This document shows positions 1 through 64,000 of a DNA stretch of 64,000 nucleotides, in pieces (position 1 is the stretch's first letter; every line of letters starts with the position of its first letter). Source of the DNA: Naegleria gruberi (Eukaryota); the NCBI GenBank assembly GCA_000004985.1, contig GG738928.1; one strand, 5' to 3'. The translations under genes were made by a program, and so were the position numbers. Below the pieces are notes generated by a model. That model saw only the letters and a program-made list of their open reading frames with translations, had not been told where the DNA came from and ran no database searches.

Positions 1-703
1 TTCCATCTCCATAACCAGCACAAAATTGATTCGGTTCAGTTGCTCCCAACAATCTCCAATTGCAAATATCAACTGGAGAAATTTGAATAAATGTTCTTTT
101 CAATTTCCTACTTGGAGTAGTATCACCATCAGAATCTATTCCCCAACCAGCAATTAATGATGTCGAGTCAATTGGTACTGATGAATTTTCCAAGAAGGAG
201 GTTACAATCCTATTTCTAATGAGTGGAACAGTTTGATCCATTTCAATAATCCCAATATCATTCTTAATACTATGTGAATCAAAATGAGGATGTGAAATAA
301 GTTTGGAGACACCTCTAGAAATGCCATACCTCCTTTCCAATACACTCGTTCCCAACACTAATCTATACCTCGAAATGTCAGAGAACTTGGCCAGACAATG
401 AGCAGCTGTTAAAACATGCCTTGGACTAATCAAAATTCCTCCACAAAAGTGAATTGAGCTTGCCATGTTGTTATTATTGGAATATTGCAAACTGACCATG
501 ATAGGAAATTCTCCCTCCCTAGCATCATCACCTCCTGCAATATTATTCTCTCTAGTGAATCTGATGGTTTGATCCGTGGTGTGTGCTCTTCCGAAATTTA
601 CATCAACAAGCAGAAGAAGAATTAATTTAATAATTAATAATAACAAGAAGTATAAATTGTTATTATGATGATAATAATAACGAATATTACTTCTATTTAT
701 CAT
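1..703 (-). CDS. Trypsin-like (S1 family) serine protease, 3' end runs off the window
   Basis: Reverse translation from the ATG at 703: MINRSNIRYYYHHNNLYFLLLLIIKLILLLLVDV... (signal peptide), then ...IAGGDDAREGEFPIMVSLQY...HFCGGILISPRHVLTAAHC (catalytic-His TAAHC motif), ...NDIGIIE (catalytic-Asp region), ...CAGYGDG at the window edge. The GDSGGP serine motif would lie beyond position 1. Absent from the ORF track because no stop falls inside the window. Confidence 0.75.
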   Translation of the reverse strand, partial: MINRSNIRYYYHHNNNLYFLLLLIIKLILLLLVDVNFGRAHTTDQTIRFTRENNIAGGDDAREGEFPIMVSLQYSNNNNMASSIHFCGGILISPRHVLTAAHCLAKFSDISRYRLVLGTSVLERRYGISRGVSKLISHPHFDSHSIKNDIGIIEMDQTVPLIRNRIVTSFLENSSVPIDSTSLIAGWGIDSDGDTTPSRKLKRTFIQISPVDICNWRLLGATEPNQFCAGYGDG

Positions 704-1038
704 CATCATCATCAATTGACAAATAGATGACGAAGATGATGATGTTCGATGATGGAGAGCCAAGAAACTGCAAAGGCTTTTTTTGTTCTTGTTAATTAAC
801 TATTGTTGTTGTTATTCGTTAGAAATTTGTTGTATCGTATTGAAATGACAACATGTGTTGAAATATTAGCCAATCTTTCCTATGGTCCAACAACAAAACT
901 GTTGCTGCTTGCTGGTTATCATTTGCCAGAAAAACAATTTTTTCTTTTGATTTTTCAACATATTTGTTTGGCGGCAAAATGATGCGCTTTAAAAAACCGT
1001 TATTTAATATCTATTATTTCAAATCACTATGATAAAAA

Positions 1039-1728
1039 ATGAGCAAACGAAAGAGACAAGATTTTCAAAATCATGATCAATTAATTAATTCGGAGGAGGA
1101 AATCTCCACTAACAATAATATAGATACGGAAGAGGAAGCAAAACAGAAAAAATTTGTAAAACTCCAACAAGAAGTATTTTCAGATGATGTTTGTTTTGAA
1201 ATAATTTCCATGATTGATGATTCGTGGTTTATTTTGAATAATTGTTCCTTAATTTCAAAACAATTCTTTAATGTGATCAAGGAACGTTCCAAACTTGTTA
1301 TTAAATTTGACAAAAAATTTACAGAAAAAAGAATTGAATTATTGATGAAAAGTCAATTTATGAATAGTATTGTTAATGTTGAATTTTCTAGAAATTTGCT
1401 TGGCTCTATAGAAACAACCAAATTCATCAGTGAAATGAAGCAATTAGCATCACTTAATATTTCTAACAATGAAATTGGTGATGAAGAAGCCAAACACCTA
1501 GGTGAAATGAAGCAATTAACATCACTTGATATTTCTAACAATCTAATTGGTGATGAAGGACTCAAATTCATAAATGAAATGAAACAACTAACATCACTTG
1601 ATATTTCTAACAATCTAATTGATGATGAAGGACTCAAATATTTAAGTGAAATGAAACAATTAACATCGCTTAATATTTCTAACAACGTAATTAGTGAAGG
1701 AGTTAAATACCTAAGTGAAATGAAATAA
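1039..1728 (+). CDS. F-box-like / leucine-rich-repeat protein with 24-aa LRR units (EMKQLTSLDISNNLIGDEGLKFIN); the ORF is closed by an in-frame TAA inside the repeat array
   Basis: 229-aa ORF. The N-terminal F-box-like motif (VCFEIISMIDDSWFILNNCSLISKQFF) is followed by five or more tandem 72-nt LRR-coding repeats. The stop at 1726-1728 (gaaatgaaaTaattgac) sits where the other repeats read gaaatgaaaCaattaac, and about 1.3 further repeat units continue in frame to 1821. Confidence 0.6.
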   Translation: MSKRKRQDFQNHDQLINSEEEISTNNNIDTEEEAKQKKFVKLQQEVFSDDVCFEIISMIDDSWFILNNCSLISKQFFNVIKERSKLVIKFDKKFTEKRIELLMKSQFMNSIVNVEFSRNLLGSIETTKFISEMKQLASLNISNNEIGDEEAKHLGEMKQLTSLDISNNLIGDEGLKFINEMKQLTSLDISNNLIDDEGLKYLSEMKQLTSLNISNNVISEGVKYLSEMK

Positions 1729-1821
1729 TTGACATCACTTGATATTTCTAACAATCTAATTGATGATGAAGAAGCCAAATACCTAAGCGAAATGAAACAA
1801 TTGACATCACTAGAAAAATAA
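1420..1821 (+). repeat. Tandem 72-bp coding repeats (LRR units), about 5.5 copies
   Basis: Direct nucleotide repeats of atgaaacaattaacatcacttgatatttctaacaatctaattggtgatgaaggactcaaa... with point differences. They also produce the spurious antisense ORF 1353..1778. Confidence 0.8.
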
Positions 1822-2353
1822 TCTGGTTAGAGAAAGTAAGGATGTTGCTCGGAAATGCTGTCTTTTATCATTAACTTTATTTAGCATTGCTTAGATTTTA
1901 AACGAGTTTGAAGAGAAATAACTACCCAAAAAAGTGGAGTATTTTAAGAAATTTAACACTATTGGATTTTTAGATTGTCTTTACACCAATGAAATTAGCA
2001 CTGCATCAACAATTAGTTTCAGGTCAAAAGATAGGTAGGCTCTCTTGATGGACACATAATCTGGGTTACCATTATTCATATAGTCCAACAGTTAAATTAC
2101 TCTTCTTTGTGATAACTGTGGAGACTCAAATCTTTGGTAATACCACAAGCGAATAAAACTCAACAAACGGCTTTGAATGAACTGAAACACTGGTCGAATA
2201 TGGAATTGGATTGTTGAAAGAATTCATCAATTTCACATTTTTCACAATTTCTCCAACCAGCTTTGTTCATGCCAAAATGTTTCAAACAAGTCGAACATCT
2301 TACAATAATACAATTGCAATATGATTATCAAAATAATTATGAGCATTTTATAA

Positions 2354-2635
2354 TCACTCATTGATTTTCAAGATAATATCAAATGCCCACTCCCAAAATT
2401 CAAGCTCTTTTCTGTTTGTGTCTTCATCTTCTTGATCTGCCCAGGTTAAAATGATCAAATCGGAGAATCGAGAGTTGTGTTTTGCTTGTCGTAACAAATT
2501 GAATTGGATTCGCAACTCGTTCCAAAGAAGAATACTTCTTGCAATGTCGGCCTCAAAAAGTGGACGATTCCAGATTGGGATTGGTCTCATTTTTTTCAAA
2601 TTCAAGAAACCTTTCATTGTAACACTCTTTTTCAA
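2354..2635 (-). CDS. Hypothetical small protein (93 aa); a downstream Cys-rich exon is possible
   Basis: ORF MKKSVTMKGFLNLKKMRPIPIWNRPLF...FWEWAFDIILKINE with no recognisable family. Downstream on the minus strand (about 2190-2330) an in-frame Cys-rich stretch (CSTCLKHFGMNKAGWRNCEKCEIDEFF...) could be a further exon through a weak gtgatt donor. Confidence 0.25.
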   Translation of the reverse strand: MKKSVTMKGFLNLKKMRPIPIWNRPLFEADIARSILLWNELRIQFNLLRQAKHNSRFSDLIILTWADQEDEDTNRKELEFWEWAFDIILKINE

Positions 2636-2686
2636 ACAAAGACTCTGAAATAGTTACACAGAATTAAAAAAATTTGGTAAATGTAT

Positions 2687-3646
2687 TTACAGAATTAAAC
2701 AACAAGAGCTTTCTTTTTTCTGTTCCTGTTTCACTGCAGATTGTTCTTTAGCATTCGTAGTATTAGTTGAGCTCTTCTCTTGGACTGGCGCTTGCTTACT
2801 TGGTTCCACTGTAGTTGTTGCTGCAGTACTTGTGCTAACTACTGTATTATTAGTACTATTTGATGTTGGCTTTGCAATTGGTTGTTCACTTGTTGTTGAC
2901 AAGACAACTTGTTCAGATTTTGTTTCCATTTTCAATGGGCTGTATTCCACTATTTTCTTGGCAATCGATGTCACGTGTTTACCATGAGCTTTGGCAATCT
3001 CTTTCTCTGCAGCAGATAACATTCTTTCACCTGCTCCACCAGCAATAGTTCCACTTCCGTAACAAGATCCACCTTCAATTTGGTCAATTGTCATGAGCTC
3101 AGGAATAAATGGAACACCTGCATAGATCATACCATGATGGAGAAGTGGAATCATGGAATTTAATGCAGTAACCTCTTGCCCACCATGTTGTGTTGCAGAG
3201 GATGTAAAGAAAGATCCAACCTTTCCAATTAATTCTCCATTCGTCCAAATCTGACCTGTGGCATCGAGGAAGGTTTTCATTTGAGAAGCCATTGTTCCAA
3301 AACGAGTAGGTGTTCCAAAGATAATGGCATCATATTGAGGTAATTCATCATAACTTGCCTATAGAAATAATTATTTTGAATTTAACACAATTATAATTTT
3401 CAATATTTTCATTTTGTTTTAAAAATCAAAATTAAATATATAACAACTTACAATTGGAATGTGTTCCATTGCTTTTTGAGCATCTAATGCACCCATCTTT
3501 TCCAAAACTTCCTTCGGAAGAGTTTCTGGCACTCTCTTGAGTGTCACTTGAGCATTTTCCACCATGGAAACTCCTTCAGCAATGGCCTCAGCCAATTTAA
3601 AGATGTGAGTATATGTAGAGTAGAAGAGAATTAAAACCTTGACCAT
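2687..3646 (-). CDS. WrbA-type NAD(P)H:quinone oxidoreductase (flavodoxin-like); 2 exons, join(3646..3451, 3357..2687), 93-nt intron
   Basis: Exon 1 is MVKVLILFYSTYTHIFKLAEAIAEGVSMVENAQVTLKRVPETLPKEVLEKMGALDAQKAMEHIPI, with donor GTAAGT at 3450. Exon 2 follows the AG at 3358 and begins ASYDELPQYDAIIFGTPTRFGTMASQMKTFLDATGQIW...GGQEVTALNSMIPLLHHGMIYAGVP...GGSCYGSGTIAGGAGERMLSAAEKEIA. It can be aligned along its length with E. coli WrbA as I recall it. Confidence 0.8.
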
Positions 3647-4052
3647 TTTCCAATATCTGTTATTGTGTTGAATTTCCTTAAATATATTATTAATATTAAG
3701 AGGTAGATGTTGACTCGTTTTTTTACAGCAATATTACCTTTCGAGATTCTTTTGAGAGTTTTTAAGTATTGTGTGTGGATGCAATAGTTGTTCAACTCGT
3801 TTGTGTTGGTGTTGGTGGTCAAATGTTTGAAATGTTTGGAATTTACTAGAGAGGATATTTTAGTCCCGAAAGCATGATAATAAGAACGCACGCTTAATTT
3901 GAGACCACTAGATATGGCTCAATACATTCGTGAGCACAATATGAAGGGTTAGTGCGCACTCAGAATCTGAGATGGAAGAAATTACTAAATTAAATATTAA
4001 GAAACTGTAGTTCAATGGATGACAAGTGTACATGTATTTGAGGTTAAGGAAT

Positions 4053-4631
4053 TTATTCTTCATCTGAATCTTCTTCTTCTTCTTCAGAATCATCTTCACT
4101 TTCTGTCTTTCCTACTAAATCTTCAAATACTTCCTTTGCATGTGTTTCTGGTTTGACACTTCCATAAACCTTGACAATTTTCATGTCCTTTCCAATAACA
4201 TAGGTTATTCTACGTGCTGATTTACTTCCAGCTCTCTTAGATTGAGCATTATACTTTTCCAAAATGTCTCTATCGGCATCAGAAATTAGGGTATGTTTCA
4301 AAGCTGCCTTTTCACAGAAACTCTTGTGACTCTTGACAGAATCTGTAGAAACACCCAATAATTTGATATCATTCTTTTCAAACTTGTCAGAATACTTGCT
4401 GAATGCAATATTTTCCTTCTTGCAACCTGGTGTATTATCCTTAGGATAGAAGAATAGGACCACTGTCTTTTTAATCTCTGAGAGTTTAACAGTTTCTCCA
4501 TCTTGATCCTTTACTTCAAAATCTGGAGCAATAGAATCAACTTCCAACAAGTCAGAATCTGATGTTGTCTTTTTCTTCTTACTCTTGGTTGATGATGTTT
4601 CCGAGTCGGCTTTCTTTCTCTTTCCTGCCAT
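4053..4631 (-). CDS. Bcp/PrxQ-family peroxiredoxin (thiol peroxidase) with basic N-terminal and acidic C-terminal extensions (Dot5-like nuclear peroxiredoxin)
   Basis: The FFYPKDNTPGC active-site motif matches the Bcp consensus FYPKDFTPGCT. The core thioredoxin fold is flanked by a KRKK-rich N-terminus and an EDDSEEEEEDSDEE tail. Confidence 0.75.
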   Translation of the reverse strand: MAGKRKKADSETSSTKSKKKKTTSDSDLLEVDSIAPDFEVKDQDGETVKLSEIKKTVVLFFYPKDNTPGCKKENIAFSKYSDKFEKNDIKLLGVSTDSVKSHKSFCEKAALKHTLISDADRDILEKYNAQSKRAGSKSARRITYVIGKDMKIVKVYGSVKPETHAKEVFEDLVGKTESEDDSEEEEEDSDEE

Positions 4632-5174
4632 CTTTGAATTACTTCTCTGTGAATGATGTTATTGTGAATTTTTTTGTTATTTGATGAAGAATTTATAATT
4701 GAATTAATTTTGGCTCCTTGATGATGATGAAATTATATTAGATAGATTGTTATTACTTGAAGGAATGTAATAGTAATATTGCTATCATCAATTCCATTAT
4801 TATAATAAAAATTAAAACAAAATCTTCCTCTCCATATCATCCACTAATGCCATCAAAATTCCTTCCTCCCACCACACATGTATCTTTCTCCAATGAATCC
4901 AGCAACAAACAAGAAAACTAGCTTGGCAAGCAAATGCCTTCCAAAAAACACCTTCTTTTGTACCTAGTCGCATTTCGGGATTTTTCTTCTTCAATGTCCT
5001 TCATTGTCCTGCAAGCTCCTCCTCCACAACAAAAAAATATTTCGCTTTGTTGTCTCTTGTACAGTACTCACACACACTTGTTTTTAGCCTTTCTCATCAT
5101 CAACTCATTGGCTTGTATCGAGAACAATTTTAGGCTTTTTCATTGAATAATAATAGTAATAATAATATTGGAAA

Positions 5175-8100
5175 ATGAGAACAACACTGAATAAGAATGC
5201 TATCAAACACTCTTCGGCAACACTTGGTGTCTTGATGAAGAAATCATCATCATCTTGTGGAGTGTTTGTAAAGAAGAATGATTTGAATTTTGGAAATAAT
5301 AATTTAATTGATAGTAATATATCAAGAGGGTTAAATAGTAATGTTGCTAGTTTGTACAATGCACAGACAAAGAGAAGAAACATTTCGGAAGAATTGCAAA
5401 AACCTAACACTGTAAATTTGGAACAAGTTCATGATGTCATCAAGAGAAATTTGAATACCAATGAATTGGATTGTATTTTTAAGCCAAAGAGCATTTGTGT
5501 TATTGATGATTTCAATCCTGATGTTCATGCTAGTCCAGTTCCTGTACCTAACGATAGTATTAGTAGTACTTTGGCTAGAAATGTTCTCTGGAATTTAATG
5601 TCTGTGTCACAAGTCAAGGTTTATGCAGTTTCTAAACATGTGGAAAGAGTTGGCAATGAACCAAAAACAAAGAGAAGACCACATTTATTGGGTGTACCAA
5701 TGTATCCATCTCTGAGTGAATTGTCAGCATCTAAATCTACAGAACAAAAGAAATTAGAAATTGATTTGGCTGTCATTTGTTGCCATCAAGTCGAAACCAT
5801 GTTCTATGCTTTGGAGGAGTGTATCAAGAATGGTGTTAAAGGATGTGTCATTATTGGAAGTGTTTACAGCAAATTTTATGAAAAATTCAGTGAAAATGAA
5901 ACAAAGAATATTGAAAAATTCAAGGAAATTGTCAAGGGATCTGACATTAGAGTTATTGGTCCTGGTATGGGTCTTATAACACCTCTTGTAACTCAATCAG
6001 GTCAATATCACGTTGGTGAAATTTACAATAACTTTTTGAATATTACTCCAACAAATAGAAGTTCTGAACTGACTCGTGGTAAAATTGGTGTTGTTTCACA
6101 ATCTGGTGCTTTGGCAACAACCATTCTCGATTGGAGTTTGAAGCAAGGAGTAGGATTGAGTGGTTTTGCCTGTGTTGGTGCTAATCAAACTGATGTTAAC
6201 TTTGCAGATATGGTTGAACATTTTGGTAATGATCCAAATACTCATGCCATCTTGTTGTACATTGAAGATTTGGGAAATAATGAACATATTAAGAGATTTG
6301 CCAGTGCTGCCAGAAGTGTAGCTTTAAAGAAGCCAATTATTGCCATGAAGATGAACACTAACAATAGAGACGAAGACAATTACCTTAATGCCCTCTTTGA
6401 AAGAGTTGGTATTTTAAGAGTTAATTCTATTGAAGAAATGTTTTACATGTCACAGCTTATTGGAAAACAAGCCATTACAAAGGGAAACACCATTACTGTT
6501 ATTTCTAACTCTGGTGGTGCTGCAACACTTGCTGTTGACGCCATCTACCAATCTAACATTACCGAATTGGGAGCTATTTCTAACAAGAGTGCAAAACTTT
6601 TGCAAGAGAGTGGAATTGATGTAGAAGAGGCTTTACTTTCTGGAAAGAAGGCTATTCCTGTAAATATCAGAAACACAGCCACTCCTGAACAATATGTTGC
6701 TGCTTTGGATATTGTATATAACGATCCAAAGACTGACAGCGTTCTTGTCATGTTAACTCCTCAAACAAGAACAGAACCAACAAGAACTGCTCAATTCTTA
6801 CAAAGATATATTGTTGAAAAGACAAAGGAAGGAAAATTATCCAAGCCAATTATGTGCTGTTTTATGGGTGGTAGAGATGTTGAAGCAGGTAGAAGTATCT
6901 TGTTGAGTGCTAACATTCCAGCTTTTGCCTTCCCAGAAATTGCTACCAAAGTATTCCAATACAATTACAGATACTCTAAGAATTTGGAAAATTTATATGA
7001 AGATCCAAGTCTTCTCGACAATGATGATGCCAGCCAAAATGAATCATCAAAACAAAAGGCTAGAGAATACATCAAGTCCTTACTTGAAAAGAATCCAAAC
7101 AAGGAAGCTCTCAATGAATATGAGAGTCAACATCTTCTTTCACTCTATGGTATTGGCGTTCCTCAGACAAGAATTGCTAACTCTGCTGAAGAAGCTGTGG
7201 AAGCTGCCAAACATATTGGATATCCAGTTGTGCTCAAATTGCACAATAGTGATACCACCATTTCCAAGTTAGATTTGGGTGGTGTTCTTTTGAATTTGAT
7301 GGATGAAAAGCAAGTTAAACAAGGTTTCAATTCTATCAAGCAATCAGTTGAAAAGAGTAATGTCAAATTTACTGGAGTTACTGTTCAATCAGATTGTAAG
7401 AAGATTGCTACTGGTAAGAGAGATTCCATTTCATTCGAATTGTATCTAGGATCTGAAGTTGATGAAAAGTTTGGACCAGTTATTTCATTTGGTACAGGTG
7501 GCTCTTTGCATCAAATTTACAAGGATAAGAGTTATGGCATTCCTCCACTTACTGCTCCTTTGGCCTATCAACTTTTGAGAAAGACAAAGATTTCTGATGC
7601 CCTCGTTGAAAGATTCAGAAATAAGCCAGCCATTGATATTGAAGGTTTAAAGTCTTTGCTCGTTCGTTTCAGCAGAATGGTTCTTGATAATAGCGATTTG
7701 ATTAAGGAATTTGAAATTAATCCTCTTCAAGCTCTTGCTACTGACAATGAAAAGTCCTTCACTGCTCTCGACTGCAGACTCACTCTCCACAAACCAAAGG
7801 CCAAGAAGGCTCAAAATGTCATTCGTTCCTACGAAAGAAAGTATGTCACCAACGTTAGTGATGATATCCTTGTTAGACCATCCAAGTTTTCTGATTTTAG
7901 AAAGCTTCTCTCATTCTTTACCAATCTCTCACCAAAGACTTTGGAATCTAGTATTAGAGAGTCAGCTCTTCGTTCACAATGCTCCATTGCTTTCCTCAGT
8001 TTGAAGAATCAATACAATAAGGCCAAGAATCAAGATGCTCCACAACCATTGGATCCATATGCATTGAGTCTTAACACAGATGGAGACTCTAAGGAGATTT

Positions 8101-8477
8101 ACCAAGAATTGGTTCAGTACGTTTCCAGTGACTTTGACAGAGAAGTTGTATTGTTCGCTATCGATAAGAAGAGCAAGTCCATTATCGGCATGGGTGTCTA
8201 CACAATTATGCAACAATCCATTGTTAGTTCAAAGAAGAGAAAGGCCGAACTCCAACTCCTTGTTGGTGAACAAGCTCAAGGAAAGGGTATTGGTAAATAC
8301 CTCTTGGAACAATTAATTCACATTGCCAAACAAGAAGGAAACATTTCACAACTCATTGCCTACACTCACCACTCCAACATTGGTGTTCAAAAGTTGTGTA
8401 CTCGCGCTGGATTTGTTGAGCAAGACAATTCAGAACTTTTTGAACAAGGTGTTCTAGTTTCAACCTTGGATTTGTAA
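5175..8477 (+). CDS. Pat/PatZ-like protein: ADP-forming acyl-CoA synthetase (CoA-binding, CoA-ligase and ATP-grasp subdomains) fused to a C-terminal GNAT acetyltransferase; about 160-aa N-terminal extension that may be a mitochondrial presequence
   Basis: Single 1100-aa ORF. CoA-binding region: ...KSICVIDDF...VYAVS...IDLAVICCHQVETMFYALEECIKNGVKGCVIIGS. Succinyl-CoA-synthetase-like region: GKIGVVSQSGALATTILDWSLKQGVGLSGFACVGANQTDV...ITVISNSGGAATLAVD. ATP-grasp: ESQHLLSLYGIGVPQTRIANSAEEAVEAAKHIGYPVVLKLHN...LGGVLLNL. C-terminal GNAT: ...QLLVGEQAQGKGIGKYLLEQLIHIAKQEG. This domain order is that of bacterial protein-lysine acetyltransferase Pat (NDP-forming acyl-CoA synthetase plus GNAT). Confidence 0.75.
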   Translation: MRTTLNKNAIKHSSATLGVLMKKSSSSCGVFVKKNDLNFGNNNLIDSNISRGLNSNVASLYNAQTKRRNISEELQKPNTVNLEQVHDVIKRNLNTNELDCIFKPKSICVIDDFNPDVHASPVPVPNDSISSTLARNVLWNLMSVSQVKVYAVSKHVERVGNEPKTKRRPHLLGVPMYPSLSELSASKSTEQKKLEIDLAVICCHQVETMFYALEECIKNGVKGCVIIGSVYSKFYEKFSENETKNIEKFKEIVKGSDIRVIGPGMGLITPLVTQSGQYHVGEIYNNFLNITPTNRSSELTRGKIGVVSQSGALATTILDWSLKQGVGLSGFACVGANQTDVNFADMVEHFGNDPNTHAILLYIEDLGNNEHIKRFASAARSVALKKPIIAMKMNTNNRDEDNYLNALFERVGILRVNSIEEMFYMSQLIGKQAITKGNTITVISNSGGAATLAVDAIYQSNITELGAISNKSAKLLQESGIDVEEALLSGKKAIPVNIRNTATPEQYVAALDIVYNDPKTDSVLVMLTPQTRTEPTRTAQFLQRYIVEKTKEGKLSKPIMCCFMGGRDVEAGRSILLSANIPAFAFPEIATKVFQYNYRYSKNLENLYEDPSLLDNDDASQNESSKQKAREYIKSLLEKNPNKEALNEYESQHLLSLYGIGVPQTRIANSAEEAVEAAKHIGYPVVLKLHNSDTTISKLDLGGVLLNLMDEKQVKQGFNSIKQSVEKSNVKFTGVTVQSDCKKIATGKRDSISFELYLGSEVDEKFGPVISFGTGGSLHQIYKDKSYGIPPLTAPLAYQLLRKTKISDALVERFRNKPAIDIEGLKSLLVRFSRMVLDNSDLIKEFEINPLQALATDNEKSFTALDCRLTLHKPKAKKAQNVIRSYERKYVTNVSDDILVRPSKFSDFRKLLSFFTNLSPKTLESSIRESALRSQCSIAFLSLKNQYNKAKNQDAPQPLDPYALSLNTDGDSKEIYQELVQYVSSDFDREVVLFAIDKKSKSIIGMGVYTIMQQSIVSSKKRKAELQLLVGEQAQGKGIGKYLLEQLIHIAKQEGNISQLIAYTHHSNIGVQKLCTRAGFVEQDNSELFEQGVLVSTLDL

Positions 8478-8864
8478 AATAATAAAACCTCACTCTCGAT
8501 AATTCAATGAGTGTTTCAATATTTTGAAATTTGTTACTACCTGCTGCGCTCAATACAAGTTCGAGCTGCCCCTTCCAAATTGCATAACAATATTCGCCAT
8601 ATTTACTAACACACTCTCAATGCCAAACAAGTTCTCCTCAACAATTACCACTACATTACCTAAATAGGTCCAAATTTTGAGAAAAGGCTCCTCAACAACA
8701 TTTATTTCACACCAAACAAAAGAACACAACAAATTGATAGGTTCACCACCTACCGCACCATAACACAGAAATTTTGAAAGAGTGGAAAACCTAATACTTA
8801 TCCCGATTTTAATAATATTCAATTAATTAATTAAATACTAGTGTTAATAAATCAAGGAAGAAGG

Positions 8865-10274
8865 ATGACTTATCACGAAAAGAAAGAAAGCAAAGGAATT
8901 AAATATTCCTTAATAAGCACCATCATGGTAATCATATTCATCATCATGATGGCAATGAACACTTTTGCTTACGGAAAAAAGGAAATATCAACCTCTTCAA
9001 CACCAAATACTAATATTTACTATTCATTATTGAATGAAAATGGTTCGATATCGACTAATGGAACCATAACTCCAAATCCTAGTACAGCAATGGATTGGTT
9101 CTGGGTTATTGTCAAGTCAATTTACTTTAATGCAATCATGAGTGGATTATTTGCAGGTGCTGTTACAATTTTTGTAACTGTAATTATTGAAAGATTTGGA
9201 CCTCAAATTGGAGGAGTTATTGCAACCTTGGTAAGTTTTATATGTGAAATGGTTCCAAAACTAATATATACGAAACAGCCAAGTGCTATCGTTCCAGCTC
9301 TAATTGGATTTGCATTCGATGCCAATAGAAATTATGAAACAGATGAGGAAAATAGAAGACACGTCCTAATTCAACAATTCTTCTCTGTTCCAATTGCTGT
9401 TTTCTGCAATATCACCATGATGGTTGTGTGGAAATATGGTCCAACTTTGTTGAATTGGATTATTTCCAAAATTCACAACAAGAAACAACATGTCAATAAT
9501 AAGGAAACTTTTAATTCTAGTGGACCAGCAGTATCCCTGGAAGATCACTTTAAGGAACATCATGATGATCATTTGGAATTGAAAGAAGTTGATTTGAATC
9601 ATGATAAAGAAAATCTGGTTGACCAAAAAGTGGAAGAAACAAAACCAAACAAGCACGAACTCTTGAAAAAGATTGGAAAGATGCTTATTGTTTGTTTCCT
9701 TTCCTTAATTGCTTGGTTTGTTGTAGCTGCAGTTTTTGTAGTTGTTACAAAAATTGTAAAATTATCGGATGACATTTTGATGGGTGTCAGTATGGGTTTC
9801 TATGGGTTGACCATAATTTCCAGTTTGATTTTCAATTGGAAACAGCCAACTACCAAACCAGGACCAGCCAAGAAAGTTGCTTGGTGGTTACTTTTGAGTA
9901 GAGGCATTTTGGCATGTGTCATTATCTGCATTTCAGTTTTGATGGGTGGCTTGAAATTGACATTTATTTCTGGCATGTTCTCAGTTTTTCCAGTAATCTC
10001 ACTTTCTTCCTTAATTTCCTTATGGTTATCTCAAGGAGAAATCCCAACCTCCAATGCATCTTCAACAATGATGGTTGGCAGTAATAGTTTACCAATTTTT
10101 GCTGCTGTCATGTGTGTTTGTTTGTGGTATATGAATATTGCGTTGGCTTTCTTGGTTGGATATGTTGCTTCTGCGTTGGTTGCTGTGTTGTGTTATGCTT
10201 ATTTGTGGTGGAGAAAGAAAGTTGCTCTCTCTTCTATGGTTGATGAAACGAAACTTGACGAAAGTAAACATTAA
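8865..10274 (+). CDS. Multi-pass transmembrane protein of unknown family (about 10 predicted TM helices)
   Basis: ORF track 8841..10274; the first ATG is at 8865 (MTYHEKKESKGIKYSLISTIMVIIFIIMMAMNTFAYG, signal/anchor). Many hydrophobic segments (WFWVIVKSIYFNAIMSGLFAGAVTIFVTVII; LIVCFLSLIAWFVVAAVFVVV; ...). No recognisable motif. Confidence 0.55.
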   Translation: MTYHEKKESKGIKYSLISTIMVIIFIIMMAMNTFAYGKKEISTSSTPNTNIYYSLLNENGSISTNGTITPNPSTAMDWFWVIVKSIYFNAIMSGLFAGAVTIFVTVIIERFGPQIGGVIATLVSFICEMVPKLIYTKQPSAIVPALIGFAFDANRNYETDEENRRHVLIQQFFSVPIAVFCNITMMVVWKYGPTLLNWIISKIHNKKQHVNNKETFNSSGPAVSLEDHFKEHHDDHLELKEVDLNHDKENLVDQKVEETKPNKHELLKKIGKMLIVCFLSLIAWFVVAAVFVVVTKIVKLSDDILMGVSMGFYGLTIISSLIFNWKQPTTKPGPAKKVAWWLLLSRGILACVIICISVLMGGLKLTFISGMFSVFPVISLSSLISLWLSQGEIPTSNASSTMMVGSNSLPIFAAVMCVCLWYMNIALAFLVGYVASALVAVLCYAYLWWRKKVALSSMVDETKLDESKH

Positions 10275-11209
10275 TGTTGATTTATGAAATATTGAATAAA
10301 TACTTGTATTTGAAATTTCCAAATTGTAAACATTTACAAAGATGACAGCCATTTACAGTTGACTAAACAAGTTCAGTAGTGAGGACTTTTTTAGAGAGAA
10401 TCTGTCCATCACCCACAGGTATTCGAAATTATTTTTACAATTTAAAATTAAGTGTTGGTGATTTAACGGTTAGAATTTTTCAAACCTCACTACAATTTGT
10501 TATTCGAAAGTAGTCGAAGACCGAAATGGAGAGTAAGTTTTCTTTCTGGGGATTCTTTCTCAACGTTACCCTGAAATCTAATTTTGAAAATTGTTGAAGT
10601 TTCGTCGTCTATGAGTTGTATTGAAATAGCCATGCCGGTTGTAGATAAGTTTCGAATAGAAAAAAACAAAACAACTCTAAAACTAACACACAAGAAGATT
10701 CTTCTTAGGATTCTCTCTTACTGCGCATAAACATTACCTGTGAATTTTAAACTGAAATCACACACTACGTTATTGATTAACGAAACTAAACGAAACTCTA
10801 AAATGGTCACATCAGCTGCATTCAAATATACAAATTCATTTGCTAAGGCTTCTTTCAACAAGCTCTCCAAGTCCGCATTCAAGAATTCATCAGCATCTGC
10901 CTCAAGTCACAATTTTAAATCCCAACTTTCGAATTCAAATTTTACTAGCACTACCAGTTCACAACAACGAATCGAATCCAATTTTGATCTTTTCATTAGA
11001 GAAATGAATAGAAAATAAATATTTTTTGAAAATATCCTAAAATAGAAATTGATTTTTCAAAAATAGACGTCTATTGCTTGCTTTATTTGATAAATGAATC
11101 AGTAGGTGGCTCTTTCAATCATTTCTTATTGCAGTTCTATCATTAGAATGGAACATCAATATCATGGTAGTTTTGTTATGAATCGAATGAAATATTTAAT
11201 GGATGAAAG

Positions 11210-12163
11210 CTATCTCAAAATTGTGAGCATATTTCCAAATCCAACGTACATTAATCCTGACTTGTCATCTATACACAATCCAGAACATGATCCATCATGC
11301 TTTCCCAGAAATTCTCCAGTATTCTTAACTGCATAGACTCCTTGAAATCCAGAGAAATAGAGGTTACCTGAAACCTTGTCCATAAAAAGTCCATCTGTTG
11401 TCCCCAAACTAATTTCATGTTGTTTTCCAATCCAATCTCCATTCACGTACTCGTATCTGTTAAGGCTACCAGCCAAGAAATAAATTGCATTCTTATTCGT
11501 ACGATCCACTTCAATGCATCCACTAACGAAATTATCATTTTCCAGAGGAATTCCAGTATCTGCTACCATTCCAAATGCAGAGTCTATAAAATGAATATGG
11601 GTTTGGGAAAGAACTATAACTAAACGCCTTCCATCTAAATTCATCCAATTTACCGTATCACAAATAAATCCTCCATGATCTGGAATAGAATAATTCCACA
11701 ATGGTTTACACTCTTCCTTCTCATGAATAAACCTCTTCAAATCATACTTGCTCACCACTCCCATCCTATTCGTCAATAATGCATCATTTCCCAAACCATC
11801 ATAATCCTCTTCAATCGTAAAATACAAACAATCAGTCTTGATCCTCGTTCTGATCTGATGTGTCGAATAATCAATCACTAAAAAAGCCGAATCAGTCAAG
11901 GCTAAAATACACGAACAAGTACTCGATATTCTGACATCATATATTTCTTTATCGGGAGAACAATCAATCTCTCCCTCCCATTCAAACTTGTTGGAAAAGG
12001 CTAGCCTATTCTTTGATCGTAATTTTTGTTTCAACATTCCAAAATTACAAGTTAAGGAATTGTTGTCGGTGTCTTGATCATCAAAATGGTGCTGATGTAC
12101 TGTATTGAATTTGATACGGAAATCAAAGAGTGTGAGGGTTACTGCCGATTCATCTTGAGCCAT
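11210..12163 (-). CDS. Hypothetical protein (317 aa), possibly a beta-propeller-like fold
   Basis: Long ORF MAQDESAVTLTLFDFRIKF... with repeated DG/GxxY-type segments. Shares a 113-bp divergent promoter with the gene at 12277. Confidence 0.4.
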   Translation of the reverse strand: MAQDESAVTLTLFDFRIKFNTVHQHHFDDQDTDNNSLTCNFGMLKQKLRSKNRLAFSNKFEWEGEIDCSPDKEIYDVRISSTCSCILALTDSAFLVIDYSTHQIRTRIKTDCLYFTIEEDYDGLGNDALLTNRMGVVSKYDLKRFIHEKEECKPLWNYSIPDHGGFICDTVNWMNLDGRRLVIVLSQTHIHFIDSAFGMVADTGIPLENDNFVSGCIEVDRTNKNAIYFLAGSLNRYEYVNGDWIGKQHEISLGTTDGLFMDKVSGNLYFSGFQGVYAVKNTGEFLGKHDGSCSGLCIDDKSGLMYVGFGNMLTILR

Positions 12164-12276
12164 TTTTTTTAAATAATTTTTTAAAGTTTTTATTTAATCA
12201 TGAATTGTAAACTGGTATTTAAATATTGAACCCACTTTACAAAAACTGAAACTTTTTCAGAATTGAACAAGAAAAA

Positions 12277-14373
12277 ATGCAACAACTCGATGATATCGAA
12301 CCTGGTCCTGTCCACAACGTGTCCGACTTGATCCAATTCATCTCCAACTGTGATCAAATCATTCACCACCACCCGAAGCCACTTTATCACTCCTACCAAC
12401 ATTTCGATGGTGATGATGAAGAATTTAGGTGTGATTTTTTATTGATTGGTTCCCGTGCATTGAATGATCATTGGAAAAAGGCAAATAATTTATCATCATC
12501 ATCGGAAGAAGAAGAACCATCAAGATGGTCATGGACACAGAAGGTTATGAAGAAATGGTCCGATGAGAGATTTAATAGAAAATCCGCCGATTGGGATTTA
12601 ATTTGTCTGAACAGGGATGCACTTGTGAATTTGTTAAAATCGAAGGAATTTAAAGAAATTTCTCTAAATTATGCCCATCATGTCCATTTGAAAAAGAAGA
12701 ATATTTCAAATAGATATGAAAGCTCTGATTTTTATGATTGGGTTCTTGGTGGTGGACAGGCAAGGAGATGGATTGAATTTTCTATTCGATTGGAACAATT
12801 TGATGGTGAAATTATTGAAATTGAGTATTGTACAGATAGATATCACTTGTTGAAATATTTGGAAATGAGGGAAGTGTCTCGATTGGATATTCTTCCTTCA
12901 TCACTGATTGACTCTTTTTCATGTGAAATAGCTCCATTACAATTATTGGAAATTATCAAGAAATCACATTTACAATTCAATATTGATGACGATAATTGGA
13001 CGAAACACATTCTCGATATAGAGTTAATTCATCTCATTCTACCAACATCAGAGCAATATCATGAAAAATCACTTCGCAATTCAATTTATGATTTGGCAGG
13101 GCTGGTGCATTATGATCGTCTCACGAAACGAATTGTGAAATATTTGCACGATGAGGGAGATTCTGATTTTGCTTCCAATTTCAATATGTTCATGTTTTCC
13201 AGTACTAAGGATGATATCTATGATGTGGTTAGTCCACTCAATGAGGAAATGTTGTATAGTGCATTTGGAGTTTCGTCCATCTCAATGAAACCCTATCATA
13301 TACAGAATAATTTGAACTCTTTAAGGTTTATTTCACAACAAGTTGCGGCCAATTTACTTTCATCAGTTGTGCATGCAATAGATTCGAATGAATTGGAGAA
13401 ATTAGTTTTCAAATCAATGAAGAATGCTATAGAACAAAATATTGATACTTTTCTGTTTGGGATCATGAGGGATAATTTTATGAAATTGTCTGAAATGGTT
13501 TTTGACATGCTGAATCAACCACTAATTTTCAAGAAATTATTCGAAACAAAAGCTGAAATGAACCAATTCAGATTTAAGAATGCTCCAATTGACTTTGAAA
13601 ATGTGAAGGAAATTTCAAATAAGGAAGGTGCCACTCTCTCACATCATTATCTTCCAATTGAAATTGTCATGACAATTGCATCATATATACCAAAGGCAAT
13701 TGATTTAACAAATTTAATGAGATTAGACAAGAGTTGGAATAATGTATTTGAATCTAATGACGTTTGGAAGTATCTTTGCTATTGTAGATATCCAAAACCA
13801 GCTCACTACTCTCTAGAAAATGATTCTTTCCAAGTAGATGATTGGAAATATTATGTTCTTTCCAGATCCATGTTTGAAAGAGTTCAGTTTCCAACTATTA
13901 AGGGATTGGACTGTCTTTTGAATGCTTTCAGAGTAAAGTTTATTGACAAATCAACAATATTCAAGCAATTTGTCAATGATTTCTTTACTAACACTTACAT
14001 AGCCACCAAGACATTGAATGATGACAAGATGAATGAATATAACACCATGAAGGCCACCTTAATAACATACTGGCCTTGTCAGTCTCCTCTCAAATATGAT
14101 ATAGAAATAGTTTTGGATTTAGCTGAATACAGAAGTGGGGATAGTAAAGGTGGAAGTAGAAGTACAGTGAGTGGAAAGTTGCACAACTCTGAACACTTTT
14201 CAAATCCTTTAAGACTTGTCAAATTCAATAAGGCACAAAATTTCATTGGAAAGTACTATCTCCAAAACATGAACCCCGATCAATATGCATCTCTTTTTAC
14301 TACCTTATTGGTTCTTGGATTGGGAGATAATGAATTCATTAGAACAGTGTTCGGCTATGGGTGGTCCAAATAA
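12277..14373 (+). CDS. Hypothetical 698-aa protein with an internal F-box-like motif
   Basis: LPIEIVMTIASYIPKAIDLTNLMRLDKSWNNVFESNDVWKYLCY resembles an F-box. The rest is unassigned. Confidence 0.45.
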   Translation: MQQLDDIEPGPVHNVSDLIQFISNCDQIIHHHPKPLYHSYQHFDGDDEEFRCDFLLIGSRALNDHWKKANNLSSSSEEEEPSRWSWTQKVMKKWSDERFNRKSADWDLICLNRDALVNLLKSKEFKEISLNYAHHVHLKKKNISNRYESSDFYDWVLGGGQARRWIEFSIRLEQFDGEIIEIEYCTDRYHLLKYLEMREVSRLDILPSSLIDSFSCEIAPLQLLEIIKKSHLQFNIDDDNWTKHILDIELIHLILPTSEQYHEKSLRNSIYDLAGLVHYDRLTKRIVKYLHDEGDSDFASNFNMFMFSSTKDDIYDVVSPLNEEMLYSAFGVSSISMKPYHIQNNLNSLRFISQQVAANLLSSVVHAIDSNELEKLVFKSMKNAIEQNIDTFLFGIMRDNFMKLSEMVFDMLNQPLIFKKLFETKAEMNQFRFKNAPIDFENVKEISNKEGATLSHHYLPIEIVMTIASYIPKAIDLTNLMRLDKSWNNVFESNDVWKYLCYCRYPKPAHYSLENDSFQVDDWKYYVLSRSMFERVQFPTIKGLDCLLNAFRVKFIDKSTIFKQFVNDFFTNTYIATKTLNDDKMNEYNTMKATLITYWPCQSPLKYDIEIVLDLAEYRSGDSKGGSRSTVSGKLHNSEHFSNPLRLVKFNKAQNFIGKYYLQNMNPDQYASLFTTLLVLGLGDNEFIRTVFGYGWSK

Positions 14374-14387
14374 TTGGTGTTTAATCA

Positions 14388-14883
14388 TTGTTCGAATGCT
14401 TTCTGCTCTACTTTTGGAATTGGTTTGGTAGGATCTGTGGTGATGGTGGTCTGGCAACAGATGCCAAACTCTATCAACCAACTGGAATTGCTTTCAATTC
14501 AGATGGTGAGCTATTCATTTCTGATAACAATTCCACAAAATTCTGGTCTTTAACAATGTTCCTGTTCAACTCTATCAACCAACTGGAATTGCTTTCAATT
14601 CAACCAAATTATTCAATCCTTCAATTGTAAGGGAATTATCAATAGCAATGTTGGTGTTTGTTCTGGAAGAGGTCAATGCTCAGCACCTGACACTTGTAAA
14701 TGTTCTGGAAATGCCTATGGACCTAATTGTGAGCTTGTTCCTGCCACTTCAACATTCAATGCAGTTCCAACACCTTCTCATTCTGCCAGATTGAATCAAG
14801 GAATGTCAATTAGAGGAGATTCACTCTTGTGTTTGCTTACTTGTTATCTCGCATTAATTTGTGAATTGCAAATAAACTACTGA
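14388..14883 (+). pseudogene. Degenerate fragment or pseudogene encoding an NHL repeat plus one tenascin-type EGF module and a hydrophobic C-tail; paralogous to the N-terminus of the receptor at 41350..46187
   Basis: Frame A: GDGGLATDAKLYQPTGIAFNSDGELFISDNNSTKF (NHL-repeat-like). A 31-bp segment ctatcaaccaactggaattgctttcaattca occurs twice (14473 and 14568) and shifts the frame. A different frame then gives NCKGIINSNVGVCSGRGQCSAPDTCKCSGNAYGPNCELVPATSTFNAVPTPSHSARLNQGMSIRGDSLLCLLTCYLALICELQINY*. No clean splice joins the frames. Confidence 0.4.
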
Positions 14884-15189
14884 GCTAAATTTGAACGAAA
14901 GTTATTCAGTTAGAAATTCATCTTACTTGATGCTTGTCATCACTTCATTGCTACTTGTTCTGGCCTTTAACAACTATGTTACACCAGAACTTTTTTACAA
15001 GTTTTCATTGTAAACAATTTCAAATAATATTATTAGCAACGCTTCAAGTTCAGAAATGATTCAAAGAACTTCAACTCCTAAAAATAAGTTTAAAAAAACC
15101 AAAAATTTCAAAATCAAAAAAAATCATCACATCACGTGAAAATTAAATTCAAATAATAATAACAATTAATAACCAGTACAATAATACAA

Positions 15190-15913
15190 ATGGCCAAAGG
15201 AGGAAAAACAGCAGCTAGTGTAAAGAAGGGATCATCATCTGGAGGTTCTCTAGAATACAATCCGAAGAAAAATCTTGTAGAAATAATTCCTGGAGTTGTT
15301 GGGCCGGTTTTACTGCCCACTTTACCAACACCAGGAACACCATTGAATACAAACTATGCAGGACCAACAGATTATTCAAATTGGCTGATACCACATCATA
15401 TTTGTGTCGGAGGATATCCAAGATCAAAGGAAGTTGATAGTATTGTATCGAGTGGAGTGACAACTTTTGTTAATTTAGTGGAGGAAGATGAACAATTGAG
15501 ATGTGGACCATTCTATTTTGCAAATGCATTGAAAAAGACAACAAGATCTAAATTGAATTATGTTACATTTCCAATAAGAGATAAGAATATTGCTGAAGAT
15601 GACAAAGTGACGGAATTAGTGACATTGTTAGCTCAATTGGTGAATAGAGGTGAAGTTTTATACGTTCACTGTGTTGGGTAAGTACTATACTATATGTTTC
15701 GAATATATATTGAACTCAATATTTAACAGAGGACATGGAAGAACAGGAACAGTCGCAGCCATTCTCCTTGGTCAACTCTTCAATATTTCAGCCTATGACA
15801 GTTTAAAGTGGGTTCAACTTTTCCATGACGAACGAAAAGTAACAAATGGAAGAAAGAGTCCAGAGTCAACCGTTCAAAGAGATCAAGTTTTCAGACTTTT
15901 ATCAAAGAAATAA
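15190..15913 (+). CDS. Dual-specificity / PTP-superfamily phosphatase (CX5R); 2 exons, join(15190..15677, 15730..15913)
   Basis: Exon 1 ends ...EVLYVHCVG at donor GTAAGT (15678). Exon 2 follows acceptor AG at 15729. The spliced product reads VHCVGGHGRTGTVAAILLGQ, which carries the HCxxGxxRT P-loop. Confidence 0.7.
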
Positions 15914-15962
15914 AAAAACAAGGCTTTGAGAATTTAAGCGCCAAAAAAAACCTTAAAAAAAA

Positions 15963-18940
15963 ATGTCAAACAATCATCCACTCAACTTGTTCTCGGCTGA
16001 TTTGTATTCATCTGATGAGGATGAAGATTTGATTCAGAATGGTGGCGATCAGCATGGTAGTATGATGATGAGGATGGAAAATGGTGGTGCTTTGGATAGA
16101 TCCTTTGGGAGAGGAGGAGGACAACCTCAACAATCAACATCACATTTGAATCAATTGAATGATTCTTCTTTCGTTTCGGTAGCCTCTACTGGTGGAGCTT
16201 CTTCTTCTCTCAGTGTTGGTACTCCTGCAAGGAACACTGTTCGTAGTACTGATGCTAATAATGATGAAGATGAAGAAGCCTTAGAGAATGAGACTCCAGT
16301 GATACTCTCGTTGTGTTATCAGAGAGGAAGACTTGGCGTTGCTGCTTTTGATATGAATTCAGGTGAATTATTGTGTGGAGAAACCAATGAGAATACTCTC
16401 TTTGAAGCAACAGAATTCGGTATGTTTCTTATTGTTCAAATATTATTGAATTGGTCGAATTGATGATGAACAGTCAAATTTGAAGTAAAGCCTAATTTAA
16501 TTCTTGTTCCTTCCCGACTGGAACAATCCTTCATGAAACATGTTAAAAAGCCAATCGAAGGAGCAAAAGAGCAACAAATTGAAGTCAAGCTACTCAAGTC
16601 TTCTGATTTTAGTGCTGAGAATGCCACCAAGAAGATTCAATTATTAGAGAATGTATTACTCGGTAATCAAAATGATAGAATGATGACAGATGAGGAACCC
16701 TCCACTCCCATTCTTAACAATGGACCAGCATTTCTTAAACAAGCAAATAGATTAAGGCAAGTCAGTGAGAAGAATGATAACATGTTTGATTTTTCCTCAC
16801 TCTACGTTGAGGAGAATACACAGACAGTGAGAGCTTTGGGAGGATTATTGTGTCATATTCAAACCAATAGACTCTCTTTTGGTGAGCTTGATGATATTGA
16901 AGTCTTAAAGAACATCAAGAATATCAAAAATTTCAAGTTGTAAGTTGGTCAATTCACAGATATTACAAACTCATATGAAGTGAAGGATTTGTACAATTAG
17001 ATTTGAATACGTTGAAGGCTCTGTCAATATTTAGTTGTAAGTAGATTTTCAAATCAAAATTCTCATGCTCATGTTGTCACAGTGGAATCACATCCTTCAA
17101 GTTCTCTCGGTAAGCCAAAGGAAGGATTGTCATTATTTGGTATTATGAATAAGACAAAATCATCTGTTGGTAAAGATCTTCTTCGTCAATGGTTTTTGAA
17201 ACCAGTAATGGACTTGGATATTATCAAGAAGCGTCATGATGCCATAGATTATTTTAGCAGATTCTCAGATGATATTATTGACGAAATAAGGGAAAATCTC
17301 AAATTTGTTAAAAACACCAAACGTATCATCAACAGAATGAGAGAAGCAAAAGCAACAGTGAATGATTGGAGTAATCTCTACAAGACCTTGTACTGTTACA
17401 AGAATATTACTGAAATTCTGTCAGAAATGGATGATAATCCTTCCGTAGAAGTAGCCCAAGACTTGCTTAACCACGACAATGAGTCTATCATGAAAGTATT
17501 ACAAGCAATATCAAAAATTGTCGATCTCAAAGAGTCAAGAAGTCAAAACAGATTGGTCATAATGACAGGAGTCAACTCTGAACTTGATAATAGAAGACAA
17601 ACATATGAATCGTTAGATACATTCCTTGATCTGGTTGCTCAACAAGAATCCAACTCATTTCCTGAGGATTTCCCCTTCTCATTCAAGGCAGTGTACTACC
17701 CTCAACTTGGATTCCTTCTTGTGGTTGATAAGAATGAAACCTCTGAGAATTATTCAGAGTATGCTCAGTATGGGCTACGTTTTCATTTTTCCTCAGATCG
17801 TTCCTTGTACTTTAAAAACGACACAACTGATGAGCTGGACACAGAGGTTGGAGATATACACCACTTGATTATTGAACAAGAAACCTCCATTTCAGTTAAA
17901 TTGGAAAAATATGTGCTTCAATACCATGACCAAATTAACAAATCCAATGATCTTTGTGCCAAACTTGATTGTATCATTTCTATGGCTAATTGTGCCAGTG
18001 AGTTCAACCTATCAAGACCAGTAATGACCAACGAGAGTAAGCTCAATATTAGGGAAGGTAAGAATATTCTCCAAGAGTTAACAGTAGATACTTTCATTCC
18101 CAACGACACAAATATATCTGAATGTATTCAAATTATTACTGGTCCAAATAATTCTGGTAAATCTTGTTATTTGAAACAAGTAGGTTTAATTGTATTCATG
18201 GCTCATATTGGATCATTTGTGTCAGCATCTCCAGAATCAGTAATAGGAGTTGTAGATAGAATAATGACAAGAATTCAATCACAAGATAGTATCAGTGTTA
18301 GTCAATCCACTTTTGCCATTGATGTACTCCAAATGAAGGCCATGGTTGACTTTGCTTCTTCAAGATCTCTTCTCCTCATTGGTAAGTTTTTCAAACGCAC
18401 TTAATTCCAATAATATTATCAAAAGATGAATTTGGAAAAGGTACTTTGGCACTGGATGGAATAGCTCTCTTATCAGCAATCCTCAAACATTTCCAAGAAA
18501 GAGAACATGTACCGAGAGTGATTGTCACTACTCACTATGTTGAAGTGCTTCAACACAAAATCATTGATGTAAACTCAACATCTATTCAATTCATGACCAT
18601 GGATGTATTGATTGATTCAGTCAATGAATTGCCAAATGATATGGAAGATGAACACTTTGTGGTTCCAAGTGCTGAGGATTTAGTGTTTTTGTACAAATTG
18701 ACACGTGGTAAAATAATCCCAAGTTACGGCATAACTGTTGCCTCACTCGCTGGTCTTCCAAACCAAATTATTGAGAGAGCAAAATTTGTTGCCGAAAGGT
18801 TATCCAAATCAAAACCTATTGAAGCTGTAAAAGACAATGAGAAGGGAAAACTGTTCTATGAATTGTATGACCGTTTCAGAAAGTGTGACGGTTCTGAAGA
18901 GAGTATCAAGCAACTCTTCAACTTTGTCAAGTCAATTTGA
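15963..18940 (+). CDS. msh5: MutS homolog MSH5-like (meiotic MutS family, lacks a mismatch-binding domain I); 5 exons, join(15963..16419, 16474..16939, 16981..17036, 17083..18381, 18426..18940)
   Basis: Introns are 54, 41, 46 and 44 nt (GTATGT or GTAAGT ... AG). The 56-nt exon 3 encodes FEGFVQLDLNTLKALSIFS, the conserved MutS LDxxTxxNLEL motif. Exon 4 has SLFGIMNKTKSSVGKDLLRQWFLKPVMDLDIIKKRHDAIDYF (MutS domain III/IV) and the Walker A motif TGPNNSGKSCYLKQVGLIVFMAHIGSFVSA. Across the last intron: ST F...SLLLI|DEFGKGTLALDGIALLSAI...VIVTTHY (Walker B / ABC signature). Confidence 0.75.
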
Positions 18941-19141
18941 GCATAATATTTTTTCATTCTATTAAGCAGCTTTTTTGGTGACTGAAAAATATTGAATACA
19001 TCTTTCAATGATATAACTCTCCACTTTCTCTAGAGTCATATTTGCCAAATGTGCACCTTTCAATCTGTAATTGTTCATTTCTTTGAGATTGCTTAATAAG
19101 GGTTATAATTTTGGAAAAGTTCATCGACACAATAAAAAAAA

Positions 19142-19894
19142 ATGACTGGCAATCAAGGTCCACCATTCGACAGATCCCAAGATCCTCAGAATGGACTCAT
19201 CTACCCAACATTCTTTTGGTGCCACTATTGTCAAGAAAATCCAAGTGGAAGTGGCTGGCGTTATTCCTACGAAATGACCAACTTTGTTTGTATTCCCTTA
19301 ATATTTAATTATTAACAAGTTCATGATGATTCATTTACAACAATACTTATTACTGATGTGGTGAATGTACAGAGACCACGTATTACTTGCAAAGGGGATT
19401 TGATTGGCTTGGAACAAACCTACAATGTTGATTTATCATTTGCATCACACGGTACTGATGTTTCTGATATTTCAGAGTGTTGCAATGTCTGGTTTGGTTA
19501 TCCACATAATTCACTATTCGAACATGCAGTAGATGGTAACTTGACTGCCTTAAAGAAATGTTTAGAAAATACTAATAACAGTCATGATATCAATGAAAAA
19601 CTCCAATTCGGTGATGAATGGACTCCTTTACATGGTGCAGTCGTTTACAATCAATTGGAAATTGTTGAACATTTGTTAAAACATGGTGCTGATTATACAA
19701 TTACCGATAAAAGAGGAAGATCGTGTCTCACCTTGGCTAGGATTTTGAATTTTACACAATGTGTTACCATGTTGAAGAAATATGTTAGTTCTGATTATTT
19801 ACAAAATCAATATCAAAATGAATTAGCAGAAAATGAACGTCAACTTGCTCAAACAAGATCAGAACTTATTACAAGTTATGGAATGAATGCATAA
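19142..19894 (+). CDS. Ankyrin-repeat protein; probable 2 exons, join(19142..19285, 19373..19894)
   Basis: Exon 2 contains clear ankyrin repeats (GDEWTPLHGAVVYNQLEIVEHLLKHGADYTITDKRGRSCLTLA). Exon 1 (MTGNQGPPFDRSQDPQNGLIYPTFFWCHYCQENPSGSGWRYSYEMTNF) is joined through a weak GTTTGT donor and a phase-0 CAG acceptor. The exon 1 assignment is tentative. Confidence 0.5.
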
Positions 19895-19971
19895 ATTTAT
19901 TATTTGATAGTAATTCAATTATTAAATTCAATTATTCAAAATTCAATTTGCACTAATTCAAATTTAAAAAA

Positions 19972-20440
19972 ATGCAAGTAAAGGTTGAATTTAGGTAAGA
20001 GGATAATTTCATAGTACTGATATCATCAAATCTTCGGAATAGTGGTGGATGCGAATTACTTTTCGATAATCAAACTTCAATGAATTTGGAAGTTGAAGAA
20101 GGATTGACAATGCAACAATTAATTCTCTTGTTGAAAGAAAAGCACTTGAAAGAAAAACCAGAACTTTTCATCAATAACGAAAATACATCAGTGTAAGGAT
20201 CATCACAGTGATTAGATATATTATAATATTATTTTTTTAATTATTACATCAACAATATTCATAACGATCAACATCTTCATCATACCAATAATCATCATTA
20301 TCAAATAATTTAAATAATTTAGGAGACCTGGTATTTTAGTAATTATTAATGATACTGATTGGGAATTATTGGACGAATTAAGTTACAAGATTCAAGCCAA
20401 AGATAACATTGTTTTCATTTCAACTCTTCACGGAGGATAA
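19972..20440 (+). CDS. urm1: Ubiquitin-related modifier 1 (URM1); 3 exons, join(19972..19994, 20043..20192, 20323..20440). Not in the ORF track.
   Basis: The spliced product [96 protein letters not shown] can be aligned with human and yeast URM1 as recalled (VEVEFGGG...RPGVLVLINDADWELLGE...FISTLHGG), including the C-terminal GG. Donors GTAAGA and GTAAGG; introns 48 and 130 nt. Confidence 0.8.
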
Positions 20441-20441
20441 T

Positions 20442-21553
20442 TTATTGCATATACCAACCATGTGAAACAATCATTGATTGACCAGTTAAAGCATTAGTTG
20501 GATGTGAAGCAAAGAATAAAGTAGCTTGAGCAACATCATCAATTGTAGTAAATTCACCATCAACAGTGTCTTTTAACATGATATTCTTAACAACTTCTTG
20601 TTCACTAATGCCCAATTCCTTAGCTTGTTCTGGAATTTGCTTTTCAACAAGAGGAGTCAAAACGAAACCTGGACAAATAACGTTGGCACTAACACCCTTC
20701 TTAGCACCTTCCTTAGCAACAGCACGACACAAACCCAAAACACCATGTTTAGCAGAAACGTATGGAGCCTTCAATGGAGAAGCAAGCTTTGAGTGAACTG
20801 AACCAATATAGATAATCTTACCATACTTTTGTTCGTACATTTGCTTCAAAGCTTCACGAGTACACAAGAAAGCAGCATCCAAATGAACAGAAACAATCTT
20901 TCTCCAATTATCAAAACTCAATTTGTCAACTGGGTCAATATGTTGAACACCAGCATTACAAATTACAACGTCGATTGGCTTACCGAAATGCTTCTTAATA
21001 GCTTCATAGGTTTCAGTAACAACTTGTTCCTTGGTAACATCCATACCAACAGCCAAGTGTTGTGTAGCATTGTCAAGACCAGCAACAGTTGCTTGAGCAG
21101 CAGCCAAGTTCAAATCTCCAACAACGACTTTACCTCCTTCTTTAGCAAATAATTGAGCAATACCCTTTCCGATACCACTTCCAGCACCTATTATTATTAA
21201 TTGATGATGAATATTAATTATAATTATTAGTATGAGTATTATTATTAATAGTAATATTTTAATATAATCAACAAGTAGCAACGTGATTAATAGATGAGGA
21301 AAATAATAGATGAATATTATAATAGATGAAAAAACATATAATTGTACGACAGATACAAACGATCAAAGTTTTAAAACAATCCAATCCTTTAAAAAAACTT
21401 ACCAGTAACGAGACAAACCTTTCCTTCCAACTTTCCAGCCATTGGATTTTGGGAAGTAGAGAAGAGTCTTTGGGAGGCAGCCAAATTAAATTGTGGAGCA
21501 GTGGAGGATCTGAAGGCGAGTCTTTGAGATTGAGCAAGGGCGCGTTTGAACAT
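20442..21553 (-). CDS. Bacterial-type D-3-hydroxybutyrate dehydrogenase-like short-chain dehydrogenase/reductase with a mitochondrial presequence; 2 exons, join(21553..21403, 21188..20442)
   Basis: Exon 1: MFKRALAQSQRLAFRSSTAPQFNLAASQRLFSTSQNPMAGKLEGKVCLVTG, with donor GTAAGT. A 214-nt AT-rich intron. Exon 2: GAGSGIGKGIAQLFAKEGGKVVVGDLN...NAGVQH...YVSAKHGVLGL...PGFVLTPLV. This carries the TGxxxGxG and YxxxK SDR motifs. The tail TGQSMIVSHGWYMQ resembles that of 3-hydroxybutyrate dehydrogenase. The ORF-track N-terminus (MLLVDYIKILLLIII...) is a read-through of the intron. Confidence 0.75.
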
Positions 21554-21852
21554 TTTTTCTGTTTTGAAAAAAAAGCGAAAATAAAACGCGAAAGTGTCAA
21601 AAAGGTGAATTGAGGTTGGTGGTTGAATTATTCATGTGTGTTTAAGCTGTTAGCTTGCAGTGAATTGGAATTCTAATTTGGAAATGTGGATTTTCTTGTG
21701 AGGTGGAGCTCGGTTATTATTCAAATGTTATTAAAGAATAGTAGTATGGAAGTTGTGTGACAGTGTTCACGTAATATTTTTACAATCATGTTCAATACTG
21801 TTACAGTAATGGAGTAATAATAATTGAAAATATTTTTTATAGTTTAGTAAGG

Positions 21853-23034
21853 TTACAAAATTTTCTTAAGCTCATCTTGTTGTGCAGTAGTGAGACTAGT
21901 TGGGAAAATGACATTGAATTCAATGTGAAGATCACCCCTTTGAGCTGGGTTTTCCTTTCTTGGCATACCTTCACCCTTTACAACTCTAATACTGTTTGGT
22001 TTGATGACGTTATCAATCTTAATTTGTAAATTTCTGTCATCCAAATGTTTGATAATTTTGGTGAGTCCAGTCAAACTTTCCTTCAAAGAAATATCCATCT
22101 TCATCTTTAAATCGTCACCAACTCTAGTAAATGTAGAGTGTTCCTTAGTCTTGACAATAAAGATCAAATCACCACTACGATGAGATCTGGTAGCATCACC
22201 TTCACCATAGAAAATGATTTCTTCACCATCTCTCATACCTCTATCAATTTGTATCGTTAATGCAGTAGCCTTTTGAACAACATCGAAACGATTCTTACAT
22301 TCTTCACAATTATTTTCAGTCATTCTCTTCATAACACCATTGATAACCATCATTCTGATAACCTTATTTCTACATTCACATTTCTTTGGTTGAGAATTTC
22401 CTTCATGAGCAGTTCTAACTCTCTTAAAGTTCATAAGTCTACCATTGTAGAGATTTTCCAAAGTAACTTCGAGTGGGATTCTCAAATCTTGACCCTTGAA
22501 TTCATCTTCTTCTTCTTGTCCATCATTACCTCCACCAAAATTGAAATGGAAACCACCACCTCCACCAAAGAATTCAGAGAAAATATCCATTCCTCCCATT
22601 CCACCACCAGGATGACCTCCTCTTTCTTGTTGTTTTAATCCTTCTTCTCCATATCTATCATAAACTTGTCTCTTTTTTTCATCGGATAAGACTTCATAGG
22701 CATGTGAAATTTGGGCATACTTTTTTTGAGCATCAGCCTTATCATCACCCTTGTATCTATCAGGGTGATATTTCATTGTCAACTTTTTAAATGCTCGTTT
22801 AATTTGGTCTTGAGCAGCATTCTTTGGAACGTGTAAAGTTTCATAAAGATCAGCAGCTAAACAACTACCAATAAACAAAATACAACAACACAATACAAGA
22901 AGGAGAGAAAATCTAATAGATGATGATCTTCGGGAAGTAGTCATTGTTTGATGATGAAAATTTCCGCCACCTGTTGAGAAGGAATTCATTTTTTTTCTCT
23001 TTGCTTTTTTGCAAAGAGTTTTCATTCCGAACAC
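21853..23034 (-). CDS. DnaJ/Hsp40 with an N-terminal signal-anchor (ER-lumenal ERdj3/Scj1-like)
   Basis: Hydrophobic LLLVLCCCILFIGSCLA is followed by the J domain DLYETLHVPKNAAQDQIKRAFKKLTMKYHPDRYKGDDKADAQKKYAQISHAYEVLSDEKKRQVYDRYG (HPD motif), then a G/F-rich region and the C-terminal DnaJ substrate-binding domains. The true start may be the internal ATG at 22989 (MNSFSTGG...). Confidence 0.75.
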   Translation of the reverse strand: MFGMKTLCKKAKRKKMNSFSTGGGNFHHQTMTTSRRSSSIRFSLLLVLCCCILFIGSCLAADLYETLHVPKNAAQDQIKRAFKKLTMKYHPDRYKGDDKADAQKKYAQISHAYEVLSDEKKRQVYDRYGEEGLKQQERGGHPGGGMGGMDIFSEFFGGGGGFHFNFGGGNDGQEEEDEFKGQDLRIPLEVTLENLYNGRLMNFKRVRTAHEGNSQPKKCECRNKVIRMMVINGVMKRMTENNCEECKNRFDVVQKATALTIQIDRGMRDGEEIIFYGEGDATRSHRSGDLIFIVKTKEHSTFTRVGDDLKMKMDISLKESLTGLTKIIKHLDDRNLQIKIDNVIKPNSIRVVKGEGMPRKENPAQRGDLHIEFNVIFPTSLTTAQQDELKKIL

Positions 23035-23212
23035 GTGTCCTTTTCATTGATTTTTGTTACCTTGATGATGGTGGAAATATGGATATATGTTTAATAGATT
23101 ACGATTGTTAATAATTGTTTTTAGTATCTTGAAGAAGATGGTAAGGATTTGTTTCTTTGGAAGAAAGATGTTCGTCAGCATTTGATAGTGATGAAGAGTT
23201 GGAAAGAAGAAA

Positions 23213-24701
23213 ATGAGTCAACAGCAACAACAGGACTTGGTGGAGGAATTTAAAAAGATTGCCGATCGTTTGAAAAAGTAAGTGATTTGTTGGAGTGGTG
23301 TGATTTTGGAACAAGGTGATTTATAATTATCTATTATAATTTGGAATTTATATCGGATGGAAATTATCAAACATAATTAATATTAAATCGTTAATTAATA
23401 ATATAAAATTATCTGCCACATGTGATCAATTAATTAAATAATAGAAAGATGTTTAGGAAAATACCCTACGATCAAATCTCTGAACAATATGCAAACTTTT
23501 CCCTTCATCTTCAAAGAACTGGACAAAAACATTATACAGCAGTTTCAATGTTGTGTGCTGCCAAGTAAGTTTTCTAGCCTAATAACTCTTGGAAAATAAC
23601 ATCTATACTAGTGCTGAGAAGTTGAACAAGACACCACTCAATGCAGCCTTCTTTTACGTCTACTCGGGAAGAATCTTCTCGGATCAGGCTTGTAGTGAAA
23701 ACTTAATTCAATACTTTACAGCAGAGGAATTCATATCCGAAGCAATTGATGCTTTTAGAGAAGCTATAGAGGTTTGTTTCACAATGAGCTTGAATTAATT
23801 TATATTAATAATTATTAAATTTATATTATTACATGATGATAATATTAAAATTTATTGAATGAATTAATCCTATCAATTAATTGTATCGGACTGGCTTTAA
23901 TATTAAATTGACCATAATTTTGGATTGAATATTTACAATGATCATTCATGATAATAGATATACGATTCCAATGGAGTTTATTCAATGTGTGCTTCATTAT
24001 GTTTTGAAGTGGCTCATGTTCTTAAAGTTTTAGGAAAATATAGTGAGAGTTCACACTTTTATTCGAAATGTTACTTTTACACTGTAAAACAGGGAAAACT
24101 AGGAGAAGAACACTACGATTCTTCAGATGTAGATTATTTATCAAATTTATCATTGAGTAGAGATACTTCTCATTCGATGGAATTGAATGCACTTCAAAAT
24201 GCTATTGATTGTCTATTGGAAATTAAGGATTTTGAAATGGCTGTTTTGAGAATTAAGATTTATATTGGTATTTTGGAGGAGAGAATTGATGCCTTTTCAA
24301 ATCCATACACTTCAGATCATTCTACAAAAGTTCCAGAGTGGAGGCCAATATTTAAAATCTACATTAGACAATGGATGGATACACAAATAACGTTACTTCT
24401 AGTTTTATTATTACAAAAGAGAAAGGAAGAAGCAACTGAAGTATTCGAGACACTGACAAATAACGGAGATGGAGATAATTGGATTTCGAGTGAATTTCCA
24501 TTTTTCAATGAAAATGTATTACCAATTTTAGAGGCCCTTAAGGAAAATTGTCTGTGTGACAATATTGATGGAATTGAACAAGTCATTTCACAAGAATTAC
24601 AATTCTGTGTTACTGAGCAACAACAAACTCTGCTCAATATTTTGAAACACACCTATGAAAATCCACTTTTCATGGACATTTTGGAAAAGAAAGGTGAATA
24701 A
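23213..24701 (+). CDS. F8A/HAP40-like helical-repeat protein (tentative); 4 exons, join(23213..23277, 23445..23564, 23612..23771, 23958..24701)
   Basis: Spliced N-terminus: MSQQQQQDLVEEFKKIADRLKKKMFRKIPYDQISEQYANFSLHLQRTGQKHYTAVSMLCAAKNAEKLNKTP...YFTAEEFISEAIDAFREAIE|IYDSNGVYSMCASLCFEVAHVLKVLGKY.... The pattern F..Y..VSNKLKKRFLRKP...A..F..LG....A...C resembles the N-terminal region of the huntingtin-associated protein HAP40, from memory. Donors GTAAGT, GTAAGT and GTTTGT (weak). Confidence 0.45.
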
Positions 24702-24712
24702 ACTATTTACAA

Positions 24713-25576
24713 TTACATGGACTCATAATAGGAGGCAATAATAGTTACGAGAGCCTTATTATGCTCCTCTTTTGGGAAAATTCTCGATTCGAATCCTTCT
24801 ATTGCCTTCCTTGAAATTATATGTTCTACTGTACAACCATTATCATTCAGCACTTGAAATACTTCACTAATAGTATTTGGTGCAGATAATTGATTTGAAG
24901 TTTTGGAATTCAAACCTTCACAATTTACAAAGCTCACTAATTTGAACTTGTCAAATCCAACACTGACTGATGCAAATTTTTTCTTTCTCGTTAATAAAAA
25001 TTGGATAGCTTCTGACATTTCCATGAATGAAAAGTAAGAAGCTTCAATACTCAATCTTTGTAATAAATTTAAATCATTGGTTGGTAGACATTGTTTCATT
25101 TCATTCTTATCCAACATTCGCATACAATCCAAAACATATTTAAATAATTCGGGATTTCTATCAATGAAAATATTATTCTTCTTTCTCTGTTGATTTATAA
25201 TAAGTGGTTCATTAAAAATCATAGATGGATTCGAATAGAAAGCATCCGAAATTGTAGCTCCATTAATACTTCCAATCGGAGAAGTGACCCCACTCAATGG
25301 AGAAACAGATAACGATCCACCTCCACTAAAAACATTTAATAAATTATTCGATTGTTGTTGCTGATGATGAAAATGCAGCTGCTGCTGTTGCGAATATTGA
25401 TGCTGCTGAGATTCGTGGAACCGAAAGTGAGCTGAAAAGTAACATTCATATCGACTCAGGGTTTCACGAAGGGCCTGAAACACTGTTCCTCCTACATTGA
25501 TGGTAATAATGTCGTCATCTTGTTGATCAGCCACATCGAATTGGTTAACAAAGAGATTGGGAGATGTGACTGACAT
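24713..25576 (-). CDS. BTB/POZ (K+-channel-tetramerisation type) domain protein with an internal poly-Q/H insert
   Basis: DDIITINVGGTVFQALRETLSRYECYF ... (QQQQ/HHQQQQ insert) ... IFIDRNPELFKYVLDCMRML. Together these form a KCTD-like BTB fold. Confidence 0.6.
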   Translation of the reverse strand: MSVTSPNLFVNQFDVADQQDDDIITINVGGTVFQALRETLSRYECYFSAHFRFHESQQHQYSQQQQLHFHHQQQQSNNLLNVFSGGGSLSVSPLSGVTSPIGSINGATISDAFYSNPSMIFNEPLIINQQRKKNNIFIDRNPELFKYVLDCMRMLDKNEMKQCLPTNDLNLLQRLSIEASYFSFMEMSEAIQFLLTRKKKFASVSVGFDKFKLVSFVNCEGLNSKTSNQLSAPNTISEVFQVLNDNGCTVEHIISRKAIEGFESRIFPKEEHNKALVTIIASYYESM

Positions 25577-25801
25577 GTTTTAATAATATTGAATTTTTTT
25601 AAGTTGCAGCTACTGTAGGAACAAAGATGGTTTGACAGATTGATGATGACACTCCGAATGAGACATGCAATTATCCTTATGAACTCACCAGTTGTGAACG
25701 AATGACTTGGTTGGGAACGTGACAGAACTTTGCCTTATTTAAAAGAAAAAGCATCAATTCTATTGTACAAAAGAGTAAAGTTGATAACATCAACATGAAC
25801 T

Positions 25802-25874
25802 GCTGGCGTAGCTCAGTCGGTAGAGCGTTGGTCTAATAAGCCATTGGTCGCCGGTTCGATCCCGTCCGTCAGCA
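25802..25874 (+). tRNA. tRNA-Ile (anticodon AAT)
   Basis: GCTGGCGTAGCTCAGTCGGTAGAGCGTTGGTCTAATAAGCCATTGGTCGCCGGTTCGATCCCGTCCGTCAGCA. Cloverleaf features: GCTC/GAGC D-stem, anticodon loop CTAATAA, T-loop TTCGATC, acceptor stem 7 bp with one G-T pair. My manual fold leaves one mismatch each in the anticodon and T stems. A downstream TTTTATTTAT could serve as a pol III terminator. Confidence 0.7.
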
Positions 25875-25910
25875 TAAGTTTTATTTATAATAAAAAGCAA
25901 AGATTTTTAT

Positions 25911-26138
25911 TTATGCTCTTTGTCTAAACAACATATTTACAGTTGATTCTTGTTGAATATTATAATCCATCAATGTTCTCTTATCTTCCATTTCCTTTCC
26001 TGAGAATAACAAACGTTGCTCCGTTGTTGGGACACCTCCCTCATTAGCAATTTTTTCTTTCAATTTCTCAATAGTATCGTTGGTCTCAACATCAACACTA
26101 AATTCCTGTCCATAGAGTGGTTTAATCTTTAATTGCAT
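25911..26138 (-). CDS. Ubiquitin-like protein without a C-terminal di-glycine (UBL4A/Get5-like ubiquitin fold)
   Basis: MQLKIKPLYGQEFSVDVETNDTIEKLKEKIANEGGVPTTEQRLLFSGKEMEDKRTLMDYNIQQESTVNMLFRQRA. It can be aligned with ubiquitin ([66 protein letters not shown]), but the C-terminus is RQRA rather than RGG. Confidence 0.6.
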   Translation of the reverse strand: MQLKIKPLYGQEFSVDVETNDTIEKLKEKIANEGGVPTTEQRLLFSGKEMEDKRTLMDYNIQQESTVNMLFRQRA

Positions 26139-26477
26139 TCTTTTTTTGTTTTGATTTCAAACTGTTTTCAAACAATTTAGAGAGTTAAATAGTTTTTCAA
26201 GTAATTGATATTTTTAAACTGTCGTGTGAAAAGGGTTACATGAATTTTTGTAAAGGTATTGAAAATGAATGAATGATTATAATTTTTACTATTACCAAAG
26301 TTCAACTGCATATACTTATAGAATCCAAAGAATATTTTATCTTTCCTTAGGTCACAACACTATCAAAAACCTTATTTCTATGTAACATTTCCAAGTGGTT
26401 TCCACTTAGTCTTCCTTCCAATTCCCTTCCAATCACAAGTAAAAAATATTAAATTTTAATTAATAAATAAAAAAAAA

Positions 26478-26921
26478 ATGGTCAGCTTCAGGATTGTATT
26501 TGGGCTTCTTGTTGCCGTTGCTGCAGGTGTATCGATCGGAGTCATGTTGGCAATTATTGGATGTGCTGTTACATGGGGAGGAGTTGAACATCCAGAAAAT
26601 TGGTTTGCACTAATCACGGTGCTTTGTTATATAATTGCACCTTTCCCAGATATTATTGCAAGAGCCTTCTCATCAAGATTTGAAAAGGAAGATCCTGAAG
26701 ATGCCACAGTGTGGGAACATTTCGGAGCCTTCTTGACATCATTTATTGCTACTATCGGATTAGGATTATTATTTGTTTTGGCCCATACTGGAATTATTCA
26801 ATGGGAAACATTTGCTTTTGAAATTTCAGGAGGAATTGTCATTGTAGCAACACTCTTTATCAGTTTCCTTGTTTTTACAATTGCCAAACGTAGAGAAGAT
26901 GCCGAAAATTATACCTATTAA
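26478..26921 (+). CDS. Vps55 / endospanin (LEPROT) family four-TM protein
   Basis: 147 aa with 4 TM helices. IGCAVTWGGVEHPENWFALITVLCYIIAPFPDIIARAF matches the endospanin pattern GCAL..Y...WPLFVL.FH.ISPIPHFIAKR, from memory. Confidence 0.55.
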   Translation: MVSFRIVFGLLVAVAAGVSIGVMLAIIGCAVTWGGVEHPENWFALITVLCYIIAPFPDIIARAFSSRFEKEDPEDATVWEHFGAFLTSFIATIGLGLLFVLAHTGIIQWETFAFEISGGIVIVATLFISFLVFTIAKRREDAENYTY

Positions 26922-27066
26922 CCTTAACGTCGATTCATTTGCTTTTTGTATTTGTATATTGTTGTAATCATGATATTATTATTATTGGATTAATATTATT
27001 GTAGAATTGATAATTCAATGATATTATATATTGAGAAATTAATGAAAAACAAAATTTTAATTTATT

Positions 27067-27808
27067 ATGAACGTGTTCAAAGTTCTTTTTAGTAAATCCC
27101 AAAATACAAATGAACTTGGAAAAAAAATGGGACAAAGTCAAAACCAATCTTTGTCTTCCTTAGACAACAAGAGCAAGAACATCAATACACTTCCACAGCC
27201 GCAACATGATGAGGGAAGTAGTATTGTTGATTTGAGTAGTGTAGCACAACTTCCGGATGAAGTTTTGGAGCAAGTGCTATTCTTTCTGGACCATAAATCA
27301 TTGATGCGATTGAGGGTATCATGTAAATCATTTTCTGAAAAGATTGTCTATAGGAAAATTATCGATACAAACAAGATATTGAAGCCAACACATGATAATC
27401 AGGATGATTTGTACCATTATGAGTCTTTACAGATATCTGATATGGCTAATGTGATTGGATTTCATGTTAGTGTTTTGTCTCATGATCAGGGATGGGCATC
27501 TGTAAGTATTTGAATATATTGTCGTAATATTAAGCACAAAAAAGGTTGGAGGATCTTATACTTGGGGAGAAATGTCATTCTTGGAGAAATCAACTAAGAA
27601 GGAGCTCACTCCAAGGATTAGAATTTTCACTGGAAAGGCAGCAACCAAGCAGTTTGAAAAGTATCAAAAATTTGTACATAAAGGAGAAATTGAGGGGTTT
27701 GAAAAGCTTGGTCCAAATCCATGTATTGGCATTTGGGCTCGTTCCTGTTATGCATGTTGGGAGTGTTATATGGGTGGTGCTCATGTTGGAGTAATTTATC
27801 TCAAATAA
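27067..27808 (+). CDS. F-box protein; 2 exons, join(27067..27501, 27545..27808), 43-nt intron
   Basis: F-box LPDEVLEQVLFFLDHKSLMRLRVSCKSF. Donor GTAAGT at 27502, acceptor AG at 27544. Exon 2: VGGSYTWGEMSFLEKS...GFEKLGPNPCIGIWARSCYACWECYMGGAHVGVIYLK. The C-terminal domain is unassigned. Confidence 0.55.
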
Positions 27809-27827
27809 CCAATTTATATCTGAATAT

Positions 27828-29099
27828 CTAGTTATCATACAATGAATATGATAAGCATTTGAATGAAATATCATAATAAACAGAAGATTGTAAACTCTCA
27901 CACAATCTTATTCTGAAAAGTTGTAAACCTTGTTTTGAGAATAATAGTATTGGATTGTGGGTCTTTCTATATACAAACATGTTTTCTGACCCTTCCACAC
28001 TGAAATACTTATTCTCTGTCTCGATGATATTCAAATTTTTCATCTTGATATTGTGTCTTTTTAGTTTCATTCTCTGAATATTATCAACATGCACATTTCC
28101 AAAGACTATATGAAATGAGGGTGTTGAAATAACTCCATACAACCCAAAAGCATTCACTGATACAATATTTGGTAAAGAAATATCTATTTGATAATAAGTG
28201 TCATTATATCTTGTAAATACCTGAATATCGCCTCTTGCCCAAACTGTTCCATTCTCCAAAAGAGCAATGCTGAAAAAGTAACTTCCCACAAGTTGCTTAA
28301 TTGGGCTAATCTTTTCAAATGGTGTAGAAATATATTCCAATGATGAATTATCCTCCAATAATTTTAAATATCTATTCTCAGAATCAATGATGACATGGTT
28401 GTATGGGGAGAATAATTTAGCAATTTTAACAAAAGTTGGTATTTTGAAAGTTTGTGCTTGAGGTCTTGAGTACAAGTACAATGTAGAGGGTTCGTCCTCT
28501 TTCACAAAACAGATTTCATCACTATACATGGTTGCTGAAATCATTTCAATCTGACGACTCATCAACTCCAGCTTTTCCCAGCAATAAGGTACTCTAAATG
28601 ATTTATGAAAACCGTACAAACTCCCATCACTCATTTCAAATATTGTGTCCTTAGCACTGCCACACAATATTCTATTAAATTCGACTCCATTTCTCTCTTT
28701 TCCATTAAATAATTCCTCAAATGAAACCAACACCCACTTTAAGGTACACAACATGTAGAAATAATCCCTTATTCCATCAATAAAGAATAATCGATATCGA
28801 CTCGTAGCATGAATCAAACTCACAGTCCATGGTGCTTTCGGATCTTGCTTGCTCCTTTCTAACTGTTCACACTTTAGCAGTTTATCATTTGATAGCACCA
28901 CTCGTTGACATTTAGTATCGGAATCATCATCATCATTTTCATAATAAATATCATCAAAGTCTTCTTCATCATCATCATCAGAATCCGCAATGTTGAGATC
29001 AGCTAAATCTCCATAATACCAAAATCCATATTTTTCCTCTTCATCAGTGACGTATTCTTGGTAATCATCATTAAATTCTTCATCAACTTGTGGAGTCAT
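27828..29099 (-). CDS. Hypothetical 423-aa protein with a highly acidic N-terminus
   Basis: Single long ORF. The N-terminal D/E-rich stretch and the remainder have no recognisable motif. Confidence 0.4.
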   Translation of the reverse strand: MTPQVDEEFNDDYQEYVTDEEEKYGFWYYGDLADLNIADSDDDDEEDFDDIYYENDDDDSDTKCQRVVLSNDKLLKCEQLERSKQDPKAPWTVSLIHATSRYRLFFIDGIRDYFYMLCTLKWVLVSFEELFNGKERNGVEFNRILCGSAKDTIFEMSDGSLYGFHKSFRVPYCWEKLELMSRQIEMISATMYSDEICFVKEDEPSTLYLYSRPQAQTFKIPTFVKIAKLFSPYNHVIIDSENRYLKLLEDNSSLEYISTPFEKISPIKQLVGSYFFSIALLENGTVWARGDIQVFTRYNDTYYQIDISLPNIVSVNAFGLYGVISTPSFHIVFGNVHVDNIQRMKLKRHNIKMKNLNIIETENKYFSVEGSENMFVYRKTHNPILLFSKQGLQLFRIRLCESLQSSVYYDISFKCLSYSLYDN

Positions 29100-29184
29100 T
29101 TTTTTTAAATAAATATTTAAATTTTCATTGTAAAATTTATTGTAATGTTGTTAGAATTAATGATTGATCAAGGTTTTCTCTGAT

Positions 29185-29757
29185 TTAGTCGCTGTGTTTC
29201 AATTGTTTATTCAACTTTTGAACACAATTCATCAAGGACAATAATAAATCGTTCATTTCTTCTAAAGTTTCCTTCAACCCATTCTTATTCGAAACTACTT
29301 GTTTCTTACTGATTGTTGCATTATTCCTTATTGAATTCTTCTTCTCTTCCATACTAATTGATTGAACATATTTTCGAGCCTCCCTCTCCAACTCTCCACT
29401 CTCAATTCGTTTCTCCAATTCTGAAGTAAATTGCGAAAGGCTCATCTTTCTCTTCTTATTCATTTGTTCAATTAATTGTAGTGGAGGTGTTGAATTCATT
29501 TGTGTCTTCTTCTTCATCTTCTTATTCACCACCCGATCATGATCATCGAGGCTTTTTTCTTCATGATCATCATCTTGTTCATCATCATTTTCTGATGAAT
29601 CTTCATCTCCGAGAATAATTTCTTCTTCATCATCATCGTCATCGTCATCATCTTGGAAGGAAATTCTTTTTCGCTTGGAATCTGAAAAGCCTTTGAGAAT
29701 TTTTTTTTGATTTTTTTTTAAATATTAAGGAACATTGTAAGCTTTACCTTTTTGCAT
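29185..29757 (-). CDS. Small acidic/basic nuclear-like protein; probable join(29757..29748, 29690..29185)
   Basis: The main exon reads in frame ...GFSDSKRKRISFQDDDDDDDDEEEIILGDEDSSENDDEQDDDHEEKSLDDHDRVVNKKMKKKTQMNSTPPLQLIEQMNKKRKMSL.... A 10-nt first exon ATGCAAAAAG with donor GTAAAG is speculative; an internal ATG start is equally possible. Confidence 0.35.
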
Positions 29758-29865
29758 TTTTTTTTGTAGTTGTGTTGGCGATTGAACATATCGGGCGCTA
29801 TTCTAAACTACAGACGAATCCGATAGAGCAAATTTCATGCTAGCCATTGTAACTTTACAAAAAAA

Positions 29866-30357
29866 ATGTCTCTTCTCCAACTTGACAATGAAACTCTGCT
29901 GATCGTCTTTTCCTTTCTCACATTGAATCAGGCAAGGAATATTTTCCAACTCAATCACGCCATCAATAAAATCACAGAACAATCTCTCAATTTTTGGACT
30001 CGATTAACACTAAATTACGATCAACAAGCCAGCAGACAATGTCAAATTAGTTCAATTTCGAATATAGATAATGTTTCGTCTATTAGGGATTGTAAAGTGA
30101 CAATTAAACGAATTAAAAGATTGAAAAAATCACACTGTGCAGCAACATTATCAAGAAGGAACAAATTTAAACGAACACTTCAGAGTCTTATTCAGGATAG
30201 AAATGATTGTGCATTTATTATTCAAACAACGAGAGAAGTGTTTCGAATAGGAACATTGAAGGAGGATATTCAAATATCCAATGATAGAATTGCAGCAGTT
30301 TCACTTTCCATTAGTAGGGAACAAGAGAAAATTAATAGTATAAATTCGGATTATTAG
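29866..30357 (+). CDS. Hypothetical 163-aa protein with an N-terminal F-box-like motif
   Basis: LDNETLLIVFSFLTLNQARNIFQLNHAINKI. Confidence 0.4.
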   Translation: MSLLQLDNETLLIVFSFLTLNQARNIFQLNHAINKITEQSLNFWTRLTLNYDQQASRQCQISSISNIDNVSSIRDCKVTIKRIKRLKKSHCAATLSRRNKFKRTLQSLIQDRNDCAFIIQTTREVFRIGTLKEDIQISNDRIAAVSLSISREQEKINSINSDY

Positions 30358-30475
30358 AATTATTGAAGAATTTCATTACTGTTCGAAGAAAGACTATGCG
30401 AAATGATTCGACTACTTTCAGCCGAATCCTATTCGAATCTCTGGTTCTTTAAACATGTTTAAATAGCAAAAAAAA

Positions 30476-33192
30476 ATGGAGAGTCAAAACCCTTCTTCCA
30501 CATCTTCATCCACTTCTTCATCCTATCGAATAATCAAGGAATTAGGTAAAGGAGCCTCGGGACTTGTTGTTTTAGCTTTAAACCCAACAACGGAAGAACA
30601 AGTTGCCATCAAGCAAATTCTCTGTAAAGATGAGTATGATTTTAATATTGCCATGAAAGTATGTTTTCCATCATTTATACGATATCAATATCACAATATT
30701 AACTTTCGAATATAATAATTTAAATTTAAATTCCCATTAAAAAATTATAAATCAATTGTTTGGAACTTGAAATAGGAAGCTTGGCCATTGAGAAAGTTAG
30801 ATCATGAAAGTTTGTGTTCCATCAAGGATATTTACTTTGAAAAGATTGATTTCCATGGGATGGAATGTTACAATGTTAATTTAGTGATGGAATATTACAA
30901 AAATGGAGATTTTAGTGTTTTCCTAAAGAGGAGATGTACGAAAGAGAAACAATTGCTGAGTACGAGTGAGATTTTGGAATTTATGAGGCAGATTGCTGAG
31001 GGAATTGATTATTTGCATGAGAGAAATTTAATGCATAGGTAAGGAAATTAGAATAGTATTTTTGATTATATTCGAAATTTAGAGATTTGAAACCTCAAAA
31101 TATTTTTGTAACAGATGAAAATTCATTGAAAATTGGAGATTTTGGACTCATGAAGNNNNNNNNNNNNNNNNNNNNNNNNNNNNNNNNNNNNNNNNNNNNN
31201 NNNNNNNNNNNNNNNNNNNNNNNNNNNNNNNNNNNNNNNNNNNNNNNNNNNNNNNNNNNNNNCAAGTTGATAGTGGGAATGTTGGAGGTAGATCCGAAGA
31301 AACGACCAACATCAAAAGAGCTTGTACAAATGATTCGAAATATGATTGAAGGAAAGTCACTGGGCTGGGAAGAAAGTAGTGGAAATGAGGATTCTTCCAC
31401 TTTAAGAAAAAGGAGAGTTGCCATCACGGTATCAAAAACAGCACTCACACCCATTCAGAAATTATTTTACAGTTCAGGTGTGAGTAAAATAAGAATGGAT
31501 CCAATCATGTATGAGGATTTTGATGGAAGTGAAACTAATTTATCTGCTTTTTGCATTCATCAGGATTTGTTCCAGTTGGAAACAAGTTCAACAATTCCAA
31601 AATTTGATAATGATACGGAATTGTCATGGATTAATTCGTACCATCCACAATATTTGAATACCATTAGCTCCATGTCACTCAATCAATTATTTCTCATACT
31701 GGCCTCTCCAATGGTTCATTTTCTACCTCTATTTCCTCAATCCGTGCAAAATAGGAAGGAAAGGTTTATAGAGACAATCCTTTTCACCTATCCAATCTTT
31801 ACAACCCCACAAGTATTGTTAAAGAAGTGCTTTGAGACGCTTTCGAATATTCCACTCCAATTTTTAGAATTTCCAATCATGTATGAGGATATTGATGCAG
31901 AATGCGAAGATATTTGGAAAAATGATTATGGATTCCAAATCAATGAGAAATATACATACTGGAGATATTGCAATTCATTATATGAGTACAAGATATTTTC
32001 AATTCTGGAGTTTATAATTAAGGTAAGGCATTTAAAAATTCAAAACATCACCATCAATTTTATCTTTAAATAGTGGATTAAATTCAGAATTGATGATTGG
32101 AATTCAGCAATGTTTGATTTCCTTCATCATATAACAAAAGAATGTTTTGAATTGAAAGGATTCAAATCACTGACAGATTCTTGCATCTCACTTATTGATC
32201 TTGCTCAACAATACCAAAAAGATAGCGAAACGGAATTTGAAATCAATAGGATTTTTGTGGAAATAATAGACTCTTTCAGATTGGAACAAGTTCAAAATGA
32301 AAATGAAGAATATCACTCAGAGCTTAGAGACAAGAGATTGGAAACACCAGTTGACTTGATGAACGATCACAGGAAATTTGCTGCTCCAAAACCAATAATT
32401 CCTATGAGCATATTCAACGACAATTTTAGTTGGTATGAATTAGATAAGATTGAAATTGCAAGGCAATTATCCCTCCGTGACTATGATTACTTTAAAGAAA
32501 TTGATCCCAATGAATATTTTGAATGGATCAGACATGATAACAATCATAGTGGAAGAAGTGCTTGTAAAGCTATTATAGAAATGAAAATGATTGGCAGTTT
32601 GACAATCTCCATGCTCGTGTTTTCAATTCTCAGTCAAGTAAATATCAAGGAGAGAAAAGAACTTCTTTGTAAGGTTATTGATTTGAGCTTGGAATTATTC
32701 AATTTGAACAACTTTTTTGGAGTGGATTATGTGTTGCAAGCTCTACAGCATTCATCTGTGAAGAGATTGGAGCACACTTGGAAAGAAATTGATAGGAAAA
32801 AGATTCAACAATATGAAAAGCTGTGCTATGATATGGAACACGATTATAGGAAAATTACAATACAGCTCGCAAGAAATAATGCAATCCTCATTCCAGTGTT
32901 TATGGAACATTTCAAGGATATTCGATCTGTGGATGAAGCGTTCGAGAATGTCATTCAGGACGAGCAGGGAAATCAACTCATTCATTGGAAGAAAGTATCA
33001 TTCCTCTATTCAACCATTATTGAACCACTCTCATACAAATGTTATCCACCCTTACTCTTTCAAAAAGTTTTTCAAATCCAACAAATTCTTAAACGAGAAT
33101 ACATCCAAAACTTTAACTTTTCCTTTGAATTATTCATGAAAGATAGTTATGCAAGAGAAGGTTCTTCAACTCCAAGAAAGGATATTTTATAA
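30476..33192 (+). CDS. Ser/Thr protein kinase fused to RasGEF-N and RasGEF (CDC25-homology) domains (GefX-like); 4 or more exons, join(30476..30658, 30776..31038, 31083..32022, 32074..33192). Kinase subdomains VIII-X are lost in an assembly gap.
   Basis: Gly-loop IIKELGKGASGLVVLALN, VAIK, HRDLKPQN split across the intron at 31038/31083, DFGLMK, then 107 N, then KLIVGMLEVDPKKRPTSKEL (subdomain XI). The downstream RasGEF catalytic motif is IARQLSLRDYDYFKEIDPNEYFEW. Donors GTATGT, GTAAGG, GTAAGG. Confidence 0.7.
31156..31262. other. Assembly gap (107 N) inside the kinase-RasGEF gene
   Basis: Run of n. Confidence 0.95.
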
Positions 33193-33225
33193 AAGTCAAT
33201 CTATAACAATATGCCACTCAGCTCT

Positions 33226-34469
33226 TTACATGAAGGCCATCACCAACACTGTAGCACAAGTAACAACCAATAAGGAAATGATACTGTGGAGAGATTCATT
33301 ACCGTTAGCTCTAGCACTTGTGGCAGTGGTAGTATTCTTATTATTAATAGTACTGGTGGTTGGGGTGTTTCCTCCATTGTTGTTGTTATTACAGACATAG
33401 TTAGGAGTATAAATTAATTGAGTGGATTGACCATTGCATGAATCAGTGGCAGTTGTCCAATCCCTCATAATCTTTCCAGCTCTTCGAACCATTTCAAATG
33501 CAGTGCCTGGAACTTTCTTCAATTGATTCAAATCATCACTGTCCCATTTATCATTTGGTTCTCCAGTAATGAAATAACTGGATCCTTGATCAGCAAAAAT
33601 CATTCCATACTTTTTCAATGCTTTCAAAATGATCAATGATTGACCAGTGTAAGTTGATAAATCAAAAGAAGCTTTCAATCTGAATCTAGCTCCATAAGGA
33701 AGATAGGATGCATCTTTGGTTGAACCATAATGTTTGGCAGGTGGAATATAAGCTCTCTGAGCAGTTGGGAGTGTGAAACGAACTGCATGAGTGATATTAC
33801 CAGCAGCAACTTCAGAATATCTCACCAAACCAGGGAAAATTGGCAATCCAGCTGCATCAGCTGAAGTGATTGACAATTCATTTGGATAACGGAACATACT
33901 GGCATTTCTCATATTTAAATCAAATTTAGCATTGGATCCACATGTCCAAGAATCACTTCCTGCAACAGAGGCAAACATTTCATAGAGAATACAATTATCT
34001 GTATCAACTACAATAACATGTCTATATATTGAAATTCATTTAACATTTCAATAAATAGATATACTACTTACGAATCTGTTGGGCCTTCAACCTTACTATT
34101 CAATGGAATTGGTGCTGATGTGAAATCTGATTCGTCTGGAGCACCATCAGCAGAGAATTTAATTGGAACCTTAGCAACAGAATTGCCCTTAACAATATTC
34201 CAAGGAATACCTGCACTAACTGTTTGTGTTCCATCAAAATATGGACCACTGAAATCTGCCTTCAAATTACCTGAATATTTGGCAATGTAACATGAACTCA
34301 TATAGTCGACTGGGTCATTGGAAATCTCACGATTCCATTCGTCATCTGGTGGAAAGATGTTGCAATTGCCAACCTTTGGTGGATTACATGCATGGGTAAC
34401 ACTAGTAGCCAGTGTGAGAACTAGCATCACACAAATTACTTGTTTAAACATTTTTTTCTTCTCTAACAA
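33226..34469 (-). CDS. Secreted, probably GPI-anchored, protein of unknown family; 2 exons, join(34469..34072, 34021..33226)
   Basis: Signal peptide MFKQVICVMLVLTLATSVTHA. Donor GTAAGT at 34071, acceptor TAG at 34022. Exon 2 has ...IPPAKHYGSTKDASYLPYGARFRLK..., then an N/T-rich stalk and a C-terminal hydrophobic tail, SIISLLVVTCATVLVMAFM. Confidence 0.55.
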
Positions 34470-35392
34470 GATCTATTAATGAATGACAGATCTGGTTATT
34501 CATAAACTTGATCTATTAATGAATGACAGATCTGGTCAGATTATTTCCATGAACTTTGAAAGTTGAAAAGAGATCTCCCATAAAATTTAATGATATTGCT
34601 AGGTTATCAGATGAAGAATGTAAGAACTGTTTAGATGTTGTTTCAAAAGGCTACTAGATTAACAATACTACCAAATTGAGGAGAACAAGATCATAGTTAA
34701 TGCCCAACAGGAGTAATTTGCTACTGATAATATGATGTTTAAAAGATGATGAAAGGATTCCTTCGGATTGTCTAAAATACAACAAAATCGCCAGGCTGTT
34801 TGCATAACAATATTTTCTTCAACATGGTGCCGAGTAGATGTGTAGGCTATTTTTTTTCTTAATAATTAAGAAAAAAATTATTTCTGGTTGGTTTAAAATA
34901 TAAAAATGTAACGGTAAATTTTGGAGCGTTCAACACTACAAATCAATCATCTTACTAACTTGAACTTCAATCCATTCAAGGTTCATCAATATCAATCTCT
35001 TTGATTTTCCTCAATGAACAAGGAATATCAAATTTGCGCCAAGAAACAAAACCCTTTACTGTGTCTTTCCCTTCTTCTCTAGCGTTGAACCTGCAGAACT
35101 CGCGTCCAAAAATAGCGCCCTACGAAAAATCGAAGAACAACACGAAAAGAATCAAGTGCAATGAAACGTTGAGCGGCAAATGACGATAATCCATTTAATA
35201 GTAGAAAAAAAGAAAACAACATCAAAGCCTCTCTTTCCTCATCGTTACGTACACACAAACGTTTGCGCTCGCAGCGAAATCAAATTCTCTCTTCTCAATC
35301 ATTTTTTTTTTACAGTGCTACACAACCTTCTACAAGTTCTAGGCTTGTTCCAAACAATAATTTATTAAAACCTTCTTCCAACACACAACAAA

Positions 35393-36640
35393 ATGAATGA
35401 TAATCAAATCATGATGAATTTCCAAGTTGAAGAGTTTTCAAAGAGCTTGCAAACTTTCAATAATTGTCCTGATAATGAAGATTATTCTAATAGTTTCTTA
35501 TCAATATTTTTGGGAAGTGAAACAAGAGATCAAATTATTCAAGAAATTTTGAAACATGTCAGAGTGAAAGTTGAATGTTTACCAACTGGTTTTCAAGAAA
35601 ATCAATTCTTCTCACCAGCACAGACAAAATACTCTTGTTATGTGAACGATCAAATCAGAATATCAGTTAATTTTGATGACAAATATTTAGATTCTCTTTC
35701 ACAAGGACAAAATGTTTGCGATTCAAGTAATTCACCTAATTATTTCTGTTCCATGTTAATGGAAAAGTGTAATATTCAACTTGTTTCCTTCGTTGAAGGA
35801 ACAAACTTCGAGAATACAGTCACCGAGTTGACTACAGAACTATCCAAGCTGGGAATGAATAGTGATAGCAATCAAAGAGTTGTTACTTTCCATATTCCAA
35901 GACCTCTTCAGAAAAGAGGAAAGAAAAAGGAAAGAGCCAGTTCTGTTTCAAAAAAGATTGGGTTTATTCAAGTCATCCACTCTGATTCCAAGAAGATTGT
36001 CTGTAGATCTGATAATATTTGGATACGGTCAAAATCTAGAGAGGAAATGGAAACAAAGAAAAGAAGAGCTAACAATACCCTTTCTAAAAAGGTTAAAAAG
36101 AGAAAGATCAAATCAGATAATGATGAGAATCAAGATTCTAACAAACCAGACTCTACTAAACCAGATCTTTCCAAACCATCCCTCCAAGCACCTGCTCCAG
36201 CTCCAACAACCTCCAAACCAGCTCAAGAAATTCCAGATCTCAAACCTAAACTTGAATTCCCTTTCCTTCCAGTCATGCCAACTTACTTACCTAACTTTAT
36301 GAATCCTAACCTTCTTTCAATGATTCCAGTCAATCCATGTTGTAGTCTAATTCCTGTGCAGACATATTTTGATCCTTCCCTTTCCAATCAATTCTCCACC
36401 ACTGTAAATTATTTCTGCCAAGCTAATGCTGATATTCTTGAATTAACACAACCAAACACAGATGAATTTGATTTTGATTTCGATTTTGAAAAGGGTGAGG
36501 AGCTGAAAAGTCCTCTTTCTGATATTTCATCAAAGCAATGTGAAATCAATGATAATTTATGGGGAGAGGTTTCTCCTCTTTCAGATTCAATTTTTGGTGC
36601 TGAAGATGATGTCTTTGGAGCTAACATATTTGAATTTTAA
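35393..36640 (+). CDS. Hypothetical 415-aa protein with a basic KRK-rich centre and Pro-rich region (possibly nuclear)
   Basis: Long single ORF with a KKRRANNTLSKKVKKRKIK NLS-like stretch. Confidence 0.4.
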   Translation: MNDNQIMMNFQVEEFSKSLQTFNNCPDNEDYSNSFLSIFLGSETRDQIIQEILKHVRVKVECLPTGFQENQFFSPAQTKYSCYVNDQIRISVNFDDKYLDSLSQGQNVCDSSNSPNYFCSMLMEKCNIQLVSFVEGTNFENTVTELTTELSKLGMNSDSNQRVVTFHIPRPLQKRGKKKERASSVSKKIGFIQVIHSDSKKIVCRSDNIWIRSKSREEMETKKRRANNTLSKKVKKRKIKSDNDENQDSNKPDSTKPDLSKPSLQAPAPAPTTSKPAQEIPDLKPKLEFPFLPVMPTYLPNFMNPNLLSMIPVNPCCSLIPVQTYFDPSLSNQFSTTVNYFCQANADILELTQPNTDEFDFDFDFEKGEELKSPLSDISSKQCEINDNLWGEVSPLSDSIFGAEDDVFGANIFEF

Positions 36641-36969
36641 TATTTACAAATTATTTATTTTCAATATTACAAAAACTGATAATCAATATCTGCGTTTTGA
36701 GAATAAAAATTAGATAGGATGCTTCACGCAAACAGAAGTCAGTGAAAAATGAGAGAACGTGTTTTTTCAAGAGAATTGAATAATTTTTCAGTTTTATTTG
36801 AAAACTATTAAGATTGGAGAAATCAAAAAAAACAAGAAAACGCTCTCAAATATGATAACCACCAAGATTTCAAATCTTAAAGCCAAAAAAAATAGCAATT
36901 ATCAAGAAAATTCCTACAGAAATAAAAAAAATCATATTCTTCGTTCCAATCTTTGAGTAACCTGGTAAT

Positions 36970-39828
36970 TCAATCTTCATTAATTCCAAATTGAAAGTCT
37001 TTTGAGGAACTATCTTTTGGTAGTGTGTCGAANNNNNNNNNNNNNNNNNNNNNNNNNNNNNNNNNNNNNNNNNNNNNNNNNNTTGAATATCTGAATAGGT
37101 TTGATAAAAATGTAGTATCACATGGACAACCACTGAGATTCAACTCATCCAGTGTCTGGAAGTACATGTACATAATATTAGAAAAAATTTTAGGAAATTC
37201 AATATTTGAAAGATCCAATGTTTTCAAACATGCAAATTCCTGTAAAAATGTTCTAAACGAATCACTGTAAATTGGATTGATATCTGTACTCATATCACCT
37301 GTTATATTGTTCAATTTGACATTCTCAATGGAAGGGGAATAACTCAATGAATGAGCAATTGAAAAAAGAGCAGGTGGTGACTTGTTTCCAGTGAATTTGA
37401 ATGTCTTCAGATTCTTCTTAGCTAGTAAGCTATCTCCAATTCTTTGTGTCCCTCTTTCTCCAATATCACAATGAGAAAGATCTAAATAGGTTAGATTAGG
37501 GCAGTTTTTCAATTTTTTCAAAAAATCGGCAAGATATGAGACACCGTTATCCCCAATCTTGTTGTTGCTAAAGTCTAATATTTTCAATGATGGAAAGTTA
37601 ATATAGAATGAAGAGAGATCTGATCCTGTAATCTTTGAATCATGAAATATCAAGCTCTCTATTAATGCTCTTCTAGAATAATCACTCTTAATAGAATAAA
37701 AGAATGTCTCAAAGTCTGCTCCTTTATCCTTTTCCTGATACTCGATATTCCAATGTTTGAGAATTATTGTACTAATTGGAAGGGATGATAATATTTTCGT
37801 CAAAACATCTTGGCAACCATTGAACCAACAAGTCTCCAAACATTTGCATTTAGAATATCTGCTAATCATTCCAGAAAGGAGAATGAAATTATTTCTTTCA
37901 GCCATTTCACGAAGAGTTCTGCTCATCGACTTTTGTAAATATAATTGCATCCATGCGTCTTTCATCTCCTTTAAATAGTAAGGAAGTTTTGAAATTCTCC
38001 ATTTTGAATTGCAAGCAATTTTCCATTCTTGTTCTGATGTAAGTTTTGGCAAATCTTCTAGAACTATGTGTTTTCTAAAATTTGTTGGAGGTTTTCCATG
38101 GTAGCCTTTTTGTAAACTACTCTGAATGCAGGATTTGAGTAGTTCAATAACACTATCATGAGTTTCAAATACATGGAGAGATGACATTTCATTCAGTAAC
38201 TTGAAGAAGGTTTTAAAGTCATTCATCTTTTCAATTTGGTTCAATTTTTCTATGAACGAATCTATGGATTGATAAGGCAATATTCCACAATTTTCATTCA
38301 TAAATTTAGAAATACTTTCAATAGAGTTAAAATCGGAAAAGATCTGGATAAAGTAAATGTGTAATGTGAGTTCTTTCAACCTCTTTCTGATACTTTTGAA
38401 AGAATAGGACACTCTGTCGTCATCAGTTACTTCAGCACATTGAAAATCTGCAATTTCCTTGTAGCTCTTCAAAATATTCTTAACATATCTTGTCAAGAAT
38501 TCTCTAACATAGATATCATACAAATCTTTCCAATCAAATTTTGAAAATGGAATTAGCATTACAAAGTTTAACAAATCTCCAACTTTTTCTTTTGATCTTT
38601 CTTCACTTCTAATAAAGGAATCAATAGAGCTATTAATCAATTCACTAATCTCTGGAATTTCCTTAATCGCCTCGATCATCAATCTGAAAAATCTCAAGCA
38701 AGCCATAAATGCATTGGTGGTCTTTTCTCTCTGATCAACCATTTGAAGCAAACAATTAGACATCAATCGAGGAAGAATTTCAATAACTTGTTCTGGTGAA
38801 AAATCTATCTTTTTCGAATGGGAACTGGACAAATTAGCTAATGAAGATTTGGTAACGTGAAGAACCTTCTTGATATGAATTTCATCATTTGTTTCTGTAA
38901 GGATTGGTATCCAGTGTGTAAATGAAGTTTTCTCTCTTGACATTCCTCTCACATTATAATTCATGAACGCTCTCAATGAAAGAATATCCAGAGAGCAATA
39001 TATAGAACATATTTCCAATGATTTTGCGTTTCTCTTTTTACAGTTAATTCCATAGCCAACAAGATCACTTGTTTTGGTAAAGAAGCAAACTGAATCTGAG
39101 TTGGCTAACACTTTCTCAACTTTACAATTCATTCTTTTGAAACCATCATCTTCCTCTCTAGATACAAATGGAGGAGAAGGTAAATGATTAGAATGGCCAA
39201 CTTTTCTATTAACATATGCTTTGGCATGTGACATTGACCATTCCTGAGCTGACAAGTATTCTTCCTTTTTTTCCTCAAAAGTCTTTGGATCCTGAATATT
39301 TGACAATACTCTAGTCACATCTGCTCCATCATATAAAAACGTTTGCAACTGCATCAAGATTGAATGAACAGAATAAATTGGTTTCCACTCCTCAAGAAAA
39401 TCCAAACAAATCCTATCAGAATCGACCACATTAGGATGTTCCATCCTCGTACACAATCGAATAGTGGGCGCCTCCATTGGATAATTCTCACTAAACTTGA
39501 TCACTGCATGAAAAACCACACCATCATACATGGTATCTGAATTTCCTCGAATATTTACGTGCCACATCATGAAATCCCTCTCATCATCCACCTGAAAATT
39601 CATCTCCCGATAAATATTCATTATTTTCAAATTATCGAGAGCCTTCTTCTTCTTGATCGGAGCTGGACATGCACTCACATGACTCAGTGGATTTTCTTGA
39701 ATGTATTTAAATTCGGAATATAATCTTTTCAAGGCTAAAATTGGAGAAGTTTTACAATGTTTGTAACTATTCGGATCTGAATTTGCTTTCGAACGTGCAT
39801 TGGGCTTGATCTTTTGGTGTTGAGACAT
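36970..39828 (-). CDS. Ubiquitin-conjugating enzyme (UBC/E2) domain fused to a roughly 600-aa linker and a C-terminal RNI-type leucine-rich-repeat domain; an assembly gap lies near the C-terminus
   Basis: N-terminal UBC fold: LKRLYSEFKYIQENP...FMMWHVNIRGNSDTMYDGVVFHAVIKFSENYPMEAPTIRLCTRMEHPNVVDSDRICLDFLEEWKPIYSVHSILMQLQTFL, carrying the HPN motif and the catalytic Cys. C-terminal RNI-like LRRs: LKILDFSNNKIGDNGVSYLADFLKKLKNCPNLTYLDLSHCDIGERG...LDLSNIEF. 50 N at 37033-37082. Confidence 0.65.
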   Translation of the reverse strand: MSQHQKIKPNARSKANSDPNSYKHCKTSPILALKRLYSEFKYIQENPLSHVSACPAPIKKKKALDNLKIMNIYREMNFQVDDERDFMMWHVNIRGNSDTMYDGVVFHAVIKFSENYPMEAPTIRLCTRMEHPNVVDSDRICLDFLEEWKPIYSVHSILMQLQTFLYDGADVTRVLSNIQDPKTFEEKKEEYLSAQEWSMSHAKAYVNRKVGHSNHLPSPPFVSREEDDGFKRMNCKVEKVLANSDSVCFFTKTSDLVGYGINCKKRNAKSLEICSIYCSLDILSLRAFMNYNVRGMSREKTSFTHWIPILTETNDEIHIKKVLHVTKSSLANLSSSHSKKIDFSPEQVIEILPRLMSNCLLQMVDQREKTTNAFMACLRFFRLMIEAIKEIPEISELINSSIDSFIRSEERSKEKVGDLLNFVMLIPFSKFDWKDLYDIYVREFLTRYVKNILKSYKEIADFQCAEVTDDDRVSYSFKSIRKRLKELTLHIYFIQIFSDFNSIESISKFMNENCGILPYQSIDSFIEKLNQIEKMNDFKTFFKLLNEMSSLHVFETHDSVIELLKSCIQSSLQKGYHGKPPTNFRKHIVLEDLPKLTSEQEWKIACNSKWRISKLPYYLKEMKDAWMQLYLQKSMSRTLREMAERNNFILLSGMISRYSKCKCLETCWFNGCQDVLTKILSSLPISTIILKHWNIEYQEKDKGADFETFFYSIKSDYSRRALIESLIFHDSKITGSDLSSFYINFPSLKILDFSNNKIGDNGVSYLADFLKKLKNCPNLTYLDLSHCDIGERGTQRIGDSLLAKKNLKTFKFTGNKSPPALFSIAHSLSYSPSIENVKLNNITGDMSTDINPIYSDSFRTFLQEFACLKTLDLSNIEFPKIFSNIMYMYFQTLDELNLSGCPCDTTFLSNLFRYSXXXXXXXXXXXXXXXXXFDTLPKDSSSKDFQFGINED
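37033..37082. other. Assembly gap (50 N) inside the E2-LRR gene
   Basis: Run of n. Confidence 0.95.
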
Positions 39829-40190
39829 TTTTTTGAATGTTTTTAGCGGAAATTAAGATTTTTGAAAATTTTATAAATTGAGTTGAACTTTGAAATATAA
39901 TTGAAATGATTTTAATGGAATTTCCATCTTTACAAAAAGACACGAAAATATTGAGACGTTGGAGAGTGTCACTGTGGGTCATGATCGATGAAATTTGAAA
40001 TGGAATCTTCAAATTGTAATGTTTAAAGAGAGATGGTTTCACTAGTGAATTTTGATTTACTCTTTTTTTTCAATCTTGTTTTTTAATATTTCTGAATTTT
40101 AGGTTAAAATGAGTTTTGGCGGGAAAATAAAGATTATTCACTTGAAACTTTGTAAAATAATTTAATGTACCTTGGAAATTATTTGAAACA

Positions 40191-40901
40191 TTATTTGGAA
40201 AGACCATCTTTGAGGAGTTTTTCCATCTTTTCGTCAAATTCTTTTTGAAGTTTATCCTTGTCTTGTTGTTCTTTTCTGGTAGAAACATATCCATTGACTC
40301 CTTCACGAATTATAACTTCAGTTTCTAATAGAATAGTTTCGTCTTGTTTCACAAATTTAGATTTGAATTGAATGGAGCTTCTGTTATTTTGCAAAACATT
40401 TTCTTCAATATTTTCAAAAATCAGAATTGATTCGAATAAAGCATTTCCATTTTCATTTCTAATAATCAACTTGACATTTTTACATTCAATATTCGAAATG
40501 ATAGATAAATCCGAACAAAAACTCTTTAAAAATTCTTCATTATTAACATTTTCATCAGAAATGTTAAAAATAATTTCACAATCCTGCACAGCATCCAATT
40601 GTAAAGTGTTAATTTTGTGTGAACAATTTGATTCCAGCAAAATTTTGCTAGATTTACATTTCATCACTTCTACAAATCCTGTTGTGATGGAATTTACATT
40701 AAAAGTAATAGTAGAATCATTATTAGAATCTAGAATAATCTTCATGCATCGGGTTCCAGTTAATTTAATATTGGAATTTGTGCTGTTGGAAACATAGAGA
40801 AGATCATTTGATTGGAAGGAAGTTTCTTCTACTGTTGTATTGTTGTGAGTGATAAATTGTTGAGTTCTTCTAGCAAATGGTGATTGAGGAATAAATGTCA
40901 T
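40191..40901 (-). CDS. Hypothetical 236-aa protein, possibly a CARP/TBCC-like beta-helix domain
   Basis: Repeated C..I / I.NC-type short beta-strand pattern (RCMKIILDSNNDSTITFNVNSI...CKSSKILLESNCSHKINTLQL...CEIIFNISDEN...ECKNVKLIIRNENG). This is pattern-level only. Confidence 0.3.
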   Translation of the reverse strand: MTFIPQSPFARRTQQFITHNNTTVEETSFQSNDLLYVSNSTNSNIKLTGTRCMKIILDSNNDSTITFNVNSITTGFVEVMKCKSSKILLESNCSHKINTLQLDAVQDCEIIFNISDENVNNEEFLKSFCSDLSIISNIECKNVKLIIRNENGNALFESILIFENIEENVLQNNRSSIQFKSKFVKQDETILLETEVIIREGVNGYVSTRKEQQDKDKLQKEFDEKMEKLLKDGLSK

Positions 40902-41091
40902 TTTTTTTTAACTGCTCGAAAGTTGACAGCTTTAATGACAAGTTTATTTTCTATTTAAAATCAATTGATTTCCTCAAGTTAAATGAAGGATTTGTCACTA
41001 AATCATACTTTTCATTCAAAGGTAAAATGAACAAATAGATTTGCCGACTAATTTGGAAGTAATAGCGTCTTAGTTTTTACTCATAGTTGAC

Positions 41092-41164
41092 AAGCGCATA
41101 GCTCAGTCGGGAGAGCAGCAGACCCATAAGCTGCAGGTCAGAGGTTCAATTCCTCTTGTTGTTT
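41092..41164 (+). tRNA. tRNA-Met-like (anticodon CAT, loop CCCATAA with C33); possibly degenerate
   Basis: AAGCGCATAGCTCAGTCGGGAGAGCAGCAGACCCATAAGCTGCAGGTCAGAGGTTCAATTCCTCTTGTTGTTT. Canonical D-arm and T-arm (AGAGG/TTCAATT/CCTCT). In my manual fold the acceptor stem (AAGCGCA / TGTTGTT) has 2 mismatches and the anticodon stem has 1. Downstream GTCTTTTCTC could be a terminator. Confidence 0.5.
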
Positions 41165-41349
41165 GTCTTTTCTCAATCTAGTTCTTCGATCTTTCAATAA
41201 ACATAAAGGGAATTTTGCAACTAAAGATTAAACTCCAATTAAAGGAAAAACAACGCTGGTTTACTAATAATTCTAACAAAATGATTTATTTAACATTCCA
41301 ATATGTTAGGATTCAGAATCAATTTCATAATAACAATCCTTGTCTCTTC

Positions 41350-44300
41350 TTAAATCAATTTCGAATCATTCAACAAATTTTCTCTGGTTTTACCAGAATT
41401 TTCATAAAAAACAAACTCATCTGTTGTAGTAAATCTGGAAAAGGTATCATTCAAGTTGATAATAATCTGATCTTGTAGTGAGCTGATTGATTGTTGCAAT
41501 TTTTCATGGAATGCTTCTGGTATTTCCTTTTCATTCTTTGATTTCATTTCTTGATTGTTCTTGGCAGAGTTGACCAATTCACTAAGTGATTTTCTCATTT
41601 GTTTGAATTCGTTTCTAGTTTCGGATGGAATGTTAACTTCCTTAATGGAGCCACTTTCAATATAATTGGTAAATAATTCTTCAATCAATGAATTCACAGA
41701 GTCAATTCTGTCATTTGCTTTGATTAACTCTTGGAGTTGTTTCAGTTCCAAATATAAATGCAAGTTTTCTAATGAATATTCCTTTTTACAGAATGATTCG
41801 AATAGTTTCAGACCTTCTCTATTCGATAGTAATTGTTCCAATTCATCCTTTTCTTCATTACTCGATTGGTTTCTAAAATTCTTTTGTTTGATGAAATGAA
41901 CTAATCTCACAATAAGTGCAAATCCTCCAAATACCAACAAGTAACTAAACAAGTACAATATTTCAAATAGCAATGAAATTGAATCGTTCACTCTTGAATT
42001 TACATCACCTCTCTTGTAACTCAAACCTGACAATCCAATAATTTGTGAAATTACCAAAAATGTAAAGCAAACAATAAATAAAATCATTTCCACTCTAAAG
42101 TATAATGGAGTATCGAGTTGAATGAACCAATCATAAGCTCTCTTGATTGGAACTTTTGCCATTTTCTTGGCAGTTTCCTTATCAAACTTTTGTAAAGCTT
42201 CCTTGTTAAACGAAAGTGAACTATTTGATAAATTACTTGTTGATTTTTCATTACTATCCACAAGCATTTCAGATTCATTTCTAGAATTCAAAAGTGACAT
42301 GATCACATCTAACAAAATCAATGCACATATAAGAAATCCCAATGATAAAATCATAATTGTAAACGAAATTGAAACAATGTAAGAATATTCGATTCCTGTA
42401 ATGACACTCGTTCTCACAAGAATTACCCACAACGTCCAATACATTAGGTTCACGGTCATAAAGATTCCCATGATGGAAATCATTGCTCTTGTGGAGAGGA
42501 AAATTCTAATCACTCTCAAAATTTTGTCTCCCTTTTGGTACAATTGACTAGTTCTATCATTTTGGTTCAATGAGAATTTAATGGATAATCTATGATAGAA
42601 ATATTTGAGAATGTGAAATCTTGATGTCTGATACAAGTATGAAAACATTGCTGTCAAAGTCAAAGTGTTTACAATAATTGTAATAACATTCGAAACAATA
42701 TTCGATGCCAAATTACCATTTTCCAATTGAATCACCGTCGACTCTGTCAATCCCTCACTCTTCAATGATAATATCAACCCATTTCTAGTAGTATCCAACA
42801 AAATACTCCTCTGAACTATCAGAAATAGTCCACTTTCCACCACCAATGCAAACATTCCAATAAACGGAGTTACAAATCGACTCGCCAATGGTTGAGATTT
42901 TCGCATCACAATCAAGGCAACGAGAATTGAACTCGACAAGATGAAAAATAAAACACCAAATGAAATTTGTGCAATGTACAATTCGGATAATTGTTCGGCA
43001 GCCCTTAATGAATCAGTTGCGGTGTTATTAAGGGAGTTTTCGATAAAGGCAGCGAAGAGTGTGGTGTGCGTACATTTACAAATTAAATCTCCGTTTGATT
43101 GTAAAGTGGAAAGCGAGCAGCCGCTGGAATCCCATTGTAAAGTTGTTTCATTCCAGAATTTACAAGTGATTTGAGATGAATTGAGAGAATTGATTGTTTG
43201 ATTCAATATTGTAAAGTTAATTGAAATTGGTTGAGTCAATTCTGAAAGTGGTAATGTTTTACCTCCTAAATAAAGAGTGAAATCTTTAGAGTTGGTCAAT
43301 TGAGTTTGATTTGAAGTAAATAGAGGATTAGTATAGGTTATGAGTGATAATCCAACTTCCTTATTGTAGCCATCGTATTTTGTTAGAATGTAATCCGAAT
43401 CTAAACTAATGTCGGAGAATTTTTCTAATTTAGTGCTGTTAGAATTCTTAATAAATGTTGAAACTGTTACATTAATCAAATCTGATGAATAAACTGTGGA
43501 AATAATAGATTCGGATAATAATTTGACCGATTGCTGCAATAATAGAACAGATGTCAATTGAGTACAAGTATTCGAAACATTTGAGAAACCAAAAGAAAGT
43601 AAATTACTTGCACTTGTCAAGGTTGTTTGTAAATCAGAATCTGAAATTCTTTGCTTTGTAACGTAGCCAAGAGTTTCCTTTTCTTTTTTGTAAATTTCAT
43701 TAACTTGATTCAAATAATTTCCTAATTTGTCATTAATTGCTGTAGCAACCTCATTGGAAGAAGCTGATAAAGTAATTTGTTTCAGATTTTCCAAAGCAGT
43801 GGACGGATTGGAAATGTCAATTGTCATCTTATTGACAGACTCTACAAGTACTGAACTAGTTACTTCCTTTCTCAATTTTAAACTTGTATCATATGGAAAT
43901 ACAGTTGCAATACTACCCATTCTTGCTTTCAAAACTTCTGAAGAATCGTCCAAATTTGCACTAATCGAAACTGAACTAATCGATTGAGAATATTCAGTCC
44001 CCAACGCATCCAAACAAATTACAAACAATTCCAAACTTTGACTTGTAGCCAAACTTGTTTCATTCAAATAGGGAAGATACACAGAATCTCTTCCACTTGT
44101 CAAAAATTCTGAAATTCTAATCATTGAATTCTTAAATTTAAATCCAAAAGCAAATTTGAGAGGAGAAAGAAACAATCGACTCGCATTCGAATCTGTAAAA
44201 TTCCAAGCACCTACAACTTCCTCAATAATAAAACTTGTTTTCAGTGCAACACCTGACAATGGTTGAATATTAACAATTGCCATTGGATTTCGAATTGGTG

Positions 44301-46187
44301 GTGCGACGAGAATTACTTGTTGTGAAATGGCGATGATTTGATCCTTAATTGGCTTAATAAGGAGTGTGAAGGTGAGATTTCCAGAGGATTGGATGGTTGG
44401 TTGGATTTTGATGGAAATGATGGGATTGAAGGTCAATGTGAATAAGTTGGCGTTGTTTTTTGGTTTCGTCAAGATTCCAATAACATTTTCATCTGCTGAA
44501 ATAACTTCAGAACCAAACATGAATGAATATTTCAATGAAATGGTACAATTTGCAGTAGCACACTCATCCCTTGTTAATTTCAAATCTGAACTAGTTCTCA
44601 ATTCAACGCTCACAATATTGAAATCAACATTGTTTTTCACACCATTCACAAGTACTTGTGGAATTCCAATAGCATTCAGTGATCTTTCCACTAAAAGTGA
44701 ACAATCTATACCTAAATATCCTCCAGTACAAGTACAAAAGTCAGGTTGTAGACAATTGCCATTTCCAGAACAAACATTCGGTGAATTAGCCGAAACTCCA
44801 AAACAAATTGGAATGAAACAATTAGGTCCAGTATATCCAGGTGAACAAGTACAATTATTTGAAGAAGCACAAATACCATTTCCTGAACAAACTCTATTAT
44901 CATTTGCAGCAATTCCAAAACAACCAATCGAGCCACAATTATTTCCATAAAAACCTGGTTGACATTGACACTTGTTCATTTCAATGCATTCACCCCTTCC
45001 TGAGCAAACACTGCTACTGTTAGTACTCTCAATTCCAAAACACCAATTTGTAACACACATTGTTTTGAACTCATTCAAATAATAACCACTTTCACATGAT
45101 GGAGTTAGTGATCTAATTCTCTTTTTCAAAAATTCTGAAATATAAATTACACCACTTGTCTCATTAAATACTAAACCTCTTGCATCACTCACTGAACTAT
45201 CCAGAGCATCAGTGTTTTCATATGAAGTTGTGCTATTTCCAGCAATCATTGTAAGAGTTCCATTCTTGTCAATTCTGAAAATTCTTCCCTTATATGTTTC
45301 TGTTACAAAGACAGTTTCGTCCTTGGTAACGAATAAAGCACCACCTCCAATTGGGGAACCAGTGAATGCTAGTGTTGAAATATATCCAGTTTCGTTTATC
45401 ACTCTAACACCTTTCGTATCTGATAGGAAAATCTTTCCATTCCTAACAAAAATATCAAAAGGAGACTGAAGAATAGCACTAGTAGCTAGAACACCCTCTC
45501 CAGAATACGAAGAATCCAAATCACTTCCTGCTATTAATGAAATTATTCCATTCTTGACTAATCTAACTCTCGACTTGTCTATCAGGTAAAATTCATTCTC
45601 TGAAATTGCAAAGATTGAATTTGGACCTTTCAGAGCACTAAAAGCAGATCCATTTTCAGTGAAGGAAGACAAGGAGAAATCAGAATAGTTTCCAGCAACT
45701 GTGGAGACGAAACTATTCGGCCAATCACGAAGAGAAAGTTTTCTGACAATTCTATGTATTCTAATGATTAAAGATAATGATGAAATTGTTATATTGTGAT
45801 ATTGTGTGAAAATGTCATGTTATTAGCTTACCTGTCAACGTAAAAGAGGGTGTCATTGAAAATACTCGAGTCAGCCACAGTTGACATACAAATAGTGTTC
45901 TGATTACCATCAGGAGTGTATATTGAAGTGTTGTTTCCAATCTTGTTAGGAGAAAAACTTTCACTTTCCAATGAAAAGATTCGAATAGTACGGTTTAAAC
46001 CATCAGAAACGATTAGTTCGTTGTTGTATAAGGAAATTCCATACATTCCAATATCTGGTGTAGAAATTGGACCAATAGTCTTGATAATGTATTTAACACT
46101 AGCTTGTTTTTGTTCTTGTCCATCAACAGCCACAAACAGTAACAACACAATTGACAACAACAACCATGTATGACAGTTGACTTTCAT
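41350..46187 (-). CDS. Adhesion-GPCR-like receptor: signal peptide, NHL repeats, 3 tenascin-type EGF modules, large ectodomain, GPS motif, 7TM, C-terminal RGS domain; 2 exons, join(46187..45832, 45760..41350), about 1590 aa
   Basis: Exon 1: MKVNCHTWLLLSIVLLLFVAVDG (signal peptide) plus NHL-like repeats. Donor GTAAGC at 45831, acceptor TAG at 45761, phase 2. Exon 2: NHL repeats (GSPIGGGALFVTKDETVFVTETYKGRIFRI), EGF modules (CSGRGECIEMNKCQCQPGFYGNNC; CSGNGICASSNNCTCSPGYTGPNC; CSGNGNCLQPDFCTCTGGYLGIDC), GPS motif (CKFWNETTLQWDSSGCSLSTLQSNGDLICKCTHTTLFAAF), seven hydrophobic helices, then the RGS domain (LKLFESFCKKEYSLENLHLYLELKQL...FTNYIESGSIKEVNIP...). Confidence 0.75.
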
Positions 46188-47035
46188 TTCAATATTTTTT
46201 TTGCAAAGTCTAGAGCTGTTGGATTTTCTTTGGTTATAAGCTGCGAGACTTTTCCTGCCAAGGGTGGAAAGGAACTAACAGGAACCTTTCGAATAGATTG
46301 CAACATATTATTTGATTCTTGGAAACAGAATACCTGACTGGTTTCCGTTCTAGGAAGATTATAACTGCAAGGTAATTTCCAGTTGCCCCCACACACGGGT
46401 CGACTAATAATTTCTGATTCATGTTTTAGAATGAATCCGTGTTTTCTCAAAGTATTAGAAATAGTTTTGTATGTAGGAGAACATTGTTTTCTTGCAAGAA
46501 GTGATGTGAAATTTTATTGGATTTTGAAAGTTTTGCAGATTGTTACTCCGTTCTTTTTAATTTACTCATCAAACACCACAACATGAAATTCATATATTAA
46601 TAACAATGTTATGCCAACACTTTAAATAGTTTGAAAGTTTGAAATATTCGAAACATCAAAAAAAGATGTTATCAAGATCAACTACTCCAATTACTAGAAG
46701 TATAATTAAAGCTTCTTCAACAGCTCCCATTGTCAACTTTATCAAGAGACTATCCTCAATGGACAAAAAGGAAAATGGACTAAACCAATTCCTCACAACC
46801 TTTCATTCACTAACACTAACAGTGGATCATCCACATTCAGATCCTATCACAATTATTCAATGCCAGATTATATGGTAAAGGAAATATCGAACTGAGACAA
46901 CAAAACAATGATGCTGCAAACTCTTTTGGTTTCTACTCTTTCAAAAACAATAATCAGCTTGCTCTATTTATACAGTTTAGTAGTGTTAGATACAAAGCAA
47001 CTATTTCCTGTAAGATTGAATTTAAGGCTAAAATT

Positions 47036-47108
47036 TGCCGACACCAGGGATCGAACCAGGGACCTTAAGATCTTCAGTCTTACGCTCTCCCAACTGAGCT
47101 ATGTCGGC
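47036..47108 (-). tRNA. tRNA-Phe (anticodon GAA)
   Basis: Minus strand: GCCGACATAGCTCAGTTGGGAGAGCGTAAGACTGAAGATCTTAAGGTCCCTGGTTCGATCCCTGGTGTCGGCA. Perfect acceptor stem and a CTGAAGA anticodon loop. It is close to the human tRNA-Phe sequence as I recall it, with T51-T63 where human has a T-G pair. The oligo-T (tgccgacAAATTTT) follows on the transcribed strand. Confidence 0.8.
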
Positions 47109-47359
47109 TTCTTATTAAGAAATAAACCTCGTCATAATTCCTTAACTTCACAACAAATAAAATCTACTGAATGTGTATTGAAAGTTCACTTTTCCTGATT
47201 TTATTTTGAAAGTGTGTGTTTGGTAGAGAAAGGTCGTCTCTTCTTCAAATTTTCGTTGAAGATACCTGTTTTTTTCCAAAGTACCAATCATGTCATATCA
47301 GTATGGATGTCCAAGGTCGTACAAGTCAAAAATTAGCCAAAGCCAAGGCGTCTCCGATC

Positions 47360-48463
47360 CTATTGCAAAGAACAATTCTGTTTTTTTGAGGCAAAACTAG
47401 TGTGAAATCTGAAAGCCATGGCAGATCTGTAAACTTCATCAAAGACTGATTTGAGCCCCTCTTGTGTTAAGCTTGAACAGTAACCTATTTTTACGAGATG
47501 TGGAAAGCTATGAAGTTTTCTTTCCAGAGTATGTTGTCCTACTAGTGAAAAGGTATCCAAATCCTTTCCTGTTATTATAATATGAATTGGAATAAGGGGA
47601 AAAGTCATGGCAAGTTTTCTCAAATTCTGAAGAATACGTTTCTCAAATAATTGTTCATCATTCACAAAATTATTCAGTTCTGTACATTTACAAGTAAAAG
47701 CCACAACATTGAAAGGTTGCTTGATAACTTCTTGAACAATCTTCTCATTTGATAGAGACATGCACTGCATTGTGCACATTATCATACATCCATCAATCAT
47801 AATATTTGCTTCAAACAATGACTCCTTTTCCATCATACCCTCTTCTGCGAAGAAATTAGTACAATAAGTACAGAGTAAACTTGATTTTCCACTTTTAGGA
47901 AGCCCTACAATTCCAATATTCAGCCGTAAAGGTGTTGATATTGAACTACCCGCTCGTCCCAAGACAACATAAGGTGATTTACCATCATATTTTGGTAGAG
48001 AACTTTCTAATAATTCTCTTTCAAAATTAATCATTTCTCTAAAGATGTGAAATATTGTCTTGACAGAGTTTAATCTCAGCCCTAACAATTCTAATTGGTA
48101 AATGATAAAAGTCTTGTTCTCTTCCAAACTATTCTCTTTCAATTCTTCAAATTTCGGTAAATTCCTATATAATTGCAATAACTTTCTGTATTGATTTACA
48201 TCTACAATCCAATTAGACTTTGATCCTTCCTCTAAAATCATTCCTTCAATACAATTTACTACTCTCCTATAAATTTCCATTCTGCTCTTCATCAATTCCA
48301 TTCCGAAACGATTTAAAATTTCATCAACTTGTTCTTCATCTCTCAGAGAAACTGAGAGAAAATAAAGTAAATAATACCGATCAGCATAGCCCAGAAATTT
48401 AATGATCTCATTGAAACAATCATGTTGCTCTGAATACAACTGAGCAAGGAGGCAACTCGACAT
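47360..48463 (-). CDS. Atypical small-GTPase-like P-loop protein with a long N-terminal extension and a C-terminal CaaX box
   Basis: Walker A motif IGIVGLPKSGKSSLLCTY in the second half. The C-terminus ...KKQNCSLQ* is a CaaX prenylation motif (CSLQ). No clear DxxG/NKxD was read. Confidence 0.45.
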   Translation of the reverse strand: MSSCLLAQLYSEQHDCFNEIIKFLGYADRYYLLYFLSVSLRDEEQVDEILNRFGMELMKSRMEIYRRVVNCIEGMILEEGSKSNWIVDVNQYRKLLQLYRNLPKFEELKENSLEENKTFIIYQLELLGLRLNSVKTIFHIFREMINFERELLESSLPKYDGKSPYVVLGRAGSSISTPLRLNIGIVGLPKSGKSSLLCTYCTNFFAEEGMMEKESLFEANIMIDGCMIMCTMQCMSLSNEKIVQEVIKQPFNVVAFTCKCTELNNFVNDEQLFEKRILQNLRKLAMTFPLIPIHIIITGKDLDTFSLVGQHTLERKLHSFPHLVKIGYCSSLTQEGLKSVFDEVYRSAMAFRFHTSFASKKQNCSLQ

Positions 48464-48838
48464 TTTTTAAAAGGCTTGCATATTTATATTTATTTTATTA
48501 TTTTGTGGTTTTATAAATATCATCCACATGGTGTAAGAACTTTTGCCACCAATTACGTACTTGACTTTAGACATTTTAGGTTATTTTTGCCTGTTTTTCT
48601 GAAAAACAGATTTTGTAATGATGGCTGATTTCTGACGGTTCTGCCACTACAGATCTGCCATCCTTTTTTTCTTACAGAGCTTTCCACCAAATTCTTAATA
48701 AACTAACTTTTAGCCTTAAGCAAACTAATTTTCAAGAATAAACTCAATAAACAATAAAACCATCCACTACGGAGCCAACCTCCAATAGAATTAAATTAGA
48801 ATCTCGAGATATTTGGTAATAATCAAAATATTTGCGAT

Positions 48839-51800
48839 ATGGCAAATCCAGCCAAATTAAAAAAAATGCGAACTTTATTATCTTTCGTAATCTTGCTCTA
48901 TTTATTCACTATTGTGGTCACAGGTGAGGTGAAATCCATTCAGCAACAACAGCAACGAGAATCCTCATTCACTTTCTTCCTGGATTCTTATCAAGGAACG
49001 GAAACAAATGTTTCATGTCTTGATGAATCCATTCCATGTGTTTACATGTCTCAAGTTATAGACTCGGCACGATCAATATTACAGCTGGGAAACAATTCCT
49101 CAACATTATCTTTAGAGATGAATATTCTAGTAAGAGGAGAAGTAATTGACTGCGATATTCTAATTGACTTTACTAATTTTACATCAAATTTTAAATTGAA
49201 TATTGTTGGGTGGGATGATGACGACTATTTCCTATCATCATGTTATCCTTTTCTACATGTAAATAGTAAAATAGATGAGTTGACCATTGTAAAGGGGTAT
49301 TCAATTCGAATAATAATTGTATTTAATTATGAAATGAAGAATTTATCCATTTCTAAATGTAAAGGAAGTCTTACTATTCAAACTTCAATTGAAAATGCAA
49401 ACATCTTGGAAAGCGAATTTAATTCATTAGAAATTACAAGTCAGATTCAAAATCTTGTTATACTAAACGATTCGATTACTTACTTACAAGGAAATTTGAA
49501 AGCTAAACAAGTGAAAATGGAAACTATTAATATTTCCAATTTTAAATTAGTGGAAATTAAGAATTGTCATTGGAGTTCATTCTCAGGGACAAGTTTATTT
49601 CATGGCGGAGAGAAATTCTCAATTCTTTCAAGTATTATTACAGGCCCAATGATGTTTGAAGTTGTGAGTGTTTTGGAAATAATCAACGTCACTGTTAGCA
49701 GGGTTAATTTTGAGCCAGAGAATGGAAATTTTTTTGGAATAGCCACAGTTGACCAAGTGACAATTGAAAGATGTAATTTTGTGGATAATACTATTGGTGG
49801 AAGTATGATTTCAGTACAACGTTGTAAAAATTTACTTATTGTTAATTGTAAACATTCCAATAATTTATCCAAGTTTATTACAATCCTGTCATCTAGTAGG
49901 AATCGAATTACAATTCAAGATTCTGAATTTTTCAATAATCAGGCAAGTGATGCCTTAATTGTTTTTGATTCCAATTATGTTGTAGATAGCACTATATTAC
50001 TATTAGATAATTGTAATTTTGTGAATAATATTGGAGGATTGACTGGATCCGCTCTGAAAATAACTAAAGCTAATGTTCTCATTTCGAGTTGTAACTTTTC
50101 ATTTAATAAGGCAGGTTATGGAGGAGCTGTCTATATGATAAGTCAACTTTCTACTGTTATCGAATATTCAAATTTCACTAACAATGAAGCAACTCAATCA
50201 GGCGGTGCAATTTATGTGGGAGATGTTTCAAATCTACGACAATGGGAAACAGTAGAAACAATTTGTGATTCTAATAACGCATTGGAAGCTGGAGGATGTT
50301 TATATATGAAAGGTAAATCAAAGATTGATGTGGTGTATAATTTTGCTGGAATCAATAAGGCAATTTGTTATGGTAACAATATTGCTACAGAACTCACAAA
50401 AAAGAAGTTTGAATTTAGACTCAATGGATTCGAATATCAATTGATTACCAATCAGAGTATTCAAATTTATCCAGGAGAATCCCTGGATTTGAGAATTATA
50501 TTATCAGATAGATACAATCAGAAAAGTGTAATGCTTCCTGAAAATCAAATGTCTATGAAAATCAATTCTAATAATTTAGTTTTACAAACACAAGGTTTTA
50601 CAAGCGGAAATGATAGCATACTTTCGAATAATATTCAAATACTTCTTAAAGAATATCAATATGCCAACTTCCATGAAGAAACAACTTTTTCATTCATATT
50701 GAAAGATATCGAACATTCGATTAGAATGAAATTGGTTGATTGTCCACCAGGATATACCATTTCTAAAAATTATGGAAATGTCAAATGTGAATACATTCCA
50801 ATAGAAATCATTCTTCCAGCTGCTATTGTTGGTGCTATTTCCTTAATTATTATATTTGTGACTGTAATTTTGGTGGGAATTTATATTGTTAAAAAACTCA
50901 AAAAATTGAGAAGACAAGAAAGAGCAGAAAAGGAAATTCAAAAGAAATTTATTGATAATTCTTTTGTTTTCAATAATGGCAGCAATGGTTCAGATTTGAG
51001 TGTTCCACTGGTTGAAAAATCTTTCAACTCTGAGGATTCTATTCGATACACTATTCCAATTGCAGAAATTGATATATTATCTAAAATTGGAGAAGGATCT
51101 AACGGATTAGTATATAAAGCAAAGTGGAACAGGACAGATGTTGCCATAAAACAATTGAAAACTTTAGGAGAAGAGGATGATGAAGAGTTTGAAAGAGAAG
51201 CTCTTTTAATGAGCTCATTAAGACATCCGTCAGTTGTTAGTTGCTACGGAGTTTCAATAACCAACGACAGCAAGTATATGGTTGTAAGTACTTACTTTTG
51301 AGAAATAATTTGAATTTATTGTATATTAGGTGGAATACTTGGAAAATGGAAGTCTTGAGAAGGCACTCTACAAGTCTAAAATTGGAAAAGAAAAATTGTC
51401 ATTCGAAACTAAATTGAATATTCTCTTGGATGTTGGAAAGGGTATGACCTATCTCCATTCGATAAGACCTAACAAGATTATTCATAGGTAAGTTTAGTTT
51501 CTATTTACTTTGGAGAGTTAACAATTTTCAGAGATTTGAAACCGGGAAATATTTTGCTTACCAAAAATTTAAATGCCAAAGTGAGTGACTTTGGGCTCAG
51601 TAAGATGGTTTCGAATAATACAGCCACAATGACCACAAATGTTGGAACCTTATTATACATTGTAAGTTTTTCACAATATTCCATTTAACTAATTTAGCAA
51701 TTTCCATCTTTAGGCACCAGTAAGTTTTAACAACAAATTAATCATTGATTTATTATTTAATATTTTAGGAATTATTATCTAATTATCACAAAGGACAAAC

Positions 51801-52161
51801 AACAAAATTGGATGTTTATTCATTTGGACTAATCATGTGGGAAGTTCTATTTGAAATGGTTCCATTTTCCAATGAACTATCTGATGCAACAACACCATTC
51901 TCTATTTTATTACAAGTAACCAATGGATTAAGACCTTCTCTTTCTGTTATGGGAGAACATTTCGAATATATTCAAGAATGGATTGAAGATCACTTTACAA
52001 TGAGAGAAATTCAAAAAATTGGAAAGCAAACCATTGAAAAATGTTTAAAAGATTATATTGAAGTGATGAAACTCTGTTGGTATAAGGAACCAAGCAATAG
52101 ACCAGAATTTATTGAAATTACAGAAAGTTTAGAATTAATTATTGAACAAATAAGGAAATGA
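48839..52161 (+). CDS. Receptor-like Ser/Thr (TKL-type) kinase with a Pmp-like parallel beta-helix ectodomain; 5 exons, join(48839..51283, 51330..51487, 51532..51661, 51714..51719, 51769..52161)
   Basis: Signal peptide LLSFVILLYLFTIVVTG. Ectodomain with repeated GGx[ILV]...FxxN units (FVDNTIGGSMI; FVNNIGGLTGSAL; FSFNKAGYGGAVY; FTNNEATQSGGAIY). TM helice IILPAAIVGAISLIIIFVTVILVGIYIV. Kinase: GEGSNGLVYKA, VAIKQLK, ...YMVV|VEYLENGSL...IIHR|DLKPGNILL...VSDFGLSK...TLLYI|AP|ELLSNYHKG.... The 6-nt micro-exon gcacca supplies the A and P of the APE motif. Donors GTAAGT at all four junctions. Confidence 0.75.
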
Positions 52162-52560
52162 TGATAATATTTTGACACTCATTCCAATTTTTCCAACATT
52201 CATTGATGGATTATTATCACCCAACTGAACAAGTATTTTAACATTTTCTTCAAGAATAATAAAATTTTGTAATCTTGCACCTTGTACAAGGTGCCTAATT
52301 AGCAACATGGATCAAAATCCAAAAATAAAAAATACAAAATAAAACACATTAAAAAAAACCAATAACAAATACCGTAGTAGCCGCATTATCTTTTTTTTTG
52401 CAAATACAACAACAACACTAGCTACGAATTAATCATCAACAATAACAACAACTACCCTAGCAATAATAATAACTACGCGTTAACAAAATCTATCTTTTTC
52501 GGATATGCCTCTCTTCTTGTAAAATATTAAAACTATAATAATTAAACCCTAGAATATATA

Positions 52561-53130
52561 ATGAACCGTATTTCTGAACCTAATCATACATTACATAATA
52601 CATGGACCTTATGGTATCACAGTCCTAGAAGTAAAATTAATGAACAAAATTATAAGGCTTTTTTCACCAAAGTTAAAGCTTTTACTACAATAGAGGATTT
52701 TTGGCGATTATTTAATAATGTTCGTTCACCATCATGTTTACCAATCGGAACAACATATTATTTAATGAAGGATGCTATTAAACCAGAGTGGGAAGATCCA
52801 AATTGTATCAATGGAGGAGAAATGGTTTTTAGTTTTGCTAAAAAATCAAGACAAGAAGCTGATCAATGGTGGTTGTTCTCTTGTATTATGTGTATCGGAG
52901 AAAACTTTATTGGATTGGGAGATCATATTTGTGGATGTACAGTTGCAAACAGAAAGAGTATGATTAGAATTAGTTTTTGGCTTGATACTGATGAGGATGA
53001 ATACGTCAAACGTTTGGAAGACCAATGCAAAGGTGCATTTGACATTCTCAGTGCTGGCTCAACCTTGTTCAAATTCGATTTTCGATCATTTAGAGCCAAT
53101 TTGTCCAAGATATCGAAAGCTGATGATTAA
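52561..53130 (+). CDS. Translation initiation factor eIF4E family member (intronless)
   Basis: HTLHNTWTLWYHSPRSKINEQNY...TIEDFWRLFNNVRSPSCLPIGTTYYLMKDAIKPEWEDPNCINGGEMVFSF...GCTVANRKSMIRISFWLD. These match the cap-binding Trp positions and the WED motif. Confidence 0.8.
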   Translation: MNRISEPNHTLHNTWTLWYHSPRSKINEQNYKAFFTKVKAFTTIEDFWRLFNNVRSPSCLPIGTTYYLMKDAIKPEWEDPNCINGGEMVFSFAKKSRQEADQWWLFSCIMCIGENFIGLGDHICGCTVANRKSMIRISFWLDTDEDEYVKRLEDQCKGAFDILSAGSTLFKFDFRSFRANLSKISKADD

Positions 53131-53615
53131 TAAATATTGGCAAATCATCATGGACTATTAAGAATTCAATTTTTATTACTTTCAGAATATCTTACAAGGT
53201 TTTTATGTATTCAACAATATCTCACTTGACAATCACTGTTGTTGTAAGGTTGTGTGAACAATAAGAGACCTGTTTAAAGATTTTTAATAGACATGAGCAT
53301 GAGTAAATGAAGGAACCACCTAAAAGGGAATATTCAAATTAATAACAATACATCTCAATTCCAATTCCAATCACATCTTCTTAATTGTTTTGTAAAATTA
53401 TTTTTCAAAAACATCAAATGATGTAATAATTTTTATTAGGCTTGAAGACAAACTCGAAAATGTAAAATTAAAAATAATTATAAAAAAAAAATAAAAGAGT
53501 AGTAATCTAGACGTACCTCGCACTCTTTTACCTTCATCATCAAGCCTTGTTTTATTTAATAATAATAATACATTATCATCAAGCAACAACAATATTACTA
53601 GAATAGTACGATACT

Positions 53616-54286
53616 ATGAGCAGCGAAAAGAAGGTAATTGATCAAGAAGAAATTGAAAATGACACTGAAGCCGAAGTTAATGAAGAAGTAGCAGAAAGGC
53701 CTATTTTAGAAAATACTTGGACATTATGGTATCATAACCCTCAAGCTAAACTTAACGAGCAAAACTATTCTCACTTTTACAATGAAGTCTATACATTCTC
53801 GGATGTTGAAACATTTTGGAGTGTTTTTAATCACATTAGAGGACCTAGTGAAATATCGACCGGTACAACTTACTTTTTATTGAAGGAAGGTATAAAACCA
53901 GAATGGGAAGATCCAAAATGTATTGGTGGTGGTGAATGGGTTTATAGTTTCCCTAAAAAGCACGTTCCAGCTGATCAATACTGGTTAGATTTAGTGATGT
54001 TTTGTGTAGGAGAGTCATTTACTTATTCGGATAATTTGCTTGGATGTTGTGTTGCCAACAGAAAGAATCAAGTATGTAATATTTAAATAATTAATTTATA
54101 ATAACTTTAATATAGATTCGTATCAATTTGTGGGTAGATACATTGGATGAAACAATAGCAAAGAGATTTGGAGAGCAATTCAAATTTGAAGCCTTAAAAA
54201 TAGGAGCAAATACAAATATCAAAATAGACTTTAAATCTTTCAAAGATCAATTGGACGGTAAAAAGACAGTTTTACAAGTAGTGTAA
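53616..54286 (+). CDS. Second eIF4E family member (tandem paralog); 2 exons, join(53616..54071, 54116..54286), 44-nt intron
   Basis: LENTWTLWYHNPQAKLNEQNY...VETFWSVFNHIRGPSEISTGTTYFLLKEGIKPEWEDPKCIGGGEWVYSF...GCCVANRKNQ|IRINLWVDTLDETIAKRFGEQFKFEA.... Donor GTATGT at 54072, acceptor TAG at 54115. Parallel to the paralog 0.5 kb upstream (NRKSMIRISFWLD versus NRKNQIRINLWVD). Confidence 0.75.
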
Positions 54287-54414
54287 ATTCCTTTTTAAAA
54301 TGAATTTCAAAACGAACTCGACTGAAAAGGAGCTCATTATCGTTCGATTCAGAAAATCTTAAATAAATAACAAAAAAACAATATAAAATTTATCTAAATT
54401 TAGGTAAATAATAT

Positions 54415-55893
54415 TTATATAGCCTCAATTAAATGATAATTCTTCTTTCCTAATCTCAATACAGCAATTGATCCATTACCTGCCACAAGATCAGCTTCTG
54501 TCATGACATATTTTGGATCTATTTGTCTCTTGTAATTAATGTAAAAACCTCCACTCTTGATCAATTTACCCAATTCAGATTTGGATGGTCCAAGCTTGAG
54601 AGCTAAAGCAATATCTATAATTGGCTTAGATAAAAGATCTTCCTTTGGTACTTGTCCACCAACAGAATCCTTCATTAGTGATGTAATATCTTTCTTTGAT
54701 AAGGTCTTTAAAATTTCAATTGCTTCCTCACTGCTAGCTCCAAATAATAAATTTGTACATTTTTGTACCTTTTCCAATTGTTCCTTTCCGTGAATTTGTG
54801 TTGTTAATTCTTCAGCAAGTCTTTGTTGAGCAATTCTCTTTTCTGGTTGCTGATTGTGTTCTTGTAAGATTTGGTCAATATCTTCCAAGCTAACAAATGT
54901 TAACATTTTCAATAATTTCTCCACATCAGCATCTTGAACTCTGAGGAAATATTGATAAAAATCAAAGACAGAAGTCATTTCAGGATTGAGCCAGACAGCA
55001 TTACCCATAGATTTACCAAATTTAACTCCATCAGCAGTTGTGAGTAAAGGAATTGTCATACCACTGCATACTGATTGACAACTTTCTGGCATGGCTGTTT
55101 GCTTTTTCTTTATGAATTCCAATCCACTTGTAATATTTCCCCATTGATCAGATCCTCCAATTTGAAGTCTTACGTTATTTGAGTTCAATAAATGGAAAAA
55201 ATCATAACTTTGGAAAAGTGAGTAGGAAAATTCAGTAAAAGTCATACCACCATTATCAGCATCAGCATTTTCAACTCTAGATTTAACACTGTCCAATCTT
55301 AACATGTTAGCAATTTGGAAATATTTTCCAACATTTCTCAATAAATCAATCATTTTCATTTCTCCCAACCAATCAGCATTATTGACAACTGTGACATTGT
55401 TCTTAGAGGAGAAGAAAGAATTCATTTCTCTCTTCAATCCTTCAATATTATTATTAATTGTTGATTCATCCAAGAGAGGTCTCTCTGTTTTTCTGCCACT
55501 TGGATCACCAATTCTACCAGTTGCACCACCAACAAGACAATAAATATGAACATTCTTTGGATTAAAAGCCAATTGGAATCTCTTCAAAGTTTGAAGAACA
55601 AGCAAATTGCCAACATGAAGCCCCGAAGCTGTAGGATCAAAACCAGCATAAATACCAATAGACTTGGCCAATTCACTACCACTGTTCATTTCTTGCATTA
55701 AATTATCAAATCCCGAAGTAGCATCATTATAAATTCCTCTCTTTTTTAAATCGGAAATAAATTCATTATTATTTGATGATGAAGTTTGATTAAATCTCCT
55801 TTGAATATTGTTTCCTCCGATTAAATACTTTCTGTTCTTTAAAAAAAGGCCCGAGTCAACAAGGCTTGTTTGACGAAGAAGGCTTCGTTGCAT
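54415..55893 (-). CDS. Mitochondrial (bacterial-type) tyrosyl-tRNA synthetase
   Basis: N-terminal presequence, then GFDPTASGLHVGNLLVLQTLKRFQ (HIGH-type motif HVGN), KFGKSMGNAVWL (KMSKS-type) and a C-terminal S4-like domain. Confidence 0.8.
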   Translation of the reverse strand: MQRSLLRQTSLVDSGLFLKNRKYLIGGNNIQRRFNQTSSSNNNEFISDLKKRGIYNDATSGFDNLMQEMNSGSELAKSIGIYAGFDPTASGLHVGNLLVLQTLKRFQLAFNPKNVHIYCLVGGATGRIGDPSGRKTERPLLDESTINNNIEGLKREMNSFFSSKNNVTVVNNADWLGEMKMIDLLRNVGKYFQIANMLRLDSVKSRVENADADNGGMTFTEFSYSLFQSYDFFHLLNSNNVRLQIGGSDQWGNITSGLEFIKKKQTAMPESCQSVCSGMTIPLLTTADGVKFGKSMGNAVWLNPEMTSVFDFYQYFLRVQDADVEKLLKMLTFVSLEDIDQILQEHNQQPEKRIAQQRLAEELTTQIHGKEQLEKVQKCTNLLFGASSEEAIEILKTLSKKDITSLMKDSVGGQVPKEDLLSKPIIDIALALKLGPSKSELGKLIKSGGFYINYKRQIDPKYVMTEADLVAGNGSIAVLRLGKKNYHLIEAI

Positions 55894-56074
55894 TTTTTTT
55901 CAAAAATTCAATCAAAATTAATTATCCTAAATTGGATATTTTAAATAATTATTTTCATATGTTTTTAACTATTAAATATTAAGCTAATTTTATTAAATTA
56001 TGAGTATTGAATTAATTCTCGCAGTCAACTTGATATTTAATGTTGTAAAAAATATTTAAAAACATTTAAAAAAA

Positions 56075-56836
56075 ATGACTCGAGTAAAGATTGCAATTCT
56101 CGACGTTTCCGATCACGTCCAACTCTTTGAAGACGATCTATTCAAAAAGTACATGTTCACCGATGATATTTCCGAGTGCACTTCGTATCATGTTGCTAAA
56201 AATCAGTGGCCATCCGAAACTCTAAATTCTCATCAAATTGTTCAATTTATTGTACAAAATTATGATGCTGTATTAATTCCTGGTAGTGAGGATTGTTGTA
56301 TGGATGATTCTCTGTGCTACATTGAAGTTCTATGTAATGTTATTAGAGAATTAATTGATCGGGATTTTCCAATATTTGCTGTTTGCTTTGGTGCACAAGC
56401 AGTTTCGAGAGCCTTGAATGGAAATGATGGAGTTTCCAAGTTGAAGAATTTGAATGAGAAACCAGAGTTTGGAATTGTTTTAATTGATTTTGTGGATGAG
56501 GATGCAAGAGGGAATTTGCTGTTCAGAGGAATTGAGAAGGGTTTCTATTCATCCTCTTCACATTCAGATTGTTTCTTATTGAATGAAAAGTGTGAGCATT
56601 TACTCAAATCAAGACATTGGAAGAATCAAGCTTATCAAGTTAAGGATAAATTAACATTTGGCTTACAATTTCATCCAGAGATGGATCTTGTCACATCAGA
56701 AGAAATATTCAAGACTCTTAAAGATATTCCAGTTCTTTATGATGACAATGAAAAACAGGTAGATATGACTGTTGGTAAAATTATGGCTAAAAACTTTTGT
56801 GAAATGGTTATCAAGCACAAAGAAACAAAATTGTAG
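56075..56836 (+). CDS. Class-I glutamine amidotransferase-like domain protein
   Basis: Motifs IFAVCFGAQAVSRAL (nucleophile-Cys elbow) and FGLQFHPE (catalytic His-Glu), as in the GATase1 fold. Confidence 0.6.
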   Translation: MTRVKIAILDVSDHVQLFEDDLFKKYMFTDDISECTSYHVAKNQWPSETLNSHQIVQFIVQNYDAVLIPGSEDCCMDDSLCYIEVLCNVIRELIDRDFPIFAVCFGAQAVSRALNGNDGVSKLKNLNEKPEFGIVLIDFVDEDARGNLLFRGIEKGFYSSSSHSDCFLLNEKCEHLLKSRHWKNQAYQVKDKLTFGLQFHPEMDLVTSEEIFKTLKDIPVLYDDNEKQVDMTVGKIMAKNFCEMVIKHKETKL

Positions 56837-56916
56837 AGAAATCCAACTGGTCAATTGTAATATTTCATTAATTATTAAAAATATCTTATAAAATTGAAGA
56901 TTTTCTCTATTTAATA

Positions 56917-58371
56917 TTAATAGCCAACATAGGATGGAGTGTGAACGGTGAATTTGGCATTATGGAAATCTCTCTTCAATAAGCTATCGCTACTGATGGA
57001 GTAAATAAAGTGAGTAAGGAATTGAGTAGTGGGATAGATTGCATTGGTTGAGAAGAGAATAATATCATCCTTTTCAGATTTGAAATTATTGGTGTAGTTT
57101 CCATAATATTGTCCAAGGAAATGAGAGTCAAATGATGGAGAGAATGCTTCTAATTCATAGTAGGTGTAATCATCATACCTCTCCCTGCTGGAATTGATGA
57201 ATATTCTAGTGTCTGCTGAGATACCTAATTTCAGTGAGTGGTTATGGAGTTTGACAACCTGAGATTCACTACCATCCAGTTGAGCAAGCGGAACAGTTGA
57301 GTTATCTTTGTAATCTTGATATACAACATATCCATCAATAGCATCAATTTTTGCTTCATTTAACTCAACTCGAATGTTTTCCATTTTGACAAAAAAGTAT
57401 AAAAACCCAGATTTTGGAATTTGATAATTAATCAATGAACCAAGTTCAGAGCAGTCAAGTTGACCAACAAATACATATCCTTTTCTCCAAATAGCTGATT
57501 TGTTTGTCGTATTTGGAGAACCTCCAATCTTTGTTTTAGAGCCATCATTTGGCTTATTGGAATCAAAATAATCTGGATACAAATTGTAGGATAAGGAAAC
57601 AGCATTATTTAAAATCTCCTCAGAACTATTATCTACAGATTCTGATTTCATAAAACTTGAAATAATTGATTTCTTTGAGTTTAAATGAGGAAATAAATCA
57701 GAAAAGAATTTAGTTTTCCATCCTTTTGATTCATCGTTTCTAATTTGTGAAAGTGTAGAACTGGTTGCATAGGTGAAGAATAATGGATCTTCAATCATTG
57801 TTAAATGATAACAGTATTTCCAAATTTCATCATTTTCAACAATTAAACAATTCCAATATTTGCAGACAATTCTCATCCTCAATAGTTCATTAAAATTTCC
57901 AATAAATTTCAAAATATTTGAGTGAACATCTGGTACCAGAGCTGATAGACTAGCTCCCTCTCTAATAGAGACTTGGGATGAGTCAGTATGTTGATTGAAC
58001 CAATTGTTCACAAGTACCAATGTAATGTTCGAAAAATAACTCGAAACCCCTGGAAGTGAGTTGTTCAACTCTTGATCATTCTTAATTGCACACTCAATTG
58101 CATATTGTCCAATTGAGGAACAGTGAAAAGTAAGTGTGTAATTCAAAGAAAGCTCAAGAATTTCTCCCAACACAAACTTGATAATTCTCTTCAAACAAAC
58201 AGCAAGCACCTTCTCTTGGTTTTCAATTTGATGCTTTAAACTTCCAAAATTGAGTGTAAAATACTTTCCAATAAATCTTTCAACACTCAAACTCTCTGCA
58301 GCATCATCCACCATCACATGTTCAATCTGAAGTAAATTCTTCATTGGAAAGGCAGCCAATTGTCCTTCCAA
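56917..58371 (-). CDS. F-box protein (484-aa ORF); relation to the overlapping upstream ORF 58341..58697 unresolved
   Basis: The F-box-like LKFIGNFNELLRMRIVCKYWNCLIVENDEIWKYC sits about 150 aa from the N-terminus. The ORF-track start is a TTG; the first ATG (MKNLLQIEHVMVDD...) is at 58343. Confidence 0.5.
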   Translation of the reverse strand: MEGQLAAFPMKNLLQIEHVMVDDAAESLSVERFIGKYFTLNFGSLKHQIENQEKVLAVCLKRIIKFVLGEILELSLNYTLTFHCSSIGQYAIECAIKNDQELNNSLPGVSSYFSNITLVLVNNWFNQHTDSSQVSIREGASLSALVPDVHSNILKFIGNFNELLRMRIVCKYWNCLIVENDEIWKYCYHLTMIEDPLFFTYATSSTLSQIRNDESKGWKTKFFSDLFPHLNSKKSIISSFMKSESVDNSSEEILNNAVSLSYNLYPDYFDSNKPNDGSKTKIGGSPNTTNKSAIWRKGYVFVGQLDCSELGSLINYQIPKSGFLYFFVKMENIRVELNEAKIDAIDGYVVYQDYKDNSTVPLAQLDGSESQVVKLHNHSLKLGISADTRIFINSSRERYDDYTYYELEAFSPSFDSHFLGQYYGNYTNNFKSEKDDIILFSTNAIYPTTQFLTHFIYSISSDSLLKRDFHNAKFTVHTPSYVGY

Positions 58372-58697
58372 ATTCTTATACTGGTTTCCGAATGCTCTTT
58401 ACTATCCATCGAATTTTCATCCACAAAACCTTTCAACAATTCCTTGATTGGACCATCAACAGCACTCTTATATTCTTCTTTCATCAAGATATAGGGTTTC
58501 AAATCATCAATTAATTTCCAGAATAAAACCAAACCAATAGAAGCCAAACTTTTATAACCACAACTAGCAATAAAAATCTTCTTTTCCAATTTTGACGCCT
58601 TTTCCTCCAATTGGTCGGCATTGAAATCGATTGGAACAGTGAGAGGGAACCCATATCTATCTAGACGGTGGGCAGTACCCTGTATTCGTTGTTCCAA
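58341..58697 (-). CDS. Hypothetical 118-aa ORF immediately upstream of, and overlapping, the F-box ORF
   Basis: MEQRIQGTAHRLDRYGFPLTVPIDFNADQLEEKASKLEKKIFIASCGYKSLASIGLVLFWKLIDDLKPYILMKEEYKSAVDGPIKELLKGF.... Its TGA overlaps the first ATG of the downstream reading frame (aATGa). No in-phase splice could be found to join them. Confidence 0.3.
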   Translation of the reverse strand: MEQRIQGTAHRLDRYGFPLTVPIDFNADQLEEKASKLEKKIFIASCGYKSLASIGLVLFWKLIDDLKPYILMKEEYKSAVDGPIKELLKGFVDENSMDSKEHSETSIRIWKDNWLPFQ

Positions 58698-59160
58698 CCA
58701 AATTTTTTTAGAGTCGAGCCAATTTTATAAATATTTTAATATTATTTATTCTTCGGATGATATTTCGTCGCCACTTTATTCATCACTTCCACTTTGTGGA
58801 TTCTGATGCATCATCTTCCTCATATTCTGATCTGCTGGTAGTATCGTCTTGGTAAATTCTTGGAAAGCTTTTGGAGTTTATGGTTGATGGTTGGTATTTC
58901 ATCATCAACAGGATTTCCTCTTTTTGTTGCCAATTTCTTGGTTTCTTTGTTGTTGGAGATTTAGATGTAAGAAGAAGATTCCAGTCAAAGAAACTTCCTG
59001 ATGATGGGTTGTTGTATTAATTTTCTAGCCAACTGCCATGTTGTTCAGTTGCTTCCAAATACCAGCTTGTGATTGGACATTGTGGCCAGTAGACAAAATC
59101 TCTTAATTTTTTTAAATTTTAATTTAACGGTTTTTATCAACCAAATGTCAAAGCAACGGA

Positions 59161-59340
59161 TCTTCTGTGGCTCGACTTTGAAATTTTTTTGTCTGACCCG
59201 GCTCGACTTGTAAAAATTTTTGTCTGACCCGGCTTGACTTGTAAATTTTTTAGCCTGACCCGGCTCGACTTCGAAATTTCGCAAGTTCTGCATAAAATGC
59301 CTCTGGCTCGACTTTGAAATTTTTACTCCCTGACCCGGCA
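59161..59340. repeat. Tandem array of about five 31-32-bp units (GGCTCGACTTGTAAAWTTTTTTGTCTGACCC), relatively GC-rich
   Basis: ggctcgactttgaaatttttttgtctgaccc / ggctcgacttgtaaaaatttttgtctgaccc / ggcttgacttgtaaattttttagcctgaccc / diverged copy / ggctcgactttgaaatttttactccctgaccc. Located 200-350 bp upstream of the gene starting at 59527. Confidence 0.8.
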
Positions 59341-59526
59341 TTTTACATCACTGACCACCGTCTATATCAGAGCATTATTTCTTTCCATTTTTTTGTGATT
59401 TTGTTATTGAGCGATTACAAAAACAGTAAAGCCACATGAGAGTGTCATCTAAAGGGTGTAATACACATTAAGAAATATCTACGGTAGAATGTTGTTGAAT
59501 TCTGAAACTGCATTCATTGAAAATCA

Positions 59527-61541
59527 ATGATGTTCTTTAGGAAAGAGTATTACAATATTTATTATTTTGTTTTTTGTAATCCACTCTTCGGTATCTTCTT
59601 TCCATTTAACCATGAAGGAACTTTAAGTTCTTCAAAATTCCACAATTATTGGACGTCTTTATCCGCTCAACAATCACAAAAAAAAATGGCTCAATACTAT
59701 TTACTTCGGGAGCTTGACGATTTGTCCCTAGAGGATTTGCACAAGTCTGTAAAGCCTACAAAAAAAGAGAAGACAAGCAAGGATGATAAACCAAGAAACA
59801 AAGATCAGCCAAGTAATGATGTAATACCACAAAAACTGGTGGTGTTGAACAAGTCTCACCAAATAAAACAACGCAAAGTCTATGAACGAACAAAGAAGGA
59901 GGAGACTCGTTTTATCAAACCTAAACGTAATATTGACCATTATAATGTTGCACCAACCTCACATTTTGAACAGTTGCCGACCGATTGTTTTCTTCATATT
60001 TTTGAATTTATGGAATTGACAGAAATTAAAAGGCTAGCCTACAGAATGAGTCCTTGTATTACTTTACAATTACTAGAGACGGAATCAAATCAGGGTTTTT
60101 ATAGATTATTGTGCCAAGAACAGATGAGAATGGATTTGAATTGTGCTATTGATTCCATAAATGAAAGAGGGAAAGTGAGAGGAAACTCAAGGATACGAAG
60201 ATACAATAGGCGTGTTGAAGATTCATCCAATCGAACAATATTGGGTCCGATTAAGGATTTGAGAGAGAATTTAAGAGTTTGTGTTCTGAAAGCAAAGAGT
60301 TTGTTTCCGTATTGGTTTAATGAGAATTCTGCATTGAATAAGTCAGTTTATGAAGCTGTTAAACATTCTTACTCAATTAATGAAACTCCTGTTTATCATA
60401 ATTTATCAGAACATCATCAGTCCATTTCTGATCAATATAAAGAGAAGGAAGAGAAGGAAGCAGTAGAGAAAACAAATTCATTCCTGGAAAAACTTGAGAA
60501 ACAAGTGGAAAAACAATCGAAAAGACCATCTAAATGGAAGCAAATATGGAATGGATGTTTTCTTCAAAATTTAGTGAACAGTACTATAAATGCAACAGTA
60601 GAATTTGAGAAACGAGCTCAGAAAGATTCACCACTAATTAGTGAATTAGCCAGTTACCTTAAAACAATGAGTGGCTTATTAACTTTGGAAAATACGCAAC
60701 TAAGAAGAAAGATAATGTTTGAAACTTTAACTAGAAGACGAGTACTCACACGTACTGTATTTTTTGCTAAATTAGTTGGAATTTTATACTCGTTTAGAGA
60801 TCAATATCTTCCTGAACAAATAGAACAACAATTTGAAAAATTATTAGATTTTTTCATAGAAGAATCGATTGCTCATGGTGTAGAAACTTGTCCTCTTGTT
60901 GATTGTAAGTTTGTTATTGACTTAATCTAACTTTTTCAGGTTTCATTGAAAATAATTCGCCAATTCACATGATATTAAGATCTGGACATACTCCTTTGAG
61001 TGTCAATATCATCACCAAGCATTGGAAAATTATTAAGCGCACTTCCAGAGATTTCAGATTCTATTTATTTGTAAAATGCATTTGGCAGCTGGTTGACTTT
61101 AAAGTTATACACGCCCTCTTTAAGTTTGGTATTGTTGATTCCTCTATTTTGACACATAACTTTACTAATAGAGGATCTAGATCAGTAGATATTTATTTCA
61201 TGACAACCATCGATAAATGGAATATGAATGATAATCACATTACATACTTTGGAAACATCTTCAACTTGATGGTTACCACTTTGGATGAAAGAGGGACAGA
61301 ACATTACAAAAAGCGTGAAATTAGAAGCCATAGTAGTTTATTTTCATCATCTAATCCAAGTGTTATGCTATTCTTACATAGGATATCACAATACCGTCCA
61401 AGCACTAAAGGAAACGTTGCCGACTTTTTTGCAGAGGCAATTCAAAAGTTGAAGGACAAAGTGATAACCTCATCTTTGGCAGATGATAGACCAACTTTTG
61501 AATATGTGAATTTTGGAAAAAACAAATTTGCCACGCTGTAA
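59527..61541 (+). CDS. F-box-like hypothetical protein; 2 exons, join(59527..60904, 60940..61541)
   Basis: F-box-like LPTDCFLHIFEFMELTEIKRLAYRM. Donor GTAAGT at 60905, acceptor CAG at 60939 (phase 1, giving ...PLVD C FIENNSP...). An alternative start ATG is at 59685 (MAQYYLLREL...). Confidence 0.5.
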
Positions 61542-61732
61542 AATAAATCAACTGTAGATGACAGCAAATCTCAACTGCGTGTATTCAAGGCCTCGCTCAT
61601 TTGTTAGTTCAAATGGTGCATTATCGTAGAATTTTAAAACTATATTAATACCATCGCATCTCCAAATATCTCAACACCTTTGTTTGGTCCCTTAATCATT
61701 GTGTCTGTTCCCCATTTGAAAAGAGATTAAAA

Positions 61733-64000
61733 ATGCCTTTAAATGCATCGAATGTATCCAACAGAAGTAAGGATGATGTGATCATCGAGGATGGGTATAC
61801 AGCATCTTCATCGTTATCGTCATCCTCATTATCGTTATTAAGGGCAGGTGATAGTAAAAGCTGCAGTAGCTGTTCAATAGAAGCAGCAACTCCATGGAAA
61901 CAAGATACATCCTCATCATCAACATCAGATGACTTCATAATTCCTATTCGGAATGGTAGGAGCAACTCTCGCCAATTCATAAAAACACCATCCTTTTCAT
62001 CCCTTTCAACAATAATAGATTCTTCACTTCCATCAACGCCTAAATCATTGCCTTCATCACCATCATCATTACAAAATCATCAAGAAGGAACAGAACCACC
62101 TCTTACTGATACTCTCCTAGTTAAATCGATGAGCGAATGTAAGAATGACATGGAGAGGGGCATGTTGAACATGTTGGCTGATAAGAAGAATCTTCAGAGA
62201 TTGGTCGGAATTCTCTTCATCTTTGCCACTCTACAAAGTGTTCAACAAATGACACTCTATGAAAATTTATTGAATATTGCCTTTTTCCTTGTTCAGTGCC
62301 TTAATAATTATTTAAGACAAACTAATAATGATACAGCTCTCACCTATGAGGAATCATTCAAACATTTGGATAAAAGAGAAATTATAAGAACTGTTTTTTC
62401 AATGGTCATGTACACTTTGAGAATGATGTATCTTCCCAAACACAAGATGATTTTCCTTCCAGTGCTTTTTATTTGGTTTGCAGGAGCTAACAAACTATAT
62501 ATCTACTCTACATTTTGGGGATTACTACCCACTTACTATGCTTCAGTGATGTATATATCGTTGGCTTGCTATTTTGGATTTTATGAATTGTTAGAGAATG
62601 GGTACACTGAGACATTTCTAAATTTAATGATGGATTACTTTATTTTGGTGGCTGTGGTGTGGATGTGGACATATTATCTGGTTAATGTAACTGGATTCTT
62701 GAAACACAAAGTGGACAAACTGAAGGAAACAAGGAAACGTTTGGAAAGTGCTTTGGAAGCACGAAGTAGATTCATTGCACATGTGAGTCATGAATTCCGT
62801 TGTCCAATCATGTCCAGCATTGGGTGTTTAGAATTGTTGAAAGAAACTCCTCTGAATGAGAAACAAAATGATCTCGTAGATACAATAGTTTCATCGAATA
62901 GTGTCATTCTTCTATTGATTGAAGACATTTTACAAATTGTTAAAATTGAACATGAAAGTAAGGGTGCAAAGAAGGAAGATACAAATATTCAACCTTTCAA
63001 TATTTTCGAATCATTGAAATCGCTGAAAGGAATAATTTCTGGTTATGCTTCGAATTTTAAGGTTAAGCTTAATTTGGAAATTGATGAAGGAATTAAGAAC
63101 TTGACAGTTTTATCAAATCCTTCAAAGATCCATCAAATACTTTCTAATTTGCTGACGAATGCAGTGAAAGCATCAAAGAAAGATGATGATGTTTGGCTTA
63201 AATGCAATATTTTGGAAAAGAAAGATGATGAAACTGTAAAGATTAGATTTACTTGTCAAGATTTTGGATGTGGAATTCCTCCTAATTTGTTGGAATCTAT
63301 ATTTGAACCCTTTGTACAATTGCAAAATAATTCACAATCAAAAGTACCTAGCTCTGGGCTAGGATTGACTACAGTATCTCATTTAATCAAGACATTGAAT
63401 GGAACTATTAACGTTGAATCACAGGTTGGAATAGGAAGCTCATTTACAGTTGACTTGGCTTTTAAAATTGTTCCAAACGAGGTAAAATATAAAGTTCAAG
63501 AAAATGTTGTTGTAGAAGAAAAGAGATCGAAACTACACTTGAACGTTCACAAGAATTACTTGAACCTGATGTCACATTTAGAAGAAGGTGAAAAGGAAAT
63601 GGAAGAAACTCCAAAATTCAATTCCAATGTTTTGATAGCTGAAGATAATCCAATCAATAGAAAAGTTATTGTAAAGATGATTAATAGTATGGGAAGTGAA
63701 ACTGATTTTGTTTGTGATGGAAAGGAATTGGTTGAAAAGTTTAATCCAAGCACTCACAAAGTTGTATTTACTGATATGGTAGGTAGCTCAAATTTCGTTT
63801 TTTAAGGTCTAATAACAATAATAGAATATGCCAAATATGAACGGATTAGAAGCAGCCAAGAAATTAAGAGAAAAATTTGGAAATACTTTCAGGATTTATC
63901 TCTTGACAGGAAATGTCACAATTTCATTATCTGATGAAATTGGTGTGTTTGATGGAGTGTTAACTAAACCTTGTTCTAAACAGGATTTGAAAAAATGTTT
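61733..64000 (+). CDS. Hybrid sensor histidine kinase (multi-TM sensor, HisKA, HATPase_c, receiver); join(61733..63778, 63825..>64000), 3' end beyond the window
   Basis: S-rich N-terminus and about 6 TM helices. H-box RSRFIAHVSHEFRCPIMS; N/G boxes LLTNAVKAS...DFGCGIP...GLGLTTV. Receiver domain VLIAEDNPINRKVIVKMI...VVFTDM|NMPNMNGLEAAKKLRE split by a 46-nt intron (donor GTAGGT at 63779, acceptor TAG at 63824). Confidence 0.75.

What the first reader, a model, noticed from the sequence alone, without database searches (positions are those of the whole stretch)
48839..52161. Receptor kinase with a chlamydial Pmp-like beta-helix ectodomain
The ectodomain is built of repeated units carrying GG[AS][ILMV] and FxxN tetrapeptides (FVDNTIGGSMI, FVNNIGGLTGSAL, FSFNKAGYGGAVY, FTNNEATQSGGAIY). 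This is the signature of the polymorphic-membrane-protein / parallel-beta-helix repeats of chlamydial autotransporter passenger domains.

It is attached through a single TM helix to a TKL-type Ser/Thr kinase domain that has all the canonical motifs (VAIK, HRDLKPGN, DFG, APE). The kinase half is split by four GTAAGT introns.
Basis: partly seen in the sequence, partly recalled or inferred. Interest (0 to 1): 0.6.

Follow-up and report, generated by a model that had tools for sequence, protein, structure and literature searches.

The report
Naegleria beta-helix receptor kinase gene
This is a real gene of the amoeboflagellate Naegleria gruberi for a single-pass membrane protein with a Pmp-type beta-helix on the outside and an intact Ser/Thr (TKL) kinase on the inside; the domain combination is unusual and undescribed, but it belongs to the familiar class of lineage-specific protist receptor kinases.

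Summary
Window 48839-52161 (+) is a five-exon Naegleria gruberi gene encoding 1043 aa. Its parts are a signal peptide, a right-handed parallel beta-helix ectodomain, an Ig-like stalk, one TM helix, a conserved basic juxtamembrane segment and a complete TKL-type kinase.

About seven central rungs of the helix carry paired FxxN / GG[AS][ILMV] motifs. The evidence for the helix:
- The motifs are far above chance.
- TIGR01376 passes its cutoff; Pfam Chlam_PMP does not.
- All non-family relatives are PF02415/PF13229 proteins.
- The family profile matches PMP autotransporters (hhalign 97.7%, E 2.5e-12).

It is not a chlamydial Pmp: it has no autotransporter barrel and no Pmp middle domain, and I saw no chlamydial affinity.

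At least four N. gruberi paralogs exist, plus N. fowleri and N. lovaniensis homologs. All are annotated only as uncharacterised kinases.

The public gene model is wrong in three places. One error is that it skips a conserved 6-nt micro-exon encoding the 'AP' of APE.

The most likely function is a contact- or glycan-sensing receptor kinase activated by dimerisation; this is inferred, not shown. It is a new variant of a known kind, of moderate interest.

The parts
48839..51283 (+). Exon 1 (aa 1-815): signal peptide, whole ectodomain, TM helix, juxtamembrane segment and kinase N-lobe to 'KYMV'
   Evidence: A continuous 820-aa ORF followed by a GTAAGT donor at 51284. Paralog ORFs end at the same intron position (P0031 and P0032).
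48839..48925 (+). Predicted signal peptide (aa 1-29; hydrophobic core aa ~13-27). The start codon could also be M10.
   Evidence: Hydropathy scan. The public model P0001 starts at M10.
48926..49735 (+). N-terminal cap (conserved C60...P66-C67 and helix 70-83) and beta-helix rungs without Pmp motifs (aa 30-299). Includes aa 98-167, which the public model wrongly removes as an intron (49130-49339).
   Evidence: Family alignment A1 aligns aa 98-167 with the paralogs, and F118 is invariant. The AlphaFold2 model shows regular strands here with block pLDDT 62-90.
49736..50314 (+). Pmp-type beta-helix rungs (aa 300-492): about 7 rungs of 23-30 aa, of which 4-5 carry paired FxxN + GG[AS][ILMV] motifs
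50381..50734 (+). Membrane-proximal Ig-like beta-sandwich 'stalk' (aa 515-632). It is preceded by the invariant N506-A508-Y511-G512-N513 motif and contains P545-G546 and D557.
   Evidence: Model secondary structure. Foldseek matches this part to tandem Ig-like domains (SbsC, IL-18R, filamin rod). Invariant columns are from A1.
50735..50806 (+). Short Cys-bracketed beta-hairpin next to the membrane (aa 633-656; C635 and C650 invariant; IP[IL]E just before the TM helix)
   Evidence: A1 invariant columns; strands 641-644 and 647-650 in the model.
50807..50890 (+). Single transmembrane helix (aa 657-684) with a small-xxx-small motif ([AS]-A-[IV]-[LV]-G-x-I-S) shared with the N. gruberi paralogs
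   Evidence: Kyte-Doolittle mean up to 3.06 over 19 residues.
50891..51070 (+). Juxtamembrane segment (aa 685-744) with the conserved basic motif KKLKKLR(R/K)QE(R/K)AEKEIQKKF
   Evidence: Conserved in P0180, P0181, P0280, P0089, P0165 and P0283.
51071..52131 (+). TKL-type Ser/Thr kinase domain (aa 745-1034), spread over exons 1-5. It has a family-specific insert of about 30 aa before subdomain XI.
   Evidence: Pfam PK_Tyr_Ser-Thr 8.7e-53 and Pkinase 6.8e-51; best PDB relatives CTR1, TAK1, TNNI3K and ZAK; motif positions.
51284..51329 (+). Intron 1 (46 nt, GTAAGT...AG)
   Evidence: The position is conserved in paralog L002.
51330..51487 (+). Exon 2 (VEYLENGSL ... IIH + first two bases of the R codon)
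51488..51531 (+). Intron 2 (44 nt, phase 2, inside the R codon of HRD). Absent from paralog L002.
51532..51661 (+). Exon 3 (last base of the R codon, DLKPGN ... DFG ... GTLLYI)
51662..51713 (+). Intron 3 (52 nt, GTAAGT...AG)
51714..51719 (+). 6-nt micro-exon GCACCA encoding the 'AP' of the APE motif. The public gene model skips it.
   Evidence: The chance of AG-GCNCCN-GTAAGT occurring in this stretch is about 1e-6. The same micro-exon (GCACCT), plus an extra 5-nt one, is found in paralog L002, where splicing both reproduces the annotated protein at 222/226 residues.
51720..51768 (+). Intron 4 (49 nt, GTAAGT...AG)
51769..52161 (+). Exon 5 (ELLSNYHKG ... CWYKEPSNRP ... IRK, stop TGA)

Best explanation
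The region is one Naegleria gruberi gene for a type I single-pass receptor Ser/Thr kinase of the TKL group.

Architecture (shown or predicted from sequence):
- After a signal peptide, the extracellular part folds as a right-handed parallel beta-helix.
- The central rungs of the helix are stabilised by buried, paired FxxN / GG[AS][ILMV] motifs. This is the same rung type as in Pmp passenger domains and other PF02415 proteins.
- The helix sits on an Ig-like stalk and a Cys-bracketed hairpin.
- One TM helix with a small-xxx-small motif and a conserved basic juxtamembrane segment connect it to a catalytically complete kinase.

Mechanism (inferred):
- The beta-helix surface binds an extracellular ligand. 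This is most plausibly a glycan or a surface-bound structure of bacterial prey, substrate or other cells, because this fold is used for polysaccharide binding or cleavage and for adhesion.
- Engagement clusters or dimerises receptors through the ectodomain and TM helices.
- The kinase domains then trans-phosphorylate their Thr/Ser-rich activation loops (DFGLSKMVSNNTATMTTNVGT) and signal inward, for example to the feeding, adhesion or motility machinery.

Family context: the gene belongs to a small Naegleria family, and its kinase and juxtamembrane module is also found behind other ectodomains. This indicates domain shuffling.
For: Shown:
- The fusion is real at DNA level. One 820-aa ORF spans the ectodomain, the TM helix and the kinase N-lobe.
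- The spliced model is complete.
- The organism is N. gruberi (P0001).
- The kinase hits are strong and all catalytic motifs are present. The nearest solved kinases are TKL members.

Predicted:
- Signal peptide, TM helix and 12 N-glycosylation sequons in the ectodomain.

Homology to the Pmp repeat type. The published structural role of the paired motifs as buried rung staples is in PMC10715098 and PMC11166332.

Family:
- N. gruberi paralogs XP_002676060, XP_002669923 and P0280, plus N. lovaniensis XP_044541729 and N. fowleri XP_044561028, share the ectodomain, TM helix, juxtamembrane segment and kinase.
- A related kinase module sits behind an EGF-type ectodomain in P0289.

Precedents by analogy:
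- Trichomonas Pmp-like TM proteins increase adhesion (PMC6701047).
- The Entamoeba transmembrane kinase PATMK acts in phagocytosis (cited in PMC4053784).
Against: - There is no experimental or expression evidence for this gene in what I could search.
- The ligand, the localisation and the kinase activity are all untested.
- Pfam's own Chlam_PMP threshold is not met by this protein.
- Trichomonas Pmp-like proteins localised mainly to ER/Golgi rather than the surface (PMC6701047), so plasma-membrane residence is not guaranteed.
Confidence: 0.7

Rival explanations
1. The ectodomain is an enzyme rather than a sensor. It would be a membrane-anchored polysaccharide lyase, hydrolase or epimerase of the pectin-lyase fold that digests prey or matrix glycans, with the kinase regulating or merely accompanying it.
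Against: - Sequence identity to these enzymes is only 8-15%.
- No CAZyme or lyase family appears in the Pfam or NCBIfam scans.
- All sequence-level relatives are Pmp-type repeat proteins. In that class the conserved residues are structural and buried, and the known roles are adhesion (PMC10715098, PMC2997323).
- The columns invariant in the family are the motif residues N, G, A and F plus Cys. The only invariant acidic residue, D557, lies in the stalk, so there is no acidic or basic catalytic constellation in the helix.
Confidence: 0.07
2. The Pmp-like module is a recent lateral acquisition from chlamydial or other bacterial symbionts or prey of Naegleria, fused to a host kinase.
For: - Chlamydia-related bacteria infect amoebae (general knowledge).
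- Pmp and BspA genes of Trichomonas have been proposed to be HGT-derived (PMC6701047).
- N. gruberi is predicted to carry many bacterial LGTs (PMC4053784).
Against: - The best non-Naegleria hits are about 30% identical over short stretches.
- The hits that carry an organism name come from archaea (Methanobrevibacter, Methanomicrobiales), Chloroflexota, Proteobacteria, Bacteroidota and eukaryotic algae (Bryopsis, Tribonema, Tetrabaena). None is chlamydial, although most hits are unnamed.
- The window's GC content is uniform at 0.29-0.37.
- The module is shared, and already diverged to 21-33% identity, among three Naegleria species and several paralogs.
- The N-terminal cap, the non-Pmp rungs and the stalk are family-specific.
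Confidence: 0.1
3. The repeats are a low-complexity or compositional coincidence in an AT-rich genome (N-, I- and F-rich proteins), and the ectodomain is not homologous to Pmp-type beta-helices.
For: - Pfam Chlam_PMP is below threshold for this protein and for three of the four Naegleria relatives scanned.
- The genome is about 33% GC.
- Only 3 strict GG[AS][ILMV] motifs are present.
Against: - Composition-preserving shuffles never reach the observed number of paired motifs (0 of 5000).
- TIGR01376 is above its cutoff.
- An exhaustive phmmer search gives 566 hits at E<=1e-10 centred on aa 300-500.
- hhalign gives 97.7% probability against autotransporter PMP profiles.
- The profile hits Rhombotarget A in the PDB at E 2.5e-4.
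- The independent fold prediction gives a beta-helix.
Confidence: 0.03
4. The locus is a gene-prediction artefact or pseudogene. It would be two genes (a secreted repeat protein and a kinase) or a decaying copy, as the discrepancies with the public model might suggest.
For: - The public model (P0001, 962 aa) differs from mine in three places and lacks the AP of APE.
- No transcript data are available here.
Against: - A single ORF joins the ectodomain, the TM helix and the kinase N-lobe.
- All five exons are in frame with canonical splice sites and no internal stops.
- All catalytic motifs are intact.
- The same architecture is conserved in paralogs and in two other Naegleria species.
- The micro-exon is conserved in a paralog and is used in that paralog's annotation.
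Confidence: 0.03

Closest known systems
Chlamydial polymorphic membrane proteins (Pmps; type V autotransporters) and the wider PF02415/TIGR01376 repeat class
   Same: Both have repeated, paired FxxN and GGA[ILV]-type tetrapeptides, one pair per rung of a parallel beta-helix. There is significant profile-level similarity to PF02415+PF03797 autotransporters and to TIGR01376. Both expose the helix at the cell surface.
   Different: - There is no C-terminal beta-barrel translocator (PF03797) and no Pmp middle domain.
- This is a eukaryotic type I membrane protein with a signal peptide, an Ig-like stalk and a TM helix.
- Only about 7 Pmp-type rungs are present, against 9-25 in Pmps (PMC10715098), preceded by motif-less rungs.
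- It is coupled to a cytoplasmic kinase.
- No special sequence affinity to Chlamydia was seen.
Trichomonas vaginalis Pmp-like surface proteins (TvPmp)
   Same: Both are eukaryotic proteins with N-terminal FxxN/GGA repeats followed by a single C-terminal TM helix, and both lack the autotransporter part (PMC6701047). They are candidate adhesion proteins.
   Different: TvPmps have short cytoplasmic tails with endocytic motifs and no enzymatic domain. The Naegleria protein has a roughly 360-aa cytoplasmic part with a full kinase. No direct orthology is shown.
Entamoeba histolytica transmembrane kinases (TMK family, e.g. PATMK)
   Same: Both are amoebal single-pass membrane kinases from a lineage-specific expansion. 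PATMK takes part in phagocytosis (Boettner et al. 2008, as cited in PMC4053784). This is the closest functional analogy for an amoeba that feeds on bacteria.
   Different: Entamoeba TMK ectodomains are Cys-rich (CXXC/CXC) repeats, not beta-helices (my own knowledge). The two kinase families were not compared here.
Plant Raf-like/CTR1 and animal MLK/TAK1 kinases (TKL group); plant receptor-like kinases
   Same: The kinase domain is most similar to CTR1 (4.9e-42), TAK1 (1e-37), TNNI3K, ZAK and RIPK4. Plant RLK/Pelle kinases appear among its database relatives. The overall logic of ectodomain, single TM helix and Ser/Thr TKL kinase matches plant RLKs.
   Different: CTR1 and TAK1 are cytoplasmic. 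Plant RLK ectodomains are LRR, LysM, lectin, malectin or WAK types, not Pmp-type beta-helices. The kinase has a family-specific insert of about 30 aa before subdomain XI and a conserved Naegleria juxtamembrane motif.
Pectin-lyase-fold adhesins and enzymes (PfbA, Vag8, AlgE4, PL6 lyases, phage tailspikes)
   Different: Sequence identity is only 8-15%, and there is no family-level sequence match or catalytic signature.

Membership tests
Pmp-type repeat beta-helix (PF02415 Chlam_PMP / TIGR01376 POMP_repeat) | Repeated, paired FxxN and GGA[ILV] (or close variant) tetrapeptides at rung spacing | tested here: met
   There are four canonical pairs plus degenerate rungs between aa 300 and 492. None of 5000 shuffles reaches this count. 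The consensus is conserved across five family members.
Pmp-type repeat beta-helix (PF02415 Chlam_PMP / TIGR01376 POMP_repeat) | Curated profile hit above threshold | tested here: inconclusive
   TIGR01376 scores 19.9 bits, above its cutoff of 15. Pfam PF02415 scores 14.7 bits, below its gathering score of 20.6. The N. fowleri homolog passes PF02415 at 24.3 bits. The family profile against PMP autotransporters gives hhalign 97.7%, E 2.5e-12.
Pmp-type repeat beta-helix (PF02415 Chlam_PMP / TIGR01376 POMP_repeat) | Right-handed parallel beta-helix fold with one motif pair per rung | tested here: met
Chlamydial Pmp autotransporters (type V secretion) | C-terminal autotransporter beta-barrel (PF03797) and Pmp middle domain (PF07548) | tested here: not met
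   The Pfam scan of the full protein shows neither. The C-terminal half is a TM helix plus a kinase. The protein is therefore not a member of this family and shares only the repeat type.
Eukaryotic protein kinase, TKL group | Complete ePK catalytic core (G-loop, VAIK Lys, alphaC Glu, HRD, DFG, APE, subdomain XI Arg) | tested here: met
   Pfam 8.7e-53 and 6.8e-51. All motifs were located. APE requires the 6-nt micro-exon.
Eukaryotic protein kinase, TKL group | Closest similarity to TKL families, with a Ser/Thr-type catalytic loop and a TK-like 'CW' subdomain XI | tested here: met
   The top PDB relatives are CTR1, TAK1, TNNI3K, ZAK, RIPK4 and BRI1, ahead of most tyrosine kinases; one EGFR chain and a reconstructed Src-Abl ancestor rank between TAK1 and TNNI3K. 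The motifs HRDLKPGN, GTLLYIAPE and CWYKEPSNRP are present. No formal phylogeny was done.
Receptor (transmembrane) kinase | Signal peptide, extracellular domain, single TM helix and cytoplasmic kinase in one polypeptide | tested here: met
   One ORF spans all parts. Hydropathy peaks lie at aa 9-16 and 652-670, given as window starts. There are 12 N-x-S/T sequons in the ectodomain.
Receptor (transmembrane) kinase | Plasma-membrane localisation and ligand-dependent activation | not testable with these tools
   This needs tagging, fractionation and phosphorylation assays in Naegleria.

The most novel reading that the evidence does not exclude
The Pmp-type beta-helix may be a general, so far unrecognised eukaryotic sensor ectodomain that has been wired independently to different transducers.
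- In Naegleria it is wired to a TKL kinase. There are at least four paralogs in N. gruberi, and the family is also present in the pathogen N. fowleri.
- In an unidentified protist (P0111) it is wired to a class C 7TM receptor. That protein even shares the post-helix 'A..YGN / PG...D.Y.Q' stalk region.

In bacterivorous amoebae such receptors would act as pattern-recognition or adhesion receptors for prey or host surfaces and would trigger feeding or invasion signalling.
Probability: 0.3. Interest if true: 0.55.

Novelty: new variant of a known kind. Interest (0 to 1): 0.4.

Why it matters
- Receptor kinases of protists are poorly understood. About 40% of the non-kinase parts of protist transmembrane kinases have no Pfam annotation (PMC10463195), and this gene is one of them: public records call it only 'predicted protein / Ser/Thr kinase'.
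- Recognising its ectodomain as a Pmp-type beta-helix gives a concrete, testable hypothesis (glycan or surface binding leading to kinase signalling) for a family that also exists in the brain-eating amoeba N. fowleri.
- It is a eukaryotic example of the Pmp rung type attached to a signalling enzyme.
- It shows that the Pmp repeat is not specifically chlamydial.
- Practically, it corrects a public gene model, and it documents conserved 5-6-nt micro-exons in Naegleria that gene predictors can miss, as one did in this gene.

Tried and rejected
- Single-sequence AlphaFold2 of the ectodomain gave pLDDT 46.5 and was unusable. I replaced it with a 5-sequence family alignment.
- The afdb50 fold library was not available, so structural neighbours in AFDB, and other organisms with the same architecture, could not be surveyed.
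- phmmer of the ectodomain against PDB sequences found nothing. Only the family profile found Rhombotarget A.
- The look-up of encoding contigs for the public model P0001 found nothing.
- The context of the best non-family hit, P0002, was uninformative: a gene-poor, probably eukaryotic, contig.
- The word-indexed homolog search missed the Naegleria paralogs entirely. They came only from the exhaustive search.
- Literature searches found no paper that describes Naegleria Pmp-like receptor kinases or Naegleria micro-exons. The protist TMK survey does not mention Naegleria or PMP in its text, and its supplements are not held.
- There is no paralog or tandem copy elsewhere in the window.
- I considered and rejected four readings: a low-complexity coincidence, a two-gene artefact, a catalytic ectodomain and a recent chlamydial LGT (see the rivals).
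Full report
**What is there.**

The window is AT-rich (GC 0.29-0.37) and eukaryotic. Between 48839 and 51301 the + strand carries an uninterrupted 820-aa ORF. Four short introns follow, of 46, 44, 52 and 49 nt. Each begins with GTAAGT and ends with AG.

Splicing exons 48839-51283, 51330-51487, 51532-51661, 51714-51719 and 51769-52161 gives an in-frame 3132-nt CDS and a 1043-aa protein.

**Organism and public model.**

The best database match is 'predicted protein [Naegleria gruberi]' (P0001, 962 aa). It is identical in sequence to my model but differs in three modelling choices:
- It starts at M10.
- It removes aa 98-167 (49130-49339, 210 nt, in frame, GTAAGA...AAG) as an intron.
- It skips the 6-nt exon GCACCA, giving LLYIELLS instead of LLYIAPELLS.

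The removed 70 residues are coding, for three reasons. They align with the paralogs, including the invariant F118. They are part of continuous ORFs in the paralog contigs. They form regular strands in the structure model.

The micro-exon is real:
- It restores the APE motif.
- The chance of AG-GCNCCN-GTAAGT occurring in that stretch is about 1e-6.
- Reading through it instead runs into a stop codon.
- A paralog locus (L002) has the same GCACCT micro-exon and also a 5-nt one (ATATT).
- Splicing both in L002 reproduces the annotated protein XP_002669923 at 222 of 226 residues.

**Are the repeats more than chance?**

Yes, by composition-preserving shuffles of the ectodomain:

| Feature | Observed | Expected | Shuffles reaching observed |
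|---|---|---|---|
| GG[AS][ILMV] | 3 | 0.08 | P = 2e-4 |
| FxxN | 9 | 3.6 | P = 0.005 |
| Paired FxxN-x(1-10)-G[GS] | 4 | 0.28 | 0 of 5000 |

Read in register, aa 300-492 form about seven rungs of 23-30 residues. Four or five carry good motif pairs and the others carry degenerate ones (for example FFNNQASDALIVF).

**Is it the Pmp repeat type?**

- Pfam Chlam_PMP is sub-threshold: 14.7 bits against a gathering score of 20.6.
- NCBIfam TIGR01376 POMP_repeat is above its cutoff: 19.9 bits against 15.
- In the word-indexed search, every hit other than the gene itself is a PF02415 and/or PF13229 protein.
- The exhaustive phmmer search of 1.84 billion representatives gives 4193 hits at E<=1e-3 and 566 at E<=1e-10. 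Nearly all are centred on aa 300-500 and most are very long multi-repeat proteins.
- A profile of five family ectodomains (A1) hits PF02415 proteins down to E 2e-78, including autotransporters with PF03797.
- hhalign of A1 against an alignment of ten such autotransporters gives 97.7% probability, E 2.5e-12, over rungs aa 387-491.
- The same profile finds one solved structure by sequence, Rhombotarget A (9cdu, E 2.5e-4).
- The published analyses of Pmps show that paired FxxN/GGA motifs are buried staples of beta-helix rungs. They also show that the repeat occurs in many non-chlamydial bacteria, archaea and Trichomonas (PMC10715098, PMC11166332).

So the repeat type is shared. Membership in the chlamydial autotransporter family is excluded, because there is no beta-barrel and no middle domain.

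**Fold.**

The single-sequence prediction failed (pLDDT 46.5). With alignment A1 the model reaches pLDDT 81.7 and pTM 0.71. Its parts are:
- a cap with a helix (aa 70-83);
- two-strand rungs of about 18-19 residues (aa ~147-246);
- a long hairpin (aa 252-287);
- three-strand rungs (aa 299-477);
- a separate beta-sandwich (aa 515-632);
- a short hairpin (aa 641-650) bracketed by the invariant C635 and C650.

**Membrane and kinase parts.**

- aa 657-684 is the only strong internal hydrophobic segment. An N-terminal signal-like segment and 12 N-glycosylation sequons fit a type I topology.
- The TM helix has a small-xxx-small motif ([AS]A[IV][LV]GxIS) and is followed by the basic motif KKLKKLR+QE+AEKEIQKKF. 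Both are conserved in the paralogs.
- The kinase hits PK_Tyr_Ser-Thr (8.7e-53) and Pkinase (6.8e-51).
- It has every catalytic motif.
- It is closest to the TKL kinases CTR1, TAK1, TNNI3K, ZAK and RIPK4.
- It has Ser/Thr-type signatures (HRDLKPGN, GTxxYxAPE).

**Family.**

Full-length ectodomain relatives are N. gruberi XP_002676060 and XP_002669923, N. lovaniensis XP_044541729 and N. fowleri XP_044561028. These four are 21-33% identical to the ectodomain in A1. A fourth N. gruberi paralog (P0280, 59% identical in the TM and kinase part) and an environmental relative (P0283) came from the kinase-side search.

All named members are annotated only as uncharacterised proteins or kinases. Only the N. 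fowleri protein passes Pfam Chlam_PMP. The same kind of kinase and juxtamembrane module is found behind an EGF-type ectodomain (P0289) and behind other ectodomains (P0294). This indicates a heterolobosean transmembrane-kinase family that has shuffled its ectodomains.

**Mechanism.**

The architecture above is shown by sequence or predicted from it. The rest of this section is inferred.
- The beta-helix face binds an extracellular ligand, probably a glycan or a surface-bound structure. This is by analogy with the fold's known uses, with Pmp adhesion (PMC2997323) and with Trichomonas Pmp-like proteins (PMC6701047).
- Ligand or contact clusters the receptors through the ectodomain and the small-xxx-small TM helix.
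- The kinases trans-phosphorylate their Thr/Ser-rich activation loops and signal inward.
- The nearest functional analogy is the Entamoeba transmembrane kinase PATMK, which acts in phagocytosis (cited in PMC4053784).

I put about 0.9 on the architecture and about 0.5-0.6 on the sensing-by-dimerisation mechanism.

**Rivals.**

- *Catalytic ectodomain.* This is unlikely. There is no enzyme family hit, and the residues invariant in the helix are the structural motif residues.
- *Recent chlamydial LGT.* This is not supported. The named best hits are archaeal, from other bacterial groups and algal, at about 30% identity. Composition is uniform, and the family is old within Naegleria.
- *Low-complexity coincidence.* Rejected.
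- *Gene-model artefact or pseudogene.* Rejected.

**Comparison and novelty.**

It works like a plant-type receptor Ser/Thr kinase or an Entamoeba TMK. It shares a repeat type with Pmps and TvPmps, but it is a member of neither.

I found no paper that describes this architecture. The survey of protist transmembrane kinases notes that about 40% of their non-kinase parts are unannotated. The gene itself is already in public databases.

I rate it a new variant of a known kind, with interest 0.4. It is useful for Naegleria biology, and the family is present in N. fowleri. However, it fits the known theme of lineage-specific ectodomains on protist kinases, and it has no experimental support yet.

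Noticed in passing
window 51714-51719 (+); L002 3275-3279 and 3320-3325: There is a conserved 6-nt micro-exon (GCACCA, encoding the 'AP' of APE) flanked by two GTAAGT...AG introns. A paralog has the same micro-exon plus an additional 5-nt one (ATATT). The public model of the window gene skips it, giving LLYIELLS. I found no literature on micro-exons in Naegleria.
   Followed up: yes
window 49130-49339 (+): The public N. gruberi model (P0001) removes this 210-nt in-frame stretch (aa 98-167) as a GTAAGA...AAG intron. It aligns with the paralogs and is modelled as beta-helix rungs, so it is coding. It would also be 4-5 times longer than the four confirmed introns of this gene.
   Followed up: yes
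P0111 (Logan contig, organism unknown): This 1035-aa protein has Chlam_PMP (3.7e-14) and Beta_helix (1.5e-26) repeats fused to a class C 7TM receptor domain (7tm_3, 1.3e-45). It shares the post-helix 'A..YGN ... D.YGQ' stalk region with the Naegleria receptor kinases. The same sensor module therefore sits on a different transducer.
   Followed up: partly
P0289, P0294, P0286: Relatives of the kinase and juxtamembrane module carry other ectodomains. P0289 has EGF/teneurin-like repeats, P0294 has an unannotated domain, and N. gruberi P0286 (519 aa) has a short ectodomain with a similar N-terminal C...PC cap. This points to a larger heterolobosean transmembrane-kinase family with shuffled ectodomains.
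   Followed up: partly
window 52561-53130 (+): The downstream neighbour is a 189-aa intron-less ORF encoding an eIF4E family protein (Pfam IF4E, 1.1e-41).
   Followed up: partly
window 47360-48463 (-): The upstream neighbour, divergently oriented, is a 367-aa ORF with a P-loop-like GLPKSGKSSLL motif but no Pfam hit at E<=0.01. It may be a divergent small-GTPase-like protein.
   Followed up: no
L002 and L003 (ENA ERZ929261, PRJEB11402 metagenome contigs): Contigs nearly identical to N. gruberi paralog genes occur in an environmental metagenome assembly. The prokaryote-style gene caller there truncated the proteins at the first intron (P0031 and P0032 end by reading into GTAAGT).
   Followed up: partly

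What the first reader, a model, noticed from the sequence alone, without database searches (positions are those of the whole stretch)
51714..51719. A 6-nt micro-exon encodes the A-P of the kinase APE motif
Between the donor at 51662 and the acceptor at 51768 the only way to keep the frame and restore the invariant activation-segment APE motif (…TLLYI|AP|ELLSNYHKG…) is a 6-nt exon gcacca (51714-51719). It is flanked by TAG upstream and GTAAGT downstream. Skipping it would delete AP but stay in frame. It is one of the smallest exons I could justify from sequence alone.
Basis: inference. Interest (0 to 1): 0.5.

Follow-up and report, generated by a model that had tools for sequence, protein, structure and literature searches.

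The report
Six-base exon in Naegleria kinase gene
A real-looking six-base exon, missed by the public Naegleria gruberi annotation, supplies the Ala-Pro of a receptor kinase's conserved APE motif; it corrects one gene model but is a known kind of feature.

Summary
The window is Naegleria gruberi DNA. The + strand gene 48839-52161 encodes a single-pass receptor kinase. Intron 51662-51713 is 52 nt (GTAAGT...TTTAG). GCACCA at 51714-51719 encodes Ala-Pro. Intron 51720-51768 is 49 nt (GTAAGT...TTTAG). The next exon starts GAA TTA TTA.

The public protein model skips the hexamer (TLLYI--ELL). Of 229 related kinases fetched here, it is the only one without two residues before the Glu.

Comparative evidence supports the micro-exon:
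- Each intron position occurs alone in annotated or metagenomic Naegleria homologues.
- A near-identical strain keeps the structure, with one synonymous change (CCA to CCT).
- A divergent full-length homologue (40% identity, introns not detectably similar) keeps AG|GCACCT|GTAAGT. It also has an obligatory 5-nt exon just upstream.

Including Ala-Pro raises the Pfam kinase scores by 11-17 bits. No transcript data could be reached, so inclusion is inferred, and regulated skipping is not excluded.

Verdict: observation confirmed, interpretation supported. This is a new member of a known kind (an ultra-short coding micro-exon missed by annotation), of modest interest.

The parts
48839..52161 (+). 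Receptor kinase gene (1043 aa when spliced as proposed). It has a signal peptide, a PMP-like beta-helix repeat ectodomain, one transmembrane helix, and a TKL-like (similar to the tyrosine-kinase-like kinase group) Ser/Thr kinase domain.
   Evidence: ORF list and spliced translation. It is 874/876 identical to the N. gruberi 'predicted protein' P0001. Pfam gives PF07714 184.8 bits and PF00069 177.7 bits. The ectodomain has a weak Chlam_PMP match and beta-helix/PMP homologues.
48839..51283 (+). Exon 1: ectodomain, transmembrane helix, juxtamembrane region and kinase N-lobe up to ...SKYMVV.
   Evidence: Continuous ORF and splicing script.
51284..51329 (+). Intron 1, 46 nt, GTAAGT...TTAG.
   Evidence: L037 has an intron at the same position.
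51330..51487 (+). Exon 2 (EYLENGSL...KIIHR).
51488..51531 (+). Intron 2, 44 nt, GTAAGT...TCAG, splitting HR|DLKPGN.
   Evidence: L037 has no intron here.
51532..51661 (+). Exon 3 (DLKPGN...DFG...NVGTLLYI).
51662..51713 (+). Intron 3, 52 nt, GTAAGT...CTAAT...TTTCCATCTTTAG, phase 0 between Ile and Ala.
   Evidence: The same position is used in the annotated N. lovaniensis homologue (L004 2338-2398) and in L037 (3280-3319).
51714..51719 (+). Micro-exon GCACCA, encoding the Ala-Pro of the APE motif.
   Evidence: It is conserved as GCACCT in L035 (633-638) and in L037 (3320-3325). The public model P0001 lacks it.
51720..51768 (+). Intron 4, 49 nt, GTAAGT...TTTAG, phase 0 between Pro and Glu.
   Evidence: The same position is used in N. 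fowleri L005 (2770-2892), L001 (616-661), L002 (1775-1817) and L037 (3326-3374).
51769..52161 (+). Exon 5 (ELLSNYHKG...DVYSFG...RPEF...EQIRK, stop TGA at 52159-52161).

Best explanation
The gene is a Naegleria gruberi single-pass receptor Ser/Thr kinase. Its pre-mRNA carries four short GTAAGT...YAG introns. Introns 3 (52 nt) and 4 (49 nt) lie only 6 nt apart, so the hexamer GCACCA is a free-standing, constitutively included exon. It supplies the Ala-Pro of the activation-segment APE motif (GTLLYI-AP-ELL).

The micro-exon exists because this gene carries two intron positions at once. One lies before Ala and one after Pro. Relatives carry them singly.

Splicing mechanism (inferred): each short intron is recognised as a unit (intron definition), so exon length does not limit recognition. 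The two introns are probably removed one after the other. Either order passes through an intermediate with the same layout as an ordinary gene in a relative. Removing intron 3 first gives the L001/N. fowleri layout. Removing intron 4 first gives the N. lovaniensis layout.

The public model, which removes 51662-51768 as a single 107-nt intron and lacks Ala-Pro, is a gene-prediction error.

Shown here: the sequence anatomy, the uniqueness of the solution, conservation in homologues, and the gain in kinase-profile score. Inferred: actual inclusion in mRNA, the order of intron removal, and the functional damage from skipping.
For: - Anatomy and the unique in-frame solution.
- Far beyond chance.
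- The public model skips the hexamer (TLLYI--ELLSNYHKG).
- Of 229 fetched kinases with a recognisable DFG...GTxx[YWF]x...E segment, 228 have exactly two residues before Glu (201 AP, 16 SP, and others). The single exception is that public model.
- Adding Ala-Pro raises PF07714 from 174.1 to 184.8 bits and PF00069 from 160.7 to 177.7 bits.
- With Ala-Pro, the alignment to the CTR1 kinase (3PPZ) runs gap-free from DFG through APE.
- Intron before Ala: N. lovaniensis L004, TATATG|GTAGGT...61 nt...AAAAG|GCACCTGAA.
- Intron after the second residue: N. fowleri L005 GCGAGA|GTAAGT...123 nt...ACAG|GAAATG; L001 ATTGCACCA|GTAAGT...46 nt...CACAG|GAAATT; L002.
- L035, an independent assembly of a ~98.5% identical, syntenic strain, keeps both introns. 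Its only change in the hexamer is synonymous (CCA to CCT).
- L037, a full-length 1048-aa homologue (40% identity overall, 65% in the kinase domain), has AAAAG|GCACCT|GTAAGT between introns of 40 and 49 nt. The interiors of those introns are not significantly similar to those of the window (z 0.5-1.0). A 5-nt exon (ATATT) just upstream is indispensable for the reading frame. So these organisms, if the gene is functional, must splice exons this small.
Against: - No transcript evidence was found. No spliced copy of this gene exists in the protein or contig collections.
- A 107-nt intron is not abnormal for this genome. Candidate GTAAGT introns in the window span about 44-215 nt, so intron length does not discriminate between the models.
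- Intron 3 contains an earlier AG (51696-51697) that could compete as an acceptor. It would give a frameshifting 22-nt exon.
- The branch points were not established.
- The single synonymous change in L035 is weak evidence on its own. One in three random substitutions in GCACCA is synonymous.
- The origin of L037 is unknown. It could be a paralogue in the same organism or an orthologue from another species.
Confidence: 0.86

Rival explanations
1. The public annotation is right. 51662-51768 is one 107-nt intron, the protein lacks Ala-Pro, and the internal AG|GCACCA|GTAAGT is a relic or coincidence.
For: This is the deposited gene model. It stays in frame. Introns of about 100 nt occur elsewhere in the window.
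Against: - The hexamer with both splice sites is kept in L037, although the intron interiors show no detectable similarity.
- It is also kept in L035, with only a synonymous change.
- Chance expectation for the motif is about zero.
- No other kinase among 228 relatives lacks these two residues.
- The kinase profile scores drop by 11-17 bits without them.
- With short, intron-defined introns, the donor at 51662 would have to ignore a good acceptor 52 nt away, and the strong internal donor would go unused.
Confidence: 0.04
2. The 6-nt exon is alternatively included. Inclusion gives an active kinase. In-frame skipping gives an isoform with a shortened P+1 loop (the substrate-binding end of the activation segment) that is inactive or altered, as a form of regulation.
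For: Skipping preserves the reading frame. Exon skipping was detected in the N. gruberi transcriptome at some level (PMC6142364). Coding micro-exons in plants show some alternative splicing, although they are mostly included (PMC8831610).
Against: Intron retention, not exon skipping, dominated in all but one of the species surveyed (PMC6142364). In L037 the neighbouring 5-nt exon cannot be skipped without a frameshift, so micro-exon inclusion there must be efficient. No data show a skipped isoform other than a computational gene model.
Confidence: 0.09
3. The locus is a decaying pseudogene or an assembly artefact, so the splice pattern has no functional meaning.
For: None specific, apart from the lack of expression evidence.
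Against: - The spliced ORF is intact at 1043 aa and carries all the catalytic motifs (GxGxxG, VAIK, HRDLKPGN, DFG, APE, RPEF).
- An independent metagenome assembly reproduces the structure.
- Substitutions against L035 are 9 synonymous to 3 non-synonymous.
Confidence: 0.01

Closest known systems
Ultra-short (1-15 nt) coding micro-exons of plants that reference annotations miss (Yu et al. 2022, PMC8831610)
   Same: Both are internal coding exons of a few bases, flanked by canonical introns with strong GTRAGT donors. Both are conserved among homologues, encode part of a conserved protein motif, and are missed or mis-modelled by gene predictors. Adjacent micro-exons also occur in plants (5 nt + 12 nt in a rice transcript), comparable to the 5 + 6 nt pair in L037.
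   Different: This case is in a heterolobosean amoeboflagellate, not a plant. The flanking introns are very short (40-52 nt). There is no RNA validation here, whereas the plant cases have RNA-seq and RT-PCR support.
Neuronal micro-exons of animals (3-27 nt, SRRM4-dependent; recalled from my own knowledge of the literature, not tested here)
   Same: Both are in-frame, multiple-of-three insertions of one to a few residues in folded protein domains.
   Different: The animal micro-exons are alternatively spliced, tissue-regulated, embedded in long introns and dependent on dedicated enhancer proteins. The Naegleria exon sits in an invariant catalytic-core motif, between minimal introns, and is most likely constitutive.
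Annotated Naegleria homologues that carry only one of the two introns: N. lovaniensis C9374_013523 (P0084) and N. fowleri FDP41_009158 (P0082)
   Same: They belong to the same receptor-kinase family (a PMP-like ectodomain gene lies directly upstream). Their phase-0 intron positions are identical: before Ala in N. lovaniensis, and after the second residue in N. fowleri.
   Different: Each has one intron, so no micro-exon arises. The window gene, L035 and L037 have both. Other relatives (P0080/L039, P0081/L040) have neither.
Raf-like/TKL Ser/Thr kinases such as Arabidopsis CTR1 (PDB 3PPZ) and TAK1
   Same: These are the best solved-structure matches to the kinase domain (E 8e-42 for CTR1). The DFG-to-APE spacing is the same when Ala-Pro is included.
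   Different: The Naegleria protein is a transmembrane receptor with a beta-helix/PMP-like ectodomain. Identity is only about 35-40%. No phylogeny was made, so the group assignment is provisional.

Membership tests
Coding micro-exon (internal exon of 15 nt or less between two spliceosomal introns) | A canonical acceptor (YAG) immediately upstream and a canonical donor (GT, here GTAAGT) immediately downstream | tested here: met
   TTTAG|GCACCA|GTAAGT at 51709-51725.
Coding micro-exon (internal exon of 15 nt or less between two spliceosomal introns) | Both flanking introns are viable in size and signals for this genome | tested here: met
   They are 52 and 49 nt, against 46 and 44 nt for the gene's other introns and 40-49 nt in L037. 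YTRAY-like motifs (CTAAT, TTAAC) and a pyrimidine run precede the acceptor. The branch points themselves were not determined.
Coding micro-exon (internal exon of 15 nt or less between two spliceosomal introns) | Inclusion preserves the frame and restores conserved residues | tested here: met
   GTLLYIAPELL is restored. Pfam scores rise by 10.7 and 17.0 bits. 228 of 229 relatives have two residues there. The alignment to CTR1 is gap-free.
Coding micro-exon (internal exon of 15 nt or less between two spliceosomal introns) | The exon and its splice sites are conserved in homologues while the flanking intron sequence diverges | tested here: met
   L037 has AAAAG|GCACCT|GTAAGT with intron interiors not similar to the window (z 0.5-1.0). 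L035 has GCACCT, a synonymous change.
Coding micro-exon (internal exon of 15 nt or less between two spliceosomal introns) | Spliced transcripts contain the exon | not testable with these tools
   No transcript-derived copy appeared in the collections. N. gruberi RNA-seq exists (PRJEB23822, cited in PMC6142364) but cannot be queried here.
Eukaryotic protein kinase domain (Pfam PF00069 / PF07714) | Profile match above the curated threshold, with the catalytic motifs GxGxxG, VAIK, HRDLKxxN, DFG and APE | tested here: met
   184.8 and 177.7 bits against cut-offs of 23.1 and 31.7. The motifs are visible in the translation. APE is present only if the micro-exon is included.
TKL group (Raf/MLK/IRAK-like kinases) | Phylogenetic placement within the TKL group | tested here: inconclusive
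   The best PDB matches are CTR1, TAK1, TNNI3K, ZAK and RIPK4, and plant receptor kinases are among the best database hits. No tree was built.
PMP / right-handed beta-helix repeat ectodomain (PF02415, PF13229) | Repeat profile match above threshold | tested here: inconclusive
   Chlam_PMP scores 15.3 bits, below the cut-off of 20.6. However, the ectodomain hits many PF02415/PF13229 proteins at E down to 2e-22.

The most novel reading that the evidence does not exclude
The end of the activation segment in this Naegleria receptor-kinase family is a hotspot of intron turnover. Three intron positions lie within 11 nt, and they occur in every combination, from none to all three. This produces obligatory 5-nt and 6-nt exons. 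An early-branching, intron-defining spliceosome would then routinely handle exons shorter than the footprint of splice-site recognition, which would require ordered, sequential intron removal. A further possibility is that in-frame skipping of the Ala-Pro exon serves as a switch producing kinase-impaired receptor isoforms.
Probability: 0.15. Interest if true: 0.55.

Novelty: new member of a known kind. Interest (0 to 1): 0.36.

Why it matters
The deposited N. gruberi protein for this locus lacks two residues of an invariant catalytic-core motif. A kinome survey would therefore score it as aberrant or as a pseudokinase. The corrected model is a canonical active kinase.

The case also shows that gene predictors miss ultra-short exons in Naegleria, as has been documented systematically for plants. 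Other Naegleria gene models with small in-frame 'deletions' at intron sites deserve re-inspection.

The 5 + 6 nt tandem micro-exons in a relative are a compact natural substrate for asking how an intron-definition spliceosome copes with exons of only a few bases.

Beyond that, the feature is an ordinary, if extreme, example of a known phenomenon.

Tried and rejected
- **Transcript evidence.** Three protein searches were run, the last with a 118-aa query centred on the exon to catch short fragments. An exact look-up of the last-exon ORF was also run. No spliced copy was found. The searches appear to return only proteins of roughly 0.55-1.75 times the query length.
- **Metagenome scan with the kinase domain.** It returned 29 loci, all distant TKL kinases (26-48% identity). 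They were of no use for intron comparison.
- **N. gruberi paralogues P0085 and P0092.** Their DNA is not on record in the contig collection.
- **L003 (P0094).** The contig ends right after ...SPE with no interpretable donor, so it is uninformative.
- **Intron length as a discriminator.** Rejected: candidate introns in the window range from about 44 to 215 nt, so 107 nt is not unusual. GTAAGT itself is not rare in this AT-rich DNA (29 copies on the two strands).
- **Origin of intron 3 by tandem duplication of intron 4, or from a repeated intron-generating element.** The two introns show no significant similarity to each other or to other introns, so there is no support.
- **The N. gruberi genome paper (Cell 2010).** It is not held in the library.
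- **Literature search for 'Naegleria' plus 'microexon'.** Nothing relevant was found.
- **Structure prediction with and without Ala-Pro.** Considered but not run, because it would not decide what the cell splices.

Full report
**What is in the sequence**

- Exon 3 ends ...GGA ACC TTA TTA TAC ATT at 51661.
- GTAAGT starts at 51662, and TTTAG ends at 51713.
- GCACCA occupies 51714-51719.
- A second GTAAGT starts at 51720, and TTTAG ends at 51768.
- The reading frame resumes at 51769 with GAA TTA TTA TCT AAT TAT CAC AAA GGA.

I spliced exons 48839-51283, 51330-51487, 51532-51661, 51714-51719 and 51769-52161. This gives an uninterrupted 1043-aa protein containing ...NVGTLLYIAPELLSNYHKG.... Leaving out the hexamer also stays in frame and gives ...TLLYIELLSNYHKG.... 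The four introns are 46, 44, 52 and 49 nt, and all have GTAAGT donors and YAG acceptors.

I enumerated every AG...GT combination inside 51662-51768. The only in-frame, stop-free internal exon is 51714-51719. The motif AGGCNCCNGTAAGT occurs once in the window and in 0 of 100 shuffles. The double-intron pattern behaves the same way.

**Whose gene it is**

The spliced protein is 874/876 identical, over residues 168-1043, to a 'predicted protein' of Naegleria gruberi (P0001). So the window is N. gruberi nuclear DNA. The two differences are exactly the Ala-Pro: the public model treats 51662-51768 as a single 107-nt intron.

The protein is a single-pass receptor.
- It has a signal peptide.
- Its ectodomain is related to PMP/right-handed beta-helix repeat proteins. 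Hits carrying PF02415/PF13229 reach E = 2e-22. The Pfam repeat match in this protein itself is sub-threshold.
- It has one transmembrane helix.
- Its kinase domain has Raf-like/TKL kinases as its best solved relatives (CTR1 3PPZ at E 8e-42, then TAK1).

**Is Ala-Pro needed?**

With the hexamer, the kinase domain scores 184.8 bits (PF07714) and 177.7 bits (PF00069). Without it, the scores are 174.1 and 160.7 bits. With Ala-Pro, the alignment to CTR1 runs from DFG through APE without a gap.

Of these, 228 have n = 2: 201 AP, 16 SP, 4 PP, 3 DP, and single AR, SN, CP and AN. The only case with n = 0 is P0001, the public model of this locus.

From established kinase structural biology (not tested here), the Glu of APE anchors the activation segment to the C-lobe through a conserved Arg. 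The preceding residues form the end of the P+1 loop. A two-residue deletion there is expected to be damaging.

**Comparative evidence for the two introns**

Relatives carry each intron position separately.
- In the annotated N. lovaniensis homologue (P0084, locus L004), the sequence is TTT TAT ATG|GTAGGT...61 nt...AAAAG|GCA CCT GAA CTA. The intron sits before Ala and none follows Pro.
- In the annotated N. fowleri homologue (P0082, L005), it is TAT ATG GCG AGA|GTAAGT...123 nt...AACAG|GAA ATG. The intron sits after the second residue and none precedes it.
- Two metagenomic heterolobosean genes show the same downstream position. L001 has TAT ATT GCA CCA|GTAAGT...46 nt...CACAG|GAA ATT. L002 has ATG CCA AAT|GTAAGT...43 nt...TTAG|GAA ATG.
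- Two other close relatives (P0080/L039 and P0081/L040) have neither intron.

The window gene combines both positions, and that combination creates the 6-nt exon.

**Conservation of the micro-exon itself**

The third protein search recovered two informative contigs from one metagenome (ERZ929261 / ERR1078381).

L035 is syntenic, with the kinase 3' end followed by an eIF4E gene, and about 98.5% identical to the window. It keeps both introns and has GCACCT in place of GCACCA, a synonymous third-position change. Overall it shows 12 exonic substitutions in 891 nt (9 synonymous, 3 not). It also shows 3 substitutions plus one 2-nt indel in 191 intronic nt. This independent assembly rules out an assembly artefact, but by itself it is weak evidence of constraint.

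L037 is much more telling. It encodes a full-length 1048-aa homologue with the same architecture. Identity is 40% overall, 65% in the kinase domain and 28% in the ectodomain. Its sequence reads ...GGA ACT CTA TTA T|GTAAGT...45 nt...TAAAG|AT ATT|GTAAGT...40 nt...AAAAG|GCA CCT|GTAAGT...49 nt...AATAG|GAG TTA CTT. This translates to GTLL-Y-I-AP-ELLSNHHRG.

So the same 6-nt exon is present between introns at the same two positions. The intron interiors are not significantly similar to those of the window (z 0.5-1.0 against shuffles), while AG|GCACCN|GTAAGTTTT is invariant in the three-way alignment.

L037 also has a third intron inside the Tyr codon, which creates a 5-nt exon (ATATT). That exon cannot be skipped without a frameshift. 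The intact 1048-aa ORF therefore implies that this organism splices exons of 5-6 nt efficiently.

**How it most likely works**

*Shown:* the anatomy, the uniqueness of the solution, the conservation, and the gain in profile score.

*Inferred:* the short introns are recognised individually (intron definition), so the exon between them need not be recognised as a unit. The U1 pairing region of the intron-4 donor and the AG|G of the intron-3 acceptor are only a few bases apart. The introns are therefore probably removed one after the other. Either order generates an intermediate that has the normal structure of a relative's gene: the L001/N. fowleri layout after intron 3 is removed, or the N. lovaniensis layout after intron 4 is removed.

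In intron 3, a CTAAT/TTAAC branch-like motif is followed by an AG only 5-9 nt away (51696-51697). A pyrimidine run (TTTCCATCTTT) then precedes the AG at 51712-51713. The distal AG is the productive acceptor. Use of the proximal AG would give a 22-nt exon and a frameshift.

Inclusion is most likely constitutive. In the cross-species survey that included N. gruberi, intron retention exceeded exon skipping in all but one species (PMC6142364).

**Caveats**

No RNA evidence could be reached. A 107-nt intron is not abnormal in this window, where candidate introns range from about 44 to 215 nt. The case therefore rests on motif restoration and conservation, not on intron size. Whether L037 is a paralogue or an orthologue from another species is unknown. 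In-frame skipping as a regulated event cannot be excluded.

**Comparison with what is known**

Ultra-short coding micro-exons that annotations miss are well documented in plants. They range down to 1 nt, have strongly conserved GTRAGT donors, and include adjacent pairs such as 5 + 12 nt (PMC8831610). Animal neuronal micro-exons are a regulated variant of the same kind of feature (from my own knowledge).

A full-text search found no report of micro-exons in Naegleria.

This is therefore a new member of a known kind, and a correction to a public gene model. It is not a new mechanism.

**Verdict**

My confidence that the hexamer is a genuine exon of the main mRNA is about 0.86. Interest is modest (0.36). 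It is raised slightly by the tandem 5 + 6 nt exons in a relative and by the mosaic of intron positions around the APE motif.

Noticed in passing
L037 3275-3279 and 3320-3325: A divergent full-length homologue has two consecutive micro-exons, ATATT (5 nt, completing the Tyr codon and adding Ile) and GCACCT (6 nt, Ala-Pro). They are separated by a 40-nt intron and flanked by introns of 45 and 49 nt. The 5-nt exon is obligatory for the reading frame.
   Followed up: yes
window 49130-49339 and 48839-48865: The public N. gruberi model P0001 starts at the tenth codon (MRTLL...). It also removes an in-frame, stop-free 210-nt stretch (aa 98-167 of the continuous ORF) as an intron. That stretch aligns colinearly with contiguous coding sequence in L037 (E 3e-11), so the annotated intron is probably spurious.
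   Followed up: partly
L004 1-2875 (N. lovaniensis) and L005 1-3300 (N. fowleri): In both annotated genomes, a PMP-repeat gene ends 45-90 nt upstream of the kinase gene. The N. lovaniensis kinase model begins inside the transmembrane/juxtamembrane segment (MCAFYIIKKFKLLQEKERAEK). The receptor appears to have been split into two gene models.
   Followed up: partly
L005 ~2763-2771; L002 ~1766-1820; proteins P0093, P0236: Family members vary the APE tripeptide: ARE in N. fowleri P0082, PNE in L002, SNE in N. lovaniensis P0093 and ANE in N. gruberi P0236. The spacing is always kept. The Glu is invariant but the Ala-Pro is not.
   Followed up: no
window 51488-51531 versus L035 ~409-450: In the near-identical strain, the intron-2 donor is GTTAGT instead of GTAAGT, and the intron is 2 nt shorter. 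L037 lacks this intron altogether.
   Followed up: no
window 52561-53130 (+); L035 1486-2055, 2536-3006, 3335-4813: An intronless eIF4E-like ORF (189 aa) lies directly downstream of the kinase gene and is syntenic in L035. There, a second IF4E gene and a tyrosyl-tRNA synthetase follow.
   Followed up: no
window 47360-48463 (-): A 367-aa ORF upstream on the opposite strand has a P-loop-like GLPKSGKSSLL motif (possibly a GTPase). It was not examined.
   Followed up: no
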